A stretch of 64,000 nucleotides of DNA from Escherichia phage phi92: the sequence record NC_023693.1. The stretch is one strand, 5' to 3'. Positions 1 through 64,000 of the stretch are shown here, piece by piece. Numbering within the stretch: the stretch's first letter is position 1; the number at the start of each line of letters is the position of its first letter. The notes under the pieces were generated by a model. It did not search any database. It saw only the letters and a list, made by a program, of their open reading frames with translations, and was not told the origin of the DNA. The position numbers and the translations under genes were made by a program.

Positions 1-342
1 GTTGCGTCTTCTGGTACGCGAGATGATATCATTGATATGTTCGCTCGTTTTACAGGAACAGAAAAAGAAACGATCAATACATACGTTGGATTAAATAAAA
101 CATTCGACGTATTCTTTTATAATTTGTGTCTACAATCCGATCAGGCAGTAGCACAGTTACTTAACGTTTTCCCGATCCTAAGTAGTTATCGCTTAGGTGC
201 GAAAGCGGGTGCAGCCTTTGGTTTCACTTCCTATTATGCCACAACTCCACCTCATGGTATAGGTGGTTTAGGTTCTCTTTACACAGAGGCTGAAGGAGAT
301 GATACAGGGCGAATGACTATGCTGATAGCTCAAATAGAATAA
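1..342 (+). CDS. C-terminal part of a protein whose start lies upstream of the window (probable virion/tail-module protein)
   Basis: Frame is open from position 1 to the stop at 340-342; lies directly upstream of tail-fibre genes; no motif recognised. Confidence 0.35.
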   Translation, partial: VASSGTRDDIIDMFARFTGTEKETINTYVGLNKTFDVFFYNLCLQSDQAVAQLLNVFPILSSYRLGAKAGAAFGFTSYYATTPPHGIGGLGSLYTEAEGDDTGRMTMLIAQIE

Positions 343-355
343 GGAGTTACTCTTA

Positions 356-1336
356 ATGGCAAAGCCACAATACTACCCTGACTGGGCGACACAAACAGTA
401 ACCCTCCCAGGAACGGGAAACACAAACAAGATTAGACCAAAAGAAACCATCCGTAATGTTGGTATGGACTTTGGTCAGATTATGACTTGTGAAGAAATGA
501 ACTGGATCTTAAACAATATTGGGTCTTGGATTCGCTATATGCAAGATGAATTCTTCCCAACATTGCCTACTACATATCTTCCTATAGTCGGTACTAAAAT
601 TACAATGGCAGGTGATGCTACAGGTGAAGTTACATGGAATGGTAATGCTGCTGTAACATTATCTATTCAAGTAGTAGATAACAGCCATAATCACTTATCA
701 GCTAACATTACAGACGCAACATCAAACCAAGTTGTAGGGAATGTCCTTGTTAAGCGTGATAATGGTGGTGCTATCTATGCAGGTGATATTTACACTTGTG
801 GTACAGGTGCTACAGATCCTGCAACATTATTCTTTAGAAACTACAACGGACAAACAGTAGGTAATATGTCCTCTGAACCAGGTGCAGGTGGTCAACTCTA
901 TATTTATAGAATAAACCCATCAACTGGAGGAACATCTTGTGCAGTCCGTTTATATGATGCAGGTTATGTTTTAATAGACAATCCTCGTTCTAATTCTGGT
1001 CAAGATACTGGTAATGGTAATGCTCTTGTAAGATTAGATTATCTTAACTCAAGACTAAACTCATTGCAAAGTACACTGCAAAATAATATTAACAACGTTA
1101 ATAGCAACTTGCAAGGCCAAATTAATAACATTAACAATAGAGTTTCTTCTGTTGTGTCTTCTATCCGTCTAGGTACACGTATTAAAGCTGGTGTGTCTGA
1201 GTCTCGTTTCTATGCTGGTCACGTGATCACAGGTTGGGGTTTTGGTGACAAGAAAGAACTTCGTGGTGCTTGGTATTGGTCTGCTCCGCTACAATATTAC
1301 ATTAATGGTAGGTGGATAACAGTAACCAACGTTTAG
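356..1336 (+). CDS. tail fibre protein
   Basis: RBS aaggag upstream; N/Q/S-rich heptad segment NSRLNSLQSTLQNNINNVNSNLQGQINNINNR typical of fibre coiled coils; followed by a Tfa-like chaperone gene. Confidence 0.55.
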   Translation: MAKPQYYPDWATQTVTLPGTGNTNKIRPKETIRNVGMDFGQIMTCEEMNWILNNIGSWIRYMQDEFFPTLPTTYLPIVGTKITMAGDATGEVTWNGNAAVTLSIQVVDNSHNHLSANITDATSNQVVGNVLVKRDNGGAIYAGDIYTCGTGATDPATLFFRNYNGQTVGNMSSEPGAGGQLYIYRINPSTGGTSCAVRLYDAGYVLIDNPRSNSGQDTGNGNALVRLDYLNSRLNSLQSTLQNNINNVNSNLQGQINNINNRVSSVVSSIRLGTRIKAGVSESRFYAGHVITGWGFGDKKELRGAWYWSAPLQYYINGRWITVTNV

Positions 1337-1348
1337 TAAGGAGAACAC

Positions 1349-1900
1349 ATGAAAAAAGATGTTATTTACACTGGCTTTGAACTATATCAACCAGAATTGA
1401 CAGAAGAAAATGTCATCTATCTTTCAATAGGTGCTGGTTTTCTTAAAGATAAAGATGGTAATGATTGGTACGAAATTCAGAAATATTTATCCAAAAATTA
1501 CCCTGATGCCTATTTCTTAACTCTAGATCACAACAATGTAGTTGTTGCAGCTACGAAAGATGTTTCTACATATTTTCCCGCTGGTCTTACTGTTCTTGTA
1601 ACATACAATGTTCCAGATAAAATAGAAGAAGAAAGCAACCTAGGGTCGTGGAGATATGACAATGGTAAGTTTATTTCTCATAATGGGTTTGCAATAGAAG
1701 ATGCCAACCTTAAGATGGAAAAAGAATTAACTTGGGCCACAAATCAAATATCTGCAATTCAAGATTTAGAGGAATTACAAGGTTTATCTGAAGAACAAAA
1801 AGATTGGTTAGGAAAAGTTAAACTATATCGTGCAACACTGATTCAAATTAACGTTGAAGATGCACCTAATATAACTTGGCCTACAAGACCTAAGAAATAG
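1349..1900 (+). CDS. tail fibre assembly chaperone (Tfa-like)
   Basis: C-terminus WLGKVKLYRATLIQINVEDAPNITWPTRP resembles the conserved tail-fibre-assembly C-terminal signature; RBS aaggag. Confidence 0.5.
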   Translation: MKKDVIYTGFELYQPELTEENVIYLSIGAGFLKDKDGNDWYEIQKYLSKNYPDAYFLTLDHNNVVVAATKDVSTYFPAGLTVLVTYNVPDKIEEESNLGSWRYDNGKFISHNGFAIEDANLKMEKELTWATNQISAIQDLEELQGLSEEQKDWLGKVKLYRATLIQINVEDAPNITWPTRPKK

Positions 1901-1909
1901 GGGTAATGT

Positions 1910-2251
1910 ATGGAGCTAACAGAAGTATGGGATATCGCTAAAGAGGCGATTATCCCTCTTATTGGTGTAATCTGGGTGGTCTTCAAACAGAAGATAGATG
2001 ATATAGCAAGTGATTTGGATAAAATGGAAGACAAATACCGCGAACTAGAAAAGAAGTTGGTGTTTGTTGAATCCACTTATGCTACCAAAGCAGAACTTGC
2101 TCAAATGCTTAACCAGATCAACTCTACATTAATGGCAAATAATACTGCCTTAGAACAGAAGATTGAAAAAATAATGGATTTAAAAAATGCTCCTGTTCAA
2201 TTAATGCTAGAGGAGATTACGAAGCGCACACAAAGTAAGGACAAAAATTAA
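1910..2251 (+). CDS. small membrane-anchored coiled-coil protein, function unknown
   Basis: 113 aa ORF; hydrophobic segment IIPLIGVIWVVF then charged helical region. Confidence 0.35.
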   Translation: MELTEVWDIAKEAIIPLIGVIWVVFKQKIDDIASDLDKMEDKYRELEKKLVFVESTYATKAELAQMLNQINSTLMANNTALEQKIEKIMDLKNAPVQLMLEEITKRTQSKDKN

Positions 2252-4665
2252 TGGCGAATTTTCCAACATATCCTGCTACGACACTAGAACAAGGTGTTGA
2301 TCTGGTTATATTCTCGTCTAACCAGATGCATGATGTTATTAATGGGGATGCTACAGCAACTGTAGAAACCGAAACAGGTTTAATACCTACACTGCGTAAA
2401 GCACTTGTTGATAACTTCTTCTTTAAGAGTCCTGTTGCTTGGTCAGCAGGATCAACTGAAACTGTATTTAACCAGTTACGTTATTTTGAAAACGGTATCT
2501 TGAGTGGGTACTATTATGCCCCATCTGCCACTACTGCGAACCCTGTACCTATGCAGGGCACACCTGTAGGGGACAGTAACTGGACTCTGTACGCTCTTAA
2601 AACTGAACAGTTAGCTTCAGATGTGTATCCTTGGTATTTTAAAGGTGCTACAGGATATGAAACAGAAATCAGTCCTCCTTATATCTTTGATAATGCTATT
2701 GTCACCATTAACGGTGTAATTCAGATTCAAGGTGAAGCATTTACTATCAAAGATAGTAAAATTATTCTGGCAGAACCATTAGGTTTAGATCCGTCTACTG
2801 GTCTACCTAACAAATTGTTTGCTTTTATTGGTAAAACAACAGCCTCTACTTCTTACGTAGAGAAAAACCTTTTGTCATCTACCACTGGTGCAGCAATGGT
2901 TGGTCTTCCATCTGGAGGCAACCTGTTACAAGCTCAATACTTTGTAACGCCTGAGCAGTTTGGTGCAATTGGTGATGGAGTTACCGATGATACTCAAGCA
3001 ATTTTAAAAACTATTACTTTCGCTAACACGAATAACATTCAAGTACGTGCAGATAAGAATTATAGATTCACAAGCTCAATTGCTATGTCTGGTGTTCGTT
3101 GGTATGGTGGTACATTCACTGGTAACGGTGGAACAATGATTTCTACTGTGTCCTGTTGGATGGAAAACGTTCGCTTTGAAAAATGTTATGTTAAGATGTT
3201 AGGTGGTGATTGCCGATTCTATCGTAATATCTTCTCCAACGCAACATCTACAGCAGCATTCTTAATGCAAGCAATGACAAGTGAAGGTACGTTGGACTTC
3301 AGTTACAACGAAATGTATGGTTGTAAATATGCGATCCTGCAACAAGGTACTGGAGAAGTAATGACCTATGGGCGTTACTCTAACAACTATATTCACGATA
3401 TCAAAGGTGATGCTATTGAACTTAACGTAGTTCAAAAACACTACACTGAAGGTTTGATTATCGAGAATAACCACATTGCTAACGTAGATGCTTCTGGACA
3501 AGGTGCAAACTGGGGTATTGGTATTGGTGTAGCAGGTAGTGGCCCATATGGTGTTGATGTTCCTGATTCACAATATGTACGTAACTTCAGTATCGTTGGG
3601 AATAGGGTTTACAATTGCCGTCAATGTCTACACGTTGAAATGGGTAAAAACTTCACGATACGTGATAATGAAGTTTATCCTAACACAGCAGTTTCAACAG
3701 GTACAGGTTTAACTACTTGTGGTGTTGCATTATACGGATGCCAAGATTTTGAAGTTGATGGTTTAACTGGTTATCTGCTTAATGATCCATCTGTTTCAAC
3801 ACGCATGGTCTTTATTGACTGGGGTGTTAACAATGGTAGATATGCGGGGCCACCAATTAACTTTACAATTAAGAATTTGGATATTCCAGAATCTTCAATT
3901 GAGATTGCAACATCTGGATCAGATGCCTGGGAAAACTCTACAATTGTTAGTAATATCAATTGTAATGTTTTTAAATGGCGTGGGCTACCATCTAGCTCTA
4001 CCTTTAATAATATTCGTTGCCGTAGTATTGACTTTATTGGTCAACACGGAAGCGGAGAAGGAAGTGGTGGCGGTTTCTATACTCGCAGCCAATTCACGTA
4101 TATGAAGTGGGTAGGATGTACAGCACTTAGCGGAGATGAAACAACAGTTTCTTTTGCTAAAATCTACACTGATCGTTGCGATCAGGTTGGAAATAACTTT
4201 GGTGTTCCAACTGCTGTTGATGGTACAGGTCATCGTGGGCCAGTTTTAACTACTATTTCTGAACAATATTTTACAGCTTATGATGAATTCCCAGGTGGGC
4301 GTGAATTCCCTACTGGAACAGTTATTCATTGTGCAAGCGGTAAAAAACATGTTGTTACAGTAGGTGGTGCTTTCTTTAGTGACAACGAGAAAATAAAAGC
4401 AACTGTTACAGGTCAAACCTATCTACAGTCTAATGCTTTAAACTGGGCTAGTAATGGCTACGCTAAAGCAGCAGGTACTAAGATTGTTATTCCAGGTGCA
4501 GGTGCAAATGGCGGCGATCTTGTGACAACTATAGCACGTGCTACATACGTGACAAATAGTTTGTACACAATAGATATTGCAGATCCAATTGTAACACCTA
4601 CAGCAGAGAATACACAAATTAAAGCTCTGAATCCTGTTACTTTTGTTACTGTCAATAATGCTTAA
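2251..4665 (+). CDS. tailspike / depolymerase with pectate-lyase-like beta-helix
   Basis: 804 aa; motif FGAIGDGVTDDTQAI typical of pectate-lyase-fold tailspikes; repetitive G/N/T/V-rich beta-strand segments. Confidence 0.65.
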   Translation: MANFPTYPATTLEQGVDLVIFSSNQMHDVINGDATATVETETGLIPTLRKALVDNFFFKSPVAWSAGSTETVFNQLRYFENGILSGYYYAPSATTANPVPMQGTPVGDSNWTLYALKTEQLASDVYPWYFKGATGYETEISPPYIFDNAIVTINGVIQIQGEAFTIKDSKIILAEPLGLDPSTGLPNKLFAFIGKTTASTSYVEKNLLSSTTGAAMVGLPSGGNLLQAQYFVTPEQFGAIGDGVTDDTQAILKTITFANTNNIQVRADKNYRFTSSIAMSGVRWYGGTFTGNGGTMISTVSCWMENVRFEKCYVKMLGGDCRFYRNIFSNATSTAAFLMQAMTSEGTLDFSYNEMYGCKYAILQQGTGEVMTYGRYSNNYIHDIKGDAIELNVVQKHYTEGLIIENNHIANVDASGQGANWGIGIGVAGSGPYGVDVPDSQYVRNFSIVGNRVYNCRQCLHVEMGKNFTIRDNEVYPNTAVSTGTGLTTCGVALYGCQDFEVDGLTGYLLNDPSVSTRMVFIDWGVNNGRYAGPPINFTIKNLDIPESSIEIATSGSDAWENSTIVSNINCNVFKWRGLPSSSTFNNIRCRSIDFIGQHGSGEGSGGGFYTRSQFTYMKWVGCTALSGDETTVSFAKIYTDRCDQVGNNFGVPTAVDGTGHRGPVLTTISEQYFTAYDEFPGGREFPTGTVIHCASGKKHVVTVGGAFFSDNEKIKATVTGQTYLQSNALNWASNGYAKAAGTKIVIPGAGANGGDLVTTIARATYVTNSLYTIDIADPIVTPTAENTQIKALNPVTFVTVNNA

Positions 4666-4672
4666 TTAAAAA

Positions 4673-4690
4673 GGGGCGAAAGCCCCTTTA
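4673..4690 (+). terminator. rho-independent terminator hairpin
   Basis: GGGGC-GAAA-GCCCC followed by TTTA, immediately after tailspike stop. Confidence 0.5.
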
Positions 4691-4706
4691 TAAAAGGAGT
4701 AGTAAA

Positions 4707-6668
4707 GTGATTTTAACACGTCCAAATAGTGCCATTGCAGACATGGTAGAGTCTCGCTATAGAAAGCGTAGAAGTTTTGCAAGTGGTTTTACCTTAAGAG
4801 ATGCTCGTGAAGCATTGCTCTTTGAAACTGACGGTAACTACTATCAGTGGAAAGGTTCTCTACCTAAAGTTGTACCTGCTAACTCTACTCCTACATCTAC
4901 TGGAGGGATTTCAGATACAGCTTGGAAAAATGTGGGTAATGCAGATGACATTGCTCAAATAGAATCAGAATTAGATGCTATTGAAGCTGAAATTGAAGAT
5001 CTTAGAGAATCCATCCCAGAAGCTGGTAAATCAGCTTACCAAATTGCCGTAGACAATGGTTTCCAAGGTACTGAGACACAGTGGTTGGCTTCTTTAAAAG
5101 GTGATCCAGGTGCTCCATTAAAGCTACTAGGGACGCTATCTAATACCAACCAATTACCTACAACTGGAAACAATGCAGGGGATGCATGGATTGTAGGCGA
5201 GAATATGTATGCTTGGGATGGTACTGCTTGGAGAAAAGTAAACTCACAGGGGCCAGAAGGTAAATCTGCTTATGAAGTATGGCTTGCAGCAGGAAACGAA
5301 GGTACAGAACTAGATTATCTTGCCGCAATTAAAGGTGATAAAGGGGAGCCTGGCCCAGAGGGGCCACAAGGTGTGCCAGGTAATAATGCTAATGGTTTTG
5401 ATTACCAAGGCGCAGCTAATTCCGTTTCAGATCTTCCTTCTGCATCTCCTGGAAACACATCTCAAGCATGGAGTATTGGTACATATCTATACGTGTCAAA
5501 CGGTGTAGAATGGATCAATATGGGCGCTATAGTGGGGCCAAAAGGAGATAAAGGCGACAAAGGAGATAAGGGTAACACTGGTGATTCAGCTTATCAAGTC
5601 TGGTTAAATGCTGGTAACGTTGGTACTATTGACGAATATATTGCCTCTCTGAAAGGAGAAAAAGGTGATAAGGGAGACAAGGGTGATCAAGGTGCACAGG
5701 GTATACAAGGCTTGACGGGGCCAACTGGTGCAGGGTTGACCATTATTGACATTCTGACTAGCACTTCTGAACTACCACAAACTGGAGAAGATGGTGATGG
5801 TTATCTGATCAATAATGAACTTTGGGTCTGGTTGCAAGGAGCCACAGAGTGGACAAATGTTGGTCGTTTAGCTGGTACTCCAATCACTGCAAAAGGATAC
5901 GTTGCGTCTGCAAGTGCACTTCCTCCTACAGCCAATTACGGTGATGCTTATCTGACGGAAGATACAGGTCATCTTTACATTTACACCTATGATGAACAAA
6001 CTCAAACTGCTGAATATGTAGATATGGGTAGTTTGAAAGGTGATAAGGGTGAAAAAGGTGACGCTGGTACTAACGGTACAGACGGTGCAACTTGGATTGT
6101 TAAAACAACAGATCCAATCTCTAGTGATGGTAAACAAGGTGATTATGCCTTTAATATCTCCACTGGCGAGGTGTTCTTAAAAACATCTGCAACTATCTGG
6201 ACTTCTCAAGGTACACTACCTAGTATCACAGATGCACCTAGTGATGGTAAGACTTATGCTCGTAAAGATGGAGCATGGGAAGAACTCACTAATTCTGTAG
6301 ATGGTCAAGATATAGTTCCAACAAAAGTAACAACTAATTTTATAGAGGTTACAGCATATACTAACAATTCTGTTACAGGGGACTGGACACCTCCAGGAAC
6401 ACATAACATGAATGTGTTGAATCTTACTGGTAACTCTACTATAAAAGCATGGCCTGGTGTCGAAGATAGCACAAAACCTAAACCATTCTCTGCAATAGTT
6501 TATCTTATCCAAGATGCCACTGGAGGTCGTACTGTTACTTTAGATCCATCTTACAAAGTAATTGGTTCCAGTGATATTAATACAGATCCTAACGGAGTAA
6601 CAATACTACAACTAACATATTGTGGTGTTGGCGATTACGTGGATGCTATTGTTGCTAAACGCACATAA
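4707..6668 (+). CDS. tail fibre with collagen-like G-X-Y repeats
   Basis: 653 aa; runs GDKGEPGPEGPQGVPG and GPKGDKGDKGDKGNTGD and GEKGDKGDKGDQGAQGIQGLTGPTG; RBS aaggag. Confidence 0.6.
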   Translation: MILTRPNSAIADMVESRYRKRRSFASGFTLRDAREALLFETDGNYYQWKGSLPKVVPANSTPTSTGGISDTAWKNVGNADDIAQIESELDAIEAEIEDLRESIPEAGKSAYQIAVDNGFQGTETQWLASLKGDPGAPLKLLGTLSNTNQLPTTGNNAGDAWIVGENMYAWDGTAWRKVNSQGPEGKSAYEVWLAAGNEGTELDYLAAIKGDKGEPGPEGPQGVPGNNANGFDYQGAANSVSDLPSASPGNTSQAWSIGTYLYVSNGVEWINMGAIVGPKGDKGDKGDKGNTGDSAYQVWLNAGNVGTIDEYIASLKGEKGDKGDKGDQGAQGIQGLTGPTGAGLTIIDILTSTSELPQTGEDGDGYLINNELWVWLQGATEWTNVGRLAGTPITAKGYVASASALPPTANYGDAYLTEDTGHLYIYTYDEQTQTAEYVDMGSLKGDKGEKGDAGTNGTDGATWIVKTTDPISSDGKQGDYAFNISTGEVFLKTSATIWTSQGTLPSITDAPSDGKTYARKDGAWEELTNSVDGQDIVPTKVTTNFIEVTAYTNNSVTGDWTPPGTHNMNVLNLTGNSTIKAWPGVEDSTKPKPFSAIVYLIQDATGGRTVTLDPSYKVIGSSDINTDPNGVTILQLTYCGVGDYVDAIVAKRT

Positions 6669-6672
6669 TCAA

Positions 6673-6697
6673 AGCCCCTTCGGGGGCTTATTATTTA
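6673..6697 (+). terminator. rho-independent terminator hairpin
   Basis: AAGCCCC-TTCG-GGGGCTT followed by a T-rich run after the fibre gene. Confidence 0.5.
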
Positions 6698-6707
6698 AGG
6701 AGATTAA

Positions 6708-7316
6708 ATGTATCCTATTCCTTTATTTATGTCAACAACATCAGCTTCAGTAGTAACAGCTACATCTATAACTACTTCCTCTATTGGTATTGCAATAGTT
6801 GGTGGTAAAAAACAACTGACATACACAGTTACACCGGAAGATGGTGCATTATTTGATATAGCTTTTTCATCTTCAGATAATACCAAAATGGTTATAGATA
6901 ATAGTGGTATGATGGAGTTTGTTGCCGAAGGTGGTTTTGATGCAATAATGACAGCTAAAAATAATTTAGGTGCTGTCTTAACTGATCAATCTGGTGGCTA
7001 TGCTTCAGAATTAAGTGTGTACACTGAAAGTCTATCGGCTATGGATGTAGGCACTACTCAACAGTTGGTTGCTACAATCAGTCCAGAAGGTGCTAAAGAC
7101 CTTCCAGATATGGTAATTACATACACCACAACAGATCCAGAAGTAGCTACTGTAAGCCCTACAGGGTTAATAACTGCTCTTAAAGATGGCGGTTGCCGTA
7201 TAGGTTGTACTGCAACGTATCAAGGAACAGTTGTGGCCTCTGATAGGTCTTATTTAGGTGTTAATGCTATTCCTGTTATTTCTAATGTAACAGCCGTATC
7301 TTTAATAACTCAATAG
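6708..7316 (+). CDS. Ig-like (Big_2-type) domain protein
   Basis: 202 aa; T/S/V-rich beta-sandwich-like sequence with ...VATVSPTGLITALKDGGCRIGCTATYQG resembling bacterial Ig-like group 2 domains. Confidence 0.45.
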   Translation: MYPIPLFMSTTSASVVTATSITTSSIGIAIVGGKKQLTYTVTPEDGALFDIAFSSSDNTKMVIDNSGMMEFVAEGGFDAIMTAKNNLGAVLTDQSGGYASELSVYTESLSAMDVGTTQQLVATISPEGAKDLPDMVITYTTTDPEVATVSPTGLITALKDGGCRIGCTATYQGTVVASDRSYLGVNAIPVISNVTAVSLITQ

Positions 7317-8370
7317 CTACAGATGATTCGTTCATTAAAGAAGTTATTGTCTTTGCTGGACAAGATAACGTAAATGCACACTTTACAGAACTATCTGGTG
7401 CAAATAAAGCAGCAATGAGTAGCACAACAGCCCGTAATGCATATGCTACGCAACGTGGTTTAGCAAATGCTGAAGTTCTTCCGTGTTAAATACAGCTTCT
7501 GGATCATCAGCAGCAGATAAATATGCTGACGATAAAGCTGGAACAGGTACACCAGATAACTACTGGTATGATCTGGATAACACAGCAGATGGGCCATGCT
7601 TAACTAACTTTATCACTAAAGTCACACCTTATGCAAGTAAGGTTAAAGCAATTATTTGGGGACAAGGTGAAAATGATGCTGTATCAGCATCTTCGACTGT
7701 TGCAGGTAGGTACAGTAACACTACACGTTACCATGATGCTACGATAGCTATCTTTGATAAGATGCGTACAATAGTTCCTGCTTCTCAAGCAAAAATTGTT
7801 TGGCAGATCCTAGGACGTTCTTATTTATATGGTGTAGAAGTTAATGGTGTGGATTGGCAGAAGTACAGAAATGTACAAAGAACCATCTCTACAGCACGTG
7901 ATGATGTTATCATTGGTTCTTGGGTAGATGGTGCTGAACGTTACAGTGGTTATGTTTATGAAGAAGGTATTGATGGTCGTATCCATTATATTTCTTCTGT
8001 ATACCAAACAGCAGCTACAAAACTTGCTAAATCAGCAGCAGACGGTACAGATTTAACATCAACGTCACCTGTTTGGGTTGATATGTCTGTTCCAACAGGA
8101 GGAGCCGCTGTAAGACAAGCTAACCAAGATGTAATTATCTCTTGGGAACCAGCAGGATATACTAAACATTACTTCCGAAATGTAAACGTCCTCACAGCAG
8201 CAATTCTTACAGAACAAACCCTGGATACTAACACTTACACATTTACTTATGCAGATCAGGTTGAACAATATGGATTTGCAGCAGGTACAACAGTGTTTGA
8301 TGTTGCACACTATGATGCTGATAATGACGTGTTATCACCTCTTGTCAGATTTACAGTCAATGTTACATAA
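7286..8370 (+). pseudogene. SGNH/SASA-type carbohydrate esterase, reading frame interrupted
   Basis: N-terminal block FIKEVIVFAGQDNVNAHF is in one frame (about 7286-7489, no ATG start); remainder with IIWGQGENDA continues in another frame from GTG 7483 to 8370. Confidence 0.45.
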
Positions 8371-8377
8371 ACAAAAA

Positions 8378-8402
8378 GGAGCCATTAGGCTCCTTTTCTT
8401 TT
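8378..8402. terminator. bidirectional terminator hairpin at convergent strand switch
   Basis: GGAGCC-ATTA-GGCTCC flanked by A-run and T-run; + strand genes end at 8370, - strand genes end at 8406. Confidence 0.5.
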
Positions 8403-8405
8403 ATC

Positions 8406-8837
8406 TTAATCAGTGAAAATTACGCTTACATCTTCTTTAGAGAAGAGTTTATGATCTTCACCTTTTGTCTCAAGAGTTTCATACAGATTAAGAAGTTCTG
8501 AAACGTCTTTCTCTACCAGTTTCTTCAATGTTGCAATTTTCTGTTTGCGACTCTTAATACGTTCAGCTACAACCTTACGCTGGTATCCGGCAGTACGATA
8601 ACCTGAGAAAGTTACACCAGTGAGACTTGCAGTTACAGGATCGTAGTGACGTTCAATCTGAAATTTATTAAAAGGTACAGCGTCATCACGAATAATCTTA
8701 CCGCCATTACTTACTTGACGAAGACCAGTAACTTGCTCCAGTCGTGCCATAGAAATCTTTGGAGACAGACCAGAGTCTAGGTTCATACCATTGTTAATCA
8801 GTGCTTTCAGGGTGATTTTGCTGTTCAGTGTACTCAT
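8406..8837 (-). CDS. hypothetical protein
   Basis: 143 aa ORF; strong RBS ggagga upstream of the start; start overlaps the methyltransferase 3' end by 44 nt. Confidence 0.4.
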   Translation of the reverse strand: MSTLNSKITLKALINNGMNLDSGLSPKISMARLEQVTGLRQVSNGGKIIRDDAVPFNKFQIERHYDPVTASLTGVTFSGYRTAGYQRKVVAERIKSRKQKIATLKKLVEKDVSELLNLYETLETKGEDHKLFSKEDVSVIFTD

Positions 8838-9525
8838 TTAGTCGTTCCTCCGCTTGCTTAAAAATATTTACATCGGCTTCACAGCCAAAGTATTCTCTAC
8901 CTGTTAAAAGTGCCGCAACTTGTGTTGTTGCACTTCCAGAGAAGAAGTCTAAGACTACATCTCCTTCGTTGGTGTGTATATTAATAAGGTCACAAAACAA
9001 AGTCAAGTGTTTTTGTGTTGGATGAAAACGATCTGCTCCTTGATAGATAGGATACTCAAACACACCCTTATGGTAGGAAGCATTGAAGGTTGGCTTCGAA
9101 CCTTTAACACAAACAATAGCCATCTCTTTAGCGTTACTAAGATAGTTAACACCACTGTTGATGGGTACAGGGTTTGTTTTAATCCATTCAATAGTACGGA
9201 ACATACGAAAACCAAGCGGTTCAAGGATTTCACGTAGCTCCTGGATCTTCCAGATATCATACCAAACTATGCAAGTACCACCTTTTCTAAGCACCCTGTA
9301 GGCTTCTTTGAATACTTCTTTAAAGTAAGGAATATCTACAACATCCCAATCACCAAAGTTGTAAGATACACGGAATCTATCCGTATCTTTTCCAGTCGGC
9401 TCTCCAGATTGAAAATTTGTGTCACGAGAAATAGCATATGGTGGGTCAGTAAGAATCAAATCTACACTATTGCTTTCGAGGGTTTGCAGGTAGTTTAATG
9501 CGGTGTTGTTTACAAATTCGCTCAT
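8794..9525 (-). CDS. DNA methyltransferase (N6-adenine or N4-cytosine, DPPY type)
   Basis: Motif IV LILTDPPYA precedes motif I VVLDFFSGSATT; RBS aaggag; no restriction endonuclease gene recognised nearby. Confidence 0.7.
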   Translation of the reverse strand: MSEFVNNTALNYLQTLESNSVDLILTDPPYAISRDTNFQSGEPTGKDTDRFRVSYNFGDWDVVDIPYFKEVFKEAYRVLRKGGTCIVWYDIWKIQELREILEPLGFRMFRTIEWIKTNPVPINSGVNYLSNAKEMAIVCVKGSKPTFNASYHKGVFEYPIYQGADRFHPTQKHLTLFCDLINIHTNEGDVVLDFFSGSATTQVAALLTGREYFGCEADVNIFKQAEERLNEYTEQQNHPESTD

Positions 9526-9545
9526 TATATCTCCTTCAAAGAAAA

Positions 9546-9565
9546 GGAGCCGTTAGGCTCCTTAT
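9546..9565 (-). terminator. terminator hairpin
   Basis: GGAGCC-GTTA-GGCTCC with T-rich tail on the - strand, just downstream of the SSB-like gene. Confidence 0.45.
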
Positions 9566-9585
9566 ATTCACACAATACTTAACTA

Positions 9586-10533
9586 TTAGAAACAGTGCAG
9601 GAAGTTTCGACCATACTGCAAACCAATAGGAGCAAATGGGATATCATCATCGAAATCTTGAACAACAGGTTCTGATTCTTTCGGTGCTGGCTCTTTCTTC
9701 TCTACTTTTTTAGTTTCTTTCTTAACTTCTTGTACTGAGGTAGACATTCCACGGATAGCAGCAGCTACTTTATCAGACAAAGCAAGAACTTCACGAGCAG
9801 CTTCAATAATCTCTTCTGCCGTTACAGTTTTACCTGTATGATCACGACAAGCGTTAAGAATTGCGTGTCCAACTGAAGCACCAAGATCATAGTCAGTCGC
9901 AGCAGCGCCACGATCTTTAGCAATTTCTGCTTTCAGAGTAACAGTTGCAGATTGTACCACACCAGCCAAGTCGAAAGCATCACCTTTCACACCAGCACGT
10001 AGAAGCTCCAGAGCGCCGTTTACAGCGTGTCCTGTTTCAATCCCTACGGTATCACGTTTTTTGTAGTTAGGCTTGCTACCTTCGTTATTAGATGGCTTAT
10101 TTCCACCTTTTGAAGAAGATTGTGCTTGCTGAACACCTTCTGTTGAAAGAACAGTGATTTTACCTTTAGAGGAGTTGTAGTATGTTTTGCCATTCCATTC
10201 GGAAGGTTTAACATCTATAGTTACTTCTACACCTTTTTCGATAGTAATCCACTTATCACCATCTTTAACTTGCAGGTTTTCATGTTCTGGGTGCAGTTTA
10301 ACTTCACCTAGGCTAACCCAAACACCTTTATCATCAGCACCAGCACCTTTCTCTTTAATAAGCAGAGATGCTTTGTGAGTTGATTCAATTTTCTTATCTG
10401 GCTGACCTGCAACCTTAATATAAGAGACTTTCATTTCATCAAACTTATCCAGTTTGACATATTCAACGATACCTTCAGCCCAGAATGCTTCTTTTTTAGT
10501 ACGACGGTCGATTTCAGAATTAATTACTGGCAT
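9586..10533 (-). CDS. ssDNA-binding-like protein with SSB C-terminal-tip motif
   Basis: 315 aa; RBS gaggag; contains DFDDDIPF, identical to the acidic tip of bacterial SSB, near the C-terminus; Gly/Ser-rich linker before it. Confidence 0.45.
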   Translation of the reverse strand: MPVINSEIDRRTKKEAFWAEGIVEYVKLDKFDEMKVSYIKVAGQPDKKIESTHKASLLIKEKGAGADDKGVWVSLGEVKLHPEHENLQVKDGDKWITIEKGVEVTIDVKPSEWNGKTYYNSSKGKITVLSTEGVQQAQSSSKGGNKPSNNEGSKPNYKKRDTVGIETGHAVNGALELLRAGVKGDAFDLAGVVQSATVTLKAEIAKDRGAAATDYDLGASVGHAILNACRDHTGKTVTAEEIIEAAREVLALSDKVAAAIRGMSTSVQEVKKETKKVEKKEPAPKESEPVVQDFDDDIPFAPIGLQYGRNFLHCF

Positions 10534-10549
10534 AAATTCTCCTCTATAA

Positions 10550-10948
10550 TTACATTACTTTAACACAAAACTCTCGTAAAAGAGTAGCGTCAGTTTCTTC
10601 CAACAGGTATTTACCAAGACCAATACCAAATCCTATTTCACCACTTTCGAAATGGAGGATTTGTATCTTTTCTCCACCAAGGTTAATTACTTTTGCTTTT
10701 CCAGGATTATCCAAAACATCTCGTATTGTATCCTGTAGTAGCATTAGTTCACGTTTTGTGATAGTGGTTTCAGATATCTCTTTGTTTTCTACTCTCACTG
10801 TTAAACGGTTGTATCCACCAAAGAGACATAGTATTTGAATAAAAAAGGTATTATCTTGAGGTTCAACATCTTTTTTAGTTAGCTCAAGACGATTAGTTTC
10901 TCTACTGTAGAACGTCTCGACTAAGATTTTAGAACGATTATCTGTCAT
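10550..10948 (-). CDS. hypothetical protein
   Basis: 132 aa ORF with RBS gagga. Confidence 0.4.
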   Translation of the reverse strand: MTDNRSKILVETFYSRETNRLELTKKDVEPQDNTFFIQILCLFGGYNRLTVRVENKEISETTITKRELMLLQDTIRDVLDNPGKAKVINLGGEKIQILHFESGEIGFGIGLGKYLLEETDATLLREFCVKVM

Positions 10949-10991
10949 TCAAGTCCTCATAATAACACATAATTACAATGTTTGTCAACAC

Positions 10992-11585
10992 TTAAATTTT
11001 AAATTCTTCATTGTTAAATGAATCCAGTGTACGTACTTCTGGTTCTTTGGGAATGAAAACGTCTTTTACAAAGCGGAACATAGGGAAACGTTCTGCCATT
11101 TTACGGACGTGTGCTTCTTTACCTGTGTATCGGTGATTAATAGTGCAAATATTAGTTTTCAATGCAAATTCAAAATCTGGATGATATACATAATTTTGAC
11201 CATCCCAGTAACACAAGCAAATAGCTACATCAAAGTTCCATACGATTTCACTGCGTACACCTTCTTCCATGATCATAAAGTTAAACTTAAGATCTTTATA
11301 GTATGCTTCAAATACCCATTTCAAATGTGGTAGTTCGGCATAAGTGTGTTCTGTTTGCTTAGTAAGTTGTTTAACATTACGTGCACCAACACCCAACATC
11401 AAAAATTTCTCTACTAATACGAGTGTATTGTGGTTAGGCATACGCAAGTAAATATCAATATCTTGCGCAGGTTTCTCTAATCGCCAATCACGTACAGCGC
11501 CGCCAGCTACAATTGCAAACGGATCTACCAGTTGGCACATACGTAATACTTCTAAAGCTCGTACTTTTTGATCTTCAATATTCAT
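10992..11585 (-). CDS. nucleotidyltransferase (Pol-beta superfamily, CCA-adding-enzyme-like head)
   Basis: Motif IVAGGAVRDWRL...DIDIY matches the GGxVRD...DxD nucleotidyltransferase signature; RBS aggag. Confidence 0.45.
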   Translation of the reverse strand: MNIEDQKVRALEVLRMCQLVDPFAIVAGGAVRDWRLEKPAQDIDIYLRMPNHNTLVLVEKFLMLGVGARNVKQLTKQTEHTYAELPHLKWVFEAYYKDLKFNFMIMEEGVRSEIVWNFDVAICLCYWDGQNYVYHPDFEFALKTNICTINHRYTGKEAHVRKMAERFPMFRFVKDVFIPKEPEVRTLDSFNNEEFKI

Positions 11586-11722
11586 ATTTTCTCCTATCTC
11601 TTATGGTCTTTGCGTTATTCTAGATGTTCAAACATCTAATTATGAAATGGTTTAAAAGTGCGGAACAACCTTGGCAATAACAGATTGTTCCACATAAAAA
11701 CTCCTTTAAAATCAAAGAGTTG

Positions 11723-14700
11723 TCAGTGACAAGTTGACCATGAACTACCAACATCGTAACCAGCAGTGAGAGGTACATTAAGATTGTAATACTCACCAGC
11801 TTTATTAACAGCGATAGATGCTAATTCTCCAGCACGACTGTAGGCTGTAAACCAACCACCTTTCGGAGATTCATGTACGTTAGCCCAAATCTTGCCAGTA
11901 CGTTTCTCTTCCTCTTCTTTCCAGGCATTAACTTTATCCAAACATTCTTTATCAATTTTCTTTTGTTCCTCTGGATCATCAACTTGAGTCCAACCTAAAG
12001 ATTCTTTAGAGAACCATTTAAAATGCACCAGATCACGAGTTACTTCAAGCTGTGCTTCATCGTGATATGCAATCATTTGTTGAACGAATGACTTATTTTT
12101 CCAGTCATCAACAAAAAAGTCAACAGCTAATCCTTCTTCTTCGATAAGATCGTCGTAGATAACCATTGCTCTTTTTGCACAAATAACACCACCACTCTGG
12201 AACAGAGAGTTAAGTATTGCGTGTGCAGATCGTGTAGGTACTTTCCTACCATCAATACCAAGAATGTATTTCTTACCTGTTTTAACCCAAAAATCATGCA
12301 GACGTTCTTTAAGAAGCGCAAGAGGTTTTGCAGCTTCCCAGAAAGCATCGTATACAAGCTGTCCTGTATACATATCACTACCTATAGTTTTTGCTACTTT
12401 TGCAGCTTGAGCACCATAAGTAATACCATACTTAACAGATTTAGCAGGGCTTCGTTCAAACTTACGACCAATAGTGTCAGAAATACGTCGAGCCATCATT
12501 GTATGAACATCATTAGGTTTTTCCAATAATAGAGCATTACAATATTCGTGTGGTTCCTGCTCGTACCGCCAACAATTCCCTGTAATCGTGATGCAGTCTT
12601 TCTGACGCATAACCCATGTACCGAGTTCTGTTTGTGGACACCAAACATCTTCTACACCCCATTCTTCAATAGTCAGACTTTGAACAGGGATGTGAGAGCG
12701 GTTAGCCAACGTTGCCACTTTTACTTTCTGGTCTTTCGTATTGAAGGCTACAGAAATATTACCCCCATGAACCAGGTATGAGGCAGTTAAGGCTGCTTCA
12801 AAAAGTTCTCCTGGGTTCTGCGCCCAGCGCCAAACAGGTTTTTGTTTATGTTTGTGCCAGTAACCATCCGCAATCAAAAAACCTTCCAAGAAAGCCACAC
12901 GCTCGGCATGAGACATATTAACTACACGTTCTACCCACGGAACATCCCATTTACCTTGTTGAACAGAAGTTAAACTATTTACTTGATCTTGTTCCATGTT
13001 AAATGGAGCATTACAAATAATGTTATCTCCTGTGCAAAGCTCGGCAGTTGTTCTGACTTTAGGCACATAAGTATTCCCTGTACTACGAGTATTAACATAC
13101 CAACGGTGATCTGCTGTTGCACGATAAGTATGGGATTTTCCTTTAATCTCAAACGTCTTACTATTTTTATAGAAGACCTTACCTTTTACTTTAGTCCATT
13201 CTTTAAGTCCTGTTTCTGGGTTATATCCTAAGATTTCATCCCCTTCTTGTAGATCGTGATAACCAACCCAACCTTTACGGGTTAGTGCTTGTGCATCCAT
13301 AGGTACACAGTAGTGTGATTCTATTTTTGCCTCAAGAGAATCAAAGTCATAACCAATTTGGAAGTATTTTGGAACTTCTACACCAAATAAGTTACGCATT
13401 TCATATCCGTACAGAGATGTTACACGTGGGATATTTGCTACTAACCTATGTTTCATACGAGACGTAGCTGCATCACACGTTGCAGCAGGAGTTGGTATAC
13501 GACCATCAGCCCTTACTGCTGCCAGATAACCTTTATCGTAATCCTCTTCATCTTCTTCCCAATCAGCACCACCTCCTAGAATAGAGTTCCTACGGTGTTT
13601 ATACGTAAGATACTGCACAATCTGCGTAGCATAAGGAAACTTTTCACCTAGTGCTTCCAAGTTAGGACAAATATCTTTCTCTTGCCCTTTTGTAAAGGAA
13701 GGGTTAGTAAGCACTTTAACACCACGACCTTTAGCTTTAGCAATACGATCTCTTAGTTTCCATTCCAAAGTTTCTGGTGTGCACTCCAGATGATCACATC
13801 TGTCCTGGCAGAAGTTAGATGCCAATGTTTGATCAACATAGTCACGAATAGCTTTCTCCATTTGTGCTTCATCTTTCTTAATCTTAGTGCCAGATTTAAG
13901 AGTGATATCTTTATCTTTATATTCAGATGGACTCCAACCTAAACCAACTAACCAGTTTTTAATATGTGTCGTGTCGTCTAAAGTAGCAGGTACTGTAGGA
14001 TCACAAATAGGTTCTTCTGCTGGAATAGGTAGTTTAAACTCTTTACCTAAAGCAAATAACCACCAACCATCTTCTTTTTGTACAAGTTCACCAGAATGTT
14101 TCTCTGCAAACTTTATCATGTTACTTGAAGGTTCACCATTCTTTTTAAACTGTAGTTTAGGTGGAATGAATGATTTCAAATAACCTTTAGTAGCAGGTTT
14201 AGGAGGTAGCACAGGTTCTGCCTCTAAACGACATGCTTCCATTCGAGCATCCAGATCACGAATATTATCTTCTGCTTGTTTCATATTGAAAGCAAAGCCA
14301 CGGTGCTCTTGACGTGTAATAATATCCGCTACACGTTGTTCTAAGTTAAATGGTTCAGACCACTTATTATAATCACCCCACTCTTCCATCAAATAACGGA
14401 ACACTGCGGTGTTAGCTTTGTTATCGTAAATACAGTAATACAGCATATCTGCTGCAAATGTTTTAAATCTTTCAGTTTCAGGGATATTTTTTCTAAAATC
14501 AATTTTAACATCCCCTCCAGCTTTCTTAGATAACTCTGCCAGACTATGACCACCGAAGCGATCAGGGTTTAGTGTCTTACTTAAGATCATAGTATCACAA
14601 ATTTCAATGTTACTATTACCCCAAGTATTGTACTTAATACTGTAGTTGAGTTTAAAAAATAATTTAATTGCCAGTAAGTCAAAGTTAATGATGTTATGTC

Positions 14701-15037
14701 CAACTACTTTGGTAATTTTATAGTTTGAATTACCTTTAAATTTACCTGTTCCATTTACAAAATCAGGAAAATCTTTAAGAGGGAAATGGGTATATTCTAA
14801 ATGCTCATATTCCTCCAGTCGGTATTCATACTTTCCGTCAGTCTCAACATACGGACGACCATCGAAAAGATATTTATCACCATCATGGAAAGCAATAATC
14901 TCTCCAGTATCATGACTTTCGCACACAATACAGTGCATTGCAAAACTATCTTTTAAACGATATGGACTTGCCAAGTAATCTACACTTTCGTCATTAAGCA
15001 AGTTGTTACTTTCAATGTCGAAAGTAAAAGCTCCCAT
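11723..15037 (-). CDS. family A DNA polymerase with 3'-5' exonuclease domain, interrupted by an intein
   Basis: Exo I FDIES; motif A DFDSLEAKI; motif B RSPAKSVKYGITYG; motif C YHDEAQLEV; in-frame insertion between motifs A and B. Confidence 0.8.
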   Translation of the reverse strand: MGAFTFDIESNNLLNDESVDYLASPYRLKDSFAMHCIVCESHDTGEIIAFHDGDKYLFDGRPYVETDGKYEYRLEEYEHLEYTHFPLKDFPDFVNGTGKFKGNSNYKITKVVGHNIINFDLLAIKLFFKLNYSIKYNTWGNSNIEICDTMILSKTLNPDRFGGHSLAELSKKAGGDVKIDFRKNIPETERFKTFAADMLYYCIYDNKANTAVFRYLMEEWGDYNKWSEPFNLEQRVADIITRQEHRGFAFNMKQAEDNIRDLDARMEACRLEAEPVLPPKPATKGYLKSFIPPKLQFKKNGEPSSNMIKFAEKHSGELVQKEDGWWLFALGKEFKLPIPAEEPICDPTVPATLDDTTHIKNWLVGLGWSPSEYKDKDITLKSGTKIKKDEAQMEKAIRDYVDQTLASNFCQDRCDHLECTPETLEWKLRDRIAKAKGRGVKVLTNPSFTKGQEKDICPNLEALGEKFPYATQIVQYLTYKHRRNSILGGGADWEEDEEDYDKGYLAAVRADGRIPTPAATCDAATSRMKHRLVANIPRVTSLYGYEMRNLFGVEVPKYFQIGYDFDSLEAKIESHYCVPMDAQALTRKGWVGYHDLQEGDEILGYNPETGLKEWTKVKGKVFYKNSKTFEIKGKSHTYRATADHRWYVNTRSTGNTYVPKVRTTAELCTGDNIICNAPFNMEQDQVNSLTSVQQGKWDVPWVERVVNMSHAERVAFLEGFLIADGYWHKHKQKPVWRWAQNPGELFEAALTASYLVHGGNISVAFNTKDQKVKVATLANRSHIPVQSLTIEEWGVEDVWCPQTELGTWVMRQKDCITITGNCWRYEQEPHEYCNALLLEKPNDVHTMMARRISDTIGRKFERSPAKSVKYGITYGAQAAKVAKTIGSDMYTGQLVYDAFWEAAKPLALLKERLHDFWVKTGKKYILGIDGRKVPTRSAHAILNSLFQSGGVICAKRAMVIYDDLIEEEGLAVDFFVDDWKNKSFVQQMIAYHDEAQLEVTRDLVHFKWFSKESLGWTQVDDPEEQKKIDKECLDKVNAWKEEEEKRTGKIWANVHESPKGGWFTAYSRAGELASIAVNKAGEYYNLNVPLTAGYDVGSSWSTCH
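12575..13309 (-). other. intein inside the DNA polymerase gene (boundaries approximate)
   Basis: Starts CVPMDAQALTRKGW after motif A, contains TADH block and LAGLIDADG-like FLEGFLIADGYW, ends ...ITITGN before CWRY; extein then resumes with NDVHT as in T7 polymerase GDIHT. Confidence 0.5.
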
Positions 15038-15107
15038 TCTCCCTCCTTAAAATATTTCTAAAGTCTTAATTTGTTAATACTGTACCACAAATTAATTGTT
15101 TTGTAAA

Positions 15108-15125
15108 GGGGCTTTCGCCCCTTCT
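15108..15125 (-). terminator. terminator-like hairpin
   Basis: GGGGC-TTTC-GCCCC between the polymerase start and the upstream gene end. Confidence 0.35.
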
Positions 15126-15127
15126 TG

Positions 15128-15522
15128 TTATTTATTGTCAGCACTTAGTTGTACTTTAATAAGGCAATTAGGGACACCATTGGTATTTCTCAAGCCTACA
15201 CGTTCAATTTTAACAGTGCCTGTCAAACCATTAAAAGTGGAAACAATGTTATTAATGTTTTCATCCTTACTAGTGATATCAAGAATAACTTTATCACTGA
15301 CATTTTTCAACATACGATCTACAAGCTCTCCCACAAAACCACTGGTAGTTTGAATGAGAAGGTATAGACAACCATCCTCAAACCACAAATGTTCACCATA
15401 AGCATAACCGTATGGTTCTAATTCTGATCCGTCTTGAAATTTAAACTTAGCAATAGTTTTCGTATAATCATACGCTAAAGCAGAAGGGCATACCCCATAG
15501 AGGATGTTTTCGTTGTCTTTCA
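15128..15522 (-). CDS. hypothetical protein
   Basis: Start moved to the internal ATG (MKDNENILYG) with RBS aaggag, avoiding overlap with the primase-helicase gene. Confidence 0.45.
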
Positions 15523-15533
15523 TATTTTTCTCC

Positions 15534-17306
15534 TTAATAAGAACCAGCAGAAATATTTTCTGGGTTACTTGTGTATTGATCGTAATCGTGAAGTGTAGCT
15601 GTTTTAATCTCATAGAAGAAACTACCTGCTGCACCAGTCTCTGAGAACTCACGGTTCTTTAGAATGTAGCAATATGTGCGGTTACGTTCCATAGGATCTT
15701 CAGCTTGTTTATCACGCTCCAGCGCAATTGTGATACCAGCACCTTTAGCAAGGAAGCTACTACCCATTGCATCATCTTCTACAATATGTTCATTACTATT
15801 GTTAGAAGACTTTTTAACGTGTGAAATTACAACAATGGTTATTGCATACTCTTTCATAATGCGTTTGAGCCACGTCGCAAGTTCCTCTTGTTGTGACACG
15901 TCCATACCAGAAAGCAAATCAGAATAAGGGTCGATAACAAGAATGGTTACTCCGAAATAAATAATCATTTCCAGAACCTTCTCTTTAATCACATCTACGT
16001 TAGCTCCACGATCATCACAAACATAGAAACGTGGTGTTCCATCTTCTCGTTCGTAAAAATCACGAATCTTTTCCTCATTATCTTTTAAAATCTTTTCCTT
16101 CTCTTCTTTCGTTTTACGGTGAAGAGGGATATGCAAGAATGAAGACAGTAAGTTACGAGAATACTTCTTATACGTTGCCTCCAAAGATAAAATACCAAGA
16201 GTATGTTCTGGATGTGCAAGAATAATGTGCTTCGTAATCTCGTTAACCAACAGTGTCTTACCGATACTTGTTTTTGCAAGTATAACAGTAATTTCTTCTT
16301 CTACCAAGCCTCCACCTAACATATTTGAAGCAACACGCATGAATGGAGGAAGGGTGATCATTTTAGCTTCCAGGCATTCCAAGGCTGCTTCATACAGTAC
16401 GTTAGAAGCGTAAACACCAGCAGGTGTGTACAGTTTAGCTTTGAAAAAGCGATCAATAAAATGATCAATTTTTCCTTCTACTAGCGCCTGGTTAGGATCT
16501 TTAACATCCGTTAGTTCCATCACGTAAACTTTATTACGTGGTAAGATTTTAACACATTTCTCAACTGCTGCACGTCCAGCTTCATCATTATCCATACATA
16601 GAACAATCTTTTTAAATTGATCTAAGAATTTATAACGATGTTGAAGCTGCTTATGCAGAGATGTTTCGCCACAAGTACCAGATACTACAGCAGGAACAGG
16701 ATATTTACCACCCTTGTTATAATCTTTTAGCATCTGTGTTGCAGCCAGCATATCGTGTTCACCACCAACGATTAGAATAGTACCGCTGTGGTTACGATAT
16801 TTAAACTCCCCAAAAAGATCACAATCCTTTCCTGTTTCACCGATAGGATGTGAGAAATCTTTTGGATCGATACGTTGTTTATACCCAGCAATATTGTAAT
16901 CTTTAGTTGTAGGGTACAGTGTTGAAATTACTTCGCCAGTAGCTTCATCGTACATATAACGTACACCGAAAGGCTTAGAGATATCTTCACGAATACCTCG
17001 ATAACCTTTTGGATTAGTTCCAGTGCTGGCTTTTAGTTTATCATGTACTTCTGGATTAAACTCACTACCCAAGATATCCTCCTCTTCAATTTCTTCGCCG
17101 TGTGCATTTAACCATTTTTGATCAGGGATAGTAAAGCCACAAGAAAAACAATGTGCGCCTCGATGGTCTTCATCGGCATCTAAGCCATATACCATCAAAT
17201 TGTTTTGTGATCGATCACGCCCTCCTTTCATACAACGAGGACACCCAGTATGTCCTTCTTGACTTAGATCAATGTTATACCCATATTTATTTACAACATA
17301 AGACAC
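15534..17306 (-). CDS. DNA primase-helicase (T7 gp4-like)
   Basis: N-terminal zinc ribbon CPRC...CFSCGF; C-terminal DnaB-type helicase with Walker A AKTSIGKT and Walker B VIDPYSDL. Confidence 0.8.
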   Translation of the reverse strand: MSYVVNKYGYNIDLSQEGHTGCPRCMKGGRDRSQNNLMVYGLDADEDHRGAHCFSCGFTIPDQKWLNAHGEEIEEEDILGSEFNPEVHDKLKASTGTNPKGYRGIREDISKPFGVRYMYDEATGEVISTLYPTTKDYNIAGYKQRIDPKDFSHPIGETGKDCDLFGEFKYRNHSGTILIVGGEHDMLAATQMLKDYNKGGKYPVPAVVSGTCGETSLHKQLQHRYKFLDQFKKIVLCMDNDEAGRAAVEKCVKILPRNKVYVMELTDVKDPNQALVEGKIDHFIDRFFKAKLYTPAGVYASNVLYEAALECLEAKMITLPPFMRVASNMLGGGLVEEEITVILAKTSIGKTLLVNEITKHIILAHPEHTLGILSLEATYKKYSRNLLSSFLHIPLHRKTKEEKEKILKDNEEKIRDFYEREDGTPRFYVCDDRGANVDVIKEKVLEMIIYFGVTILVIDPYSDLLSGMDVSQQEELATWLKRIMKEYAITIVVISHVKKSSNNSNEHIVEDDAMGSSFLAKGAGITIALERDKQAEDPMERNRTYCYILKNREFSETGAAGSFFYEIKTATLHDYDQYTSNPENISAGSY

Positions 17307-17318
17307 ATGATTCTCCTA

Positions 17319-17588
17319 CTAAAATGATTCGTTTGTCTCCATAATATATTGCATTTCCAAATCTTCCATATGTTTCTTAAATTGGTAAACAATTTCCGAT
17401 GGGGAAATATCTATATCAAAAAGTTCTTTTGTACCAGAATAAAATCTAATACCATCAACAATAAGACCACCATAATAATCCCAATCACTTTCTCGTGAGA
17501 AAGGATTAGGTTCTTCATAATAGTAATCTACTTCAACAATAATAGGTTCTTTATTATCTTGTTTATACTCAAAATCAAAAGTGTTCAT
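17319..17588 (-). CDS. hypothetical protein
   Basis: 89 aa ORF in operon context. Confidence 0.35.
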   Translation of the reverse strand: MNTFDFEYKQDNKEPIIVEVDYYYEEPNPFSRESDWDYYGGLIVDGIRFYSGTKELFDIDISPSEIVYQFKKHMEDLEMQYIMETNESF

Positions 17589-18532
17589 TATAAATCCTCG
17601 ATAAGCAGTCTGCGGGTTTCATTTAAATCATCAATATTGTAGTTATCTCTTACATACTTAGCAAGAGCCAATCCTTTCTCAATACAAACATCAGGAGATT
17701 CGATTAAGTATTCTACAATATCTTTCCACTCTTTAACTGAATCAGCAAAGAAGATTAGATCTTTAAATTCTTCAGTATAGTAGTTCTCTCGTGGTGAACA
17801 AACGAGTGGCAAACCTTTAGCACCAGCTTCAAGAATTTTTAAATTACTTTTGGCATTATTAAAATGATTATTTACTAATGGAGCTATGGAGATTTGATGA
17901 CCATCGTATGCTTCCATATAACACTCATAAGGACGAATACCTTCATAAACACAACCTGGTTGAATATCTTCTTTAATTTGCAACCATTGAGCACTACTTA
18001 ACTCTTCGTGATCTCTACGAAATCCACATAAAGTTAAATCTTTACCAAAATCAGGAAGAATTGCTAAATCATGTTTATGTGTTTCACTTCCCGCCCAAAC
18101 TAGTGGACTTTTAGAATAACGGTCTTTAGTAAGAACAAACTGTCCTTCATCAAAAGGTAATCCGTTAGGCACAATATGTACATTATCATTGTATTGGCTT
18201 AATTCAACCTTTAATGCCGGAGTTGTTGTGGTTACAAGATCGCTTCTTTCAAGGAACCATTTTAGGTCATCTCGGATTTGATTTTCAAATAGTCCTTCAA
18301 GCATATGCCCTTCAGGAATAATTAAAGAATCATCCAGATCCATTACCAATTTAAACCCAATTTGTTTAAGAGCCAGGAAACCTGGCTTTCCACGTGTTGG
18401 TACTCCATTGAACACAAAAATATTATGCTTAGGATTAATGGTCAGTTTGCGTTTATATGGCAAAATGATTCTATGAAAATCACATACACTATACTTTTCA
18501 TTTCCGCGTGTGTCAAGAATAATATTAGGCAT
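17588..18532 (-). CDS. glycosyltransferase-like protein (paralog 1)
   Basis: 314 aa; clear paralog of the next gene (shared HRIILPY/HRIVMPF, VWAGSETH/IWAGGASH, ILEAGAKGLP); E-x7-E-like C-terminal motif of GT-B enzymes. Confidence 0.5.
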   Translation of the reverse strand: MPNIILDTRGNEKYSVCDFHRIILPYKRKLTINPKHNIFVFNGVPTRGKPGFLALKQIGFKLVMDLDDSLIIPEGHMLEGLFENQIRDDLKWFLERSDLVTTTTPALKVELSQYNDNVHIVPNGLPFDEGQFVLTKDRYSKSPLVWAGSETHKHDLAILPDFGKDLTLCGFRRDHEELSSAQWLQIKEDIQPGCVYEGIRPYECYMEAYDGHQISIAPLVNNHFNNAKSNLKILEAGAKGLPLVCSPRENYYTEEFKDLIFFADSVKEWKDIVEYLIESPDVCIEKGLALAKYVRDNYNIDDLNETRRLLIEDL

Positions 18533-18543
18533 ATAACTCCTTG

Positions 18544-19557
18544 TTAAAGACTTTCAATAACTTGACGACGCAGTTCATTGGCATCTGCAAGATTATAATT
18601 AAGACGAACGTGTTCTGCAAGCATCATACCACGATCTTCTGTGTATCTAGGATTCCTAATTAGCTTGACAACTTCATAGTGCCAAGATGCTTTAGAGTCT
18701 GCATAGATAACAGCCTTTGCATCTACCGGATTGAAGTACGGCAGCACAGGAGAACAGATAATAGGAAGACCCTTTGCACCTGCTTCCAAAATCTTCAAAT
18801 TGCTTTTACAGTTGTTGAAGTCATTATCTACCAGAGGAGCAATTGCAATACTATGACCGTCATACACAGACATATACTCACCTAAATTTTTAATAGCTGG
18901 TTTATACTGTGCATTTGGAATTTTACGTTTTATTTTAACCCACTCCGCAGTAGTTAGATACTGACTATTATTTCCAACAGGTGCAGAAGGATACACTTCA
19001 TACCCTGCAATTGTCAATAGTGTATCATCAAATGTATTAGCTACAAGAGATAAATCAGGCTCATGGCTTGCTCCTCCAGCCCAGATAATAGGTGTGTCAG
19101 AACTACGGTCTTTTGTCAAAGTAAATTGACCTTCGTCGTAAGGTAGTGCGTTTCTAATTACGACAACATTACGATTTAAATGACGAATTTTGTAAGCTAG
19201 GTATTCTGTTGTTACAGTAACAACATCTGCTAACTTAACCATCTCTACAATAGTCTTTGAATGATTAGTAAATACGCCAGCCATATAATGTTCAGGATTA
19301 AGTGAATAAAAGTCATCTAAATCAACAATAATCTTAACACCTTGTGCCTTCAGGCGTTTAACCTCGTCTGCTCCACGAGAATACACTCTATTAAAAACTA
19401 AAACGTCTTTCTTAGGTTTAAATGTATTTCCAGCAAATGGCATTACAATACGATGGTAATCACAACCACTGCCTAACTTATTATCACACTTAAGTACAGG
19501 AGTATTAGGATTTACCATATTTTTGAGCCTCCTCATAAGAGATAAAAGTTTTACCAT
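18544..19557 (-). CDS. glycosyltransferase-like protein (paralog 2)
   Basis: 337 aa; paralog of 17588-18532. Confidence 0.5.
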   Translation of the reverse strand: MVKLLSLMRRLKNMVNPNTPVLKCDNKLGSGCDYHRIVMPFAGNTFKPKKDVLVFNRVYSRGADEVKRLKAQGVKIIVDLDDFYSLNPEHYMAGVFTNHSKTIVEMVKLADVVTVTTEYLAYKIRHLNRNVVVIRNALPYDEGQFTLTKDRSSDTPIIWAGGASHEPDLSLVANTFDDTLLTIAGYEVYPSAPVGNNSQYLTTAEWVKIKRKIPNAQYKPAIKNLGEYMSVYDGHSIAIAPLVDNDFNNCKSNLKILEAGAKGLPIICSPVLPYFNPVDAKAVIYADSKASWHYEVVKLIRNPRYTEDRGMMLAEHVRLNYNLADANELRRQVIESL

Positions 19558-20191
19558 TGCGAAGATCCTCCAGAGATTGTTTATATTGTTCCCAGTTTAC
19601 ACCAATCCCCTGTTCTTTCTCTTCTTTTGACAGATTCGCAAAAGGTAAAGGATTGTCTCCAAACACATCATCAGGATGGATAAACGCCATAATTCGAATA
19701 GGACATGGCACGCCTTGAATACCTCGGTTCAAACCTGCCAGTGGAACGCGATGAATCCACTCTGCATCTTCATATCCATAACCGTGGGTGTATGAGCGGA
19801 AATAGCCAGCTTTCTCAATAACTGCACGGGAATACATACCAAACTGGCACATACCTAGTTCCCAAATAACCACTTCCCCTTCAATACCTTTTACTTTATC
19901 TTTAAAGTATTCAGGCATACCAAAGAAATCCCAACCATTTTCCTTCGCCTGTTTTACAAAATATGTTTCCCAACCTGGAACAACAGGATAACAATCATCA
20001 TCAAAAATAAACCAGTAGTCATACCCTTCATCATAAAACTTTTTCATCAGTTCATTACGGGCATATGCAACACCTTTTCGTTCACGATCATACTGTACAA
20101 CAAAAGTAGCATTAGGATCAGTTACAAGATAATCTTTAAGAGGACGCTTACCTACAGTAATAACACCAACACCAATTTTTGTATTTTCCAA
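19505..20191 (-). CDS. GT-A-like glycosyltransferase
   Basis: 228 aa; DxD-type acidic motif YWFIFDDDCYP after a Rossmann-like N-terminus. Confidence 0.45.
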   Translation of the reverse strand: MENTKIGVGVITVGKRPLKDYLVTDPNATFVVQYDRERKGVAYARNELMKKFYDEGYDYWFIFDDDCYPVVPGWETYFVKQAKENGWDFFGMPEYFKDKVKGIEGEVVIWELGMCQFGMYSRAVIEKAGYFRSYTHGYGYEDAEWIHRVPLAGLNRGIQGVPCPIRIMAFIHPDDVFGDNPLPFANLSKEEKEQGIGVNWEQYKQSLEDLRNGKTFISYEEAQKYGKS

Positions 20192-20200
20192 AATAACTCC

Positions 20201-20764
20201 TTAAATAATTTTATTCATGTCTTGACAATGTAAAAGGTGTGAAACAGCTTTTCTAGGATCATCATTACCTAAACGGTATGTGTGAAATAAATATAACCCA
20301 CGTAGTAAACCTAGCCTTTTATTGTTAGCGTGCAATGCTTTAGAGAAAATTATATCAAACTGTATTGATCTTTCCTCAAAAGGAATTTCATTCCACAGAC
20401 TCTTACGAAAGAGAAGAAAGAATCCTGCTAAGATAGCATCTGTAGGTACTTCCTCTATTGAGTTTCCCCATTCTAGATGTGCTCTTTTTGCAATCTCAAT
20501 GTGGTGTAATATATTCGGATCTTCACTTCTTTCATTATTAAATAATTGATATGTTGATCCCAATCTGTTACAAGATGCACCAAGAACATCAAAATCAGGA
20601 TTTGAACGGACAATTGATTCCAGCCAAGCAGGTTGTTCTGGAAGAAGAAACATTGTATCAATGTCTCTTAGGCAAATCCAACTATCTTCTGGTAAGACAC
20701 TTATTGTGTCATTGATACCTTTTCCAATATCTCCAGAAAGATAGGGAGTTATGTGAAATATCAT
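20201..20764 (-). CDS. hypothetical protein (possible fourth glycosyltransferase-like gene)
   Basis: 187 aa ORF contiguous with the glycosyltransferase operon; acidic motif ICLRDIDTMF. Confidence 0.35.
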   Translation of the reverse strand: MIFHITPYLSGDIGKGINDTISVLPEDSWICLRDIDTMFLLPEQPAWLESIVRSNPDFDVLGASCNRLGSTYQLFNNERSEDPNILHHIEIAKRAHLEWGNSIEEVPTDAILAGFFLLFRKSLWNEIPFEERSIQFDIIFSKALHANNKRLGLLRGLYLFHTYRLGNDDPRKAVSHLLHCQDMNKII

Positions 20765-20821
20765 ACTCCCTCCGTATTATTACTTTAGCATTTTTAGACT
20801 AAAAAGTCCAAATGGTTTTAC

Positions 20822-21016
20822 CTATTGATTACGTTTTGCGAGTTCCATTTGGATAGCTAAACTGTGATCTCGTGCTTCCATATATTCTTTATATGTTTCA
20901 TTAAGATGATCACGACAAACATCACGCAGTTTAATCAGTTTATCTGTAGGGATACCACTAAGATCATCCCAAGATTTTACAACTTCACCAGTATCATTGA
21001 TCCCAATGGTTTTCAT
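20822..21016 (-). CDS. hypothetical protein
   Basis: 64 aa ORF. Confidence 0.3.
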   Translation of the reverse strand: MKTIGINDTGEVVKSWDDLSGIPTDKLIKLRDVCRDHLNETYKEYMEARDHSLAIQMELAKRNQ

Positions 21017-21272
21017 CTACAACCTCCTTAATTGCTACAGCACAGTTTTTGCAGATACACTGCCCTTTACCTTTAGAAATCTGGATGTAAGGTTCATTTT
21101 CATTTTCGCCCTTACGTGAGTCATATATTACAGAATTGAAGCACACAACGCAAATATTTTTTAAGATTGTATACTTATCAACTTTCTTTTTTGTTTTAAA
21201 GTTAACTTCAATAACATCAGCCATCAGTGTAACACTCCCAGTATGTTGCTTTGTGACATAACCATAGAACAT
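20994..21272 (-). CDS. zinc-ribbon protein
   Basis: 92 aa; paired CVVC...CICKNC cysteine motifs. Confidence 0.4.
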   Translation of the reverse strand: MFYGYVTKQHTGSVTLMADVIEVNFKTKKKVDKYTILKNICVVCFNSVIYDSRKGENENEPYIQISKGKGQCICKNCAVAIKEVVDENHWDQ

Positions 21273-21502
21273 TCAACATTATCGTGACTACGTGAAAAAC
21301 GTTCCCAAACATCTTCATCGACTCGTAAAGCTATACAAGGATAGACGTTATCATTGATCATTTCAATTGAATAAACATCCACATTGTCTTCGTCTTCGAT
21401 GAACATCATTGCAAACTGTTCTAAATGTTTCCTAATGTAATGTACATCCTCTTCTGTAAGACCAATAACAAGATAACTTGCAACGATAACGCCATCTTTC
21501 AT
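21224..21502 (-). CDS. hypothetical protein
   Basis: 92 aa ORF. Confidence 0.35.
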   Translation of the reverse strand: MKDGVIVASYLVIGLTEEDVHYIRKHLEQFAMMFIEDEDNVDVYSIEMINDNVYPCIALRVDEDVWERFSRSHDNVECSMVMSQSNILGVLH

Positions 21503-21512
21503 CTATATCTCC

Positions 21513-22022
21513 TTAGCGATAGAATTGATGTTCTTTGTAGCGGTACACTAGAACCATATCTTTTTCCCAGTGTGCTCTTATTGTAGATTTTTTAAAGTAT
21601 AATGCTCCTTTTGTAATATCTAATGCAATTCGTAATTCTGGAAAATGCGTATCGAGATAAAGTAGACGTTCTGCTATAGCCTTAGCTTCCTTCCACTTAT
21701 CACGTTCCATAACGTTGAATGTCTTTGTGTAAGAGAATTGTCCTTTTTGAAACAAAACTTCTTTTATAGTATCAGGGAAATATGAATCTCTAGCCCTATT
21801 CAATACTACATTACCAACAGCAGACATACCGCGCTTTCCTTGATTACGACTTTCTGCATAGATTGCACAAGCTAATAGATTTTCTTTACTATCACGCTTT
21901 GTACACTTGTGAACTACTTTAGCAGTTTTTACGTTTGCAGCTTCGGCTTGCGCCACAACAGGTGTAAATGTAAAAGCAGTTAAGGATAGTAACGCAATTG
22001 CGACAAAGGTTTTTATTGACAA
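21513..22022 (-). CDS. secreted cell-wall hydrolase (SleB/CwlJ-like)
   Basis: N-terminal signal peptide MSIKTFVAIALLSLTAFTFTPVVAQA; core AIYAESRNQG...VGNVVLNRA resembles the SleB-type hydrolase domain. Confidence 0.5.
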   Translation of the reverse strand: MSIKTFVAIALLSLTAFTFTPVVAQAEAANVKTAKVVHKCTKRDSKENLLACAIYAESRNQGKRGMSAVGNVVLNRARDSYFPDTIKEVLFQKGQFSYTKTFNVMERDKWKEAKAIAERLLYLDTHFPELRIALDITKGALYFKKSTIRAHWEKDMVLVYRYKEHQFYR

Positions 22023-22114
22023 ACTTGCCTCCTATTTTGTTAAACGAACTTTTATTGTAACACAGAAGAGGCTGTTTTGCAAGTGGAGGGGGATTATCCC
22101 CCTCTTACACTCTG

Positions 22115-22717
22115 TTAGATATTGTAAACCTTTGTATGAGTTACTACACCATCTTCTACAAAATCAATACGTTCTTGATCCGTAACTAGTGCAGACAACA
22201 CTTTAAATTTAATTTTTACACGTTCAAAAGCTGGTTGACCATCTTTAAGATAATTATGTTCAGTTGTCACTGTCTTGTTTACAAAATCAATTTTTGCTTT
22301 ACCGTTTTCGCGTAGGTGGAATGTTTTTCCTGCTTTGTACACAATTTCAACATTACCTTCGAGAATAATTCCTTCAAAAAGTTCACCATCTTCTTCATTT
22401 TCTTCACTTTTGAACAGACGACGAAACTCTTCCATATCAAGATAAACAACATCTTCAGGATGACTATCAGTAAGGTATGTCCTACCATCCATTAACCCGA
22501 AATATTGCCAGACTGCAGAATAAACATCACAATTTGATCCTGCGGTTTCCTTTAGTTTAGTTCCACGGATTACTTCATAAACTTCAAAATTAAAACCAGA
22601 CTGCAAAGCATTAAACAGTACATCACTAACTTCTAAAGCATAATCTTCATTGTTGTCAATATCCACAAGAAAATTACCGCTACGAATAAGTTTTTGACCT
22701 ACTAAAGTAATACCCAT
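22115..22717 (-). CDS. hypothetical protein
   Basis: 200 aa ORF. Confidence 0.4.
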   Translation of the reverse strand: MGITLVGQKLIRSGNFLVDIDNNEDYALEVSDVLFNALQSGFNFEVYEVIRGTKLKETAGSNCDVYSAVWQYFGLMDGRTYLTDSHPEDVVYLDMEEFRRLFKSEENEEDGELFEGIILEGNVEIVYKAGKTFHLRENGKAKIDFVNKTVTTEHNYLKDGQPAFERVKIKFKVLSALVTDQERIDFVEDGVVTHTKVYNI

Positions 22718-22742
22718 TGTTTTCTCCTCTTCTATTTAAAAT

Positions 22743-22758
22743 ATGCGCCCCGAAGGGC
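22743..22758 (-). terminator. terminator-like hairpin
   Basis: GCGCCC-CGAA-GGGCGC immediately downstream of the TerD-like gene. Confidence 0.35.
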
Positions 22759-22769
22759 GCTATGATTTA

Positions 22770-23366
22770 TTACTCGAACCAATCGTCGCCAGCGCCAAAC
22801 GCTTTAACTACATCGTAAATATCAAGCCCAGCTTTACCCACACCATACGCTTTCAGTTTCCATTCGCTATCTTCTCGCACCAGGGAGGCAACGTGGCAAA
22901 TGGTGTTACCTGCAAGTTCTGGAGCCAAGAAGTCAAAGTCCAGCAGTTCAACATTACGTTCATCATCGAAGATTTTAAGGAAACCTTCGGTAGCGTGACC
23001 AAGGCGTTTCTTACCCGTTTCGTCATCAATAGTAATTACGAATGCAATTTCCTGTGCTTCAGCAGAGATATTATCCAGTGTAACATCAATCTGCTCCATT
23101 TGTCCTACACCGTCACGAACATCTTCACCTGCAAAAGTAGAACGTTCAGGATCAAATTTCTGTGCGTAGCATACCAGGTGGCGAGGAGACAACAGTTCCG
23201 GCAGACCAGATGCATTGTGTCGGCAAATCAGAGCACTAACATCCAGATCCAGTTTTTCGTTAGATTTCCAAGAGAATTCCAGACGAATGCGTTTCAGTGC
23301 TGGTGCGATCTTTTTCAGGGAAACTTTTTCGCTAGAACCTTTTTTCAGGGAAATTTTCTGAGTCAT
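22770..23366 (-). CDS. TerD-domain stress-response protein
   Basis: 198 aa; N-terminus ISLKKGSSEKVSLKK and overall pattern typical of the TerD family. Confidence 0.65.
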   Translation of the reverse strand: MTQKISLKKGSSEKVSLKKIAPALKRIRLEFSWKSNEKLDLDVSALICRHNASGLPELLSPRHLVCYAQKFDPERSTFAGEDVRDGVGQMEQIDVTLDNISAEAQEIAFVITIDDETGKKRLGHATEGFLKIFDDERNVELLDFDFLAPELAGNTICHVASLVREDSEWKLKAYGVGKAGLDIYDVVKAFGAGDDWFE

Positions 23367-23438
23367 AATTTATTATCTCCTTTGTTGTTAATTTACGTTG
23401 TCTATTTTACTAATCTTTTCTACAAAGTCAAGCGTTTT

Positions 23439-24233
23439 TTACGCTTTTGCTCCGAATTTTTTAACCCACTCACCAAACTCTTCGGATAACAGTTTATCGT
23501 AAAGTTCTTCGTCAGACAAGGACAAATCTGCAATACCGATAAAATCAACATTATCGTATTCTTTTGCCAAGTCTTTCAGGAATTTAAAGTTTGCATTACC
23601 TACACCAACCATAAACCAGTAAACAGGAGTGTTGCGGTGTTTGTTCAGCAAACTACGTACTGCTGAAGTATCCATGTTCTCCCCGTCAGTTTGGAAGAAA
23701 ATCATTGCAGGAGTACGATCAACTTGTGCATCAGTATCTACAACCTGTTCTACAACAGTACGTGTAACTTCTACACGTTCTTTTTTACCAGTTAGTTTAG
23801 CAAGGAAACCCTTAGCCGGAACTTCTTCATACTCAACGACTTCGCGTGTAATATTTTTCATAGGTACACTACCGAAGTATGTATCATAGATCTCTTGCAT
23901 TACTGGGGCATAAGCTGTACCACCATTGATGCAAACATTAGACATACAAGAGCCGACATAATCATCATATACATCAGCCGTTGCGGGAGGCAGTTCAAAA
24001 GAAGAACTATTGAAAGCCCACATGTCAATCTGTGCATTATCATCAAATTTCATACCAAACGGCAGCAGCTTACCTACAAAATCACTAACAGTGCCATCAC
24101 GATACAGCTCACACATACTACCCGAAATATCTAAGGCGCTACCGACACGAAGAACAACATCGTTAATCTTTTTCTTACGCAGAGATACGGTAAGAGTTTC
24201 TTGACGTTTTTTAAGACTGATTTTATTGGACAT
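23439..24233 (-). CDS. vWA-domain protein with TerD-like N-terminus
   Basis: ISLKKRQETLTVSLRKK N-terminus; MIDAS-like DISGSM, GGTAY and FFQTDGENMD blocks of a von Willebrand A domain. Confidence 0.55.
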   Translation of the reverse strand: MSNKISLKKRQETLTVSLRKKKINDVVLRVGSALDISGSMCELYRDGTVSDFVGKLLPFGMKFDDNAQIDMWAFNSSSFELPPATADVYDDYVGSCMSNVCINGGTAYAPVMQEIYDTYFGSVPMKNITREVVEYEEVPAKGFLAKLTGKKERVEVTRTVVEQVVDTDAQVDRTPAMIFFQTDGENMDTSAVRSLLNKHRNTPVYWFMVGVGNANFKFLKDLAKEYDNVDFIGIADLSLSDEELYDKLLSEEFGEWVKKFGAKA

Positions 24234-24234
24234 A

Positions 24235-24504
24235 TTATTTCTCCTTTCTGAGTGTAATGTTAGTAACTTCTAAATCCACTTCTACCATTTCTGTATCATA
24301 TGAAATACAGCTAAGTTGACCTCTTTGTGAACCGTTCAGACACATTGCTTGGTTTGTATTAACCTTAATAAACACTAAGTTTCTGAACGTATCTAAACCA
24401 GCATCTTGATAGGCAACATAATATACAAATGTATCACCTGCGTCAAGTTCTCCAAAACATTTAGGTTCATCTGATTCGTCGTCTTTGATATTAAATTTAA
24501 GCAC
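24235..24504 (-). CDS. hypothetical protein
   Basis: 89 aa ORF. Confidence 0.35.
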   Translation of the reverse strand: MLKFNIKDDESDEPKCFGELDAGDTFVYYVAYQDAGLDTFRNLVFIKVNTNQAMCLNGSQRGQLSCISYDTEMVEVDLEVTNITLRKEK

Positions 24505-25060
24505 TATCTTCTCCTTTACCTACTTTCAAGCCTAAATAGAAAGCCTCTCTAGTGATTTTTTGCAACTCGTTTAAAGAGATAGTTACAACTAAATCATCTT
24601 CAATTTCTAGTTTTGAGTCTTCTTCTGTCTCAATGCAAGTATTATGCACTTTGTGGTAAGGATTGTCAACACGTTTAAATTTATTATTTTCAGTGCTGAA
24701 GAAGCAATCTGGATCTTCTTCCCCATCACCCCAACCCTGGTTAGGATCTTCTTCAGATCTTTCTGTTGGGATCTCACCTGTAAAGTGTTCTTCTAATACC
24801 AGAGCAATCCCATCTCCAAGATCGGAAGAGAACATCAAATTACAAACTTCTTCCCAAGGCATAGACCACTTAAATCTTTTACGATTGCCATGTTTATCTT
24901 CTTCGTTAGAGAAAACACTACCATAGCTATCATAATTCCCATACATCTCTTCGACAACCTTACCACCTTTCAAAAGAAATAGGTAGCAAGGAGAGCCATC
25001 GAAAGAGGTAGAGAGAGCAGCATTACCAGACTCTTTGCACAAGAAACTAAAACACCCCAT
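24497..25060 (-). CDS. hypothetical protein
   Basis: 187 aa ORF. Confidence 0.4.
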   Translation of the reverse strand: MGCFSFLCKESGNAALSTSFDGSPCYLFLLKGGKVVEEMYGNYDSYGSVFSNEEDKHGNRKRFKWSMPWEEVCNLMFSSDLGDGIALVLEEHFTGEIPTERSEEDPNQGWGDGEEDPDCFFSTENNKFKRVDNPYHKVHNTCIETEEDSKLEIEDDLVVTISLNELQKITREAFYLGLKVGKGEDSA

Positions 25061-25260
25061 TATACACCAGCCTTAAGATCAATTAAAGCCAAAGTTGTTT
25101 CAGAGTGTGTTTGCTCGTCTACAGGCGCAGTCATATGATAATACAAAAAATCTTCGGCATCATACCAATCTGATTCTTGACCTTGTTTCCAACCATCAAT
25201 GAAAGCATCTTCCATAATGGTTTGCAATTCTTCACGAGTTAAGTGAATATCTTTACTCAT
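25060..25260 (-). CDS. hypothetical protein
   Basis: 66 aa acidic ORF. Confidence 0.35.
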   Translation of the reverse strand: MSKDIHLTREELQTIMEDAFIDGWKQGQESDWYDAEDFLYYHMTAPVDEQTHSETTLALIDLKAGV

Positions 25261-25493
25261 TACACATTCTCCTCTTTTACCAATTCCATCGTTGAATTGT
25301 CAAAACCATCTTTAGAAGAATAGGTATAGACAGAACGTAGTTCTCGCAGGACAGTGAATACATTAGGATCATCTAACCAAGCATCCTGGAGGAGAACATA
25401 ACGATCTTCATTGTCATACTGAACAGCAATCATAGAACCAGACAGTTTGTAAATTTTAATATTCATAATATATTTCTCCTTAAAGTAGACCAC
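25260..25493 (-). CDS. hypothetical protein
   Basis: 77 aa ORF. Confidence 0.35.
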   Translation of the reverse strand: MVYFKEKYIMNIKIYKLSGSMIAVQYDNEDRYVLLQDAWLDDPNVFTVLRELRSVYTYSSKDGFDNSTMELVKEENV

Positions 25494-26583
25494 GTTTAAC
25501 AGTTTGAATCATACCATCTTCAAGAGATTGCACTTCTTGAATGTAATCAATACGGGCAGCACGGGCTTCAGTGTTGATTCGGTTAGTTTCTTCCAACATT
25601 TTAACTAAGTTTTCTTGATCACGACGTAATGTTTCAATATCCAATACTTGACGATTAGCAAGTTGTGTAGCTTCAATTTGGTTTTGTGCAGCCAGATCAC
25701 TACCCATTGCAATAGCAGCATTAAATTCATTCAGTACATTGTTCTGTGTATCGGCTGCTTTCTTCTGGCGTAGACTTTCAATATACATAGAAAAGTTTGC
25801 AGAGTAAGCAGGGATAACATTATTCACAATATTACGGGCTGATCGCATCAAACTTGCAGATACTTTCTGCATACTTTGTACACGTGGCCCCATCTGAACA
25901 CACAGTAAGCGTAAGGCTTTCAGGTCTGCAATACGAATTTCAAGCAGATCCATAGTATCACGAGTACGCTGACGCTCTTCTACGTCATTTTCAGGCAGTG
26001 TATTAAGGCGAATTTCTTCTTTTTCATAAGTAGCTGTTAGAAGCTCTATATCTCTGTTTAAGCTAAGAGCATATTTTGCAATAGCCTCTTCTAAACGTTG
26101 CAGATATCGTAAAGAATCTTCTTCTTTTTTCAAGTCTGTTTGGAGTGTCTTTACCAAACCTTCAATACGGTTATTAATGGTGTCAAATTCTCCAAACAAA
26201 TCTTCTTTCATACCTAAAACTTTTTTAACTAGTTTACCTAAACCTTTAGATTGTTTAATAGAGTTAGGATCAAGTTGCTTTGCTTGCTTAATAAGTGCAG
26301 TTAAACGTTCACTCATTTCATCTCCCTGAGATGAACGCTGGTGTTTAAGCACTTCAGCATTAAGGTTACGAAGAGTAAGTCCTGCATCAGCACCAACCTG
26401 TTCAATCTCTTCACGCGACATTGGAGGCAGCATTTGTACAGGTCGTGCAACAGCAGGGGCATATACAGGGCTTGCATCCATAGCACTTGGAGCAAACAAA
26501 GACTTACTTTTTTCTGTTGTTGCCGTGAATACACTCATTTCAGACGGTTTGCTTTTTACGGCACTGATAAAAGGACTGGACAT
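25480..26583 (-). CDS. TelA-like (toxic anion resistance family) protein
   Basis: 367 aa, long helical coiled-coil-like sequence resembling the TelA/KlaA family. Confidence 0.55.
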   Translation of the reverse strand: MSSPFISAVKSKPSEMSVFTATTEKSKSLFAPSAMDASPVYAPAVARPVQMLPPMSREEIEQVGADAGLTLRNLNAEVLKHQRSSQGDEMSERLTALIKQAKQLDPNSIKQSKGLGKLVKKVLGMKEDLFGEFDTINNRIEGLVKTLQTDLKKEEDSLRYLQRLEEAIAKYALSLNRDIELLTATYEKEEIRLNTLPENDVEERQRTRDTMDLLEIRIADLKALRLLCVQMGPRVQSMQKVSASLMRSARNIVNNVIPAYSANFSMYIESLRQKKAADTQNNVLNEFNAAIAMGSDLAAQNQIEATQLANRQVLDIETLRRDQENLVKMLEETNRINTEARAARIDYIQEVQSLEDGMIQTVKRGLL

Positions 26584-26651
26584 TCAATTTCCTCCATATT
26601 CTTTAGTAAATGGTGATACCTCTGTACCACCATCATAACACAAATTAAGTA

Positions 26652-27521
26652 TTAAACAAACATATCTAAATAATTTGTAGTAATAAATGCTCCATCTGCT
26701 TCCAGATTAACATAACCAGTAGCATTAGTGGTTAAGAAATCCAGATCGAAGGACTCTTTAACACCCCGTACCTCAACACGAGAGATATCGAATACAGGTA
26801 GTGTAACAGCCTCTTCGTGCAATACCGTACCTTTGTAGGTTGCCTTAATGATAAACTTGATATTACCTGTTCCAGCATCATATAAAACACTTTCAAACCC
26901 TTTGAGAGTATATTTATCACCAGAGGTGAAGTGCAAAGTTGCTTTGTTTACAGTACGGTTCTTACGAGGAGTTCCTTTCACACGTTTATGATCACTACGT
27001 CTTTTGCATTTAGGAATGAATACAAACGATACACTCTCAAGAAAGGTATCAACATCAAGGATTTTAATATCCTCTGTTGCAGCAAATTTTGAAGTAGTTG
27101 CATCAAAATGCTTTTCCCTGCGATCATACATAAAGATATCAAACCGATCTTCTAAATCAAACCGATCTTCTAAATCAAACAAATTATGCAGTTTAATTTC
27201 AGAATGCTTGCACATTGCAGCAACCTTAAACTCTTCAAAACGTGGGTGTTCTACAAGTTCTTCAAGTTTTACACCAAAGACAGTATATTGTTTCGAAGTT
27301 TTTTCTGGTGTTGGCATTACAGAAGCATAATCACCGATTGCGCTCTTAAAGCAAAATTGTTCTTGACCTGTATTTTTACCAACGAATTTACAGTATTCGT
27401 CATCGTGCATACTTTCCTGGGTAGTACCAACAAACTCAAAACCATCTTTATTCTTCTCAAGGATTTCTTGATTAAAGATCCAACCTTCCAGGCGATATAC
27501 TTTACCAACTTCTAGTTTCAT
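26652..27521 (-). CDS. hypothetical protein
   Basis: 289 aa ORF; contains an exact 18-bp in-frame tandem duplication (EDRFDL twice). Confidence 0.4.
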   Translation of the reverse strand: MKLEVGKVYRLEGWIFNQEILEKNKDGFEFVGTTQESMHDDEYCKFVGKNTGQEQFCFKSAIGDYASVMPTPEKTSKQYTVFGVKLEELVEHPRFEEFKVAAMCKHSEIKLHNLFDLEDRFDLEDRFDIFMYDRREKHFDATTSKFAATEDIKILDVDTFLESVSFVFIPKCKRRSDHKRVKGTPRKNRTVNKATLHFTSGDKYTLKGFESVLYDAGTGNIKFIIKATYKGTVLHEEAVTLPVFDISRVEVRGVKESFDLDFLTTNATGYVNLEADGAFITTNYLDMFV

Positions 27522-27556
27522 CTGTTTCTCCTTCTTATTTAATCTGTATTAAATTA

Positions 27557-28162
27557 TTAACGACGACGTGAGCTACTAAAACTACGTTTCGACGAAGAAT
27601 AACTTTTCGAAGACTTACTATAAGAGCTAATAGGGCTTGAGTAAGACTTACGAGCAGAGTAATCACTATTCACTTTCGTTGTTGATGGGCGTGAATACGT
27701 TTGTACACTTTGCTGCTTAATTGTGTTTTGTTTAGTGGTTGTATATGTATTTCCTTGTTTATCATAAAAACTATGCTTTTGTGTTGTATATGCTTTACTG
27801 TTAGTTGTAGGAGCAGCGTTGTTATTAATAATTGTTGTGTTGCTACCACCATCTCTATAACCGCCACCGCCACTATTACCACTCAACATATGACCAAGAA
27901 GCATACCTGTAGCAAACTCACCTACACCAGAAGAACCACTGCCGCCTCCTTGCACAACAACTGTTGAAGGTTGTGCAGGTGCTGCTTGAACAACTTGAGG
28001 TGCAGGCTGATTTACATATTGTTCATCTACCATCTGATTTGGTGTTTGTTGGTAACGTTGATTTTGTACATTTTCAGAATCATCACAACCTACCAGCAAT
28101 GCACTACCTAAAACAACTGCAACAATAAAAGATTTAATGTTTTTCATTTGTAACCCTCTCAT
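27557..28162 (-). CDS. lipoprotein with low-complexity Q/S/T/Y-rich region
   Basis: Signal peptide with lipobox LLVGC; G-rich and S/Y/K-rich low-complexity C-terminus. Confidence 0.45.
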   Translation of the reverse strand: MRGLQMKNIKSFIVAVVLGSALLVGCDDSENVQNQRYQQTPNQMVDEQYVNQPAPQVVQAAPAQPSTVVVQGGGSGSSGVGEFATGMLLGHMLSGNSGGGGYRDGGSNTTIINNNAAPTTNSKAYTTQKHSFYDKQGNTYTTTKQNTIKQQSVQTYSRPSTTKVNSDYSARKSYSSPISSYSKSSKSYSSSKRSFSSSRRR

Positions 28163-28340
28163 TTAAAGTCTCAACACAATTTTTAAAATCCCTAGAGAAA
28201 CAATACATCTGTTCTCCGTTCCTGTTGATAGTAATTGTATGGTTATCAATATATGTTGTCAAGATAAAAATCAAACAAAACAACCCTAGAGCAAAACAAA
28301 TATTTTCAAACAGAATCCAAAGAACACGTAAAACCACCAT
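28134..28340 (-). CDS. small membrane protein
   Basis: 68 aa, hydrophobic segment; overlaps start of downstream gene. Confidence 0.3.
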   Translation of the reverse strand: MVVLRVLWILFENICFALGLFCLIFILTTYIDNHTITINRNGEQMYCFSRDFKNCVETLNERVTNEKH

Positions 28341-28379
28341 CAGATCACCTCAACAAAGCCCCCGAAGGGGCTTAATGAA

Positions 28380-29357
28380 TTAAGCAACAGTCTGGTCTTC
28401 TTTTTCAGGGAAGATTAAACTTGCAACAACACCCAACCCAAGAGTACCTAACACAATATACATACTGATCGTCGGATCAATGTGTGCTGGCAGGAAACTG
28501 GCTTTTGCGTGCAGAGTTTCTGCAAACGGGTGATACATCAGTTTTACACCCACAAACACCAGGACTACGATAACTGCTTTCTCCAGATGAACCAAATATT
28601 TCAGTGCAACACTAAGGACAAAGAACAGAGCACGTAGACCTAAGATTGCACAGAGCATCGAAGAGAACACTAGCAGAGGTTCTTGTGTCACTGCAATCAC
28701 TGCTGGAACAGAGTCTACTGCAAAGATTACGTCAACCATTTCCATTACAAACACACAAACCAGAGCCGGAGTTGCTACACGAACACCATTTTTGATTGTG
28801 AAGAACTTCTCACCATCCATCTGATCAGATACAGGGAACAGCTTACGAACAATGCGAGTAGCCCAGTGTTTAGAGTAATCAACTTCTGCATCATTATCTC
28901 CAGCGAATACCATTTTAGCCGCACAGAAAAGGATGACAGCACCGAAGAAGATATTAACATACCAGCCCAAACTCAACAAGTAAGTACCTACTGCTACAAA
29001 CACACCTCGGAAGACAATCGCACCTGCAATACCCCAAAGTAGAATCTTGTGCTGCAAGTGTGTGCTTTTAATACCAAAACTTGCGAATACTGCTACAAAT
29101 ACTACTAAGTTATCTACAGAAAGAGATTTCTCCAACACATACCCACTCAAGAACAAGCTCGCAAAATCAGCACCGTGTTGGAAGTATACAAAACCATAGT
29201 AGGCTAATGATACCCCAATCCAGAAAATTGACCAGCCAATTGCAGATTTAAATGAAATTTCTTTGTTTTCTCTGTGTCCAAAGAAATCAATACAAATCGA
29301 CAAGACTAAAATACCCACTAAAACAACCACATCAATAATTGGGAAACCCAGTTGCAT
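28380..29357 (-). CDS. TerC-family integral membrane protein
   Basis: 325 aa with multiple hydrophobic helices and conserved acidic residues in helices, as in TerC. Confidence 0.6.
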   Translation of the reverse strand: MQLGFPIIDVVVLVGILVLSICIDFFGHRENKEISFKSAIGWSIFWIGVSLAYYGFVYFQHGADFASLFLSGYVLEKSLSVDNLVVFVAVFASFGIKSTHLQHKILLWGIAGAIVFRGVFVAVGTYLLSLGWYVNIFFGAVILFCAAKMVFAGDNDAEVDYSKHWATRIVRKLFPVSDQMDGEKFFTIKNGVRVATPALVCVFVMEMVDVIFAVDSVPAVIAVTQEPLLVFSSMLCAILGLRALFFVLSVALKYLVHLEKAVIVVLVFVGVKLMYHPFAETLHAKASFLPAHIDPTISMYIVLGTLGLGVVASLIFPEKEDQTVA

Positions 29358-29375
29358 TCTTTTCTCCTCTTTAAT

Positions 29376-29396
29376 GCGGAGGACAATCCTCCGCTC
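29376..29396 (-). promoter_or_regulatory. hairpin in leader of TerC-like gene
   Basis: GCGGAGG-ACAAT-CCTCCGC located between the - strand RBS and the upstream gene. Confidence 0.3.
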
Positions 29397-29434
29397 TATG
29401 TCGTATACTATAAACTGTTTTTAAAGAAAGTCAA

Positions 29435-29683
29435 CTAGTTCAGTTCTGTAATTTTAAGTTTATCTTCTTTGTTAATGATAGGGAAAGCTACAGCATCACC
29501 TACATCATCAATAAAGCAAATAGCAAGACCACCTTCCACTTTGCTAACCTGACCATTAAAGGCGTGATACGGGGCAGGAACAATATCTCCATCTTCAAGG
29601 AGAATAGCCTCATAAACCTTACCAATAGTACAATCACGAGTGTTTTTAAATTTTTCAAGCACTTCAACATTTACTTTACGCAT
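29435..29683 (-). CDS. hypothetical protein
   Basis: 82 aa ORF. Confidence 0.35.
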   Translation of the reverse strand: MRKVNVEVLEKFKNTRDCTIGKVYEAILLEDGDIVPAPYHAFNGQVSKVEGGLAICFIDDVGDAVAFPIINKEDKLKITELN

Positions 29684-29697
29684 ATAAAGATCCTCTC

Positions 29698-29904
29698 TTA
29701 TTTGTTAGATTGAAAGATACCACGAAGTACCGCAAGAATGAACGTCACACAGACTACACTCCAAAACGTTACAGGAACATGATGCCAGTCTAAACCGATA
29801 ATGTCAATCATATAGTTGTATGCTAAAAGCAGTAGCCAACTAGGGATTAACACAATCAAGAACACAACAATAAAACAACCTAATACTGCTAAAACACCTG
29901 CCAT
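29698..29904 (-). CDS. small membrane protein
   Basis: 68 aa with two hydrophobic helices. Confidence 0.35.
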   Translation of the reverse strand: MAGVLAVLGCFIVVFLIVLIPSWLLLLAYNYMIDIIGLDWHHVPVTFWSVVCVTFILAVLRGIFQSNK

Positions 29905-29913
29905 ACTTTCTCC

Positions 29914-30630
29914 TTATTTCAGTTTGTAAACAATTACATTTAAACCTTTGTTCACTAGAGTTTCTTCGATCATAAGTTTTACAATATTCCAAGAACCTCC
30001 AGCCAAACCACAACCAAGCATTGGTAAACCTACAATTTTACCGCCTGAAGATACAACATCGTCTCCCATACTATCTAACGCATTGTAGATAGCTTCATAA
30101 TTCAGGTCACGCTTACCTTCCTCACGACGACTATAACCATATTGTCCATATAAATTATAAATTGTCAAATTGTTTTCTGTATACTTAGTAAACGTACCTA
30201 ATTTTTTATAATCACCACGTTTAGTGGCACAATCTGCTTTAAACGCACCAGGCCACTTGCTTTTAATTTTTGGTGCAATACCACTACCCATAGTGCAAAA
30301 ACAGTTACAGCAGTGTGCTATAGCGTCTATATCGCCTCTCTCGGCTGCTGCTAAAAGATCACCGTATACCTCAATGATACCTGCTGGATAACTTGTTACA
30401 ATTTCATCTTCCCAGTACATTTGCTCTACACCACCGATCAGTGCAAAGTTTTGTGTAATGCGATCATCAATATAATTAAGACCTGAAACATACACAGCAT
30501 ATTCATCCTGTGCTGTAATACCTTGTACACGAATTCTTAAGACACCATCTTTATCTGTTGCTACACGCCCAAAATCTTTTTCTGTAATATTGGTGATAGG
30601 ATCTCCGAAAGTCGTCACTTTATTAGACAT
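29914..30630 (-). CDS. macro-domain (ADP-ribose binding/hydrolase) protein
   Basis: GDIDAIAHCCNCFCTMGSGIAPKI and GLPMLGCGLAGGSW match macro-domain signature blocks; start set to ATG (MSNKV) with RBS aaagggga, 2 nt after the upstream stop. Confidence 0.5.
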   Translation of the reverse strand: MSNKVTTFGDPITNITEKDFGRVATDKDGVLRIRVQGITAQDEYAVYVSGLNYIDDRITQNFALIGGVEQMYWEDEIVTSYPAGIIEVYGDLLAAAERGDIDAIAHCCNCFCTMGSGIAPKIKSKWPGAFKADCATKRGDYKKLGTFTKYTENNLTIYNLYGQYGYSRREEGKRDLNYEAIYNALDSMGDDVVSSGGKIVGLPMLGCGLAGGSWNIVKLMIEETLVNKGLNVIVYKLK

Positions 30631-31480
30631 AATAATCCCCTTTAACATTAGATTTGTTGATAATGTTGCTTTCAAAAAATTGACGCAGGAAATCAAAGTT
30701 CTCTTTGTATTTTTCAATATTATTGTAACCTTCTGCAAGGCAACCAAAGAACAGTTGTTCTACATAATACAAAGGAAGTTGTGAAAGTGCAATTTTAAAA
30801 TCAACTTCGCTTTGACTCATTAGATACTTAATAGGACGAACCAAACATTTAGCATCAGTTTCTTGCTTAATCATTTTAATAAAAGCTGCCAGGTTATTGA
30901 TATAGTTGAAGTTAAGTGCAGCTTCGGTGTTGGCTTCTGTACCTTCATACTTTGCAAAGTACAGGAAAAACGTATCGTTTTCAACACCTTCTTTGTCTAA
31001 AATTTCAATAAGTTTTTCTTCGTGTGTACCTGTAATATTAACATCATCAATGAAAATCAGATTTTTATCGCCCCAAAAATCACGATTGATAGAGAAAGTA
31101 TCACCATCGATCAAAGCCTTACGATCTTCTTTGCTAAGAAATCCATAATCATTGATATAGCTCACTTTACGATGAACGATATCCCACTCTACTGCTTTAC
31201 CTCCTTTGATAGAGATTAGGTAGTTGAGGTGATCTACAAAATGTTCAGATAACACTGTAGCTGCATTTTTAACATAGTTATATGGAGATGGAATAACAAC
31301 AAAACTTTCATTTACCAGTCGTTCTTCATATTTAGAAAAGAAACTTTCAGCCAGAATGCGTCCCATTCTTTTTGCTGCCTGGTTGCTGCCAAACTTTAGT
31401 TTGGAATAATCTGCAATGTTAAATTTTGCTTCCTTCAGGTTAGTAAAAGTATTAGCAAAATGTTGAATTTGATTACGCAT
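30623..31480 (-). CDS. phosphoribosyltransferase-fold protein
   Basis: PRPP-binding-type motif NLIFIDDVNITGTHEE. Confidence 0.5.
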   Translation of the reverse strand: MRNQIQHFANTFTNLKEAKFNIADYSKLKFGSNQAAKRMGRILAESFFSKYEERLVNESFVVIPSPYNYVKNAATVLSEHFVDHLNYLISIKGGKAVEWDIVHRKVSYINDYGFLSKEDRKALIDGDTFSINRDFWGDKNLIFIDDVNITGTHEEKLIEILDKEGVENDTFFLYFAKYEGTEANTEAALNFNYINNLAAFIKMIKQETDAKCLVRPIKYLMSQSEVDFKIALSQLPLYYVEQLFFGCLAEGYNNIEKYKENFDFLRQFFESNIINKSNVKGDYYV

Positions 31481-32129
31481 TAATAAGTTCCTCTTTTTTA
31501 AGTTTAGCCAACAAGTCTTCTGGATTAATAATATGACAGAACTTCATCCCTATGTCAACAGCTTTTCCATCATAAATCAAACTATCTCCAACGTGTAAAA
31601 TCTCCTCTGGTGCGAGATCAAACGTTACCATTTCATCAAAAGAGAGTTTAAAAAACCTAGGATCTGGTTTACACAAGCAAAACTCATCAGAAAAATGCAT
31701 AAAGTCAAATGGTAATTTTGTCAAGCCAGAATATACAGCTAAGAAACTACCAGGTACAAAATTAGTATTGCTCTTAATACTCAAAGAGTAGGTTGAACTT
31801 AGCTCTTCCAACTTCTTGCAAAGTTCAGGATTCAAGGTTGGAGGATGTTTTATAAACATTGCTAAACAGTCTCTTTTTAACCCATCCACTTTATCAAGAT
31901 CAATGTTCAAACGAGTAGAAAGTGTTACCCAAGCATCCTTAGACGTTCCACAAATGCCTTTTTCTGCTTTTAAATCCAAGAGAGTTTTTACCTCTTTATA
32001 TACGGTAGCTGCTTCTACCTCAGAACAAGAGGCATACTCGGCAATAACCTTGTTGCGCTCTTCTGCATACAAAGGGTTAGCAGTAATAAGAGTATTCCAT
32101 ACATCAAAAGAAATATGCTTAACAGTCAT
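31473..32129 (-). CDS. HAD-superfamily hydrolase-like protein
   Basis: Motif I-like FDVWNTL (second Asp replaced), motif II SIKSNT, motif IV GDSLIYDGK; start set to ATG (MTVKHISF) after RBS ggagga. Confidence 0.5.
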   Translation of the reverse strand: MTVKHISFDVWNTLITANPLYAEERNKVIAEYASCSEVEAATVYKEVKTLLDLKAEKGICGTSKDAWVTLSTRLNIDLDKVDGLKRDCLAMFIKHPPTLNPELCKKLEELSSTYSLSIKSNTNFVPGSFLAVYSGLTKLPFDFMHFSDEFCLCKPDPRFFKLSFDEMVTFDLAPEEILHVGDSLIYDGKAVDIGMKFCHIINPEDLLAKLKKEELINA

Positions 32130-32131
32130 TT

Positions 32132-32287
32132 TTAATCCTCCGTCCAAAAGAATATCATCTGCTTAATTTTATTGATTTCTTGATGTAGTAACTTTCCAGC
32201 ATGTGATTGATCTTTAATATTGACAGCAAGAATTTCAAGTTCCGTTAGTTTTTCTTGGATAGCTTTATATTCATCATCTGTAAGCAT
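32132..32287 (-). CDS. small hypothetical protein (51 aa)
   Basis: ATG with RBS aagggga; in-frame stop overlaps RBS of the HAD gene; below track size cut-off. Confidence 0.35.
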   Translation of the reverse strand: MLTDDEYKAIQEKLTELEILAVNIKDQSHAGKLLHQEINKIKQMIFFWTED

Positions 32288-32298
32288 TTTCTTCCCCT

Positions 32299-32502
32299 TT
32301 AGAATGGTAATCTTTGTATGTCACTTATCCCCACACCAAGAAGTCTAGCAATATCCTTATCTAAAAGCAACTCTTTTTGTTCTAAAATGTTAATCAGATC
32401 TCCTAATACTTCTTTAATGTCACGATCATTTTTAGCAACGTGACCACCTGCCGTATCAACTTTATCTTTAAAAACAAAGTAATGATCCATAATACCCTCC
32501 AT
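32299..32502 (-). CDS. hypothetical protein
   Basis: 67 aa ORF. Confidence 0.35.
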   Translation of the reverse strand: MEGIMDHYFVFKDKVDTAGGHVAKNDRDIKEVLGDLINILEQKELLLDKDIARLLGVGISDIQRLPF

Positions 32503-32509
32503 ATAAATA

Positions 32510-32528
32510 AAGGAGGCTTTCGCCTCCT
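32510..32528 (-). terminator. terminator hairpin
   Basis: GGAGGC-TTTC-GCCTCC with flanking A/T runs, downstream of the ATPase gene. Confidence 0.45.
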
Positions 32529-32536
32529 TTTATCAC

Positions 32537-33697
32537 TTAGTAAGAACGAGCACCAAACACATACTCTGTGTAGTTTTTACGTTCTTTGTTTTTAATAACA
32601 ACTTCAATGTTGTTGCCTTTATCATCGGTGAACACAAAGTGATAACCGTCACCACCCATTGTACGGATGTGTTTTTCATCATACGTCAGCAAGATACGGT
32701 CTACACCCCAGTAGTAGTCACCTTCTTCATCTTTGTCTTCTACTGTAACGACCCCTTCCATTTCAGGAAGATGTTCTTCTCCTAGCTTATGGTCTACAGC
32801 TACAACATAACGATTACCGCTAAACAAACCCTGTGCTGTCATACCGTCAATATCGGTATCTGCCGAAACATCTCCTGTACGATCTACACCGTTGACTTTC
32901 AGAAGTTTAACTTCTTTTGCAGCATAGCGGTGTTCAGTAATACTGATACCCATTAATGCAAGTGCATCAGAGAATTTGTCATTAGGGTAACGGTTAAGTT
33001 CTTCTACTAATGACTGAACAATATCAAAGTTCAAGTCCACGGAAAGATTATAAAGCGTTTCAAAATCTGGTAAAAAGGCTTTGTTCTCCAGATTTTTAGC
33101 CAGATAGTCATCCATAGTAGCTTTAGGTAGTTTCTTATAGCTAAAGCTGTAGAAAATACGGCTAGGACGATTACGCAAAAATTCTGATACATAACCATCG
33201 TTTTTAGTCAATACAAACAGCTTGTCGTAGCCACCTACACCATCCAGCAGGGTAAGCAAGCCATCCTGTGCATCTTTTTCAGCATACAGTTTATCAAATT
33301 CATCGATCATAATCATCACAGGTTGTGTGATTTTAGACATAAAATTGATAAAGCCTTCGCCATTAAAAGCACTACCGATAGGAATAGTAGGAATACCCAT
33401 TTCACGAAGAGCAGAAGACAGCATTTTAGCTTGCAAAGTTTTACCGCTACCCTTCGTACCCTCAAGGAGAACACCTGTGTTTTTACCTTTGCGGCTAAGG
33501 AACGTCTTGATAATACGTTCTGATTTATCATCAGTATCACCGTATGTTACTGAAGGGACTTCCATATCGTTTTTAGGATACAGGAAGAACTCACCACTTT
33601 GAGTAACACCTACACCAAAAGTTCCTGCTGGAATTTCTTCAATATCTGTACCAGACTTCTGACGCAGGAAGATTTGATTGCCGAATACTGTAAACAT
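32537..33697 (-). CDS. P-loop ATPase (paralog of 48994-50121)
   Basis: Walker A GTKGSGKT, Walker B IMIDEFDKL; long collinear similarity to the + strand ATPase. Confidence 0.5.
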   Translation of the reverse strand: MFTVFGNQIFLRQKSGTDIEEIPAGTFGVGVTQSGEFFLYPKNDMEVPSVTYGDTDDKSERIIKTFLSRKGKNTGVLLEGTKGSGKTLQAKMLSSALREMGIPTIPIGSAFNGEGFINFMSKITQPVMIMIDEFDKLYAEKDAQDGLLTLLDGVGGYDKLFVLTKNDGYVSEFLRNRPSRIFYSFSYKKLPKATMDDYLAKNLENKAFLPDFETLYNLSVDLNFDIVQSLVEELNRYPNDKFSDALALMGISITEHRYAAKEVKLLKVNGVDRTGDVSADTDIDGMTAQGLFSGNRYVVAVDHKLGEEHLPEMEGVVTVEDKDEEGDYYWGVDRILLTYDEKHIRTMGGDGYHFVFTDDKGNNIEVVIKNKERKNYTEYVFGARSY

Positions 33698-33717
33698 AGT
33701 TTTCTCCTCTATTTAAT

Positions 33718-34188
33718 TTAGTCAGATTCCCAAATGTTGTCTTTCTTAATCCACATTCGTTGATTATCTGAACCTCTATAACGTTTCGTTGTTGGTTGAT
33801 TCATATCATACTTACCATCTATCACTATGTCAACCAGTTTTTTAATTTTTTCTGGAATTTCCTCAAAAAGATATCCTGTATATAAGACAATATCTTTTTT
33901 GTTTCCAAAACAATCTCTTACCTTCTCAAGAACATACTCTACAGTGTCAATGTTCTCTTTGTCAAGAGGTTCACCACCTAAAACTGTTAATCCTTTAATG
34001 AAAGGTCGAGATAAATCTTTCAAGATAAGATCTAATGTTTCAGTAGTGAACTCTTGTCCGTAGTTATACGACCAGGCTTTCTGGTTAAAGCAGCCACGGC
34101 AACCGTGGCTACAACCGCTCACCCACAAAGAGCATCTTACACCGTCACCGTTGAGCATGTCAACAGGTTCATATCCGGCGTAATTCAA
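33718..34188 (-). CDS. nrdG: anaerobic ribonucleotide reductase activating protein (radical SAM)
   Basis: CSHGCRGC radical-SAM cysteine cluster near N-terminus; 156 aa; adjacent to nrdD. Confidence 0.75.
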   Translation of the reverse strand: MNYAGYEPVDMLNGDGVRCSLWVSGCSHGCRGCFNQKAWSYNYGQEFTTETLDLILKDLSRPFIKGLTVLGGEPLDKENIDTVEYVLEKVRDCFGNKKDIVLYTGYLFEEIPEKIKKLVDIVIDGKYDMNQPTTKRYRGSDNQRMWIKKDNIWESD

Positions 34189-35164
34189 AAATGTTTCTCC
34201 CTTTCTAGTACCTCTTGCATTTTACCTTTATTATAAGGGCGAGAGTTAGGGGCAGAAAGGTATCCTGACACTCTTCTGATCACAGATATGGATTCTTCTT
34301 CATGATTACCGCAACTTGGACACTCGAAGCCTTTAGCCGTTGCTTTAAATTCACCATGAAAACCACATTTGAAACACTGATCTACAGGTTGGTTCACGCC
34401 AAAATAAGGAATTTTATTGTAGGCATAATCTACAAGAGTTTCCAGTGCTTGCAAGTTATTTTTAAGGTTTGGTGTTTCTACATAACCTATGTTCCCACCA
34501 TTACTAATTTGTGCAAAACCTTCCTCATAATCCCACTTTTGGAACGGGGTAGTGTGCATCCATACAGGTTGATGGAAAGAGTTTGTCAAGTAGTCACGAT
34601 CAATAGAACCAGGATAGCGATCATTTAACGCTTTGGCAAATTTATAGCACAAGGATTCTGCTGGTGTTCCATACAAACTAAAAGCTAAACCAGAACGTTC
34701 TTTAAATGTGCCACAGATATCCTTCATATATTGAAGGATGTTTTTACCCATTGCTTTTGGATTGGTGTTACCTGGGTATAAAATCTCCATAGCTTCTGCT
34801 AAACCTACATAACCGATACTAATAGAGGCATAACCACCTTCGAATAGTTTACCAATCTCTTCATTAGCTTCTAATCGAGCTAAAGCCCCTTCCATAAACA
34901 ATGTAGGGTTTTGAGATGCTTTGGTATGTCTAATACGGTTAACACGTAGCATATGTGCCTTATACGCCATCTCCATATGTTGTTCCAACAGTTCAGTAAA
35001 TAAGATGCCCTTTTCACGGGACTCTGCTGCAATGATAGGTAAGTTTAAAGAAACTACGCCTAAGTTGAAACGACCATCATATTTTTCACCTTGCTCTGTT
35101 GCATAGTATGACAAGAAACTTCTACACATTATGTTCAAAGTGGCTCGCAAGGCCACTCCCGCAC
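34185..35164 (-). CDS. nrdD: anaerobic ribonucleoside-triphosphate reductase, exon 2
   Basis: Glycyl-radical region RRVSGYL and C-terminal CFKCG...CPSCG zinc site; frame open upstream of the track start into the intron. Confidence 0.7.
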
Positions 35165-35398
35165 CATTACGTGCTGCTGCATGTCACCATGCAGATCAGA
35201 CTATATCTTCATGCTTAAAGCATGTCTACCATTTGGGGTGTCATAGGCTTACACCCTACGCTGCTACATTCATCACAGCTAGTCGTTAGGCATTTCGTAA
35301 CAGTACCCCCTTCTTCTGTGTTGGGAGTTCTGTTACGTTTAGCACGGGATTGTCTCGTTGAGAGTTCCCCCGTTTAGGCAGATTTTACATGAGCAGTT
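35165..35398 (-). ncRNA. group I intron (T4 td/nrdD-like), ORF-less; splice sites approximate
   Basis: About 235 nt interrupt nrdD; - strand reads ...TCTGCCTAAACGGGGGAACTCTCAACGAGACAATCCCGTGCTAAAC... closely resembling the conserved core of the T4 td intron as recalled from memory. Confidence 0.6.
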
Positions 35399-36263
35399 AT
35401 AGTTTACCCATGCTTGTGACGCGACCATCTGAAGATCCTGTAACTTCTTTGTTTAAAGGTACAGAGATAAAATCAGGATAAATGCGTTCAGCACAACACT
35501 CCATTGCCAGTTGCTTCAAATCATAGTTTGGATCGCCAGCTTTCATGTTAACACCATCTTCCAAGAAGAAGATAACTTTAGGAAACACAGGAGTTACCCT
35601 ATCTTTTCCTAATCCTTGTTTGTGCACCATTAGGTAGTTTTTAGTGATCATTCTACCAAAAGCAGAGGTATCCAAACCTAAACTAATTGTTATAAAAGGT
35701 GACTGACCATTTACACTCATTAGAGTGTTCACCTGGTAGATTAAAGTTTGCATTGCATCATAGACCTGTTTATCTACCATACGCATAGCAATATCATAAT
35801 CGCCAACATCGGCATATATTTTATTAAAACTTGCTTTAACGTATTGACTAAGCCCAGTATCAACATGTGCACAAGTTTGTCCACCATATTGGCTAGAAGC
35901 TACTGCTTGAATAATTTGAGTTAGGACAGTAGTCGCTACACCGATAGATTTTGGTTTTTCAATATGTGCATTACCAATACGGAAACCGTTCTCAAGCATA
36001 TCTTGGTAATTTACCAGGCAACAATTAGTTAAAGGTGAGAGTAAATAATCTAAATCGTGAATGTGACCATACCCACTTTTATGCCATTCTGCCAGATCTT
36101 CCGGTAAAATATGGGTCATTGCCATGTGCTTGCTTAGGATACCTGCTAGTAAATCTCGGTGAGTATTAACAATCATTGCAGGTTTGTTTGCATTTTCACG
36201 AGTAAATTCTTCGGATGTTTGTTCGAGGAATCCGATTACATCCTCATATAGTTTTTGGGTCAT
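35399..36263 (-). CDS. nrdD: anaerobic ribonucleoside-triphosphate reductase, exon 1
   Basis: 288 aa N-terminal portion ending a few codons into the intron; contiguous in function with exon 2. Confidence 0.7.
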
Positions 36264-36284
36264 TAATCCTCCGTGGAAAATAAA

Positions 36285-36301
36285 AGCCAGCTTAATGCTG
36301 G
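36285..36301 (-). terminator. terminator hairpin
   Basis: GCCAGC-TTAAT-GCTGGC with T-run on the - strand. Confidence 0.4.
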
Positions 36302-36352
36302 CTTTAGGGTGGATCTTTATTTTAAATCTTTTTCGTAAGATTGTCCTTGATC

Positions 36353-37303
36353 TTAGTCAAGGTTTTTGGTAATACGTGTACAACCGTCAGAAGTCAAACC
36401 GTCAAATTGAGTTTCCCAAGTGCCATGAATATTTCGGAACAATGTTGTTACACCTTTTGGTTCATTAATAATGATTGCCATAACAAGTTTAGGATCGATA
36501 ACAGACATAATCTTTTCCTCAATACCCTCTGTAATAACATTATTGCGCACAATATTAATTGCATCTTCTTGTACAGTAAGAACACTTACGTTCTTAAGAG
36601 TATATACCTGCTGTGTAGTGTAAATGATACGAACATAACTTACAGAACGAGTAGGCACAGGTTTACGCGGTCGGCGAAAACGTGGTTTTGGTGAAGATTC
36701 AGTCTTACTTTCATTTTTTGAATAATACTCCTCAAACAGTTTAGTAAATGTTTTTACATCAACTACAAACCGATCTTTCCGATATGGAGAATTCTTATGT
36801 GCACCATTAATACCACTGTTTTCATCGAAGAAAGTAATGTTTTCTTCAGTTGAATACATTAGATAATGATCTGCATTTTTCCAATGTGGTTGTGGACAAC
36901 GAGGATTACAAACGGAAAGCAGATAACTAATATCTTCTTCCGTGGCATCAGTATCCAGGAAACACGTATTATGCACAGTCAGTTGTACTTTTTCAGCCAT
37001 ATCTTTTTCTTTATCCTCTTTAGCAAGATATTCAGTACGAATAATCTCCAGAAAATTTTCAGGTGTTACTTCCATAAATGTATATTCAGGATGAAGTTCC
37101 ATATATTCAAATCCACAACCATCTAATTGCTGTAGAAAGTTAGGGTAGAAGAACAAATCATTAACACTGTGAATCAGATCATTGATTTCTGCTTCAGTTG
37201 TGTAACCAAAACTCTTGTGAATTGCTTCGTTAAGAATATGCAGGATACCCATCTCTTCTGCTGCTTTTTTAACTTCCAGTTTATTAGCGTAAAATGCAAT
37301 CAT
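36353..37303 (-). CDS. hypothetical protein
   Basis: 316 aa ORF. Confidence 0.4.
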   Translation of the reverse strand: MIAFYANKLEVKKAAEEMGILHILNEAIHKSFGYTTEAEINDLIHSVNDLFFYPNFLQQLDGCGFEYMELHPEYTFMEVTPENFLEIIRTEYLAKEDKEKDMAEKVQLTVHNTCFLDTDATEEDISYLLSVCNPRCPQPHWKNADHYLMYSTEENITFFDENSGINGAHKNSPYRKDRFVVDVKTFTKLFEEYYSKNESKTESSPKPRFRRPRKPVPTRSVSYVRIIYTTQQVYTLKNVSVLTVQEDAINIVRNNVITEGIEEKIMSVIDPKLVMAIIINEPKGVTTLFRNIHGTWETQFDGLTSDGCTRITKNLD

Positions 37304-37320
37304 TATGTTCTCCTTCTAAA

Positions 37321-37755
37321 TTAGTTTAAAATTTCTTTTGCAATGGTAGAAGCAAGTTTTCCATCATATTGGTTCGGATACTCTGCTTTAAGGTGTTTCA
37401 TCATATCTGGCATTTTCTTGCCTGTCAAGGCAAATTCTTCGGCAATAGCTCGAAGATCATCTTCAGATAGCATTTCTGGTAAATATTTTTCCAGGGTGGT
37501 GATATCACGCATAGCTCGCTCACATTTGCTAATGGAGGCATTAACTTTCTTAAGCGAGTCTAGTTCCTCTTTAGCGTGTGCAATACCAATCTTAACAATG
37601 TTAATCATAATATCATCTTCTGATTTATTCAGATTTGCCTTTTGAGTACGAGCAAGGTCAAACTCACCAATAATATTAGTTAACAAAGCAAAAGCACCCT
37701 TATCGGTTGTACGTGCTAAGATACGATCTGCTTTCATTTGTGTCACAATAGACAT
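37321..37755 (-). CDS. GatB/YqeY-domain protein
   Basis: C-terminal ...LKAEYPNQYDGKLASTIAKEIL typical of the GatB/YqeY helical domain. Confidence 0.45.
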   Translation of the reverse strand: MSIVTQMKADRILARTTDKGAFALLTNIIGEFDLARTQKANLNKSEDDIMINIVKIGIAHAKEELDSLKKVNASISKCERAMRDITTLEKYLPEMLSEDDLRAIAEEFALTGKKMPDMMKHLKAEYPNQYDGKLASTIAKEILN

Positions 37756-37767
37756 TCTATTCTCCTC

Positions 37768-38340
37768 TTATTTGCTAATGATTTGAATCTTATTTACAAC
37801 ACGGTTTATTGCCAGTGAAGCCCTAGGCTCCGCAATACCTGTTGCATAGATATAAGGATGACCTTTTGGAGACTCCCTCATACCGAATGAACCTAATTCT
37901 AAACCATATTCATCCTCTACGTCAACCCCAATATTAGTGGGTACTAAATATGTTTTAACTCCATAATAAGTAGAGAAGAAACAGCGCATAGAGTTAGCAT
38001 ACTCTTCAATTGTAGCATCAGGGTAGAACTCAATCAACTCCAATTTCAAGAAAATATTAAAATGGGTATCATCTAAATTTTCTTCTGTGCGGTAACATGG
38101 TGTTAGTGCCATATACGGATTACCTGCTGCAAATTCAAAACCATCCTTCTCCATTTGCAGGAAAGATTGTTCTGCACTAGCTACATAGTATTTACCGTTA
38201 GGATGCCCTAATGGGCGATCCTCTTTATTTTCTGGTAGTGTATACGCCAGTATATCAGCATCCACGAGATATGGAACTTCTAACATTTGTGCAAATCGAC
38301 CATAGTAATCAATAGCTTGAGCTATTACTGCAACATTCAT
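37768..38340 (-). CDS. hypothetical protein
   Basis: 190 aa ORF. Confidence 0.4.
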   Translation of the reverse strand: MNVAVIAQAIDYYGRFAQMLEVPYLVDADILAYTLPENKEDRPLGHPNGKYYVASAEQSFLQMEKDGFEFAAGNPYMALTPCYRTEENLDDTHFNIFLKLELIEFYPDATIEEYANSMRCFFSTYYGVKTYLVPTNIGVDVEDEYGLELGSFGMRESPKGHPYIYATGIAEPRASLAINRVVNKIQIISK

Positions 38341-38588
38341 GATCGACCTCCATTGCGGAATGCACGTTTAGTAATGTTTGACATAGTGATCAAATCTTGA
38401 AGCGTCATACCAGGAAAATGCTGTTCAAGAACACCTTCAACAGCGCCTACAATATCTGATAACTCAATAAGTTGCATCAGCTTGCAATCTTGATCAATAG
38501 CATCTTGAAGTTCATAAAGCTCTTCTTGAATCTTAGCAATAGAACCGTATTTCTCTTTGCTAATCTCCTTCAAATGATACCCTGCCAC
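38337..38588 (-). CDS. MazG-like nucleotide pyrophosphohydrolase (all-alpha NTP-PPase) candidate
   Basis: 83 aa; acidic helical motifs IQEELYELQDA and ELSDIVGAVEGVLE. Confidence 0.35.
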   Translation of the reverse strand: MAGYHLKEISKEKYGSIAKIQEELYELQDAIDQDCKLMQLIELSDIVGAVEGVLEQHFPGMTLQDLITMSNITKRAFRNGGRS

Positions 38589-38598
38589 TTTAACCCCC

Positions 38599-41373
38599 TT
38601 AGTTTACCAGTTTATTTATATCGGGTAAAAGATTTATTTCACCTAAAAAATCACCTTCACCTTCCTCTAACCAACTCTCATATGCTTGTGCATGATTATA
38701 GTTACCATCAAAAGAATCTGCAACAAATTTTTCTACAGTTTTTCGAGATGTGCCAGCGCCAAATACACCAAGTTTAATACCATTGATCGGTAAAGTGGTG
38801 CTTGTTGGTACTTTCTCTGTTGCAACACGGTTGATATCTATAATCTCCTGTACGGTTGTGTTCCATTGTAAGCATTTAACACAACGGGTATGCGCTACAT
38901 ACAGTAGGTTTCGCTCTGCCTCTTCCAGTCCTACCCATTCACCAGTCTTTTTATCATAGTTGGAAGGAAAATCATTAGCAACAATAACCTGATCCCACTC
39001 CAAACCTTTAGACTTGTGTGCTGTAGTCAGTGTGACTTTTGCTGTAGGAGAATTTCTATGCGTTCTAAGTGTATGTGCTATAGTGTTCGCCTTACCAGAA
39101 ACTACGATGTTTAACAAGCGTTTAGCATCTGGATCAGCCTCTGCACACTCAACAAATTCATTCCAATCTGCGTAAGGTAATACAGTTTCATGTTTTACTT
39201 TCTCAATATCTCCTCTCCGAAGAGCATTAACACTATCTACCATAGAGATAAAATCCCTGGTATCTACGTTAATAATAATTTCTTCCCCATTTGCAATACG
39301 ATCCATTGCCTCCATAAGCAAGGTTAAATTCTTGCGAAAGATGATAGTGTAAGGTTTTGTATAGTCTACAACATCTGATTTGTAGCTACCTACTACAGTA
39401 TCAAAGCCTTTACCAACCAAAGGATGACGCAAAGGTTCTTTATCGCTTAAAATCATATTGGCAATGTTTGCCACTTTGGGGCCAAAACGGAAGCAAGCAG
39501 TTAATGGAAGCTCTGCCCCATACTTAGCTGTTTCAATCATCATATTAGAGCTACCTCTAAATTGATAAATGCAGTTGTGGCTAAGAATTTCATTGCCAAA
39601 GAAGTTAGCAGTATCCTCTACTTCAATATCATAATAGATACCCTCACTATCTACAATGTCCACAATCTCTTCTGCCGTTACAGTATCACCATCTTTTACC
39701 AACACAGACATGCCTTTAAACAAACCCGCTGCCGGAATTAAGTTATATTTGGCAGTGTCTACAGAGGACATGCATTCTTTTAAAGATGCAAACGGAACTA
39801 TTTCAAGGATCTTTTGTGCAAAACTCAATGCTTCACGATAAGAATTGAAATACTTACGTACACGGTAACGACCTTCCAATTTAGCAACACTTACGCTTAC
39901 ACCTGCTTTAATGAGTGAAGCATAGATCGGCATTTCACTTTCTGTCCACTCAAAACTGACTTGTGTTCCTTTACAACCTTGTGCTCGCAAAGTCACTGTT
40001 AACATTTTTCTTTCATCTACTGCACAATTGATGCTGTGCCAATGTGGATAAGCAAAATGATAGTCTTTATCCTCTAAAAGTTTAAAACCATTCTGTCCGA
40101 ATTGTTCAAAGATGTTATTGATCCTTTCTTGATTAATGCCGCGTGAACTTGCTTCAAATACACAAGTAGGAATGCCATATTGTAAACTGTATGCCATTTC
40201 TTTTTCCATAGCAGCTTCGCGATTTTCAACAATGTCCAACACCCATAATTTCTGTGCTTTTTCAGAACGTGTACGTTGCCCCAGTTTAGAAAAACCTTCT
40301 TTATCATCGAATTTGTTAGTGATCCCTACTCGGAAACCTAAATCTTTCCTCCACATTAGGTATACCACCATCTGGTCATCTTTCAGAACATAGGATGAAG
40401 CCCAAATACGATGGTTATGTGTCATATCTAAAGTTTTACCTGTAGCAGTAATAATATTCCTACCTTTTGTACGTGTAGATAAAGTTTTATTTGTTACTTT
40501 TCTAAATGTAACTTTACCATTAGAATAAGACTCTACCTTATCACCGATTTGCAGGTCTTTCATTGTAACCTGACCATTCTCGGTGTTAAGTACCGTGTTT
40601 TCCGACACACATTGGAATTCATCGCCCACTACCACAATTTGTTTTGCAGATTTAGCATTTCGCAGAATAGACAAGAATGCAGGGTTAACATCCTGGAATT
40701 CATCACCAAAAATAATATCATAACCAAGATCAGCACCAGACAATTCAAACAATTTTACATAGGTGTCATGCGTCATCAAAGTATCTGTATTAGGATCAAT
40801 GCGCTCTCGCCACAATTGTTTTGCATACTTAACTACTTCTGTAATTAGTTTGTGTTCGTTAATACCTTTTCTTTTAATATCTGCAAGATGTACACTAGGA
40901 AAATGTTTACGGCTGATAAAAGGATCATCCGAAAATTCAAACTTACCTACGGTTTGCTTGATCATTAAACCGATCATAGCACGAGTTAAAAGTGTTTTCC
41001 CTCGTTTATCAATAAGATTATTAATCTTAAATTTCTTTGCTATCTCGCTACCTGTACCTGCAACGTTAACATACTGTCCTTCTGGTCGTGACAGTTTTGC
41101 ACGTAAACGATGATCCAGGAATTGATAGCAAATAGAATGCAATGTACGGCATTCTACATTTAGTGGCATCTTACGTCGTGCTTCTTCTGCCATGCTTTTA
41201 TTGAAAGCTAAGTAAAGAATGCGATCTTCTGTACTGTTAGCCAGCAAATAAAGTGTTGACGTTTTGCCTGATCCAGATTTAGCTTGGATAGTTAAAAAGC
41301 GATGGTCTGGAAAAGCCTCCTTAATAGCTGTTTGCTCTTCTGTTGGAGTGAAGCTCAAATCTTTCTTAGCCAT
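38599..41373 (-). CDS. UvrD/Rep-like SF1 DNA helicase interrupted by an intein
   Basis: Walker A AKSGSGKT, motif II GDEFQDVN, motif III split as VVGDEFQ / CIYQFRGSS; start set to ATG (MAKKDL) with RBS agagagg. Confidence 0.75.
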   Translation of the reverse strand: MAKKDLSFTPTEEQTAIKEAFPDHRFLTIQAKSGSGKTSTLYLLANSTEDRILYLAFNKSMAEEARRKMPLNVECRTLHSICYQFLDHRLRAKLSRPEGQYVNVAGTGSEIAKKFKINNLIDKRGKTLLTRAMIGLMIKQTVGKFEFSDDPFISRKHFPSVHLADIKRKGINEHKLITEVVKYAKQLWRERIDPNTDTLMTHDTYVKLFELSGADLGYDIIFGDEFQDVNPAFLSILRNAKSAKQIVVVGDEFQCVSENTVLNTENGQVTMKDLQIGDKVESYSNGKVTFRKVTNKTLSTRTKGRNIITATGKTLDMTHNHRIWASSYVLKDDQMVVYLMWRKDLGFRVGITNKFDDKEGFSKLGQRTRSEKAQKLWVLDIVENREAAMEKEMAYSLQYGIPTCVFEASSRGINQERINNIFEQFGQNGFKLLEDKDYHFAYPHWHSINCAVDERKMLTVTLRAQGCKGTQVSFEWTESEMPIYASLIKAGVSVSVAKLEGRYRVRKYFNSYREALSFAQKILEIVPFASLKECMSSVDTAKYNLIPAAGLFKGMSVLVKDGDTVTAEEIVDIVDSEGIYYDIEVEDTANFFGNEILSHNCIYQFRGSSNMMIETAKYGAELPLTACFRFGPKVANIANMILSDKEPLRHPLVGKGFDTVVGSYKSDVVDYTKPYTIIFRKNLTLLMEAMDRIANGEEIIINVDTRDFISMVDSVNALRRGDIEKVKHETVLPYADWNEFVECAEADPDAKRLLNIVVSGKANTIAHTLRTHRNSPTAKVTLTTAHKSKGLEWDQVIVANDFPSNYDKKTGEWVGLEEAERNLLYVAHTRCVKCLQWNTTVQEIIDINRVATEKVPTSTTLPINGIKLGVFGAGTSRKTVEKFVADSFDGNYNHAQAYESWLEEGEGDFLGEINLLPDINKLVN
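39574..40611 (-). other. intein (about 346 aa) inside helicase motif III
   Basis: Begins CVSENTVLNTENGQVT right after GDEFQ, ends ...NEILSHN directly before CIYQFRG. Confidence 0.6.
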
Positions 41374-41374
41374 T

Positions 41375-41851
41375 TCAACCTCTCTTAATTTGTTTAACAA
41401 GCATAGGAACAAAATCTCGTTTTAAAATTTGTTCAATAATATGATCAGGTAGCTGTTGGAAATTATAATTAAAAGCTACTGTCTCACCTTTAGGTGTTTC
41501 TACCCGCACATATAACATGTTACGAAGTTTATCCACTTGTGCTGTATATTCTAAACCATGTAATTGATGTATTGCAAACATCAAATCGTCAGTTTCAGTT
41601 TGGAATCTATCACTTCCTTGCATCAAGGACAAGGTAAAAGGTAGATTTTCCCTAAGAGCCACCTTCTTAGGCACTAGTGAAGGGAAATACTCCCCAATAA
41701 CTTCCTGTGTAAGCTGAATACACTCTTTTTCAAGCTGGTTTTGTTCCTTGAGTTCACAAACACTTTTTTGTAAAGTGTTAACCTCTTTTTGCAAAGCTGC
41801 TAGTTGAGCACTTAACTTTCTTTTTTGATTACGACCAAAACGTTTAGACAT
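41375..41851 (-). CDS. hypothetical protein
   Basis: 158 aa ORF, N-terminal coiled coil. Confidence 0.4.
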   Translation of the reverse strand: MSKRFGRNQKRKLSAQLAALQKEVNTLQKSVCELKEQNQLEKECIQLTQEVIGEYFPSLVPKKVALRENLPFTLSLMQGSDRFQTETDDLMFAIHQLHGLEYTAQVDKLRNMLYVRVETPKGETVAFNYNFQQLPDHIIEQILKRDFVPMLVKQIKRG

Positions 41852-41859
41852 ATTTCCCC

Positions 41860-42375
41860 CTAGTAAAACCCCTTAACAATTTGTATTAACTCGGCACAAC
41901 GGTTGACCAACTTTTCCTCATACAATACACGTTGTGGCATATGTTGTATAATATACTCCATTTGCTCATGCCATGTCCACTTTTCTTTTTTGTCTGGGAT
42001 AACATCACTAGCACGAGAATTATCTTTTAATGTTTGTATAATCCAATTGCTTGGAAAGTGCTCTCCACCTTTCTTAAATGGTTTATAGTGGCCTAGAGTA
42101 AATTGAGAATCCCCTGTTAGAGCACCCAATTTATTTAGATGGATAATCAAACTACGAAACACGTAGTATTCATAGATGTTATCCACCGTATAGCAAGCAT
42201 AATATTTCAAGATGCCCTTATCTCGCGGATACTTACCAACATCCAGATTGCACCAGTTGACATTTTCTGGATCATAGTGGTGTTCCTTAAGCCATATTTC
42301 TCTTTCATCAAAGTCTGGATATATTACCGCCCTGCTTACAGAGTCAACAAGTGGAGATTGAGCATCAAAAAACAT
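41860..42375 (-). CDS. hypothetical protein
   Basis: 171 aa ORF. Confidence 0.4.
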   Translation of the reverse strand: MFFDAQSPLVDSVSRAVIYPDFDEREIWLKEHHYDPENVNWCNLDVGKYPRDKGILKYYACYTVDNIYEYYVFRSLIIHLNKLGALTGDSQFTLGHYKPFKKGGEHFPSNWIIQTLKDNSRASDVIPDKKEKWTWHEQMEYIIQHMPQRVLYEEKLVNRCAELIQIVKGFY

Positions 42376-42397
42376 TATATTTTTCCTTATTGGTTTA

Positions 42398-42763
42398 TTA
42401 AACGTTTTCTAAATCTTTTAAGGCATTACCCAACGTTAGAACAATAACATCGTTTGCTGCCTCTTCCCCATTGATATTGGTGAAATTTGGTGTGACAAAA
42501 GTAACCATATAAAACTCGTCCACCTGGAAGACAGCAATAACACCATCCATCTTAACATCTTGACGAAAGGAAAAACCAATCATCTTCTCTTGCAAAGGCA
42601 TATCCCCTTCCTTCATTACTGCCAGGGAGTCTTCAGGAATGTTATATTTATCTGCTCCGATGTAGATGTATGTAATGTTATCTTTATCGTGATGATACAG
42701 GGTTGCTTTTTCCATATCTAAACCTGACAGATCAAATACGTTAATTTCTTGTATAGTCTTCAT
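42398..42763 (-). CDS. hypothetical protein
   Basis: Start set to internal ATG (MKTIQEINVF) preceded by RBS gggagga. Confidence 0.4.
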   Translation of the reverse strand: MKTIQEINVFDLSGLDMEKATLYHHDKDNITYIYIGADKYNIPEDSLAVMKEGDMPLQEKMIGFSFRQDVKMDGVIAVFQVDEFYMVTFVTPNFTNINGEEAANDVIVLTLGNALKDLENV

Positions 42764-43127
42764 AAATATCCTCCCAAATCCAATAATCATCTGTGTAAGT
42801 AGGATGCCTTTTATCCCACTCTGTTCTAGCCCAAGCAACCGCTGCTACCAACACATCACCATGACAAGGTTGAGGTGCGCAGAAGCAAACTAAGTCTTTC
42901 CCTTCTAATTCTAACAAATCCTCAAGAGTGATTTTACCACAACGAATTTGCTCCCACAACCACTCTTTATATCTTTGTATAGTTGATCCTCGTGGTTCAT
43001 CATCCTTTAACTTAAAAGGATTTGCAAACTTTGAGGCTTTTAACCCCATATGAGGCATAGCTCTGCCAATGTACACTGCACCTTCAGGTATTACTTTACC
43101 TAAGTGGTAAAAATTTAATACTTTCAT
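42741..43127 (-). CDS. DUF4326-like protein
   Basis: Start set to MKVLNFYHL; conserved KDLVCFCAPQPCHGDVL block. Confidence 0.4.
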   Translation of the reverse strand: MKVLNFYHLGKVIPEGAVYIGRAMPHMGLKASKFANPFKLKDDEPRGSTIQRYKEWLWEQIRCGKITLEDLLELEGKDLVCFCAPQPCHGDVLVAAVAWARTEWDKRHPTYTDDYWIWEDIYEDYTRN

Positions 43128-43128
43128 A

Positions 43129-43479
43129 TTAACCCAAACACATCTGTGCAATCAAGCCTTGTATAAATTTATTAGCTTCTTTACTGTCGTAGTCAGTCTC
43201 TTCTGGATATCCATCTTCATCGTACACAACTGTACCTTCAATATACCCTGCCTCAATTAAGGCGCGGATCATATCAAATTGCCAGCATGAATTACCAAAT
43301 GGACGTTTACCATTAAAACACTCTTCTTCTCTCCATAACGTAGAGAGTAGTTGTCGGAAATATTCCCGTACAGTGACAGTACCAAGATCTGAATCCTCAA
43401 ACATAACATCCAAGGCATCAGGATTGCTTTTCTCTACATAAGGAATATATTTAACACCATTAATAGTTACATCAAGCAT
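43129..43479 (-). CDS. hypothetical protein
   Basis: 116 aa ORF. Confidence 0.4.
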   Translation of the reverse strand: MLDVTINGVKYIPYVEKSNPDALDVMFEDSDLGTVTVREYFRQLLSTLWREEECFNGKRPFGNSCWQFDMIRALIEAGYIEGTVVYDEDGYPEETDYDSKEANKFIQGLIAQMCLG

Positions 43480-43842
43480 TTATTTCTCCTTATCATCATA
43501 TTCTAGGAACATATCTGCACGATATGCTTTACGCTCTTCAAACTTAGCAGGATCTACAACAATAAGCAATACAAGGTTAACATCTAAATACTTCTTAACA
43601 AATAGAAATAAATCTTTTCCACAGTTAAAACCTACACCAGTATAGGCATCCCCATATTGATCTACTGATTTAATCTTCTTACTAACCGTACATTCTATGC
43701 TATTCTTTTCTTCTTGGTATAAGGCTTTTCCACCCCAATATGTAAAGAATTTAGTACCGTCAGCACCAAGTTTAAAACCTTCTGTTGCATGTCCAGCAAA
43801 TGAAAGTAAACATAACCAAGTGATCATCAGGTACTTTAGCAT
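43480..43842 (-). CDS. secreted protein
   Basis: Start set to MLKYLMITWLCLLSFAGHA (signal peptide) with RBS gggtgg. Confidence 0.4.
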   Translation of the reverse strand: MLKYLMITWLCLLSFAGHATEGFKLGADGTKFFTYWGGKALYQEEKNSIECTVSKKIKSVDQYGDAYTGVGFNCGKDLFLFVKKYLDVNLVLLIVVDPAKFEERKAYRADMFLEYDDKEK

Positions 43843-43843
43843 T

Positions 43844-44326
43844 TTAACCACCCAATTGCAAATGTTTAGAAAGAACAATATCCCACTGATCACCACAACC
43901 GTTATCTATGCGGAACATAATGTACGTATCATCTTCTTCTACGACATACCGTACCTCATAGGAATTACAACAGCCTTCCCAATTTTTAACGGCTTCTGGT
44001 GTATGATGTGTAAGAATTTCATTACCATCATATGACCAAAACAAAGGGGTAAGGTTTTCGAACGTCAGTGAAGTAGGGTTTACTTCATCTTTAACTGCTT
44101 CCTCATATTCTTTGTGTGTTTGTACTGCTTTAGTTAGTGTACTCATGTTTATCTCCTTTTCTCCTTCTTGACTACGGAGGATAGCGAACTCTCTAAACTC
44201 CACCTCACGCCATGTTTTTAGGTAGTGCTTTATAATTTGATCAACATCTGCCTGTTCAACATTACTTTTCAAGCAATAGTAATCATGGTCTTCGCCCATT
44301 CTACCCCATATGCTATACATTGTCAT
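43844..44326 (-). CDS. hypothetical protein
   Basis: 160 aa ORF. Confidence 0.4.
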   Translation of the reverse strand: MTMYSIWGRMGEDHDYYCLKSNVEQADVDQIIKHYLKTWREVEFREFAILRSQEGEKEINMSTLTKAVQTHKEYEEAVKDEVNPTSLTFENLTPLFWSYDGNEILTHHTPEAVKNWEGCCNSYEVRYVVEEDDTYIMFRIDNGCGDQWDIVLSKHLQLGG

Positions 44327-44594
44327 CTGATTGATCCTTTACATTGTTCTTGGCATACACAGGAATAACATCATTGTGATCTTTATTACTTTCATCTGTT
44401 AAAGCCCAAAACAATTTACCTGCTGGATGTTTAAAGATGTAAGCAATAGGTTCCTCTTCCTGTGCTTCTTTACTACGGATGCCATCCCGCCAGGCAAGCC
44501 AAGTGTAGATCATCATCTCTTGACGTTCTTCTTCATTAGGCCACAGATGTGGTAGAAAGTTTTTATCAAACCATTGCTTAAACTCTTCAGTCAT
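44313..44594 (-). CDS. hypothetical protein
   Basis: 93 aa ORF. Confidence 0.35.
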   Translation of the reverse strand: MTEEFKQWFDKNFLPHLWPNEEERQEMMIYTWLAWRDGIRSKEAQEEEPIAYIFKHPAGKLFWALTDESNKDHNDVIPVYAKNNVKDQSDDNV

Positions 44595-44604
44595 AATCTA
44601 CTCC

Positions 44605-44769
44605 TTAGCGTACAAAATTAACTTCTGCTTCTTTCAGCTTTGACACTTCTACATAACCACCATGATCATCTTTAATCCATTCTTTTCCTTTACGGATGAT
44701 AACAGGGTAGGTAGAGTGAGTAAGTTTAGGTACAGATCTTTTTGTTTTAGTGATAGAAATATTTTGCAT
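44605..44769 (-). CDS. small hypothetical protein (54 aa)
   Basis: ATG preceded by RBS aaggag; basic peptide MQNISITKTKRSVPK...; below track size cut-off. Confidence 0.4.
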   Translation of the reverse strand: MQNISITKTKRSVPKLTHSTYPVIIRKGKEWIKDDHGGYVEVSKLKEAEVNFVR

Positions 44770-44888
44770 AGTAATCTCCTTAGTAAATTTTACATAGAGT
44801 CTAGATTATTTAGTAGATAGAGTCAATAACTAATTACTGTTAGATCTGTATTTTGTCTTCCATACACGATGGTAAACTTCAACAGGTT

Positions 44889-45095
44889 CTAACTTCCAAT
44901 GTTCAGGACTAGTTCAGGACAATATCTACAAAAGAGAAATAGATAGATAACTAAGACAGGTATTAAATAGTAAAATGGTATACGCTCATAACCATACTTA
45001 CGAGATAACATGTAGACATATAGATAGGGTATAACAATTAATCCTATAACTATAAGTAAGAAGAGAAGTATAAACTTTAGTGTAGTAATATCCAT
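44889..45095 (-). CDS. small membrane protein
   Basis: 68 aa with two hydrophobic helices. Confidence 0.35.
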   Translation of the reverse strand: MDITTLKFILLFLLIVIGLIVIPYLYVYMLSRKYGYERIPFYYLIPVLVIYLFLFCRYCPELVLNIGS

Positions 45096-45259
45096 AGCAT
45101 TCTCCTATACAGTAATATACTCTGTTCCTGCCCCTCCATGAGTGACAGGAACAATATCTATAGAGAATACTAACTCGCTTCGCTCGTCACCTTTCAGGTT
45201 TAGGGTAGCATGTTTTTCTGAAAAAGTCAATACTCTCCACAAAACTTTACAAAATACTT

Positions 45260-45532
45260 TTACATAGGTACAACAGAGTCTGTTTTGAAGTCGTACATAT
45301 GATTTACACCTGTGATTTTTGACATAGAGATTGCACGTTTAGCACCTGCAATTACCTGGTCTGTCTTCTTAATCTCTTCACGGAACTTACGTACAGTTAA
45401 AGAGAAGAAACGATGATCCATCCATTGACGATTCACACGATCACGCTTGAAGTGACGGAAATCTTCAATCTGTTTATTGCGCAATCGGCGCAGTACATGT
45501 AATAGTTGATAGTAAGGGTGTTTATTTTTCAT
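45260..45532 (-). CDS. hypothetical protein
   Basis: 90 aa basic ORF. Confidence 0.35.
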   Translation of the reverse strand: MKNKHPYYQLLHVLRRLRNKQIEDFRHFKRDRVNRQWMDHRFFSLTVRKFREEIKKTDQVIAGAKRAISMSKITGVNHMYDFKTDSVVPM

Positions 45533-45535
45533 AAT

Positions 45536-45964
45536 TTATTCTCCAAATCGAAAATCGTCAATATCATCAAACCATACACAATGGCGAGTCCTTTCTTTTT
45601 CTGTTGCAGACATTGTTTCAACAGCTTTAGGACTAAGCACAACAGGAATGTAACGAACAGGTCGTTCATAATAGTAGCCATACTTTTCTGTATTAGCTGC
45701 CTCAAAGACTTTACGGCGTTCTTCAAGATCTTCTATGGTGAATCCTACCATATAACCATCATATTTGCTACCCCATCCTTCCTCACTTTCAACAATTGGA
45801 GTATAAAAGCCGTTACGCGTCTCTGGCGCTGGTTTTTCTTGAGTCTGAAGGCAAGCCTCCCATCCTGCTTTAAAGACGTTATAGAGCGATTTACGCACGT
45901 TATGAGTGCCGCTTTCACTTGCTGGATAGAGTTCATTAAATTTGTCTTGAATTTGTTGTGTCAT
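45536..45964 (-). CDS. hypothetical protein
   Basis: 142 aa ORF. Confidence 0.4.
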   Translation of the reverse strand: MTQQIQDKFNELYPASESGTHNVRKSLYNVFKAGWEACLQTQEKPAPETRNGFYTPIVESEEGWGSKYDGYMVGFTIEDLEERRKVFEAANTEKYGYYYERPVRYIPVVLSPKAVETMSATEKERTRHCVWFDDIDDFRFGE

Positions 45965-46107
45965 ACTCGCCCCTTAGTGATTATTTGACCAGCTAAACAA
46001 ATAGCTTGTAGTACAGTAAAGAAGTAGCCTAATTTTACACTACCTAGTACCCAGAATGCAATGTTTGCAAACAAACAAAAAGTAATATTAAGTTTAAAGA
46101 ATAACAT

Positions 46108-46308
46108 TTAATCCCCTTCATATTTAGGTAAAGGCATATATGCCACAATAGGAGGGTAATCAAAGTGAAAATGATGGTTCACCACAATAATCTTACCAGA
46201 CATACTTTTATGCACTTCACAATACCCTTTTTCACCATCTTCCATTACCACCACATACTCACCTAGTGGAATATCGTATGGATCTTCTACTTTTACCCAT
46301 CCTGTCAT
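46108..46308 (-). CDS. hypothetical protein
   Basis: 66 aa ORF. Confidence 0.35.
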   Translation of the reverse strand: MTGWVKVEDPYDIPLGEYVVVMEDGEKGYCEVHKSMSGKIIVVNHHFHFDYPPIVAYMPLPKYEGD

Positions 46309-46472
46309 TTTGTAAACTCCTCATAGTAAGGTAAAGCCTTGATCAGTTGTTCTGAAGTGCCATTTTGCACCCACGTAACACCATTGTCAACAGAAACATA
46401 CCCTTTTTTGTCAATAAATTTACGCAGACAGCCAGTGAACTTATTTTTGTAGATAACCATGTTTACTCCTTG

Positions 46473-46829
46473 TTACATCCACAGATTATGGAAATACTTA
46501 GCAAACAAAATGCGACCTTCTAAACGATCTTGCCGCTGTTTTTCATTAACTTCTTCTGGTGGAGTTGAATCCTTAAAAGAGGACTCCATTTTTTCAAGAA
46601 TTTCTAGCCAGTGTTCTGCTGCTCGTTCTTCCATATAAGGTAGATAGTCACCTTTAGCGTGTGGGTACATCCGACGAAGTAACCCACTAGGAATTTTAAC
46701 ATTGTTTGTGGCTATCACTTTTGCACGATATGCAGAAAGTGCATTGTAAATCAGTTTACTTAGTGTCACATCTAGATCAAGAAGATCACTCTCTTCAAAT
46801 TGAATTTCATCGTGTACAATTTTCATCAT
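46473..46829 (-). CDS. hypothetical protein
   Basis: 118 aa ORF. Confidence 0.4.
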   Translation of the reverse strand: MMKIVHDEIQFEESDLLDLDVTLSKLIYNALSAYRAKVIATNNVKIPSGLLRRMYPHAKGDYLPYMEERAAEHWLEILEKMESSFKDSTPPEEVNEKQRQDRLEGRILFAKYFHNLWM

Positions 46830-47110
46830 GCCTTCTCCCGATCTGCGTCTAATTTCAACAAGAAAGCTGTATACTCTTCCGAGCCTTGGTGTAAAAACAT
46901 GCGATAAGAGCTTACCAGTTTCTTCGTTGTTGTATAACGTTCCATTTCCCCAACAACACCCCCACCCAGTGTGTAGAGCACAACACCCTCAAACCCAACA
47001 TGAGTTACTACTTCAACCAAATCTGTGTTATCTCAATGGTAGTTAGGTGACACAATAAGATCGCCAACTGCCAGTTTAATGTTTGCTGCTTCGTCTTGTG
47101 AATAGTACAT
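46826..47110 (-). CDS. hypothetical protein interrupted by an in-frame TGA (readthrough, recoding or pseudogene)
   Basis: ATG at 47110 with strong RBS gaggag; 25 codons, TGA at 47033-47035, then 94 further in-frame codons with no RBS of their own. Confidence 0.4.
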
Positions 47111-47122
47111 TTTGTTCTCCTC

Positions 47123-47413
47123 TCACATTAAGACACGTTTTGTATCAATGGGGGCATTGTCGAACATGTTTATCACTTTGTCAAGTTTGTGTATTAACTC
47201 GTTCGTAATGTTCCACTCTTTGTATGATCTCCATTGTTTCTTATTCTCACCTACCTGGTGTAAAACTTTGATTGGTGCATTCAAACGTACATTGCGTTCT
47301 TTGTCCTCTTCAAAAGAGGCTAACCATTTTTCGTTATGCCCATGAACAGCAATAATAATGCCAAAACCATCAAAAGTTTCTGTAATATTCTTAGTTGCTA
47401 GTGTGATGTTCAT
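47123..47413 (-). CDS. hypothetical protein
   Basis: 96 aa ORF with RBS agagg; first gene of the - strand block. Confidence 0.4.
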   Translation of the reverse strand: MNITLATKNITETFDGFGIIIAVHGHNEKWLASFEEDKERNVRLNAPIKVLHQVGENKKQWRSYKEWNITNELIHKLDKVINMFDNAPIDTKRVLM

Positions 47414-47473
47414 ATCTAACCTCTTTTGTTACGATGCACACAGAGTACCAGAAATTAATTTCAGATCAAGTAT

Positions 47474-47502
47474 TGACATACTGTTTTATTGTGCTAATCT
47501 TA
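47474..47502 (+). promoter_or_regulatory. sigma70-like promoter in divergent intergenic region
   Basis: TTGACA at 47474-47479 followed by AT-rich -10 candidates; region 47414-47522 separates divergent gene blocks. Confidence 0.35.
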
Positions 47503-47522
47503 ATGCATACACAAATGAGAGG

Positions 47523-48084
47523 AGATAAACGAATGCAAAACATCGATCTTACTTGGATAGAAGCCAAAGAAGCAATGTTAAAAGGCAAACGCGTTAAACA
47601 TAAATACTTTTGCGAAGGAGAATGGTTTGAAATGCGTAACCGATCCCTTGTAGATGAAAAAGGGAATGACATGGGACAATGGTTCAAAAATGAAATTTGG
47701 CAGGGGACAGGTTGGTCTATAGTTGAAGAGCAGCCTAGCCCAAGCGCACTGTTTAGCCCTATTATGTATCGCGTTATCGGTGCTTTAGTTGTTGATCACG
47801 GGATTGCAGTGGAAAAAGAATGCTGGGAAGAGGTATCTTTTTTCAACCTGGCTTCTTATGCAAAAAGCCATATGCACTTGTTTGAAGAAGGGGATGAATT
47901 TGTTCTTCGTATGCGATATGGCAAAGAATTCAGATTACCACTTGATAACGATGTAGACACTGTTGTAAAATGGTTAGCAGAGCATTACGCTTACGATGCA
48001 ATTTGTGGTCGCAGCTTCGGCAACGAACGCTGGGACATGATTTGTGAAAAATATGATTTTGAGCCGGAGTACGGAGTTTTATAA
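47523..48084 (+). CDS. hypothetical protein (DUF2829-like N-terminus)
   Basis: Start set to ATG (MQNIDLTWIEAKEAMLKGKRV) with RBS gaggag. Confidence 0.4.
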
Positions 48085-48335
48085 TGTTAAGTATCAAACC
48101 TAAAATGATAACAGAAGACGAAGCAGACTTTATTTTCAAATGTGGACGTGTATGGAGAGAATTCACAAAAGGAAATGAAGTGGTTGTTGTTGTCGAACAC
48201 AAGATATCTATCCAGGATCTGTTTGGACAATATGTTGATGTTATTAAATTAGGTATTGACAAGGGTTTAGTTGAGGTGTTAACATTAGATCAAGTTGAAG
48301 CAGAGCACCTCGATAAAGTAGTGGTTGAATTTTAA
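48084..48335 (+). CDS. hypothetical protein
   Basis: 83 aa ORF; start overlaps previous stop (taATG). Confidence 0.4.
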   Translation: MLSIKPKMITEDEADFIFKCGRVWREFTKGNEVVVVVEHKISIQDLFGQYVDVIKLGIDKGLVEVLTLDQVEAEHLDKVVVEF

Positions 48336-48355
48336 AATACAGACGGGAGAAAGGT

Positions 48356-48529
48356 ATGAGTTTCTTTGTTACAGTATTTATGGCTATCTGGATTGTAGTC
48401 TCACTCGTTCTTTTCCTGGTGGGTTGTCTGGAAGAGATTAAGAAAGCGGTTATTTGCGGTTTCTTTGGCTTTATTATCTCTCCTGCCTGGATGTGGTTCT
48501 TCATTATGATTGGTTTCCTTAAAAGGTAA
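48356..48529 (+). CDS. small membrane protein (57 aa)
   Basis: RBS gggaga; two hydrophobic helices MSFFVTVFMAIWIVVSLVLFLVG...; below track size cut-off. Confidence 0.4.
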   Translation: MSFFVTVFMAIWIVVSLVLFLVGCLEEIKKAVICGFFGFIISPAWMWFFIMIGFLKR

Positions 48530-48543
48530 GTGAGGAATAAAGA

Positions 48544-48981
48544 ATGAGTAAAACAAACGCAATCGCAGATAAAGCAACTGATGTACTTCTGAACATGGTT
48601 AACGTCACTATTCAAACAATGAGTGATGTTGTAGAGTTTGGAAAACAACAAATTCCAGAAGTAATCCATCAATTATTAGTGTGGAAAGCAGTATCCGCAG
48701 GTTTATGGCAACTTTTTAGTATTTGCTTTATGTTTATTACTTTTATTGCTGTGCGGAACATCGTAAAAGCAATTAAAGATAAAGAATGCCTGTGGTCACG
48801 AGATCGCTATGGTGAAGTATCTGCTTTACCTATTGTTGGTCTTGTTGTCTGTGCTTTCTTTTTCTTTTTAGGATTTGTTATTTTCTTTTCGAATTTTGAT
48901 TGGCTAAAAATCATTATTGCACCAAAAGTGTATCTGATTGAATTTGCTGCTGATTTAATTCGTTCATCTCAACAAAGATAA
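48544..48981 (+). CDS. membrane protein
   Basis: 145 aa with three hydrophobic segments; RBS gaggaa. Confidence 0.4.
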   Translation: MSKTNAIADKATDVLLNMVNVTIQTMSDVVEFGKQQIPEVIHQLLVWKAVSAGLWQLFSICFMFITFIAVRNIVKAIKDKECLWSRDRYGEVSALPIVGLVVCAFFFFLGFVIFFSNFDWLKIIIAPKVYLIEFAADLIRSSQQR

Positions 48982-48993
48982 AAAGGGGTTAAA

Positions 48994-50121
48994 ATGAAAT
49001 ACACGATTTATGGTGATATTGTAAGTGTAAATAAAGATATGGGCGTGGAATCTAACTATCTTCCACCTGGATTCTATACTGTTAGTCGTGATCCCCTTGG
49101 CAATTATTTTTTAAGCCGTGGTAATCTAACAGGTGTACCGGATGTTCTGTATGGTGAAACAGAAAAACGAGCAAATCACGTTATTCGTACATTCCATCGC
49201 CGGAGTGCACAAGGTAAAAATACAGGCTTGCTTCTGACAGGAACTAAGGGCAGTGGTAAAACTATGTTAGCCAAGCTCATTAGTCGTGACCTTGTAGAAG
49301 AAGGTATTCCAACTATTATGGTTACTCAAGCCTACAGTGATGCTAATTTCATTGAACTTATTAGCAAGATCACCGACAAAGCAGTAATTATTTTTGACGA
49401 ATTTGATAAAGTATACGAGAAGAAACAAGATCAAGAAGCACTTCTCACTTTGTTAGACGGTACTGGTAGTGGTAATAAACTGTTTATTTTGACTAAAAAC
49501 AGTGGTTTTATCTCGGAATTCTTTTTAAATCGTCCTAGTCGTGTGTTTTATAATTTTAATTATGATAAAATCTCACTAGAAACCATGATTGACTATTTAG
49601 ATAAAAACCTGGATAACAAAGCACACTTTGATAATTTCCAAAGACTTTGGGATGTAAGTTTAGAGTTGTCCTTTGATGTGATCCAAGGTATAGTAGAAGA
49701 ACTTAATTTCTACCCTGATTTATCCTTTAAAGAATGCATCTCTATGATGGGTGTTTCTTTAGGTGGTGGTAATAAATGGGATATCAGCAGCGTTGTTATT
49801 AATGGAAAACTTCAGAAAGTTAGCTGGGTATCTAGTTGGCATAACTTTACACCTGCAATCTTTTTAGGTGGCTCGTGCACACTAGACGTGTACTTGTCAT
49901 CTCCAAGTGATGCAGATTCTAAAGAAGCCCTTGCTAATAGCTCTTACGTGGTTTTTGATGATGAAGGCGATGCTCGAATTCCATTGAACGCAACAAAAAT
50001 GAAAGCAGATCTTATTACAGGCGGTAAAATCGTTGTGTTTAGTGATGATCCAGAAGATTCTTTCCGTATTGTTCTGGAACCAACTATCACCAATGGTGCA
50101 ACTTTGGCAAGCGTGTTTTAA
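48994..50121 (+). CDS. P-loop ATPase (paralog of 32537-33697)
   Basis: Walker A GTKGSGKT, Walker B IIFDEFDKV; collinear similarity to the - strand ATPase over most of its length. Confidence 0.5.
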   Translation: MKYTIYGDIVSVNKDMGVESNYLPPGFYTVSRDPLGNYFLSRGNLTGVPDVLYGETEKRANHVIRTFHRRSAQGKNTGLLLTGTKGSGKTMLAKLISRDLVEEGIPTIMVTQAYSDANFIELISKITDKAVIIFDEFDKVYEKKQDQEALLTLLDGTGSGNKLFILTKNSGFISEFFLNRPSRVFYNFNYDKISLETMIDYLDKNLDNKAHFDNFQRLWDVSLELSFDVIQGIVEELNFYPDLSFKECISMMGVSLGGGNKWDISSVVINGKLQKVSWVSSWHNFTPAIFLGGSCTLDVYLSSPSDADSKEALANSSYVVFDDEGDARIPLNATKMKADLITGGKIVVFSDDPEDSFRIVLEPTITNGATLASVF

Positions 50122-50135
50122 GTAAGCCAGCAAAT

Positions 50136-50160
50136 AAAAACCCGCTTCGGCGGGTTTTCT
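50136..50160 (+). terminator. rho-independent terminator
   Basis: AAAAACCCGC-TTCG-GCGGGTTTTCT. Confidence 0.55.
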
Positions 50161-50195
50161 TGCATTAATGCCAGATTTAATAAGAGGAGTAGTAG

Positions 50196-51386
50196 ATGGC
50201 AGCACCAAAATCATGGGAACAATATAAAGAAGAGTGTCAACCAATAGCAGAGAGTAAGCAAATCCAAATCTTAGGATGGACGGGAGAATGGAAAGGGAAC
50301 AAGACTAAACTTAAGCTATCTTGCTCTGATCATGGAGAGTGGAACACCACGAACATTAATGATTTTAAGAATGGACGTGGTTGTCCGGCATGTACAAGTA
50401 ATAAGTCGTTAACATGGGAAACAGAATTGCCGATCTTAGAAGAGATAGCACAGAAGAAGGGGTATCAAGTGTTAGGGTACGTTGGAGAATGGAAAGGGGT
50501 TAATACAAAACTTGATTTGTTGTGTCATTGTGGGAATAGATGGCAAAGTACAATTATTAAGACATTTAAACGTGTAAATGGTTGTCCACAGTGTAGAATA
50601 GAGAAGGTAAAGCAAGCCAGTACGAAGTCAGATGATGAAAGGATCGCCTCTTTCCTTGCTAAGCGGGATTATCCAGAAGGAACTATCTTTAAACGATCTG
50701 ATCGGACTACCTTGCAAGGTCGTGCAGTTTATTGGTTTGTGTATTGCCCTATCTGTGCACAAGATGAAATAACGAAAGCTGGGTTATGTAGTGGATGGTT
50801 TGAAAGTACAGCAGGGGATTTGCAAAAAGGGACTGCCGCTTGTCGTTGTAGTAAGTCCCCTAAATACACAGACGATCAGAATACATTCCGTGCAATGAAG
50901 GTATGCGAGGATAACGGTTATCAGTTTGTTGGTTGGGTTGATAAGGTAGGAACACAGTCTAAGTTTAAATATCTGTGTCCAGAACACGGGGTACAAATTA
51001 TAACATTGGGTAGTATGGTTAGGGGTCATGGATGCCCTGAATGTGCTGGTAATAGTCAACAGCAATTATATATTAACATTGTTAAAGATAATGATATTAC
51101 CGTTGCTCTTAAGTTTGGCATAGCTAAAGATAGCGACAGGCGATTAAACAGTCAAAATAGCCGTAATCTGTTTTTTATGGAGCGTATTTGTTTATATGAT
51201 TTTAGTACAGTGAAACAATGTAAGGCTACTGAAAGAGCTATAAAGAAAAAATTAAAAACTGGTATTTTAACGGCAAGAGAGTTGAAAGACGGTTATACAG
51301 AAACAGTAAGTGTTTCTGATTTGGAAAATCTTCAAAAAATTATTACACAATATGGTGGCAAATTGGTATATAGTAAGGAGGTGTAA
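50196..51386 (+). CDS. zinc-ribbon repeat protein with C-terminal T5orf172 (GIY-YIG-like) domain
   Basis: Repeated units GW.GEWKG..TKL.L.C..HG.W...GCP.C; C-terminal LYINIVK...ALKFGIAKDSDRRLNSQN. Confidence 0.5.
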   Translation: MAAPKSWEQYKEECQPIAESKQIQILGWTGEWKGNKTKLKLSCSDHGEWNTTNINDFKNGRGCPACTSNKSLTWETELPILEEIAQKKGYQVLGYVGEWKGVNTKLDLLCHCGNRWQSTIIKTFKRVNGCPQCRIEKVKQASTKSDDERIASFLAKRDYPEGTIFKRSDRTTLQGRAVYWFVYCPICAQDEITKAGLCSGWFESTAGDLQKGTAACRCSKSPKYTDDQNTFRAMKVCEDNGYQFVGWVDKVGTQSKFKYLCPEHGVQIITLGSMVRGHGCPECAGNSQQQLYINIVKDNDITVALKFGIAKDSDRRLNSQNSRNLFFMERICLYDFSTVKQCKATERAIKKKLKTGILTARELKDGYTETVSVSDLENLQKIITQYGGKLVYSKEV

Positions 51387-51938
51387 ATGCGGATTACTGA
51401 TAAGTATGTGTTCTTCTTCTCGGCAAAAGATGAATTTAGCAACTGGTATCTATCATCTTTTATTGAACCTTTAGCACCCAAGTATAATAACTCTATTACA
51501 AGTTCTGTTGAATTTACTTGTGTGGAACAATATATGATGTGGAGAAAAGCATGTTTGTTTTATGATTACAATATTGCATCTTCTATTTTAATCGGAGATC
51601 TCAGATATACAGGAGAAAAAGAACAAGCATATTATAAGCGACTAGGTAGATTAGTTAAAGATTATGATGAAGACACCTGGACTTCTTTACGGGAGAAGAT
51701 TGTCAAACGTGGTTTGTATCTTAAATACACACAAAATGAAGATCTCAAAAATAAACTTATCGCTTACGCAGATAAGGAGTTCGTAGAGGCAAGCCCCTAT
51801 GATTCTATTTATGGTATCAAAATGGGGATGTGGGATCGGGACGTGGAAAATAAGGATTGTTGGAAAGGACAAAATCTTTTAGGAAAATGGCATACAGACC
51901 TTGCTGTTTATCTAAAAACACAATCTGATATTTCCTGA
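51387..51938 (+). CDS. NADAR (YbiA-like) domain protein
   Basis: FFFSAKDEFSNWYLSSF, EQYMMWRKA and EASPYDSIYGIKMG blocks match NADAR signature positions; RBS aaggagg. Confidence 0.5.
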   Translation: MRITDKYVFFFSAKDEFSNWYLSSFIEPLAPKYNNSITSSVEFTCVEQYMMWRKACLFYDYNIASSILIGDLRYTGEKEQAYYKRLGRLVKDYDEDTWTSLREKIVKRGLYLKYTQNEDLKNKLIAYADKEFVEASPYDSIYGIKMGMWDRDVENKDCWKGQNLLGKWHTDLAVYLKTQSDIS

Positions 51939-52154
51939 TATTTTGAAAATTTTTATTTTTATAAAAAGGGGTGTGGGTTTCATGTACGGAAATTCACCCT
52001 CTGCACAGTATACCCAGAGTAAGTATTATTCTATACTCTGTTAATAAAGTATTTAATTTGTTTGTTGGACTATGGTATCTGGTTTTTAAAAGACACATTA
52101 TCTCTTAACTACTATTTATAACAGAACAGTAAAATCATTTTTATAAAAAGGACA

Positions 52155-52355
52155 AAATTATTTAAAGTTTTTACTAGATTTTTGGCTACAAATTTTGAAA
52201 ATGAAAAGTTCAAGTTTGGTCAAAATTATTTAAAGTTTTTGTACGTATTTCTATCCAGATTTTGAAAATGAAAACTTCAATTTTTTAAAAATTCCCCAGT
52301 TTATTTAAAGTTTTTTTGCCTTTTTCCGTAGAAAAATCAAAAATGAAAAGTTCAA
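52155..52355. repeat. three tandem imperfect direct repeats (iterons, about 70-75 bp)
   Basis: Each unit contains TTATTTAAAGTTTTT ... TTTGAAAATGAAAA(G/C)TTCAA. Confidence 0.6.
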
Positions 52356-52378
52356 TTTCGTGTTTTTATGGGTGTGCG

Positions 52379-52500
52379 GATGATAATCATTCTCATTTGT
52401 AAATGAGAATCATTATCATTTAATTATGTAAGTGATAATCATTCTCACTAAGAGAATGAGAATCATTAGCAAATGAGAATTTTTCTCATTTAGAGAATAA
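52379..52500. promoter_or_regulatory. cluster of palindromic operator-like sites (Fur-box-like)
   Basis: GATAATCATTCTCATTTGTAAATGAGAATCATTATC near-perfect 36-bp palindrome, plus GATAATCATTCTCA...GAATGAGAATCATTAGC and AAATGAGAATTTTTCTCATTT. Confidence 0.45.
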
Positions 52501-52753
52501 CGCGCAGGGGTGGTGTTTGTCTCGCGCTCCCGTGTCCCCTCGCCATACAATAAGAATAGCATAACCAACAACAAAAGCAAGCGATTATTTTTATCTTTAC
52601 ATTTCTTTACAAATTTATTTTAGACGAGCTACCGGCGATCAACCTTCCAACCAGTAGTGCCCTGGTATGTTAGCCCCGCCTTTACGCCGTGGGGGTGGCG
52701 CTTCCTCTTCTGTATGTAAAACAGTATAAGCCCGATCCCTGGGCTTGTCAAGA

Positions 52754-53020
52754 TTATTTTTTGTTTTCTTGCCAGGATAGGACACCTAACCAAAAATACA
52801 TGTCGCCCCGCGCCCCTGGTGGGATCTTGCTTTCCCCGCCGCCACTGCAAGCCCATAGATAACCATTTGCGAACGTATCAAAATGATCTATCTCTTCCAC
52901 CTTATGATCGCCCAGGTTGAGAACGGTTTCAACCTTTAAGCCCGTTGCGCTTGCTACCTGGTGCACCGTGCCGCCTTGCCAGCCCAATGAGTGCATGAGG
53001 TGTGAAGTAGTATTTGTCAT
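52754..53020 (-). CDS. hypothetical ORF in GC-rich island (uncertain)
   Basis: 88 aa ORF with weak RBS; local GC content visibly higher than the surrounding phage DNA. Confidence 0.25.
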   Translation of the reverse strand: MTNTTSHLMHSLGWQGGTVHQVASATGLKVETVLNLGDHKVEEIDHFDTFANGYLWACSGGGESKIPPGARGDMYFWLGVLSWQENKK

Positions 53021-53131
53021 GGTATCGCCCTTTCTTTGATGTGCGCCCTGGTTGGCGCGGTAGAAAGATAATAGCCCTTTCCTTTATAGATAGCAAGCAA
53101 AAAAGAAATGAAAAAAGATTAAAAAAAGGGG

Positions 53132-53160
53132 TTGACGTTCCTCACCTGGTAGCGTATTAT
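53132..53160 (+). promoter_or_regulatory. sigma70-like promoter
   Basis: TTGACG, 17-bp spacer, TATTAT. Confidence 0.4.
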
Positions 53161-53287
53161 TCATCTTGTCGAGGGGGGCGAGGCACAACGACAATAAACA
53201 AAAGGAGGGCGCAATGCAGGACGGGCAAAGGTGAGGATCTCCACAATCCACCGTCACAATAACATTACTTATAAAAGGTTGATAACG

Positions 53288-53392
53288 ATGATCAAGAAAG
53301 AAAACAGCTTGACGGTTGGAACGATTAACGCTATTTTGTTAGCCGTTCCAGTGTGGATCACTGTAGCAATTGTTGTTTCAATCATTCTATAA
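53288..53392 (+). CDS. small membrane peptide (34 aa)
   Basis: MIKKENSLTVGTINAILLAVPVWITVAIVVSIIL; below track size cut-off. Confidence 0.35.
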   Translation: MIKKENSLTVGTINAILLAVPVWITVAIVVSIIL

Positions 53393-53402
53393 GGCGTACA
53401 CT

Positions 53403-53684
53403 ATGAGCAAGGTAATTAATCATAAAGAGTTAAGCCCTACCCTTTCAATGAGTGAATGTACCGATGGTTTTTGGCTGTATGATGATACGCGCGGCATGAA
53501 TTTAGCCATGCGTGAAAAAACAGAAGAGGCGGCGTATATTAAAGCCCTGGAATACTACCAACGACGACTACAGGAAGTAGAAAGTAATTATAAAAGCCTG
53601 AAATCAAAGGTTGATCATTTTGTCGGTCAAGTAGTGGAAGAGGAAGAAGATCACTATTGCGAACGGTGCGGATCATATAGCTGA
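53403..53684 (+). CDS. hypothetical early protein
   Basis: Start set to ATG (MSKVINHK); track ORF starts upstream in the same frame. Confidence 0.4.
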   Translation: MSKVINHKELSPTLSMSECTDGFWLYDDTRGMNLAMREKTEEAAYIKALEYYQRRLQEVESNYKSLKSKVDHFVGQVVEEEEDHYCERCGSYS

Positions 53685-53693
53685 AAAAGATTG

Positions 53694-53750
53694 TTGACAA
53701 CGTTTGAAAAAGTAGTAATATGTATCACATAGGGCGGCAATAGTGCCGCT
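53694..53750 (+). promoter_or_regulatory. early promoter + conserved leader hairpin (cassette 1)
   Basis: TTGACA, 16 bp, TAATAT, then GGCGGCA-ATAG-TGCCGCT hairpin. Confidence 0.55.
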
Positions 53751-53773
53751 CATAACAGAAGAGAGAAATAATC

Positions 53774-54046
53774 ATGGCATCATATAGCGCATCAATGATC
53801 GTAATGGGTATCACTGGTAAACCTATGTGCGGTGGCGGATCTTTCGCTAATATTAATATTGATGGGCGTTTATCCCTGGATGCAGCGATCACCGTGGCAC
53901 GGGAAACATTTAAAAAAGAATGTAATTTCAATAAGCAAGATTATTTAGGTTTCGCTATTGAAAAAACCGCGCGCTTTGTGGATTATAAAAGCCCGAAAAT
54001 GATCGACACTACACTAAAAGCGCAAGATGTAGCGTTTTTGCTTTAA
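53774..54046 (+). CDS. hypothetical early protein
   Basis: 90 aa ORF downstream of cassette 1. Confidence 0.45.
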   Translation: MASYSASMIVMGITGKPMCGGGSFANINIDGRLSLDAAITVARETFKKECNFNKQDYLGFAIEKTARFVDYKSPKMIDTTLKAQDVAFLL

Positions 54047-54049
54047 GGT

Positions 54050-54109
54050 TTGACACTGAAAAATAATTGGGTAATATATACCACATAAGGCGGGAAATGG
54101 TTTCCCGCC
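54050..54109 (+). promoter_or_regulatory. early promoter + leader hairpin (cassette 2)
   Basis: TTGACA, 16 bp, TAATAT, then GGCGGGAAA-TGG-TTTCCCGCC. Confidence 0.55.
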
Positions 54110-54134
54110 AGGCCATCAAAGAAAGGGTAACACA

Positions 54135-54497
54135 ATGAGCAAGCAAATCAATACTATCATGTTAAACCTGGTATCTTTCCGCGACGACGTGAAAAATCTT
54201 TCGCGTGAAGCAGTGGATGCACGGATCGAAAGCTATCGCACGCAGATCGCAACATTGCCGCTAAAATGTGATCAACATGCCGCTAATATGATGCTTAATG
54301 CTATGCTTAAAAAGATGATTCAGTGTGATCTTACCCTGGCTTATGAATATGCTGGCGATCTCTTTGTAACGTATAATAAGCCCGTTCCAGGTATGAGCAC
54401 CACGGAAGAATTGCATGCCTTAAATCTGCGACAAGATGCATGGGATAACATGCGCCGTGTTATGGTATGGGTAGAAAGCGGTAAAATTTACGAATAA
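54135..54497 (+). CDS. hypothetical early protein
   Basis: 120 aa ORF, RBS aagaaaggg. Confidence 0.45.
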   Translation: MSKQINTIMLNLVSFRDDVKNLSREAVDARIESYRTQIATLPLKCDQHAANMMLNAMLKKMIQCDLTLAYEYAGDLFVTYNKPVPGMSTTEELHALNLRQDAWDNMRRVMVWVESGKIYE

Positions 54498-54503
54498 AAA
54501 CGG

Positions 54504-54557
54504 TTGACATTGCACTAAAACCTGATAAGCTATCTTAAAGCGGGAATTGTTCCCGCT
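54504..54557 (+). promoter_or_regulatory. early promoter + leader hairpin (cassette 3)
   Basis: TTGACA, 16 bp, TAAGCT, then AGCGGGAA-TTG-TTCCCGCT. Confidence 0.5.
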
Positions 54558-54575
54558 TACATAGGATAAAACTTT

Positions 54576-54722
54576 ATGAAACAATATGTAATGAGTATTC
54601 ACACCAAAAACGGCGCTACTGTTACGACTCCGGCACGGTTTGCACTTGTAAACCGTTGCAAGAGACTAAAACGAGAGTTAAAAAATAACCGTGCAACGGG
54701 CTTTAAACGCTGGGGAGGATAA
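54576..54722 (+). CDS. small basic protein (48 aa)
   Basis: MKQYVMSIHTKNGATVTTPARFALVNRCKRLKRELKNNRATGFKRWGG; its end provides RBS ggagga for the next gene. Confidence 0.4.
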   Translation: MKQYVMSIHTKNGATVTTPARFALVNRCKRLKRELKNNRATGFKRWGG

Positions 54723-54724
54723 TC

Positions 54725-54985
54725 TTGTTTTTTCTAAAAGTTTTTGATAATGTGATCGCTTTTGAACATGCTACAACGTTCAACCTGGCGAGATACGCTA
54801 TCAGGTTTAAAGATAATGTTTATCCCCGTGCTGGCGGCGGTTACACTATTTTTAATCATCGTAATGCGCAACTAACAGATATAACGAATCCAGATCCTGG
54901 AGTGTATCGCATAGGCTGGCTACCGTCAAAAGACGCTGCAAGCATGTTTAAGGTGTGTAAACTACTAACAGAAGAGGCGAACTAG
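54725..54985 (+). CDS. hypothetical early protein (TTG start)
   Basis: 86 aa; TTG start 5 nt after RBS GGAGGA; translationally coupled to the preceding small ORF. Confidence 0.4.
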   Translation: MFFLKVFDNVIAFEHATTFNLARYAIRFKDNVYPRAGGGYTIFNHRNAQLTDITNPDPGVYRIGWLPSKDAASMFKVCKLLTEEAN

Positions 54986-54986
54986 C

Positions 54987-55541
54987 ATGGGGCGTGAATA
55001 TGTGATCCAGTCCTGGGTAAAGCATGATGCTAATGATCCGCGCATAATACCAGACGACATGATCGATCACATGGTAGGGTATAGCGGGGAGCAGATAGGA
55101 AATCGAGCGGCAAAGAGCAACGGCAACACCAGGACGCGATCCGTTCGCCCTGGATGGCTGGCGAATGGTAACGCTGACATTGCAAGCGCCGCAGATCCAA
55201 GCGATGATGCTAAAAATAATCCCTTATACAGCATTGATCCGGCTTTTAAGGTGTTAGAAGAGTATCCCGCTAAATTAGCCGCACTAGATAAGGCATACGA
55301 AGAAAAGCGCATGGCATGGACTGTATACAACACCGCTAAAATGGTGCTAGATGCAAAATTGATTAAAGCCCAGGAGAAGATCAATAAACTTGTTACCATA
55401 GCGCAAGAGGAAGACCAGGACGACCAGGAGGAAGAGGAAGAAATCATGCCTAACCTGGAAGAGGAAGAGATCCAGCCATACATGCCGACGGAAGAGGAAA
55501 AAAGACAAGCCTTAAAAAATTACGAAAATTGTATTGTGTAA
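54987..55541 (+). CDS. hypothetical protein with strongly acidic C-terminus
   Basis: 184 aa ending QEEDQDDQEEEEEIMPNLEEEEIQPYMPTEEE. Confidence 0.45.
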   Translation: MGREYVIQSWVKHDANDPRIIPDDMIDHMVGYSGEQIGNRAAKSNGNTRTRSVRPGWLANGNADIASAADPSDDAKNNPLYSIDPAFKVLEEYPAKLAALDKAYEEKRMAWTVYNTAKMVLDAKLIKAQEKINKLVTIAQEEDQDDQEEEEEIMPNLEEEEIQPYMPTEEEKRQALKNYENCIV

Positions 55542-55544
55542 GGC

Positions 55545-55600
55545 TTGACATATGCAAACAAGCCCCGTAATATATACCACATAGAGCGGGGCAACGCCTC
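55545..55600 (+). promoter_or_regulatory. early promoter + weaker leader hairpin (cassette 4)
   Basis: TTGACA, 17 bp, TAATAT, then GGGGC-AAC-GCCTC. Confidence 0.45.
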
Positions 55601-55621
55601 AAAGGTGAAATAAAAAATCAC

Positions 55622-55649
55622 TTGACACCTGAAATCAGTAAGCTATAAT
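55622..55649 (+). promoter_or_regulatory. consensus sigma70 promoter (no hairpin)
   Basis: TTGACA, 16-bp spacer, TATAAT (perfect consensus), tandem to cassette 4. Confidence 0.55.
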
Positions 55650-55686
55650 GCTTATATAAATTAAAGCGTTACTAAGGAATAAAATC

Positions 55687-56052
55687 ATGGCTAAAAATAT
55701 CAATGTTTCTGCTTATGCTACCCTGGCTAACACTGCTAAAATTGAACTATCCAGCATTGAAGCGGTACATATTAGCGCCCGTCGCTGGTTTCAAAAGTCT
55801 TATGGTAATACTTATTTCTCTTTGATGGTTGACGTTGAGATCGGCGGTAAACTGATTGAAGTCGTTAACGTTCCGTTTCAATATGGTTATGGTGATCATT
55901 TTGATACCGTCGCCCTGGAAGAGTTTAGCAAGGTTATCAACCTGGAAGGTAAAGACTTTTCAAATTATGCTTACCTTTCCCGTTTTTGCCGTGACAATGG
56001 GATCGCTGTATACAGTCATGCAAGCGATGTTAAACGTAAAAAAGATTTATAA
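55687..56052 (+). CDS. hypothetical early protein
   Basis: 121 aa ORF, RBS aaggaa. Confidence 0.45.
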   Translation: MAKNINVSAYATLANTAKIELSSIEAVHISARRWFQKSYGNTYFSLMVDVEIGGKLIEVVNVPFQYGYGDHFDTVALEEFSKVINLEGKDFSNYAYLSRFCRDNGIAVYSHASDVKRKKDL

Positions 56053-56058
56053 AAAGCA

Positions 56059-56116
56059 TTGACAGCACGAATAAAAAGCATATAATACTTATATCGAGAG
56101 CGGGAATAGTTCCCGC
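56059..56116 (+). promoter_or_regulatory. early promoter + leader hairpin (cassette 5)
   Basis: TTGACA, 16 bp, TATAAT, then GCGGGAA-TAG-TTCCCGC. Confidence 0.55.
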
Positions 56117-56140
56117 CTCACTGAAAAAGAGATTAACATC

Positions 56141-56380
56141 ATGGCTAAATCTAAAATGTACAACGGTCACAAAAATAAAACTCATTGGAATGTAAGCCTT
56201 TGGATCAACAACGATGAAGGTTTTTATAATCTTGCGCGTGAATTTATCGCAGCTAACACCAATAAGAATGACGCAGCGCGGGATATGATGTTATTTCTTG
56301 AAAGTATGGATCAAGATAAAACGCCAGACGGTTACAAGTTCAGTAAAACTGCAATCCGTGCCGCTATGGTAGGAATGTAA
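56141..56380 (+). CDS. hypothetical early protein
   Basis: 79 aa ORF. Confidence 0.45.
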   Translation: MAKSKMYNGHKNKTHWNVSLWINNDEGFYNLAREFIAANTNKNDAARDMMLFLESMDQDKTPDGYKFSKTAIRAAMVGM

Positions 56381-56389
56381 TAAAATAGC

Positions 56390-56449
56390 TTGACACTGTT
56401 TTTTATTCTGGTATAGTTTATCACATAGGGCGGGAAATGGTTTCCCGCC
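56390..56449 (+). promoter_or_regulatory. early promoter + leader hairpin (cassette 6)
   Basis: TTGACA, 16 bp, TATAGT, then GGCGGGAAA-TGG-TTTCCCGCC. Confidence 0.55.
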
Positions 56450-56471
56450 AAATCAAAGAAAGGTTATAATT

Positions 56472-56699
56472 ATGGCTATCGTTATTGTTCGCGTATCCGG
56501 TACGGTTGGAAGCTCCCAGGTAGTAGCAGTTATCACAGAGAAGAAAGGGGATGATCTTCACTCTTCCTTGAATAGCTGGGCGGTCGCTAATTTTGGTCAG
56601 TGGTCGAGCGTCGAGTATATCGAATCCTACCAGGTGCCGACGATTAGCCTAACCGATCTAAATGTTGATCGCTTGTTGTGCCTGGATGCATTAAACTAA
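56472..56699 (+). CDS. hypothetical early protein
   Basis: 75 aa ORF. Confidence 0.45.
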   Translation: MAIVIVRVSGTVGSSQVVAVITEKKGDDLHSSLNSWAVANFGQWSSVEYIESYQVPTISLTDLNVDRLLCLDALN

Positions 56700-56707
56700 A
56701 AATAATC

Positions 56708-56764
56708 TTGACAAGATAACTAAAATTAGTAAAATGTAATTCATAGGGCGGCAATAGTGCCGCT
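56708..56764 (+). promoter_or_regulatory. early promoter + leader hairpin (cassette 7)
   Basis: TTGACA, 16 bp, TAAAAT, then GGCGGCA-ATAG-TGCCGCT. Confidence 0.55.
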
Positions 56765-56785
56765 CATAGTGAGAGAGATTATCAA

Positions 56786-57001
56786 ATGGCTAATATCCGC
56801 ACACTGTTAAAAAATGCAAAGCAGGTTTTATTTTCTGATCACGATCATTTCAATAAAGACATTACAGGCGTGAAAAATCTTAAAGATGTAAAGGATGTAA
56901 TAGGTATTCGCGGATCTTTACGTAAAGGTGACATATACGGTAACAAGGTGCAATATAAACTGTCAAAAGATTATGATTTTACTTTGACATTTATTTCATA
57001 A
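56786..57001 (+). CDS. hypothetical early protein
   Basis: 71 aa ORF. Confidence 0.45.
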   Translation: MANIRTLLKNAKQVLFSDHDHFNKDITGVKNLKDVKDVIGIRGSLRKGDIYGNKVQYKLSKDYDFTLTFIS

Positions 57002-57007
57002 AACCGC

Positions 57008-57068
57008 TTGCAATACTGCAAAAATAAAGTAAACTGTATTCATCAAGGCGGTGGAATAGCCCACCGCC
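57008..57068 (+). promoter_or_regulatory. early promoter + leader hairpin (cassette 8)
   Basis: TTGCAA, 16 bp, TAAACT, then GGCGGTGG-AATAGC-CCACCGCC. Confidence 0.5.
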
Positions 57069-57092
57069 TAACAAAGAGAAGAGGAAAACATC

Positions 57093-57263
57093 ATGATCAC
57101 TTTCGCTACCCGTGAAGCCGCTCGCAACGTTGCACGTAAAGTTAATGCCGCCAACCTGGGCGCTACGCTTAAAGCCCCGGTAAAAGATGAATCAGGTAAA
57201 TGGATCTTTCCTGGTCTGCGTCACGCTGATAAGCTGGGAACATTAACGTTAAAAAACAAATAA
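57093..57263 (+). CDS. small hypothetical protein (56 aa)
   Basis: MITFATREAARNVARKVNAANLGATLKAPVKDESGKWIFPGLRHADKLGTLTLKNK; RBS gaggaa; below track size cut-off. Confidence 0.4.
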   Translation: MITFATREAARNVARKVNAANLGATLKAPVKDESGKWIFPGLRHADKLGTLTLKNK

Positions 57264-57270
57264 TATCCGT

Positions 57271-57329
57271 TTGACAGTAGCATCATTTAGAAGTAAAGTA
57301 ACAACAACGGCGGGGAATGGTTTCCCGCC
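57271..57329 (+). promoter_or_regulatory. early promoter + leader hairpin (cassette 9)
   Basis: TTGACA, 17 bp, TAAAGT, then GGCGGGGAA-TGG-TTTCCCGCC (one G-T position). Confidence 0.55.
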
Positions 57330-57349
57330 AACAATAAAGAGATAAGATT

Positions 57350-57709
57350 ATGAAATCAGTAAAAGCAATTAAAACTTACATTGTGTCGGCTATTTCTTTT
57401 GAAGGTACTACAACAGAAAAAGAAAAGATCACCGAACTGATGCGCCGTTTTAAGTCTGAATACTGGTATCAATCTAATCGTGATCGTTATAATAACAACA
57501 TGGTACAAGCTGTTAAAAGCTGGTTACAAGGTTTACCGTCAGAAATAAATATTGCTTTTAATTATAACGAGATCGATCACTTATTAATCGAATGGAAGTG
57601 TATAAAAGAAACAAGCAAAGAAACAACCGTTACCCGTGAGCGGGAAAATTATTGGTTATATATTGCAAGCATGATCGTAACTTTGGCAAAATATCATAAA
57701 GTAGCGTAA
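57350..57709 (+). CDS. hypothetical early protein
   Basis: 119 aa ORF. Confidence 0.45.
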   Translation: MKSVKAIKTYIVSAISFEGTTTEKEKITELMRRFKSEYWYQSNRDRYNNNMVQAVKSWLQGLPSEINIAFNYNEIDHLLIEWKCIKETSKETTVTRERENYWLYIASMIVTLAKYHKVA

Positions 57710-57723
57710 TCGAGAGGAAAAAC

Positions 57724-57861
57724 ATGAACGCATCACAGCAGATCGAAAAATTCAACCGCAGCAAGGCGCGTAAAGATTGGAACGAAGAGATCACCAAAAA
57801 AGGCGACAAGCGGAACAAAACAAAAAGAGATCGCAGCACAAAAAGATACTGGAACGAATAA
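57724..57861 (+). CDS. small basic protein (45 aa)
   Basis: RBS gagagga; MNASQQIEKFNRSKARKDWNEEITKKGDKRNKTKRDRSTKRYWNE. Confidence 0.35.
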   Translation: MNASQQIEKFNRSKARKDWNEEITKKGDKRNKTKRDRSTKRYWNE

Positions 57862-57867
57862 CAAAAA

Positions 57868-57890
57868 GGGCGCAATAAGCGCCCTTTTAG
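57868..57890 (+). terminator. rho-independent terminator
   Basis: GGGCGC-AATAA-GCGCCC followed by TTTT. Confidence 0.55.
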
Positions 57891-57978
57891 CTTATATAGG
57901 GGCTTGTTACCCATAGGCAATGGTAACGCCAGGGCAAGCCTATAAATCAACGTTAGACGGCTTTACAGGAGCTTTAAA

Positions 57979-58161
57979 ATGAGATTAGAAGAAATAAGCA
58001 AGGCACTAGCCCAGGGGCAAAGGTTATGCGCCAGATATCGTGATCAATATGGCTTCATAACTAGCGGCGTGATCCTGGGGATTGAAGGCAATAAGATTTT
58101 TATTGACACGTTGAAAAACGTTGTATATAGTGACAATATAATCTCAATAAAACATATATGA
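57979..58161 (+). CDS. hypothetical protein
   Basis: 60 aa ORF, RBS aggag. Confidence 0.4.
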   Translation: MRLEEISKALAQGQRLCARYRDQYGFITSGVILGIEGNKIFIDTLKNVVYSDNIISIKHI

Positions 58162-58169
58162 GGCAAGAA

Positions 58170-58571
58170 ATGAAAAAATTATTGATCGCTGGTTTAATCT
58201 CTTTTGGTATGGTTGGAACATCTAGCGCGGCGATATCCTCCACAGTAGCAGAATTAAGCGCCGTTGATGCAATGGAAAACGTCATGCTTATTAATAATGC
58301 GATCCCCGATGAAATCATGGAGGATTCACACATGATCGCTTATGGTGCTGTTACACAACTAACGGCAAAAATAGATAAATCTATTGTTAATGGCTTAAAT
58401 GAAGATGTACCATGTGAAATTATTACCAGTGTGCTGACTACTCAAAATTTTACACCGTGGTTAAAAAGTATTCAAAAAGTACACAGTACAGCCGCAGATC
58501 GTAGCAATGAAAAACTAGTGTCAGCACTTGCAACGTATACCCTAGCAAAATGCACTGAAATAAAAGATTGA
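58170..58571 (+). CDS. secreted/periplasmic protein
   Basis: Start set to MKKLLIAGLISFGMVGTSSAA (signal peptide) with RBS gagg. Confidence 0.45.
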   Translation: MKKLLIAGLISFGMVGTSSAAISSTVAELSAVDAMENVMLINNAIPDEIMEDSHMIAYGAVTQLTAKIDKSIVNGLNEDVPCEIITSVLTTQNFTPWLKSIQKVHSTAADRSNEKLVSALATYTLAKCTEIKD

Positions 58572-58596
58572 CAGCATAGAAAGCACGTTATAAGAT
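58568..58596 (+). promoter_or_regulatory. sigma70-like promoter (no hairpin)
   Basis: TTGACA, 17 bp, TAAGAT. Confidence 0.4.
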
Positions 58597-58618
58597 ACAC
58601 ACAACAAAGGAGAACTAC

Positions 58619-58921
58619 ATGAACGGCATAGCTAAAACGTTTTTTCTTTTTTCTGGTGTAAATGATCCATCAATAAAAGTCGATAGTGTAAAAGAAAACA
58701 ATACTATCACCGCTAAATTGTTTCAAGATGAAACAAATAACGTGCTAATCATTAATCTTAAAGAAATAACGAAAGGTTATTATACTATTGCTTACCATGC
58801 AATCTATCATGCTGGTACTAGTGAGGAAGTGCAAACAAGCAACAACGAAAGCGCGGCGCTACCTGGTGATCTGGTGCTGGGCGTTATCAGTTTAATTGTC
58901 AATGATTTTTTTAAGGAGTAA
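58619..58921 (+). CDS. hypothetical protein
   Basis: 100 aa ORF, RBS aaggag. Confidence 0.45.
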   Translation: MNGIAKTFFLFSGVNDPSIKVDSVKENNTITAKLFQDETNNVLIINLKEITKGYYTIAYHAIYHAGTSEEVQTSNNESAALPGDLVLGVISLIVNDFFKE

Positions 58922-58925
58922 AACC

Positions 58926-59021
58926 ATGCCCTATTTACATTTATTTTTCGGGATCTTATTGTCAGGATCTTTTTTCTTCTGTATACTTGTTTCTATTGTA
59001 AACCACGTTTTAAGACATTAA
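58926..59021 (+). CDS. small membrane peptide (31 aa)
   Basis: MPYLHLFFGILLSGSFFFCILVSIVNHVLRH; RBS aaggag. Confidence 0.35.
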   Translation: MPYLHLFFGILLSGSFFFCILVSIVNHVLRH

Positions 59022-59030
59022 GGAAACAGC

Positions 59031-59150
59031 ATGAAAATTATTCCCGTACAATATAGCGTAATAAATCCAGCATACGAGGAAGGAAGGAAAACAAGCATGG
59101 TTTTATGTTATATTGCTACTATAACCATGTTGTTATATATTGTGTTTTAA
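59031..59150 (+). CDS. small membrane peptide (39 aa)
   Basis: MKIIPVQYSVINPAYEEGRKTSMVLCYIATITMLLYIVF; RBS taaggaa. Confidence 0.35.
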   Translation: MKIIPVQYSVINPAYEEGRKTSMVLCYIATITMLLYIVF

Positions 59151-59179
59151 TAGGTTTTATAGTTGTACGCTTTAAAGGC

Positions 59180-59207
59180 TTGACAATTTTTTGTTATGCT
59201 TTAAAAT
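59180..59207 (+). promoter_or_regulatory. sigma70-like promoter (no hairpin)
   Basis: TTGACA, 16 bp, TAAAAT. Confidence 0.45.
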
Positions 59208-59250
59208 ATATCTTGAAAACGGCAAAGGCCGCAAACAAAAGGGTAAAATT

Positions 59251-59574
59251 ATGAAATCTGTGATCGGTGTTTATTTGGATAACTCTGATTTTTTCTATCA
59301 TCGCGCGCGTTTACTTGATGCTATTGAAATGATAGAATCAGGCTTTAAAGAGTATCGCCTTGCACATGATGACCTGGAAGCATTACAGGGCAATAGTGTT
59401 TTTACATTGCAAGCGAAAGCACTATGCAAAAGCCGGATCGACATTGCGAGCAAAAAGATAGAACGCGGCATGTCCTGGTTGCGCACCGCAGAAATCAACA
59501 TGGGGCAATGGTACGGCGAAAACTTAGAAAATAAACATGCTTTTGTCAATGTAGAAAATATTGAAGATTATTGA
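59251..59574 (+). CDS. hypothetical early protein
   Basis: Start set to ATG (MKSVIGVY) with RBS aaaaggg. Confidence 0.45.
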   Translation: MKSVIGVYLDNSDFFYHRARLLDAIEMIESGFKEYRLAHDDLEALQGNSVFTLQAKALCKSRIDIASKKIERGMSWLRTAEINMGQWYGENLENKHAFVNVENIEDY

Positions 59575-59636
59575 TTGACAGCACACTGAACTGGTAGTAT
59601 ATTGTATCTCATAGAGCGGGGAAATGGTTTCCCCGC
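59575..59636 (+). promoter_or_regulatory. early promoter + leader hairpin (cassette 10)
   Basis: TTGACA, 17 bp, TATATT, then GCGGGGAAA-TGG-TTTCCCCGC. Confidence 0.55.
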
Positions 59637-59656
59637 CTTAAAAGAAGAGATAAGCT

Positions 59657-59941
59657 ATGAAGATCACAAAAGCACTTTCCAACTATGCAGCACGTCGCGG
59701 CTTATGTTTAACCGTTGAAAACCTGGGGAAAGAAGATTTTTTGTGCTTTTGGGAGCTTGAGAATGATAATGAGTGGATCTTCTCTTATTCTATCTGCGAA
59801 GATCAAAACGGTTGTTTATTAACCTGGCGCGGTAATATCTATCTACCGGAAGAAATCAAAGAAGAATTGCCAGGCACGATCATGACTGAGAAACAGCTTA
59901 AGGAAGTGATTAATTTTGTAGGGCAAAACATTAAAAAATAA
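59657..59941 (+). CDS. hypothetical early protein
   Basis: 94 aa ORF. Confidence 0.45.
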   Translation: MKITKALSNYAARRGLCLTVENLGKEDFLCFWELENDNEWIFSYSICEDQNGCLLTWRGNIYLPEEIKEELPGTIMTEKQLKEVINFVGQNIKK

Positions 59942-59942
59942 T

Positions 59943-60000
59943 TTGACACTAGGCAAACAACGTAGTAAAGTTTATCACATAGGGCGGCAATAGTGCCGCT
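59943..60000 (+). promoter_or_regulatory. early promoter + leader hairpin (cassette 11)
   Basis: TTGACA, 17 bp, TAAAGT, then GGCGGCA-ATAG-TGCCGCT. Confidence 0.55.
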
Positions 60001-60022
60001 CACAACTAAAAGAGAAATCAGC

Positions 60023-60217
60023 ATGGCGCTTAAAAAACTAACAAGCAATACTCGTTGGGATGAAATCGACGGGGAAGTATACATTTTCGCCCGTAAACCA
60101 GGTGATCAAAAATGGTCAAAGGCTTTTACTTGCCACCCTGCAACAATAGACCTGATAAAAAGGGAAGGTCTACGTGAAGCAGTAGCGAGAAGTTTACTGA
60201 TCCCTTATAAAAAATAG
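60023..60217 (+). CDS. hypothetical early protein
   Basis: Start set to ATG (MALKKLTSN). Confidence 0.45.
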   Translation: MALKKLTSNTRWDEIDGEVYIFARKPGDQKWSKAFTCHPATIDLIKREGLREAVARSLLIPYKK

Positions 60218-60218
60218 T

Positions 60219-60279
60219 TTGACAATATGCTGTTATCTGGTAAAGTGTACGACATAGGGCGGGGCAATAAGGCAACGCC
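60219..60279 (+). promoter_or_regulatory. early promoter + degenerate leader hairpin (cassette 12)
   Basis: TTGACA, 16 bp, TAAAGT, then GGCGGGGCAATAAGGCAACGCC with only a short GGCG/CGCC stem. Confidence 0.4.
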
Positions 60280-60301
60280 ACACATCAGAAAGGGAAAGAT
60301 T

Positions 60302-60538
60302 ATGACTATAGCAACAGTATTAACCGCCGTTAAAACCGCAGAATCATCCGGCTTGCATGTTGAGATTATAGATCAACCAGGTGGCGATCTCCTTGTCCAG
60401 GTTTACCCGCCGAAAGTAGGGGATGATTATTATTGGTGCTATTCTGATACGTTCGAACAAGTAGACACGAAAGCGATCACGGCTTTTATTTTAAAAGCTA
60501 TTGAAGAAAATAACTTTCATTATAACATCAATCAATAA
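60302..60538 (+). CDS. hypothetical early protein
   Basis: Start set to ATG (MTIATVLTAV) with RBS aagggaaag. Confidence 0.45.
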   Translation: MTIATVLTAVKTAESSGLHVEIIDQPGGDLLVQVYPPKVGDDYYWCYSDTFEQVDTKAITAFILKAIEENNFHYNINQ

Positions 60539-60558
60539 ACCATAAGCGGGGTAGCATC

Positions 60559-60663
60559 ATGTTAGAGAAAATTTTCACGGTTGTAATAGTGGGCCTGGCG
60601 TTATCGGTTGGATTGGTTGCAACTATGGCTAACATGATCCTATCTTCCCACGGTATCGGCTAA
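60559..60663 (+). CDS. small membrane peptide (34 aa)
   Basis: MLEKIFTVVIVGLALSVGLVATMANMILSSHGIG. Confidence 0.3.
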   Translation: MLEKIFTVVIVGLALSVGLVATMANMILSSHGIG

Positions 60664-60677
60664 AAGAGAAACACAAC

Positions 60678-61064
60678 ATGAAAACAGAAATCATTATTGA
60701 AATCATCAACGGTTATAAAGAAGCCTTTATTTTTGCCGAACCAGCGACGGATCACAATGGGGAATATATTGAGAATCTAGACGATTATGATTTTTCTCCT
60801 AGCGCCCTGAAACGTATTACCAGCGATGTGACCGCCTTTTGTAGTGCCAATGTTGCCGCTATCTCTGAGGCAATGAGCGACGGCGCTACAGCAAACCAGA
60901 TCGGGAATGATTTACATTTCACCCGTAACGGTCACGGCGTAGGCTTTTGGGATCGCCCTGAAATATACACTACTAACACCGCCAACCGCCTAACAAATGC
61001 AGCTAAATTAATGCCATCGGTGCATGCTTACATTGGTGAAGATAATTTGATTTATATTGAATAA
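60678..61064 (+). CDS. hypothetical early protein
   Basis: 128 aa ORF. Confidence 0.45.
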   Translation: MKTEIIIEIINGYKEAFIFAEPATDHNGEYIENLDDYDFSPSALKRITSDVTAFCSANVAAISEAMSDGATANQIGNDLHFTRNGHGVGFWDRPEIYTTNTANRLTNAAKLMPSVHAYIGEDNLIYIE

Positions 61065-61070
61065 AAAGTA

Positions 61071-61129
61071 TTGACACCGATCCCCAATATGGTACTATTT
61101 ACCACGTAGGCGGGAAGTGGTTTCCCGCT
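61071..61129 (+). promoter_or_regulatory. early promoter + leader hairpin (cassette 13)
   Basis: TTGACA, 16 bp, TACTAT, then GGCGGGAAG-TGG-TTTCCCGCT (two G-T positions). Confidence 0.55.
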
Positions 61130-61186
61130 AAATGAGAGATTATCATTATGTTCGATATCAGCCTGGACAAATAAGAGATTCCCATA

Positions 61187-61732
61187 ATGAACGCCTTGAT
61201 CGACAAAAAAACCTTTCTTAATAACGCCTACGTTAATGAACTACTTTCATCCGGTCGCTGGGTTAGCCACGGATCTGACCTTCAAACATGGCTAGATGAG
61301 TGCGACGAGGTTCCCGCCGCCTTTTCAGGTAAAAATTTGCAGCAGGTTATAAATGATACTGAATTTTTAAACTTCTTCCGTGAGTGGTTAAGCTGCCGCT
61401 TTGATTTTGCTATGAAATATCTGATCCAAGACATTAACCAACACACGGTTATTCGGCGGGCGGTATACCTAACCCCGGCACAAAAGGCCGAAATATTGCC
61501 CGGTTCTTTTGTTAATGTTGGTAAATATTGGACAGTATCCAGGACTGTGGAGCCATACGGGGCCACCTACACAAAGGATCGGGAGATAGTAACAATCACC
61601 ACAGAGTTAGACCTTAATTCAATCGACCTTATTCAGACGATGATCTCTCGCATGGACTATATTAATGGAGATTATGAAATGGAGATACAAACAAAGGAAA
61701 ACTTACCTGTAAAAATTCTCGCTATAGAATAG
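61187..61732 (+). CDS. hypothetical early protein
   Basis: 181 aa ORF. Confidence 0.45.
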   Translation: MNALIDKKTFLNNAYVNELLSSGRWVSHGSDLQTWLDECDEVPAAFSGKNLQQVINDTEFLNFFREWLSCRFDFAMKYLIQDINQHTVIRRAVYLTPAQKAEILPGSFVNVGKYWTVSRTVEPYGATYTKDREIVTITTELDLNSIDLIQTMISRMDYINGDYEMEIQTKENLPVKILAIE

Positions 61733-61755
61733 CCCGCTGCCCGGCGGGTTTTCTT
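61732..61755 (+). terminator. rho-independent terminator
   Basis: GCCCGC...GCGGG stem followed by TTTTCTT. Confidence 0.5.
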
Positions 61756-61788
61756 ACAGTTTTTTACAATTCTACCTATTGACACCGG

Positions 61789-61839
61789 ATCGCCCTTATA
61801 CTAAGATGTATCACGTAAGGCGGGAAGTGGTTTCCCGCC
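61789..61839 (+). promoter_or_regulatory. early promoter + leader hairpin (cassette 14)
   Basis: TTGACA, 17 bp, TAAGAT, then GGCGGGAAG-TGG-TTTCCCGCC. Confidence 0.55.
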
Positions 61840-61857
61840 AGATATAGGAGTCATATC

Positions 61858-62088
61858 ATGATCGAACAAATTAAACGCGCTGAGGCTATTAACGGTAATG
61901 TGATCTATTTTGTCAACAATAACGAAAAAGGCGTACCATATGCGGCGGTAATAGTACAGCCTGACGGCGATTATTGGTTTACTGTATACGGATCTTATTC
62001 TTTTGGGCGTCCAGTACATGATAAAATTTTGGAAGTAGCTAATCCCACTGGGAAGAATATCACAGTAGAAAAATTCTATGAAAAATAA
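61858..62088 (+). CDS. hypothetical early protein
   Basis: 76 aa ORF, RBS aggag. Confidence 0.45.
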   Translation: MIEQIKRAEAINGNVIYFVNNNEKGVPYAAVIVQPDGDYWFTVYGSYSFGRPVHDKILEVANPTGKNITVEKFYEK

Positions 62089-62163
62089 CTTGCTTTATAG
62101 CCTCTGTTAATTTATAGTTATCGTGTAGGGCAAACAATTTTAAACGGTAAACGAGGAATCTCC

Positions 62164-62547
62164 ATGAGCAATATCATCAACCTGGCGGCGACTGTAAACG
62201 GTAAAGATTTTAACGGCGCTGTAGATCGTGATCCTATGTGGTGCTTATCAGTGTTTAAAGGCGATCTGGTTGAAGTTAGAACAACCGAAGGGTATAGCGA
62301 TGATTATAAATGTGAGATTCATTTGCACAACTGGTACACGGGTAAAACTTATGCGCTGAATCATGCGTTTATCGGGAAAATTGAATATCGCGAGATGATC
62401 GACGAGGAAACCGGGCAAGATTTTAGCGACTATGTTTATATTCGTTCAGAAACATTAGCCGAACGTTTGATCGAGAAAATGAAAGCAAAAAATAAAATTA
62501 ATTTAACTCATTGGATTGATATAACAAACGATCCAGCTTATCAGTAA
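62164..62547 (+). CDS. hypothetical early protein
   Basis: 127 aa ORF, RBS gagga. Confidence 0.45.
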   Translation: MSNIINLAATVNGKDFNGAVDRDPMWCLSVFKGDLVEVRTTEGYSDDYKCEIHLHNWYTGKTYALNHAFIGKIEYREMIDEETGQDFSDYVYIRSETLAERLIEKMKAKNKINLTHWIDITNDPAYQ

Positions 62548-62563
62548 ATAACATTTCATACCA

Positions 62564-62589
62564 GGGCGCTTATTGCGCCCTTTCTTTTT
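62564..62589 (+). terminator. rho-independent terminator closing the early array
   Basis: GGGCGC-TTATT-GCGCCC followed by TTTCTTTTT. Confidence 0.6.
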
Positions 62590-62803
62590 ACCTAAATAAA
62601 GATGATAGCTTTTACCTATCAAAAACGTTCACCGAAAAAAGTGAATAGATCGCGGTATCGAGCTAATCAAGGAGCAGATGAACAACCATACCATGAAGAT
62701 CATAAGGCGCTTACAACGTGTTTTAGACCGCTTATTTTTAATTTCTCAATGTAACTATCGGGCAAAAACAGCCTTTTTCTTGTCTTTCCTCTTAAATGAT
62801 AAT

Positions 62804-63948
62804 CATTCTTATTTATAGCTGATTATTTATGCAATAAACTGCATAATGCAATAATGATAATCATTCTTAACTTAAGACCATCTAACCTATAAAATAATAA
62901 GCTATCTAACTAAATTAAACCTAATTATCTCACTTTTATTTATAACTTACTGTTATTATCTCATTGATAACATTGTATTAAACAACAATAACTAATATAA
63001 ATCATTACTAAGCTAACTATAATCTATCTAACCCTTAAAACTACAATTATAATCTATCAAATTGTTGCACAAAGTAACTATTAAATTGTTAGTAACATTA
63101 CTAAATAATTTACATCCTACTTATTTATGATCTAATCTTTACCTCCCTATCTATTACCTAAATAACCATTTCATGTAGTAATCATTTCATACAATAACTA
63201 TAACAAGAAATATAATTCGCAAGCGTATCATTAGCAGCCTATGCCGGACACATAGGCGGCTAATAATAACGCAACTACACACCCCACATAATAACCATCA
63301 CCGATAGTTATTATTTGTGCTTATGTAGCTTGCAACAATTGCAAGCGCAACAATATACGAGAGTATATTGTATTCCCTTACATTGTTGCGGTGCGTTATT
63401 ATTAGCTAATGTTTAGAACATTGGCTATAATATAAGCTAAATAATAAGCTATGCAATAATAAACATGGTGAATAATGACATTGATGATCATAATGCGCCA
63501 CCCTCCAGGGGGCGCTATGTGTACACAAAGAAATCTTTCTTGTCAAGAAAAATATCATCACTATTGCGCAAAATTATTTACATCTGAATAGATGATTTTT
63601 CATACTATTGCCCCCATAATTATCTTTATTTGTTACCCCTAAATATCCTATTTGTTGAGCCTACTTTCTTAAAAGCGCAATAAATCAGAATTATCTTGAT
63701 TTTTAGTCGGTTTTATAGTATAGAAAATATGTAAATGATAATCATTATCAGCTATCTTCCACGGGTGGCACTATTTCACGCCAGATCATTTCATTTGACA
63801 AGGTGTATATAGATGTTTAGACTTGCCAAGCCATTGATTTACTTAGAATTTATCTGTTTTGTTGTGAGTAGTACCTTTCTTGCTCAGAAAATAATCAAAA
63901 GTCTTATAAGTCATTGAATGATAATGCAAATGATAATTATTCTCATTG
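62804..63948. promoter_or_regulatory. non-coding AT-rich region with four Fur-box-like sites and short repeats
   Basis: AAATGATAATCATTCTTA at 62804 and 62852, AAATGATAATCATTATC at 63733, AATGATAATGCAAATGATAATTATTCTCATTG at 63916; recurring (A)TCTATCTAAC motifs; no ORF of 60 aa or more. Confidence 0.4.
63259..63406. repeat. nested inverted-repeat structure
   Basis: Exact 14-bp inverted repeat GCTAATAATAACGC / GCGTTATTATTAGC enclosing palindrome GCTTGCAA-CAA-TTGCAAGC and inverted repeat CGCAACAAT...ATTGTTGCG. Confidence 0.5.
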
Positions 63949-64000
63949 ATATTTGAGGGGGACGGTCGGCAGAAATCGGGGGGCGCTGAAAATCGCGTTA

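What the first reader, a model, noticed from the sequence alone, without database searches (positions are those of the whole stretch)
356..6668. Three distinct receptor-binding proteins encoded in tandem
A coiled-coil fibre with its own chaperone, an 804-residue pectate-lyase-fold tailspike and a collagen-like fibre are encoded back to back, each followed by its own terminator. This points to a multi-receptor adsorption apparatus with at least one polysaccharide depolymerase activity.
Basis: partly seen in the sequence, partly recalled or inferred. Interest (0 to 1): 0.35.

Follow-up and report, generated by a model that had tools for sequence, protein, structure and literature searches.

The report
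Known phi92 tail-fibre gene cluster

Summary
The ORFs exist exactly where stated. An exact-sequence look-up shows they are phage phi92 gp147 to gp151, so the window is the phi92 genome (genus Justusliebigvirus).

- **gp147 (356-1336)** is the short tail fibre, "fibre III" in the 2026 cryo-EM study.
- **gp148** is its lambda-Tfa/Mu-U-type chaperone.
- **gp150 (2251-4665)** is the colanidase tailspike. Residues 180-804 are 100% identical to crystal structure 6E0V.
- **gp151 (4707-6668)** has a tailspike-type N-terminal domain, four short collagen-like runs, a foldon-like motif and a C-terminal domain.

The reading as a multi-receptor adsorption apparatus with a depolymerase is supported. It was published in 2012 as the phi92 "multivalent adsorption apparatus".

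Corrections to the observation:
- Only gp150 and gp151 are followed by a hairpin. Nothing follows gp147, gp148 or gp149.
- A 113-aa ORF (gp149) was overlooked.
- The coiled coil in gp147 is one helix of about 45 residues.
- The module continues upstream, outside the window (gp140-143), and downstream (gp152/gp153).

In this genome gp152/gp153 is a frame-broken copy of a fibre gene that is intact in all relatives.

One modest lead: the gp150 N-terminus is homologous to the baseplate-docking domain of the phiTE long tail fibre. This bears on the still unassigned phi92 fibre II.

Novelty: already known. Interest is low.

The parts
37..342 (+). C-terminal part of the baseplate wedge protein gp146 (context; the window starts inside this gene).
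   Evidence: PHROG 4056 'baseplate protein', E 2e-29. Synteny with arall_12 and PATM_075. gp146 is modelled as a wedge subunit in PMC13450770.
356..1336 (+). gp147, the short tail fibre ('fibre III'). It has an N-terminal baseplate-docking domain (aa 2-72), a beta-rich shaft, one coiled-coil helix at about aa 227-273 (nt 1034-1174) and a C-terminal tip.
   Evidence: Exact match to CBY99576 Phi92_gp147. PHROG 4465, E 3e-109. N-terminus homologous to the phiTE short tail fibre in PDB 9CUY, E 3e-11. Assigned to fibre III by cryo-EM. Homologous to the Mu S/U locus and linked to LPS-core dependence. Helix seen in the AF2 model.
1349..1900 (+). gp148, tail fibre assembly chaperone for gp147.
   Evidence: Pfam Caudo_TAP PF02413, 43.9 bits against a cut-off of 22.1. 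PHROG 136, E 4e-44. Exact match to Phi92_gp148.
1910..2251 (+). gp149, a 113-aa protein with an N-terminal hydrophobic segment and a coiled coil. Its stop overlaps the gp150 start.
   Evidence: ORF seen. Exact match to Phi92_gp149. PHROG 15210 'lipoprotein' at E 2e-70, but the protein has no cysteine. Weak Rz-like spanin hit at E 9e-4.
2251..4665 (+). gp150, the colanidase tailspike. It has an N-terminal phiTE-LTF-like docking domain (aa 12-126), a small beta domain (aa 123-179), the crystallised catalytic part (aa 180-804) and a C-terminal TSP Ig-like domain (aa 704-792).
   Evidence: Residues 180-804 are 100% identical to PDB 6E0V/6E0W 'Bacteriophage Phi92 gp150'. PHROG 6117, E 4e-270. Pfam TSP_Ig-like, 55.3 bits. 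N-terminus against 9CUY chain g, E 9e-19. Enzyme activity is cited and the pectin-lyase-fold classification.
4670..4689 (+). GC-rich hairpin (AAAGGGGC-GAAA-GCCCCTTT) after gp150. It has no U-tract, so it is at best a weak terminator or an RNA-stabilising hairpin.
   Evidence: dG -14.5 kcal/mol. Not called by the terminator scan. The equivalent site is annotated 'terminator' in phage PATM.
4707..6668 (+). gp151, the collagen-like fibre. It has a Tail_spike_N domain (aa 11-77), an acidic helix (about aa 80-105) and four G-X-Y runs (aa 210-227, 277-294, 317-343, 445-462) interleaved with globular repeats. A foldon-like motif (aa 504-529) and a C-terminal domain (aa 526-653) follow.
   Evidence: Exact match to Phi92_gp151. 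Pfam Tail_spike_N 75.6 bits, Collagen 33.2 bits, Fibritin_C 19.5 bits against a cut-off of 21. G-X-Y count. Foldon hits in the PDB. N-terminal domain shared with CBA120 TSP1-4 and other tailspikes.
6672..6689 (+). Terminator-like hairpin after gp151 (AAGCCCC-TTCG-GGGGCTT, followed by ATTATTT).
   Evidence: Called by the scan. dG -13.1.
6708..8370 (+). gp152 (6708-7316) and gp153 (7483-8370), with an unannotated middle piece (7298-7486, third frame). Together they are a frame-broken copy of the Ig-like plus SASA-like 'tail carbohydrate esterase' fibre gene, which is intact in relatives at 628 or 939 aa.
   Evidence: DNA and protein alignments to arall_18 show 226 nt missing (aa 198-272) and a GT insertion near 7471. 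PHROG 32204 is matched by both halves. Pfam Big_2, 55 bits. No other record shares the lesion.
8374..8397 (.). Bidirectional intrinsic terminator that closes the fibre module, where it meets the convergent minus-strand genes (gp154 onwards).
   Evidence: Called on both strands. dG -15.4 with a T-tract.

Best explanation
Window 356-6668 is the distal half of the tail-fibre module of Escherichia phage phi92 (Justusliebigvirus, Stephanstirmvirinae). It encodes three unrelated trimeric host-recognition proteins. Together with the upstream fibres gp141-143 (outside the window), they form the published multivalent adsorption apparatus.

Shown:
- gp147 is the downward-pointing short tail fibre that docks on the wedge.
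- gp150 is a beta-helix glycoside hydrolase that cleaves colanic acid.

Inferred:
- gp148 folds the gp147 tip and is probably not retained in the virion.
- gp147 binds the LPS outer core irreversibly and passes the trigger to the wedge and sheath initiator.
- gp150 sits on the baseplate through its N-terminal 126 residues and strips the colanic-acid slime layer, so that the phage can reach the outer membrane.
- gp151 is a flexible fibre attached through a CBA120-type Tail_spike_N domain. Its collagen-like segments trimerise with help from an internal foldon-like motif, and its C-terminal 125-residue domain binds an unknown ligand.
- The genes are co-transcribed late, with partial attenuation at the hairpins after gp150 and gp151.
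For: - Identity: eight consecutive proteins are exact matches to phi92 gp147-gp154. The DNA is 95-99% identical to more than 50 Justusliebigvirus genomes with the same gene order.
- gp147: tail-fibre PHROGs, an N-terminus like that of the phiTE short tail fibre, which binds wedge 1, and the fibre III assignment by cryo-EM. It is related to Mu S/U, and phi92-like phages depend on waaC and waaG.
- gp148: Caudo_TAP above the Pfam cut-off.
- gp150: 100% identical to crystal structure 6E0V. Colanic-acid hydrolase activity is cited. It is classed in the pectin-lyase-fold family and listed as 'colanidase tailspike'.
- gp151: Tail_spike_N and Collagen above their cut-offs, Fibritin_C just below. G-X-Y runs counted and foldon similarity seen. 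It is listed as a potential tail fibre and as one of four fibres conserved at over 97% in ESCO phages.
- Multivalency: the 'Swiss army knife' description appears.
Against: - I could not read the primary 2012 paper, so virion mass-spectrometry evidence for gp150 and gp151 is not cited here.
- The receptors of gp147 and gp151 are inferred, not demonstrated.
- My own structure predictions were too poor to use (pLDDT 40.5 and 34.3).
Confidence: 0.93

Rival explanations
1. gp151 is not a tail receptor-binding protein. It is a head or neck fibre (decoration or whisker) that merely sits in the tail-fibre gene cluster.
For: PMC13450770 reports that the predicted gp151 structure resembles the head spike gp52 of phage Pa223 and does not fit the fibre II density. 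Collagen-like segments with a foldon-like motif recall T4 fibritin, which is a neck whisker.
Against: Its N-terminal domain is the Tail_spike_N module found in CBA120 TSP1-4 and many baseplate tailspikes. The same module occurs in the variable tailspike slot of a relative, ECGD1_151. The gene lies between the tailspike and another fibre gene in one transcription unit. The literature lists it as a tail fibre.
Confidence: 0.12
2. gp150 is an accessory enzyme only. It removes colanic acid but does not determine host range or act as a receptor-binding protein. Under this reading, the region holds one true terminal receptor binder (gp147) plus helpers, not three receptor specificities.
For: gp147-gp151 are 95-99% conserved across the genus, while host range differs between members. 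Host-range differences map to the gp143 slot and to gp142, which targets the NGR glycan. Colanic acid is a stress-induced slime shared by most E. coli, not a strain-specific receptor.
Against: Binding and cleaving a surface polysaccharide is what tailspike receptor-binding proteins do by definition. The enzyme is built as a tailspike with a baseplate-docking N-terminus.
Confidence: 0.25
3. The ORFs are chance open frames or an assembly artefact.
For: None.
Against: Exact matches to deposited phi92 proteins, a solved crystal structure and dozens of syntenic genomes.
Confidence: 0

Closest known systems
Escherichia phage phi92 multivalent adsorption apparatus (Schwarzer et al. 2012; cryo-EM 2026, PMC13450770)
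   Same: It is the same object. The gp147-gp154 proteins are identical in sequence, and the colanidase crystal construct is 100% identical.
   Different: Nothing differs. The window covers only the distal half of the module; gp140-143 lie upstream of position 1.
Other Justusliebigvirus phages (arall, ECGD1, PaulScherrer, VEcB, BME3 and others)
   Same: The gene order is the same, with 95-99% DNA identity across gp147-gp151.
   Different: They carry an intact 628- or 939-aa fibre/esterase gene where phi92 has the broken gp152/gp153. They also lack the phi92 endosialidase gp143.
Pectobacterium phage phiTE short and long tail fibres (PDB 9CUY/9MJN)
   Same: gp147 aa 2-72 resembles the N-terminus of the short fibre, which binds wedge 1. 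gp150 aa 12-126 resembles aa 15-130 of the long fibre, which binds wedge 2A and the sheath-initiator helix. The sheath initiators are also homologous.
   Different: The distal parts are unrelated. The phiTE long fibre is an extended beta-helix fibre on a flagellotropic phage, whereas gp150 is an enzymatic tailspike.
Mu S/U, P2 H/G and lambda Stf/Tfa fibre-chaperone pairs
   Same: A fibre gene is followed directly by a Caudo_TAP-family chaperone. Maffei et al. state the homology to Mu GpS/GpU.
   Different: There is no invertible segment and no alternative fibre tips. Here the fibre is the short, downward-pointing baseplate fibre.
Branched tailspike complexes of CBA120 (TSP1-4) and G7C (gp63.1/gp66)
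   Same: gp151 carries the Tail_spike_N (TSP1/Gp66) domain, and several different receptor-binding proteins sit on one baseplate.
   Different: In gp151 the domain lies at the very N-terminus and is followed by collagen-like segments instead of a beta-helix enzyme.
T4 fibritin foldon and bacterial or phage collagen-like proteins
   Same: The motif DAPSDGKTYARKDGAWEEL resembles the foldon. The G-X-Y runs pass the Pfam Collagen threshold.
   Different: The foldon-like motif scores just below the Pfam cut-off (19.5 bits against 21). It is internal, and a further domain follows it.

Membership tests
phi92 / Justusliebigvirus tail-fibre module | Protein sequences identical or nearly identical to phi92 gp147-gp151 | tested here: met
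   The exact-sequence look-up returns CBY99576-CBY99580. PDB 6E0V is 100% identical over 625 aa.
phi92 / Justusliebigvirus tail-fibre module | Conserved gene order: wedge, short fibre, chaperone, small ORF, colanidase, collagen-like fibre, Ig/esterase fibre, then convergent genes | tested here: met
   The order is the same in arall, KMB37, PATM and ECGD1.
Caudo_TAP tail fibre assembly proteins (PF02413) | Score above the Pfam gathering threshold, and position directly downstream of a fibre gene | tested here: met
   43.9 bits against 22.1. The gene starts 12 nt after gp147.
Pectin/pectate-lyase-fold (right-handed beta-helix) tailspikes | Sequence-profile match to a beta-helix or pectate-lyase-like family above threshold | tested here: not met
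   PF12708 scores only 13.9 bits against a cut-off of 27 (E 0.049), over aa 236-475.
Pectin/pectate-lyase-fold (right-handed beta-helix) tailspikes | Three-dimensional fold | tested here: inconclusive
   My single-sequence AF2 model was unusable (pLDDT 34.3). However, the protein is identical to crystal structure 6E0V, which a published HHpred/InterPro analysis places in IPR011050, the pectin lyase fold family.
Polysaccharide depolymerase (colanidase) | Demonstrated cleavage of colanic acid | not testable with these tools
   Reported in the literature. It hydrolyses the beta-1,4 Glc-Fuc linkage (Xu et al. 2025, as cited in PMC13450770). It is a hydrolase, not a lyase.
Collagen triple-helix repeat proteins (PF01391) | Uninterrupted G-X-Y repeats, and a score above the Pfam threshold | tested here: met
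   33.2 bits against 27.2. The runs are 6, 6, 9 and 6 triplets, so they are short and interrupted.
Tail_spike_N (PF18668, CBA120 TSP1 / G7C Gp66 N-terminal domain) | Score above the Pfam threshold | tested here: met
   75.6 bits against 25, over aa 11-77. PDB hits to CBA120 TSP1, TSP3 and TSP4.
Coiled-coil fibre | An extended heptad-repeat helix forming most of the shaft | tested here: not met
   There is only one helix, about aa 227-273 (pLDDT 62-83 in an otherwise poor model). Hydrophobic residues at 3-4 spacing are visible in the sequence. The remaining 280 residues or so are not helical.
Intrinsic terminator after each fibre gene | A GC-rich hairpin followed by a U-tract in each downstream intergenic gap | tested here: not met
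   There is none after gp147, gp148 or gp149. The hairpin after gp150 has no U-tract. The hairpin after gp151 has a weak T-rich tail.
SGNH/SASA carbohydrate esterase (gp152/153 and their intact orthologues) | Score above the Pfam threshold, and an intact reading frame | tested here: not met
   SASA scores 14-16 bits against a cut-off of 24.8. In this window the gene is split over three frames.

The most novel reading that the evidence does not exclude
The N-terminal 126 residues of the colanidase gp150 are a phiTE-LTF-type 'rip-cord' anchor. [quoted passage not shown] That would make gp150 the baseplate-proximal element of the fibre that the 2026 cryo-EM study could not assign (fibre II, or the arm of fibre I). 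It would also link polysaccharide engagement mechanically to sheath triggering.
Probability: 0.35. Interest if true: 0.35.

Novelty: already known. Interest (0 to 1): 0.07.

Why it matters
For discovery it matters little. phi92 is the textbook example of a phage carrying several different tail fibres and tailspikes, and its colanidase has a crystal structure and a characterised activity.

The re-analysis is useful mainly as a sanity check.

Two small pointers come out of it:
- A sequence-based clue about where gp150 is anchored on the baseplate. The latest structural paper calls the assignment of fibre II "a significant challenge".
- In the deposited phi92 genome, the fibre/esterase gene that follows gp151 is frame-broken, unlike in every relative examined.

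Tried and rejected
- **Structure prediction.** Single-sequence AlphaFold2 of gp147 and of gp150(180-804) gave mean pLDDT 40.5 and 34.3. This was too poor for a fold search, so none was run.
- **Primary paper.** I tried to read Schwarzer et al. 2012 by DOI and by PMC id, but it is not held. Its content is cited only through papers that cite it.
- **phi92 record.** The phi92 GenBank record is not in the phage collection. Identity was established through the exact protein look-up instead.
- **Pfam at E up to 10 for gp150.** This gave only a sub-threshold pectate-lyase-like hit.
- **PDB search with the repeat region of gp151 (aa 91-428).** Nothing found.
- **Paralogy search.** BLASTP and phmmer among all fibre-module proteins, including the upstream fibres of relatives, found only one shared module. 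That is the Tail_spike_N domain of gp151 and ECGD1_151. I therefore rejected the idea that the three proteins are diverged duplicates.
- **o-spanin search.** I looked for a small lipoprotein ORF embedded in or next to gp149, which would make it an i-spanin. None was found at 20 aa or longer.
- **Sigma-70 promoter scan.** No enrichment: 27 sites against 26.2 expected.
- **tRNA scan of the window.** None found.
- **Large protein-database searches.** I deliberately did not run them, because they could not change the verdict.


Full report
**What is in the sequence**

Between 356 and 6668 the + strand carries five closely packed ORFs:
- 356-1336 (326 aa)
- 1349-1900 (183 aa)
- 1910-2251 (113 aa)
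- 2251-4665 (804 aa)
- 4707-6668 (653 aa, GTG start 7 nt after AAGGAG)

The window opens inside a baseplate wedge gene (37-342). After 6668 come two further + strand ORFs (6708-7316 and 7483-8370). A bidirectional terminator follows at 8374-8397, and beyond it the genes run on the minus strand.

**Identity**

- A megablast of 1-9000 finds 57 phage genomes. Of these, 52 cover at least 80% of the query. Identity is 95% or more in 54 of the 57, and nearly all are Justusliebigvirus. The best is phage arall at 99.1%.
- The 804-aa protein is 100% identical over residues 180-804 to PDB 6E0V/6E0W, 'Bacteriophage Phi92 gp150'.
- An exact-sequence look-up of eight consecutive proteins returns Phi92_gp147 to Phi92_gp154 (CBY99576-CBY99583). 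Five of them are seen only on one 148,612-bp contig.
- The window is therefore phi92 itself. The phi92 record is not in the phage collection I could search, which explains why no 100% DNA hit appeared.

**The individual proteins**

*gp147 (356-1336)*
- It matches tail-fibre PHROG 4465 at E 3e-109.
- Its first 72 residues are homologous to the N-terminus of the phiTE short tail fibre (PDB 9CUY, E 3e-11). That part forms the joint attaching the fibre to wedge 1 (PMC11972413).
- The 2026 cryo-EM paper on phi92 assigns gp147 to 'fibre III'. This fibre points downward and rearranges on contraction, and the authors propose that it mediates irreversible binding.
- Maffei et al. call the orthologue in phi92-like BASEL phages the short tail fibre and relate it, with its chaperone, to Mu GpS/GpU. 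They show that these phages need an LPS core with the first outer-core glucose, from the waaC and waaG phenotypes.
- The 'coiled coil' is one helix at about aa 227-273. Hydrophobic residues at 3-4 spacing are visible directly in LNSRLNSLQSTLQNNINNVNSNLQGQINNINNRVSSVVSSI. It is the only confident element of a poor AF2 model.

*gp148 (1349-1900)*
- It is a Caudo_TAP chaperone, scoring 43.9 bits against a cut-off of 22.1.

*gp149 (1910-2251)*
- It has a hydrophobic N-terminal stretch and a coiled coil.
- Its stop overlaps the gp150 ATG (TAATG), which suggests translational coupling.
- It is annotated 'lipoprotein' but contains no cysteine.

*gp150 (2251-4665)*
- It is the colanidase tailspike.
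- Residues 12-126 are about 45% identical to residues 15-130 of the phiTE long tail fibre (E 9e-19).
- Residues 123-179 match a small beta domain found in several tail fibres and adaptors.
- Residues 180-804 are the crystallised part, ending in a TSP Ig-like domain (Pfam, 55.3 bits).
- Pfam detects the pectate-lyase-like fold only below threshold, and my AF2 model was unusable. The fold claim therefore rests on identity to 6E0V and on a published classification in the pectin-lyase-fold family.
- The enzyme hydrolyses the beta-1,4 Glc-Fuc bond of colanic acid (Xu et al. 2025, cited). It is a hydrolase, not a lyase.

*gp151 (4707-6668)*
- It has a Tail_spike_N domain at aa 11-77 (75.6 bits). The same domain occurs in CBA120 TSP1, TSP3 and TSP4 and in many other tailspikes.
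- It has four short G-X-Y runs of 6, 6, 9 and 6 triplets, interleaved with repeated globular units. Pfam Collagen scores 33.2 bits against 27.2.
- It has a foldon-like motif at aa 504-529 (DAPSDGKTYARKDGAWEEL). Fibritin_C scores 19.5 bits against 21, and there are PDB foldon hits.
- It ends in a C-terminal domain of about 125 residues with no solved relative.

The three fibre proteins share no detectable similarity with each other or with the upstream fibres of relatives. The one exception is the Tail_spike_N module, which gp151 shares with the variable tailspike ECGD1_151.

**Terminators**

- The gaps after gp147 (12 nt) and gp148 (9 nt) hold only ribosome-binding sites, and gp149 overlaps gp150.
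- After gp150 there is a stable hairpin (4670-4689, dG -14.5). Its T residues lie within the stem and A residues follow, so the scan did not call it. The equivalent site is annotated as a terminator in phage PATM.
- After gp151 there is a hairpin with a T-rich tail (6672-6689, dG -13.1).
- The only canonical terminator is the bidirectional one at 8374-8397.
- 'Each followed by its own terminator' is therefore only partly right.

**How it works**

The literature describes phi92 as carrying several co-expressed fibres and tailspikes, the 'nanosized Swiss army knife'. These explain its broad host range on encapsulated and non-encapsulated E. coli and on Salmonella. Three fibre types, six trimers each, are seen on the baseplate.

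- Shown: gp147 docks on the wedge as fibre III, and gp150 degrades colanic acid.
- Inferred for gp148: it acts as a folding chaperone.
- Inferred for gp147: it binds the LPS core and passes the trigger to the wedge and sheath initiator.
- Inferred for gp150: it clears the colanic-acid layer.
- Inferred for gp151: it is a flexible fibre with an unknown ligand.

The block gp147-gp151 is the conserved part of the module (95-99% identity across the genus). Host-range differences between members map to the gp143 slot and to gp142, which targets the NGR glycan. These genes lie upstream of the window.

**Open point and a modest lead**

The 2026 structure could not place gp150 or gp151, and it calls the identity of fibre II 'a significant challenge'. 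Three observations bear on this:
- In phiTE, the modelled N-terminus of the long tail fibre binds wedge 2A. [quoted passage not shown]
- gp150 is the only fibre-module protein with that domain.
- phi92 gp139 is homologous to the phiTE sheath initiator through its C-terminal region.

This suggests that gp150 docks directly at the upper outer wedge. It is an inference from homology and has not been tested.

**A side observation**

gp152 and gp153 are fragments of one gene. It is intact at 628 aa in arall, ECGD1 and VEcB, and at 939 aa in KMB37, Paula and BME3.
- Compared with arall_18, phi92 lacks 226 nt (aa 198-272, an Ig/FN3-like unit) and has a GT insertion near 7471.
- The gene therefore lies in three frames. 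The stretch carrying the conserved VFAGQDN block sits in neither annotated ORF.
- No other record shares this lesion.
- I cannot tell whether it is a real pseudogene or an error in the 2011 sequence.

**Verdict**

The core observation is correct and some details are wrong. The object is already known and is in fact the type example. Interest is low.

Noticed in passing
window 6708-8370: gp152 and gp153 are two fragments of a single fibre gene (Ig-like Big_2 plus a SASA-like esterase). The gene is intact in every relative examined, at 628 or 939 aa. phi92 lacks 226 nt and has a 2-nt GT insertion near 7471, so the gene sits in three frames. The stretch with the VFAGQDN block (7298-7486) lies in no annotated ORF. 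This may be a real pseudogene in the laboratory strain or a sequencing error; I could not tell which.
   Followed up: partly
window 1910-2251: gp149 (113 aa) is named 'lipoprotein' in RefSeq and PHROGs but has no cysteine. It has an N-terminal hydrophobic segment and a coiled coil, and a weak resemblance to Rz-like i-spanins. There is no partner o-spanin ORF. Its stop codon overlaps the colanidase start (TAATG), which suggests coupled expression. Its function is unknown.
   Followed up: partly
window 2284-2628 (gp150 aa 12-126): The colanidase N-terminal domain is about 45% identical to the baseplate-docking N-terminus of the phiTE long tail fibre (PDB 9CUY chain g, E 9e-19). In phiTE that domain binds wedge 2A and the sheath-initiator helix. 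This is a possible clue to the unassigned fibre II, or the base of fibre I, in phi92.
   Followed up: partly
window 6216-6293 (gp151 aa 504-529): A foldon-like motif (DAPSDGKTYARKDGAWEEL) closely resembles the T4 fibritin foldon. It lies just after the last collagen-like run and before the C-terminal domain. It is probably the trimerisation nucleus for the collagen-like segments.
   Followed up: partly
GenBank records MG065639, MG065656, MG065689 and MG065645 (hits to window 1-9000): Four records labelled 'Campylobacter phage' (host C. jejuni) match this E. coli phage module. Three are about 97.4% identical over window 1-9000, and the fourth matches only partially (99.2% over 56% of window 6669-8420). 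A 'Serratia phage' record is 98.4% identical. The Campylobacter labels are probably contaminants or mislabelled.
   Followed up: no
window 1-64000: ARAGORN finds no tRNA gene anywhere in the window. The strand and GC-skew pattern runs + to about 8.4 kb, then minus to about 48 kb, then + again. This fits the structural module meeting a long convergent replication module, with the DNA polymerase and primase/helicase genes placed by synteny with arall and PATM.
   Followed up: no

What the first reader, a model, noticed from the sequence alone, without database searches (positions are those of the whole stretch)
6708..8370. Ig-like protein followed by an SGNH esterase whose coding frame is broken twice
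The Ig-like ORF ends at 7316. The esterase N-terminal block (VIVFAGQDNVNAHF) lies in a different frame with no start codon (about 7286-7489), and the rest (IIWGQGENDA onward) lies in a third frame from 7483. Tail proteins that pair an Ig-like or fibre domain with a deacetylating esterase are known receptor-modifying enzymes. This gene therefore looks like a recently inactivated or frameshift-regulated tail enzyme.
Basis: seen in the sequence. Interest (0 to 1): 0.5.

Follow-up and report, generated by a model that had tools for sequence, protein, structure and literature searches.

The report
Broken accessory tail gene in phage phi92
The three reading-frame pieces are the remains of one accessory tail-protein gene of coliphage phi92, broken by a 226-base deletion and a 2-base insertion; every close relative but one has it intact, so this is ordinary recent gene decay and not regulated frameshifting.

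Summary
An Ig-like ORF (6708-7316), a start-less block with the esterase N-terminus (7286-7489) and a 295-aa ORF (7483-8370) lie in three frames. The window is Escherichia phage phi92, and the two ORFs are its annotated gp152 and gp153.

In 52 related Justusliebigvirus records the same stretch is one uninterrupted ORF of 628 or 939 aa. Compared with them, phi92 lacks 226 bp at 7296/7297. That is a 225-bp deletion between two 7-bp CAGCCGT repeats, plus one extra T lost. phi92 also carries a GT duplication at 7483-7486, which by accident creates gp153's GTG "start". Across ten genomes these are phi92's only private differences in the gene; there are no private substitutions.

Neither frame overlap has a slippery heptamer, and the gp153 start has no Shine-Dalgarno sequence. 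"Recently inactivated" is therefore supported and "frameshift-regulated" is not. Only gp152 (two Ig-like domains) is likely to be made.

Three other sequences break the same gene in different ways, so it is probably dispensable.

The esterase-like domain is SASA/SGNH-like and is homologous to two domains of N4 gp65. Its nucleophile Ser is Asp (GQDN) in all orthologs examined, so esterase activity was doubtful even before the breaks.

A sequencing artefact cannot be excluded without reads. Interest is low.

The parts
6672..6689 (+). Terminator-like hairpin that ends the upstream gp151 tail-fibre unit
   Evidence: 7-bp stem with 5 GC pairs, followed by a T-rich tail.
6697..6702 (+). Shine-Dalgarno AAGGAG of the ancestral gene, now serving gp152
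   Evidence: duplex with the 16S 3' end is -9.2 kcal/mol, which is typical of genes in this window.
6708..7316 (+). Remnant 1 = annotated Phi92_gp152 (202 aa). It holds ancestral codons 1-197 (two Big_2 Ig-like domains), then 5 out-of-frame codons (SLITQ) and a stop.
   Evidence: (exact match to CBY99581.1 / YP_009012484.1).
7291..7297 (+). Deletion junction: the single surviving copy of the 7-bp direct repeat CAGCCGT. Relatives have two copies 225 bp apart. phi92 lacks the 225 bp between them and one further T just after the repeat (GTTATC became GTATC), 226 bp in all.
7298..7482 (+). Remnant 2: ancestral codons 273-334 in the -1 frame. It holds the esterase-like block I (VIVFAGQDNVNAHF). There is no start codon and no way to reach it from gp152 without a frameshift. 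The open stretch runs 7286-7489.
   Evidence: (PHROG 32204 positions 296-357, E 5e-33).
7483..7486 (+). GT tandem duplication: CCGTTAAAT in all relatives is CCGTGTTAAAT here. It shifts the frame again. It creates both the TAA that closes remnant 2 and the GTG annotated as the gp153 start.
   Evidence: The phi92 form is absent from IMG/VR while the wild-type form is present.
7483..8370 (+). Remnant 3 = annotated Phi92_gp153 (295 aa). It holds ancestral codons 335-628: the rest of the SASA-like domain (block III GQGENDA, His in RIHY) and a C-terminal beta module.
   Evidence: exact match to CBY99582.1 / YP_009012485.1. The upstream SD duplex is only -0.5 kcal/mol, equal to the median of random positions.
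8374..8397 (.). Bidirectional terminator-like hairpin that closes the gene and the convergent minus-strand gene

Best explanation
Window 6708-8370 is a recently decayed copy of a single accessory tail-protein gene of Escherichia phage phi92. In relatives the gene encodes one protein of 628 aa, or 939 aa with an extra variable C-terminal domain. Its order of parts is: two Ig-like (Big_2) domains, a roughly 75-aa beta module, a SASA/SGNH-like domain, and a C-terminal beta module. Three lesions are visible in phi92. (1) A 225-bp deletion between two 7-bp direct repeats; on its own this would have excised the 75-aa module exactly in frame. (2) Loss of one more T at that junction, which shifts the frame by -1. 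(3) A GT duplication 186 bp downstream, which shifts the frame by a further -1. Shown: the lesions, their uniqueness to phi92, and the collinearity of all fragments with the intact orthologs. Inferred: translation from the native ribosome-binding site and ATG yields only gp152 (two Ig-like domains plus five junk residues). Also inferred: the block I fragment is untranslated, and gp153 is an annotation artefact of a GTG created by the insertion, with no Shine-Dalgarno sequence. The gene appears dispensable in propagation, because three other sequences break it in unrelated ways.
For: Identity of the window: gp151, gp152 and gp153 are exact matches to phi92 proteins. Single ORF in relatives: annotated as 1887-nt or 2820-nt CDSs; tblastn of the arall protein gives one piece at 100% coverage in all 52 Justusliebigvirus records; all 52 span 585 bp where the window has 361 bp. 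Exact lesions. phi92 has 0 private substitutions against 9 relatives in this gene. In 49 kb of window-versus-arall alignment, no other uncompensated frame-breaking small indel falls inside a long ORF. No slippery heptamers. No SD for gp153. Independent broken alleles: UAB_1 has a 1111-bp out-of-frame deletion; contig DABUWY010000024.1 has GGA>TGA at codon 353; a Logan SRR27143257 contig has a 4-bp TAAC duplication. The phi92 junction and the GT insertion were not found in IMG/VR, and the junction was not found in JGI metagenomes.
Against: No reads or independent phi92 assembly were available, so part or all of the lesions could be errors in the 2010-era deposit. Three indel events with zero private substitutions is an unusual pattern for neutral decay. 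It could point to one complex mutational event, to selection for loss, or to an artefact. I could not read the original phi92 paper, so I do not know whether gp152 or gp153 peptides were seen in virions.
Confidence: 0.82

Rival explanations
1. Sequencing or assembly artefact: the real phi92 gene is intact, or carries only the in-frame 225-bp domain deletion, and the 1-nt loss and/or the GT insertion are errors in the deposited sequence.
For: All lesions cluster within 190 bp. phi92 has no private substitutions in the gene. The lone T loss sits at a TT dinucleotide next to a deletion junction, where a mixed population could confuse a consensus. No other public contig carries the 202-aa protein (1 contig).
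Against: A 225-bp deletion bounded by 7-bp repeats is a classic replication-slippage product, not an assembly error. A GT dinucleotide duplication is not a homopolymer-type error. The rest of the 49 kb compared shows no uncompensated frame-breaking indel inside long ORFs, so the record is not generally error-prone. Real independent disruptions of the same gene exist elsewhere.
Confidence: 0.17
2. Programmed or regulated frameshifting: ribosomes make two successive -1 shifts to produce a full-length Ig-esterase protein at low level.
For: Both frame changes are formally -1 (frame 0 to 2 to 1), and the downstream frames are still fully open.
Against: There is no X XXY YYZ heptamer and no run longer than 3 nt in either overlap. 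The second overlap is only 16 nt. All 52 relatives encode the protein without any shift, so the shift sites are not conserved features but private indels. No double programmed -1 shift of this kind is known to me.
Confidence: 0.02
3. Functional gene fission: gp152 (an Ig-only decoration or adhesin) and gp153 (the C-terminal two-thirds of the esterase-like domain plus a beta module) are both expressed as separate working proteins.
For: RefSeq annotates both as 'tail protein'. The GT insertion creates an in-frame GTG. Truncations that leave only the Ig module recur: phi92 at codon 197, UAB_1 at about codon 190, and the 193-aa P0025 on 12 contigs.
Against: gp153 has no Shine-Dalgarno sequence (-0.5 kcal/mol, the random-position median). 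It lacks the first strand and block I of the domain, so it would probably not fold. No promoter-like signal above background lies upstream.
Confidence: 0.05

Closest known systems
Justusliebigvirus 'tail protein / tail carbohydrate esterase / lateral tail fiber protein' (arall_18 QHR67462.1, 628 aa; VEcB YP_009987358.1; KMB37 WQN06861.1, 939 aa)
   Same: 96-99% nucleotide identity. Same position after the colanidase and the collagen-like fibre gene. All three phi92 fragments are collinear with it.
   Different: phi92 lacks 226 bp and has 2 extra bp, so no full-length product is encoded. phi92 is of the short (628-aa) type, without the roughly 311-aa variable C-terminal domain of the 939-aa alleles.
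Phage N4 gp65, the non-contractile sheath and receptor-binding protein (PDB 9lc0, 9yf4, 9yf5, 9yft)
   Same: A profile of the esterase-like domain family matches two tandem domains of gp65 (residues 434-608 and 724-977) with whole-protein E 1.4e-63. The single arall sequence gives E 4e-11. The C-terminal beta module matches the gp65 family, PHROG 15324.
   Different: gp65 is a 1382-aa, 10-domain sheath subunit of a podovirus (PMC13434306). The phi92-group protein has a different architecture (Ig-Ig-beta-SASA-beta) and sits in a myovirus tail-fibre cluster. Block I is GESQ in gp65 domain 1 and GQDN here.
SASA / carbohydrate esterase (Pfam PF03629) branch of SGNH hydrolases, e.g. PDB 2apj and 1zmb
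   Same: 12 of 16 family members hit PF03629, best E 2.9e-9. The profile hits 2apj (E 9e-4) and 1zmb around the QGE(N/S)D block III. The top Foldseek hits of a low-confidence model are SGNH/GDSL esterases.
   Different: The phi92-group protein itself scores below Pfam's threshold. It also has Asp instead of the block I Ser nucleophile.
SGNH-esterase tailspikes that deacetylate O-antigen (G7C gp63.1; Moo19/B2 tailspikes)
   Same: A phage tail protein that carries an SGNH-type domain.
   Different: No sequence relationship was tested or found here. Those enzymes keep the Ser nucleophile. Function by analogy only.
Programmed -1 frameshifting in phage tail genes (lambda G/GT-type tail assembly chaperones)
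   Same: Two overlapping frames inside a tail-gene region.
   Different: Those sites have conserved slippery heptamers and are conserved across relatives. Neither is true here.

Membership tests
Gene remnant (pseudogene) of the Justusliebigvirus 628-aa tail protein | Orthologs in close relatives are one uninterrupted ORF | tested here: met
   52 records, single tblastn piece, 100% coverage.
Gene remnant (pseudogene) of the Justusliebigvirus 628-aa tail protein | The fragments are collinear with the ortholog, and each break is explained by a specific indel | tested here: met
   a 226-bp gap and a GT insertion, and nothing else.
Gene remnant (pseudogene) of the Justusliebigvirus 628-aa tail protein | Downstream fragments lack their own translation signals | tested here: met
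   Remnant 2 has no start. The gp153 GTG has SD energy -0.5 kcal/mol, against -9.2 for gp152.
Gene remnant (pseudogene) of the Justusliebigvirus 628-aa tail protein | The lesions are present in the phage itself and not only in the deposited sequence | not testable with these tools
   No reads and no second phi92 assembly. The 202-aa protein is seen on one contig only.
Programmed ribosomal -1 frameshift | Slippery heptamer X XXY YYZ in the upstream frame within the overlap | tested here: not met
   none at 7270-7316 or at 7460-7489.
Programmed ribosomal -1 frameshift | The two-frame arrangement is conserved in relatives | tested here: not met
   the relatives are in one frame.
SGNH hydrolase | Block I nucleophile Ser (GDS / GQSN) | tested here: not met
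   GQDN in phi92 and in all Justusliebigvirus orthologs, and GGDN in the about 48%-identical homolog P0049. Most distant homologs have GQSN.
SGNH hydrolase | Block III Asn (GxND) | tested here: met
   GQGENDA. G120 and E121 are invariant and D123 nearly invariant in alignment A1.
SGNH hydrolase | Block V catalytic His (DxxH) | tested here: inconclusive
   The His is invariant (H226 of A1, RIHY), but no Asp lies at -3. Here the sequence is DGRIH, with Asp at -4.
SGNH hydrolase | Flavodoxin-like alpha/beta/alpha fold | tested here: inconclusive
   The AF2 model of gp153 is weak (mean pLDDT 51, pTM 0.54). The best Foldseek hits are SGNH/GDSL esterases and N4 gp65, but all have E >= 4e-3 and TM about 0.3.
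Pfam SASA (PF03629) | Score at or above the gathering threshold (24.8 bits) | tested here: not met
   14-17 bits for the phi92 and arall proteins. However, 12 of 16 family members match at E <= 0.01, best 2.9e-9.
Big_2 Ig-like domain protein | Pfam PF02368 above threshold | tested here: met
   55.2 bits against a cutoff of 22.8, in two stretches.

The most novel reading that the evidence does not exclude
Loss of everything downstream of the second Ig-like domain is selected rather than accidental. Three different alleles end within about 8 codons of each other at the Ig2 boundary: phi92 at codon 197, UAB_1 at about 190, and a 193-aa form on 12 contigs whose DNA I could not inspect. On this reading the Ig-only product is a working stand-alone virion decoration or adhesin, and shedding the esterase-like and receptor modules is adaptive on particular hosts (encapsulated K1/K92 E. 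coli, Salmonella). That would change how the 'Swiss-army-knife' adsorption apparatus of the reference phage phi92 is compared with its relatives.
Probability: 0.1. Interest if true: 0.45.

Novelty: new member of a known kind. Interest (0 to 1): 0.2.

Why it matters
phi92 is the reference phage for multivalent "Swiss-army-knife" host adsorption, and one of its fibres (fibre II) is still unassigned in the 2026 cryo-EM study (PMC13450770). gp152 and gp153 are remnants of one accessory tail protein that 52 relatives encode intact. This warns against treating them as two genuine tail proteins. It means phi92 virions probably lack a component that its relatives carry. It also matters for host-range comparisons and for phage engineering within the genus. 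Beyond that, this is a routine case of gene decay in a long-propagated laboratory phage.

Tried and rejected
- Programmed frameshifting: rejected (no slippery sites, not conserved).
- Independent expression of gp153: judged unlikely (no SD).
- The search for homologous proteins with the esterase domain and with the family profile returned only 2 and 4 proteins. Diverse homologs came instead from the representative search (66 hits in 1.84 billion proteins).
- Single-sequence AF2 of P0046 was unusable (pLDDT 37). The "beta-sandwich / FN3-like" nature of the deleted 75-aa module therefore rests only on predicted strands and on weak similarity to the C-terminal module (E 0.021). Pfam finds nothing for it.
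- The 4-row AF2 model of gp153 was weak, and its fold search is only suggestive.
- A search of complete E. coli genomes for the gene found nothing.
- The original phi92 genome paper is not held, and no held paper mentions phi92 gp152 or gp153.
- The one genome-contig hit to the junction pattern (Gracilibacillus orientalis) is a 21-nt match of the size expected by chance in 596 Gb.

Full report
**Observation.**
- ORF 6708-7316 (202 aa) starts at an ATG preceded by AAGGAG.
- A second frame is open over 7286-7489. It contains ...SFIKEVIVFAGQDNVNAHF... but has no usable start.
- A third frame is open from a GTG at 7483 to a stop at 8370 (295 aa, containing AIIWGQGENDA).

Pfam finds two Big_2 Ig-like domains in the first ORF (E 7e-15). 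It gives only a sub-threshold SASA (sialate-acetylesterase-type) hit in the third ORF (E 0.008, 16 bits against a cutoff of 24.8). All three pieces match one phage family, PHROG 32204 "tail protein", collinearly. They cover profile positions 1-219, 296-357 and 358-655, with E 2e-89, 5e-33 and 3e-178. So they are parts of one gene, with about 75 profile positions missing between the first and second piece.

**Source.** Exact look-up shows the window is Escherichia phage phi92 (148,612 bp). The ORFs are Phi92_gp152 (CBY99581.1) and Phi92_gp153 (CBY99582.1), both named "tail protein". The upstream 653-aa ORF is the gp151 tail fibre. phi92 itself is not in the phage collection that was searched.

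**Comparison with relatives.**
- Megablast of 6600-8450 finds 58 records. The 30 best listed match the 1851-base query over 2075 or 3008 bases.
- A 361-base query across both breaks spans 585 bases in all 52 full-length relatives.
- The region is annotated as one CDS: 1887 nt (628 aa) in muut, arall, cardinal, VEcB, ECGD1, AV123 and AMO3598, and 2820 nt (939 aa) in KMB37, where it is named "tail carbohydrate esterase".
- tblastn with the arall protein gives a single piece at 100% coverage in every one of those records.

Pairwise and ten-genome alignments show exactly two differences that are private to phi92.
1. A 226-bp gap at window 7296/7297.
2. An extra GT at 7483-7486 (CCGTTAAAT becomes CCGTGTTAAAT).

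Every other base of the phi92 gene is shared with at least one of nine relatives, so there are 0 private substitutions.

The deleted segment is bounded in relatives by two copies of CAGCCGT that lie 225 bp apart. BLAST resolves the event as a 225-bp repeat-to-repeat deletion plus loss of one T immediately after the junction. The window keeps one repeat copy, at 7291-7297. The 225-bp deletion alone would have removed codons for a roughly 75-aa module cleanly and in frame. The extra T loss shifts the frame by -1, and the GT duplication shifts it by a further -1. This reproduces the observed frame order 0, 2, 1.

The GT duplication also creates two things at once. One is the TAA that ends the middle piece. 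The other is the GTG that the annotation uses as the gp153 start.

**Is it regulated frameshifting?** No.
- Neither overlap (7286-7316 and 7474-7489) contains an X XXY YYZ heptamer or a homopolymer run longer than 3 nt.
- The arrangement is not conserved in any relative.
- About 75 codons are physically absent.

**Is gp153 expressed on its own?** Probably not. Its upstream 17 nt pair with the 16S 3' end at only -0.5 kcal/mol. That equals the median of random window positions, against -9.2 for gp152 and a median of -8.7 for long ORFs. Promoter-like matches are at background level. Terminator-like hairpins flank the whole unit at 6672-6689 and 8374-8397.

The inferred outcome is a single product, gp152. 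It consists of ancestral residues 1-197 (two Ig-like domains) plus SLITQ.

**Real or artefact?**

Evidence that the lesions are real:
- Over 49 kb of window-versus-arall alignment (98.3% identity), the only uncompensated frame-breaking small indels inside long ORFs are the two in this gene. The other differences there are a self-compensating cluster in a divergent junction at 11599-11670, 1-nt indels outside long ORFs, and presence/absence of whole segments. So the record is not generally error-ridden.
- A repeat-bounded 225-bp deletion and a dinucleotide duplication are typical replication-slippage products, not homopolymer miscalls.

Evidence that leaves room for an artefact:
- Three indels with no accompanying substitution, all within 190 bp, is an odd pattern.
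- No independent phi92 assembly exists in the collections. The 202-aa protein is on one contig only.
- The phi92 junction and the GT-insertion sequence are absent from IMG/VR, and the junction is absent from JGI metagenomes. The wild-type sequence at the second site is present in three IMG/VR contigs.

I put about 0.8 on real lesions and about 0.17 on a partial or full artefact.

**The gene breaks repeatedly.**
- Salmonella phage UAB_1 has an unrelated 1111-bp out-of-frame deletion. It leaves a 190-aa "Ig-like protein" and a small C-terminal remnant.
- A phage contig in assembly GCA_014709535.1 carries GGA>TGA at codon 353.
- A Logan contig (SRR27143257) has a 4-bp TAAC duplication in the esterase-like region.
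- A 193-aa form (P0025, on 12 contigs) ends at almost the same place as gp152. I could not inspect its DNA.

The gene therefore looks dispensable under at least some propagation conditions.

**What the intact protein is.**
- A full HMMER scan of 1.84 billion representatives with gp153 finds only 66 homologs. Most are internal domains of large proteins of 500-2300 aa.
- A 16-member alignment of the domain (A1) matches phage N4 gp65 twice, at residues 434-608 and 724-977, with whole-protein E 1.4e-63. gp65 is the non-contractile sheath and receptor-binding protein (PDB 9lc0, 9yf4; PMC13434306).
- The same profile matches SASA-family esterases 2apj and 1zmb weakly.
- 12 of the 16 members hit Pfam SASA, with best E 2.9e-9.
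- A weak AF2 model of gp153 (pLDDT 51) retrieves mostly SGNH/GDSL esterases and N4 gp65, but only at E >= 4e-3.

So the domain is SASA/SGNH-like.

In block I, however, the phi92 group reads GQDN and the about 48%-identical homolog P0049 (a 647-aa protein of unknown source) reads GGDN. Most distant homologs read GQSN. The nucleophile Ser is therefore Asp, and this Asp is conserved in all Justusliebigvirus orthologs aligned and in P0049.
- Block III (GQGENDA) and the His (RIHY) are retained.
- Other subfamilies, including N4 gp65 domain 2, have lost these motifs altogether.

I infer that even the intact protein may be a glycan-binding module rather than an active serine esterase. This is untested.

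The 939-aa alleles add a roughly 311-aa C-terminal domain that comes in at least two divergent types, as expected of a receptor-binding tip. phi92 derives from the short type.

**Literature.**
- The BASEL paper annotates orthologs as lateral tail fibre proteins and notes that component assignment in phi92-like phages is unclear (PMC8594841).
- The BME3 paper notes that its 939-aa tail fibre is shared by the genus "except for phage phi92" (PMC12210895).
- The 2026 phi92 cryo-EM study does not list gp152 or gp153 among fibre candidates and leaves fibre II unassigned (PMC13450770).
- No held paper discusses gp152 and gp153 as remnants of one gene.

**Verdict.**
The "frameshift-regulated" half is not.
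- The "esterase" label needs the caveat about the missing Ser.
- This is ordinary gene decay in a long-propagated reference phage. It is useful as an annotation correction and as a caution for structural and host-range work on phi92, but it is not mechanistically new.

Noticed in passing
window 11723-15037 (- strand); insertion at about 12575-13306: The family A DNA polymerase ORF is 1104 aa here and 3315 nt in UAB_1, but 859 aa in arall. The window carries an in-frame insertion of about 733-735 bp relative to arall, possibly an intein or an inserted domain. Pfam sees only DNA_pol_A.
   Followed up: partly
window 34185-36263 (- strand), gap about 35157-35396: The anaerobic ribonucleotide reductase large subunit is split into two ORFs in both phages. 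arall has an extra 510-nt ORF (arall_59) between the halves, which the window lacks. This looks like an intron with or without a homing-endonuclease gene.
   Followed up: partly
window 11672-11693: The window lacks about 515 bp that correspond to most of arall_24 (a 198-aa hypothetical protein). The flanking 11599-11670 stretch is divergent, with self-compensating 1-nt indels.
   Followed up: no
window 46314-47116: arall has about 510 bp (the arall_80-82 region) that are absent from the window, and the window has about 290 bp that are absent from arall. This is small-ORF turnover in the early region.
   Followed up: no
L003 3109-5928 (KMB37); proteins P0002, P0017, P0030: Long (937-942 aa) alleles of the gene carry an additional C-terminal domain of about 311 aa. 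It exists in at least two strongly divergent sequence types, ends in ...GLKYYD and has no Pfam match. It is probably the host-specific tip.
   Followed up: partly
homolog alignment; PDB 9lc0_I residues 434-608 and 724-977: The SASA-like domain family is rare (66 representatives in 1.84 billion). It splits into GQSN (catalytic-looking) members and several subfamilies that have lost the Ser (GQDN, GINSL, GGSY). N4 gp65 contains two tandem copies, and the second is fully degenerate.
   Followed up: partly
L004 (Salmonella phage UAB_1) 3509-4286: UAB_1 annotates a 190-aa 'putative Ig-like protein' and a 73-aa ORF. These are remnants of the same gene after a 1111-bp out-of-frame deletion.
   Followed up: yes
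window 4707-6668: gp151 combines a Tail_spike_N (TSP1/Gp66-type) N-terminal anchor domain, collagen-like GDK repeats and a weak Fibritin_C match. The 2026 cryo-EM paper could not place it in the fibre II density.
   Followed up: no
L017 (Gracilibacillus orientalis NZ_FOTR01000005.1) 1131-1151: A single exact 21-nt match to the phi92 deletion-junction pattern. About 0.5 such matches are expected by chance in 596 Gb, so I regard it as coincidence.
   Followed up: no

What the first reader, a model, noticed from the sequence alone, without database searches (positions are those of the whole stretch)
8794..9525. Orphan DPPY DNA methyltransferase at the border of the tail and replication blocks
A beta-class (motif IV before motif I) N6-adenine or N4-cytosine methyltransferase has no recognisable partner endonuclease in the window. 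This is consistent with anti-restriction self-methylation of the phage genome.
Basis: partly seen in the sequence, partly recalled or inferred. Interest (0 to 1): 0.4.

Follow-up and report, generated by a model that had tools for sequence, protein, structure and literature searches.

The report
Phage methylase with disarmed endonuclease partner
A phi92-like E. coli phage carries a real DNA adenine methylase, already annotated in its relatives, and the small gene overlapping its end proves to be a conserved, nuclease-less remnant of the CATG-type restriction enzyme that partners this methylase family in other phages and bacteria.

Summary
Window 8794..9525 (-) encodes a 243-aa beta-class DPPY amino-methyltransferase (Pfam PF01555 3.4e-30; closest structure M1.HpyAVI). 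It lies between the tail block and the replication block of a Justusliebigvirus (phi92-like) phage. Relatives already annotate the gene as a methyltransferase.

"Orphan" is only half right. Homologs at 45-56% identity abut an ICEA (IceA1/NlaIII-type, CATG-cutting HNH) endonuclease gene in 58 of 166 loci, and no other endonuclease family recurs beside them. The window has no ICEA gene.

The 143-aa ORF that overlaps the methylase 3' end (8406..8837) is homologous to the ICEA N-terminal domain (hhalign 95%, E 2.8e-8; a full ICEA protein bridges the two families at HMMER E 2.3e-7). It lacks the whole HNH/zinc domain and is modelled as a winged helix plus a long helix. It is under purifying selection and travels with the methylase in distant phages.

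Best reading: a former CATG restriction-modification module whose nuclease was disarmed. The methylase probably makes C(m6A)TG, so any protection is narrow. That fits published sensitivity of phi92-like phages to six non-CATG RM systems. Target, activity and the small protein's role are inferred, not shown.

The parts
8794..9525 (-). 243-aa beta-class N6-adenine (DPPY) DNA methyltransferase CDS, equivalent to muut gp036
   Evidence: ORF; PF01555 3.4e-30; 5hek 1.8e-28; fold; at least 99% identical in 53 Justusliebigvirus records
9436..9447 (-). Motif IV, DPPY (aa 27-30), the catalytic/target-base pocket
   Evidence: Read from the sequence; D27, P28 and P29 invariant in the 51-sequence alignment; D27 aligns with the essential D29 of M1.HpyAVI
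8923..8949 (-). Motif I, DFFSGSATT (aa 193-201), SAM binding. It lies C-terminal to motif IV, which gives the beta-class order
   Evidence: Sequence; D193, F195 and G197 invariant
8406..8837 (-). 143-aa ORF overlapping the MTase 3' end by 44 nt: a nuclease-less derivative of the ICEA/NlaIII-type endonuclease (winged-helix N-domain plus long helix, no HNH)
   Evidence: purifying selection; phrog_20244, unknown function
8583..8816 (-). Segment of the small ORF (aa 8-85) homologous to the ICEA N-terminal domain; the modelled winged-helix part
9531..9536 (-). Shine-Dalgarno AAGGAG, 5 nt upstream of the MTase ATG
   Evidence: Read from the sequence
8846..8851 (-). Shine-Dalgarno GGAGGA for the small ORF, 8 nt upstream of its ATG and inside the MTase coding sequence (translational coupling)
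   Evidence: Read from the sequence; N-terminal residues conserved in homologs, supporting this start
9544..9563 (-). Terminator-like hairpin AAGGAGCC-TAAC-GGCTCCTT followed by a T-run, between the SSB-like gene and the MTase
   Evidence: the core motif occurs only twice in the window
8373..8398 (.). Bidirectional terminator-like hairpin between the small ORF and the convergent tail gene. It is a near-identical copy of the upstream hairpin

Best explanation
The gene encodes an active, SAM-dependent, beta-class Type II N6-adenine DNA methyltransferase. By analogy with M1.HpyAVI it probably works as a dimer. It descends from the modification half of an ICEA (IceA1/NlaIII-type) restriction-modification module.

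In this phage lineage the endonuclease gene was not deleted. It was reduced to a 143-aa protein that keeps the N-terminal winged-helix domain, presumed to bind DNA, and has lost the entire HNH/zinc nuclease domain. The two genes form one cassette with overlapping reading frames. The small ORF's ribosome-binding site lies inside the MTase gene, and terminator-like hairpins bracket the pair.

The MTase most likely methylates the adenine of CATG on replicated phage DNA before packaging. That would make progeny DNA resistant to NlaIII/IceA-type endonucleases of hosts or of competing large phages, and to nothing else. The small protein most likely binds DNA without cutting and acts together with the MTase as a regulator, targeting factor or shield.

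Shown here: the MTase family, fold and motifs; the recurrent ICEA linkage; the homology of the small ORF to the ICEA N-domain and its lack of HNH; its conservation. Inferred: the CATG target, enzymatic activity in vivo, the protective role, and what the small protein does.
For: MTase identity. Catalytic D27 and cofactor residue E216 align with D29 and E216 of M1.HpyAVI.

ICEA linkage: a bacterial homolog (P0068) and a phage-contig homolog (P0113) each abut a PF05315 gene. ICEA is adjacent in 56 of 160 scanned loci and in 58 of 166 on the tree, scattered through almost all clades. No other endonuclease family recurs beside the MTase.

Specificity retention: the window enzyme keeps 63 of 73 positions that are at least 90% conserved in ICEA-linked MTases. 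Its 45-56% identity to them lies within their own 44-98% range.

Small ORF as ICEA remnant: hhalign 95.5% and 95.2%, E 1.6e-8 and 2.8e-8, against a 3% control. An exhaustive HMMER search finds P0182 at E 2.3e-7. P0182 is a full ICEA protein with the HNH motif, lying directly downstream of and overlapping a 46%-identical MTase. The small family has no invariant His or Cys and ends close to where HNH begins.

Literature: IceA1 and NlaIII cut CATG and hpyIM methylates CATG. m6A in CATG blocks NlaIII. BASEL sensitivity to six non-CATG systems fits a narrow specificity.
Against: No methylome or digestion data exist for these phages in the searched literature.

The CATG assignment rests on ancestry at about 50% identity. 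Five strongly conserved positions differ non-conservatively (K125G, D152H, P173H, K183I, Y221I), two of them in the putative recognition region.

The ICEA homologs seen here are themselves uncharacterised and diverse.

CATG is strongly under-represented in the phage (O/E 0.64 in the window, 0.56 in muut, down to 0.13 locally). That would be unnecessary if methylation gave full protection.

ICEA endonucleases were not found in 50,697 cultured phage records and in only one plasmid, from Priestia. The threat in E. coli hosts is therefore not evident.

The sample of loci was seeded with an alignment containing two ICEA-linked MTases, which may inflate the ICEA fraction.
Confidence: 0.6

Rival explanations
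1. Same ancestry, but the specificity has drifted. After the nuclease was lost, the MTase was free to change target and now methylates a motif other than CATG.
For: Identity to ICEA-linked MTases is only 45-56%. There are non-conservative changes at K125G and D152H in the putative recognition region. CATG is avoided in the genome, as if unprotected. A single loop residue (P41) changes the substrate range of the closest solved homolog.
Against: 63 of 73 family-conserved positions are retained, and the post-DPPY loop is nearly invariant across both partner classes. ICEA-linked MTases are just as divergent from one another (minimum 44%) yet share the same partner family.
Confidence: 0.3
2. The methylation is not primarily anti-restriction. 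The cassette serves phage physiology, for example timing of replication, transcription or packaging, or marking phage versus host DNA, in the manner of Dam or CcrM-type orphans. The winged-helix protein would read or direct the mark.
For: The cassette sits at the end of the replication block, next to SSB-like and polymerase genes. The phage is RM-sensitive in practice. ICEA-type enemies were not detected in cultured coliphages or enterobacterial plasmids. In H. pylori, hpyIM is reported to affect gene expression. The cassette is strictly conserved in all 54 close relatives.
Against: No CATG sites lie in or near the cassette or its flanks that could act as an operator. No direct evidence for any regulatory target was found. 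The family's repeated pairing with a nuclease points to a defence or counter-defence origin.
Confidence: 0.2
3. One reading: a plain solitary orphan MTase giving general anti-restriction protection, with an unrelated neighbouring ORF.
For: Relatives annotate the neighbour as hypothetical, and the BME3 paper calls these MTases orphans. Pfam, NCBIfam and PADLOC find nothing in the small ORF.
Against: Profile-profile and exhaustive HMMER searches link the neighbour to the ICEA N-domain. The pair co-occurs and overlaps in distant phages. Phi92-like phages are highly RM-sensitive.
Confidence: 0.08
4. The cassette is still a working restriction system. The small protein supplies sequence recognition and recruits a nuclease encoded elsewhere, such as one of the phage's HNH or T5orf172 proteins.
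For: Relatives carry several free-standing HNH genes, and the window has a CapR/T5orf172 protein. The recognition-like domain is preserved under selection.
Against: No nuclease gene is linked to the cassette in any of the 8 loci of this clade. The HNH genes are variably present, as homing elements are. No precedent was found.
Confidence: 0.04
5. The enzyme is an N4-cytosine, not an N6-adenine, methyltransferase.
For: PF01555 covers both activities. Rotifer N4CMT and M.PvuII are among the structural hits.
Against: The motif is DPPY with an invariant Asp. The best sequence matches are adenine enzymes: M1.HpyAVI, CcrM, and the NCBIfam adenine-specific models. All characterised CATG MTases found in the literature make m6A.
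Confidence: 0.05

Closest known systems
iceA1-hpyIM locus of Helicobacter pylori (HpyI, CATG)
   Same: An ICEA-family endonuclease gene sits next to a CATG adenine MTase. In most strains the endonuclease is inactivated while the MTase is kept. The window shows the same overall outcome.
   Different: In H. pylori the decay is by frameshifts and indels. Here the remnant is a clean ORF that forms a conserved protein family under purifying selection. From my own knowledge, untested here, hpyIM is about 330 aa and of a different class. The window MTase is a 243-aa beta-class enzyme, and the gene order here is MTase first.
NlaIII restriction-modification system (Neisseria lactamica, CATG)
   Same: It is the prototype of the ICEA/PF05315 endonuclease family that partners this MTase clade in 58 of 166 loci.
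   Different: The window has no HNH nuclease domain. It is therefore not a restriction system.
M1.HpyAVI (PDB 5hek/5hfj), the closest solved homolog
   Same: A small beta-class N6-adenine MTase of about 240 aa with DPPY, a minimal TRD, a flexible post-DPPY loop and the conserved D29/E216 equivalents. It is dimeric.
   Different: Foldseek reports only about 23-28% sequence identity to its chains. It recognises GAGG/GGAG/GAAG and belongs to a two-MTase system. The window enzyme's TRD is shorter, and its loop is a highly conserved sequence specific to its own clade.
Phage-encoded orphan DNA methyltransferases (e.g. T4/P1 Dam; review cited)
   Same: A phage gene that methylates phage DNA without a cognate nuclease and is generally interpreted as anti-restriction.
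   Different: Dam-type enzymes are alpha-class and GATC-specific. This one is beta-class, of ICEA R-M ancestry, and is coupled to a remnant of its endonuclease.
CcrM (GANTC cell-cycle orphan MTase)
   Same: Beta-class PF01555 fold, and the top Foldseek hit (6pbd, E 9e-18).
   Different: The NCBIfam CcrM equivalog scores 98 bits against a cut-off of 830. The window enzyme lacks the CcrM C-terminal domain.
Controller (C) proteins of R-M systems
   Same: A small DNA-binding protein encoded inside an R-M module.
   Different: From my own knowledge, C proteins are Xre-type HTH proteins of about 80-100 aa, usually upstream of the R gene. The window protein is a winged helix derived from the endonuclease itself, lies downstream of M, and has no HTH_3-type Pfam hit.

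Membership tests
Beta-class N6/N4 amino-DNA methyltransferases (Pfam PF01555) | Whole-protein score above the Pfam gathering threshold, covering the full model | tested here: met
   106.1 bits against 26.7; model positions 1-221 of 221
Beta-class N6/N4 amino-DNA methyltransferases (Pfam PF01555) | Circular permutation with motif IV (D/S-PP-Y/F) N-terminal to motif I (FxGxG-like) | tested here: met
   DPPY at aa 27-30; DFFSGSATT at aa 193-201
Beta-class N6/N4 amino-DNA methyltransferases (Pfam PF01555) | Rossmann-like MTase fold superposable on solved beta-class enzymes | tested here: met
   AF2 pLDDT 82.6; Foldseek E 9e-18 to 3e-15 to CcrM, M1.HpyAVI, RsrI, MboIIA and PvuII
Beta-class N6/N4 amino-DNA methyltransferases (Pfam PF01555) | SAM-dependent methyl transfer to DNA | not testable with these tools
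   Needs an enzyme assay or a methylome. The catalytic and cofactor residues D27 and E216 are present.
N6-adenine (as opposed to N4-cytosine) subclass | Asp in the first position of motif IV (DPPY, not SPPY/F) | tested here: met
   D27 is invariant in 51 homologs. This is a rule of thumb from the literature, not proof.
Complete Type II restriction-modification system | A cognate active endonuclease gene linked to the MTase | tested here: not met
   No ICEA or other REase in the window or in the muut genome. The linked ORF has no HNH/zinc motif.
ICEA / NlaIII-type endonucleases (Pfam PF05315), for the 143-aa ORF | Pfam ICEA hit above threshold | tested here: not met
   No Pfam hit at E<=0.01
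ICEA / NlaIII-type endonucleases (Pfam PF05315), for the 143-aa ORF | HNH catalytic motif (E-DHK-G ... N ... H/C-xx-C) and C-terminal Cys cluster | tested here: not met
   The family has no invariant His or Cys. The protein ends close to where the motif starts in ICEA.
ICEA / NlaIII-type endonucleases (Pfam PF05315), for the 143-aa ORF | Homology of the N-terminal domain | tested here: met
   hhalign 95.2%, E 2.8e-8. HMMER E 2.3e-7 to the full ICEA protein P0182. It is therefore a derivative of the family, not a member in the functional sense.
CATG-specific adenine methyltransferases | Methylation of the A in CATG, or protection from NlaIII | not testable with these tools
   Inferred only from linkage of the clade to ICEA endonucleases and from the literature on IceA1/NlaIII.
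CcrM equivalog (NCBIfam NF050803) | Score above the curated equivalog cut-off | tested here: not met
   98.3 bits against 830
R-M controller (C) proteins | Xre-type HTH domain | tested here: not met
   No HTH Pfam hit. The structural matches are winged-helix, not Xre-type.

The most novel reading that the evidence does not exclude
The 143-aa protein is a domesticated recognition domain of a restriction endonuclease that phages have kept as a functional partner of the methylase. It might act as an anti-restriction factor, shielding CATG sites or poisoning NlaIII/IceA-type enzymes by forming inactive hetero-oligomers. Alternatively it might be a trans-acting targeting or regulatory subunit for the MTase. 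Either role would make it a previously undescribed class of phage protein derived from the defence enzyme it counteracts.
Probability: 0.15. Interest if true: 0.7.

Novelty: new variant of a known kind. Interest (0 to 1): 0.4.

Why it matters
The methylase on its own is routine. It is annotated in more than 50 GenBank records and matches a well-known family.

This analysis adds three things. First, a concrete and cheaply testable prediction of its target (CATG, tested with an NlaIII digest of virion DNA). This explains why phi92-like phages carry MTases yet remain highly sensitive to the RM systems usually tested.

Second, evidence that the "orphan" state arose by disarming the partner nuclease, not by deleting it. 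That left a small protein family (43 representatives among 1.84 billion proteins) that selection has preserved in several lineages of large phages.

Third, the observation that intact ICEA-plus-MTase modules are common on large uncultured phage contigs. If the remnant has a function of its own, it would be an example of a defence-enzyme domain being recycled by viruses.

Tried and rejected
- Literature on methylation of phi92-like phages: nothing found. The Durham Collection modification paper does not cover phage Paula. The BME3 paper only lists MTase CDSs. A CATG/phage search gave no relevant phage methylome. The primary IceA1 paper (PMC137426) is not held.
- Candidate partner nucleases. Window 50196..51386, called 'endonuclease' in relatives, is CapR x4 + T5orf172, lies 40 kb away and is not a REase. 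The HNH gene next to the nucleotidyltransferase in VEcB is absent here and variably present, as a homing element would be.
- Other 'DNA methyltransferases' annotated in muut. gp003 is an XkdF-type protease domain, gp182 has no Pfam domain, and only gp169 is a real C5 MTase. All lie outside the window.
- Idea that the small ORF is a diverged complete nuclease (HNH, PD-(D/E)xK or GIY-YIG): rejected, because the family has no invariant His or Cys and no such motif.
- Idea that the flanking hairpins mark a mobile cassette: rejected, because the cassettes in distant phages are not flanked by them.
- Motif statistics as a read-out of the target: inconclusive. CATG is avoided rather than tolerated, and unevenly so.
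- The cassette is absent from 5,426 complete E. coli genomes. ICEA is absent from cultured phage records and nearly absent from plasmids.
Full report
**What is there**

The window is a phi92-like myophage of the genus Justusliebigvirus. Positions 6500-12000 are 97-98.7% identical to Escherichia phages muut, VEcB, Paula, Eryne and about 50 others. The reported ORF exists exactly as described: ATG to stop at 8794..9525 on the minus strand, 243 aa.

DPPY is at aa 27-30. The SAM-binding motif DFFSGSATT is at aa 193-201, so motif IV precedes motif I, which is the beta-class order. The supporting matches are:
- Pfam PF01555 (N6_N4_Mtase), full-length, E 3.4e-30
- PHROG 67, 6e-56
- PADLOC MTase_II, 3.6e-46
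- NCBIfam: only sub-threshold similarity to adenine-specific models; the CcrM equivalog scores 98 bits against a cut-off of 830
- closest solved protein: M1.HpyAVI of H. pylori (5hek, E 1.8e-28), then CcrM

An AlphaFold2 model built on 51 homologs (pLDDT 82.6) matches beta-class enzymes CcrM, M1.HpyAVI, N4CMT, RsrI, MboIIA and PvuII at Foldseek E 1e-17 to 1e-15. The low-confidence parts of the model (aa 33-40 and 46-61) correspond to the loop after DPPY. In M1.HpyAVI that loop is invisible without DNA and is thought to contact DNA. In the window's family it is among the most conserved stretches. D27 and E216 align with D29 and E216 of M1.HpyAVI, the residues shown there to be essential.

The gene is the last but one of the minus-strand replication block (primase/helicase, DNA polymerase, nucleotidyltransferase, SSB-like ORF). 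That block converges on the plus-strand tail genes. The gene is also already annotated as a methyltransferase in relatives.

**Is it an orphan?**

No intact endonuclease is present. The one gene in the window that relatives call 'endonuclease' (50196..51386) is a CapR x4 + T5orf172 protein 40 kb away.

The family's usual partner became visible from homolog contexts. A bacterial homolog (P0068; 57% by BLASTP) lies directly upstream of a PF05315 ICEA gene. A homolog on phage-like contigs (P0113, 55%) is abutted by an ICEA gene with a 1-nt overlap.

I then took 80 viral and 80 bacterial or archaeal loci found with an MTase alignment. In 56 of these 160 an ICEA gene directly adjoins the MTase on the same strand. 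With five further loci and the window, the count is 58 of 166. These are scattered through nearly every clade of a neighbour-joining tree.

In loci without ICEA, the neighbours are a second PF01555 MTase in tandem or housekeeping genes. No other endonuclease family recurs.

ICEA proteins carry a clear HNH/zinc signature: E-DHKNG-YD ... NDAKREHCKRC ... CxGCYW. According to the literature, IceA1 is a CATG-recognising endonuclease homologous to NlaIII, and its partner hpyIM is a CATG adenine methylase. Neither the window (best tblastn E 1.6) nor the complete muut genome contains any ICEA-like sequence.

**The overlapping downstream ORF**

A 143-aa ORF (8406..8837, minus strand) starts 44 nt before the MTase stop codon. 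A GGAGGA Shine-Dalgarno lies 8 nt upstream of its ATG, inside the MTase gene. PHROGs lists it as a family of unknown function, and Pfam, NCBIfam and PADLOC find nothing.

The same arrangement, an overlapping ORF of about 135 aa downstream, occurs next to MTases that are 60-70% identical. Those sit in uncultured phages with entirely different neighbourhoods, next to PhoH in one and next to DHFR and thymidylate synthase in another. The ORFs are homologous to the window's at 36-39% identity with shared motifs. In the locus survey the small ORF occurs only with the closest MTase relatives, which form one clade.

The family is very small: 29 clusters in the 5.8-billion-protein collection, and 43 representatives at E<=1e-3 among 1.84 billion proteins, nearly all 125-143 aa.

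Against muut, VEcB and two viral contigs, the small ORF shows 9-12 synonymous codon changes and 0-1 non-synonymous. It is a protein under purifying selection, not a decaying pseudogene.

**What the small ORF is**

Four ICEA ORFs gave weak hits to the small-family HMM, so I compared profiles. hhalign of the 28-sequence small family against 52 ICEA ORFs gives 95.5% probability and E 1.6e-8. The session tool, against a separate 34-sequence ICEA alignment, gives 95.2% and E 2.8e-8 over 75 columns. The same query against the MTase alignment gives 3%.

The aligned part is residues 8-85 of the small protein and the N-terminal half of ICEA, before the HNH motif.

The exhaustive HMMER search independently found P0182 (206 aa) at E 2.3e-7 for the whole library. 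P0182 is a bona fide ICEA protein (Pfam 1.6e-16) with the full HNH/zinc motif. Its N-terminus reads like the small family. It lies directly downstream of a 46%-identical PF01555 MTase, overlapping it by 4 nt, on a phage-like contig. That is the same layout as in the window.

The small family has no invariant His or Cys and ends close to where HNH begins in ICEA.

The ORF is therefore best described as the N-terminal winged-helix domain of an ICEA/NlaIII-type endonuclease. That domain is presumably the DNA-recognition domain. Here it is fused to a long helix and lacks the nuclease.

**The cassette**

Terminator-like hairpins sit immediately upstream of the MTase (9563..9544, minus strand) and between the small ORF and the convergent tail gene (8373..8398, bidirectional). 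Their core, GGAGCC-nTTA-GGCTCC, occurs only at these two places in 64 kb, with 0 expected by chance. Cassettes in distant phages are not flanked in this way. I therefore read the hairpins as local terminators, not as ends of a mobile element.

**How it most likely works**

Shown:
- an intact beta-class adenine-type MTase
- its clade's recurrent pairing with ICEA endonucleases
- a conserved, translationally coupled, nuclease-less ICEA derivative beside it

Inferred:
- The MTase is the surviving modification enzyme of a CATG-type R-M module.
- It still methylates CATG to C(m6A)TG on replicated phage DNA, protecting progeny only against NlaIII/IceA-type enzymes.

Support for retained specificity:
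- The window enzyme keeps 63 of the 73 positions that are at least 90% conserved among 53 distinct ICEA-linked MTases.
- Its identity to them (45-56%) lies within their own spread of 44-98%.

Caveats:
- Five of the ten differences are non-conservative, and two (K125G, D152H) lie in the putative recognition region.
- The ICEA homologs here are uncharacterised.
- The locus sample was seeded with two ICEA-linked sequences.
- CATG is strongly under-represented in the phage: O/E 0.64 in the window, 0.56 in muut, and 0.13-0.49 across 1-32 kb, but 1.1-1.4 at 48-64 kb. Full methylation protection would not predict this.

The BASEL study found phi92-like phages exceptionally susceptible to RM. Its six systems (EcoKI, EcoCFT_I, EcoRI, EcoRV, EcoP1_I, EcoCFT_II) do not include a CATG enzyme. 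This rules out broad protection but not narrow protection.

ICEA genes were not found in 50,697 cultured phage records and in only one plasmid, and the cassette is absent from complete E. coli genomes. The relevant enemy may be rare in E. coli, or may be other large phages: 22 of the 80 viral loci carry intact ICEA-plus-MTase modules.

The role of the small protein is open. DNA binding without cleavage, in concert with the MTase, is the most economical guess. Regulation, targeting, site shielding and dominant-negative inhibition of ICEA enzymes cannot be told apart here.

**Comparison with what is known, and verdict**

Loss of the nuclease from an R-M pair, leaving an orphan MTase, is well known. 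The iceA1-hpyIM locus is the textbook case for this very endonuclease family. The MTase itself is a new member of nothing: it is annotated in GenBank, and the BME3 paper calls it an orphan.

The new element is that the nuclease remnant forms a conserved, selected protein family, coupled to the MTase in several phage lineages.

I rate this as a new variant of a known kind, of moderate interest (0.4). The MTase identity is near-certain. The remnant homology is strong, at about 0.85. The CATG target stands at about 0.5. The biological role is unproven.

Noticed in passing
window 6708..7316 and 7483..8370 (+); junction near 7291-7297: The tail protein is a single 1887-nt CDS in muut and VEcB (Big_2 Ig-like and SASA-like parts). 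Here a 224-bp out-of-frame deletion splits it into two ORFs of 202 and 295 aa. All close relatives in the database carry the extra segment. It could be a real tail variant or an assembly error.
   Followed up: partly
window 11723..15037 (-), insertion at aa 577-821 (about nt 12575-13309): The family-A DNA polymerase is 1104 aa here, against 859 aa in muut. The difference is a 245-aa in-frame insertion that begins with Cys and ends GN|C, which looks like an intein. Pfam detects no Hint or homing-endonuclease domain in it.
   Followed up: partly
whole window, and muut genome (L003-L005, L016): Avoidance of 6-bp palindromes is extreme. AAGCTT is 0 against 19 expected (0 against 44 in the muut genome). 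GGTACC, GGATCC, CGATCG, CAGCTG, AGTACT, AGCGCT, CCATGG, GGCGCC and others are all 0. GAATTC and GATATC occur at about the expected frequency, which fits the reported EcoRI/EcoRV sensitivity.
   Followed up: partly
window, 8-kb bins: CATG avoidance is regional. O/E is 0.48, 0.49, 0.28 and 0.13 over 1-32 kb (3 observed against 23 expected at 24-32 kb), 0.56-0.60 at 32-48 kb, and 1.10-1.39 at 48-64 kb, the region of many small ORFs. GATC also rises to 1.3-1.6 there. No CATG occurs in 8000-10000. Unexplained.
   Followed up: partly
window 8378-8393 and 9546-9561: The hairpin core GGAGCC-nTTA-GGCTCC occurs exactly twice in 64 kb, at the two edges of the MTase and small-ORF cassette, with 0 expected by chance. 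It is not found at the cassette edges in distant phages.
   Followed up: yes
window 48994..51938 (+): A three-gene run: an AAA/STAND-like ATPase (375 aa), a CapR x4 + T5orf172 protein (396 aa, called 'endonuclease' in RefSeq) and a NADAR-domain protein (183 aa). Its function was not examined.
   Followed up: no
GenBank MG065639, MG065656, MG065689 (hits H1-H3): Three records named 'Campylobacter phage A150/C3/A110a', with host listed as C. jejuni, are 98.7% identical to this E. coli Justusliebigvirus over 5.5 kb and carry the same MTase at 99.6%. The host attribution looks doubtful.
   Followed up: no
muut NC_052657 gp003 (L005 2398-2877) and gp182 (L005 42014-42523), outside the window: RefSeq names both 'DNA methyltransferase'. 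gp003 matches only the XkdF-type phage protease domain (PF14550, 2.5e-11), and gp182 has no Pfam domain. Only gp169 (C5, PF00145) and the gene studied here are clear MTases. The 'four MTases' reported for BME3 may therefore be an over-count.
   Followed up: partly
viral loci such as L027, L031, L040, L047, L050, L060, L063 and L014, L177: Intact ICEA (NlaIII-type) endonuclease plus beta-class MTase modules sit on large uncultured phage contigs of 125-358 kb (22 of the 80 viral loci). No ICEA gene is found in 50,697 cultured phage records. Complete CATG-type R-M systems therefore appear to be carried by large phages that are not yet in culture.
   Followed up: partly
L002 (VEcB) 6319-6915, compared with window ~11590-11720: VEcB and several relatives carry an HNH endonuclease gene between the nucleotidyltransferase and the DNA polymerase. 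It is absent from the window and from muut, consistent with a mobile homing element.
   Followed up: no
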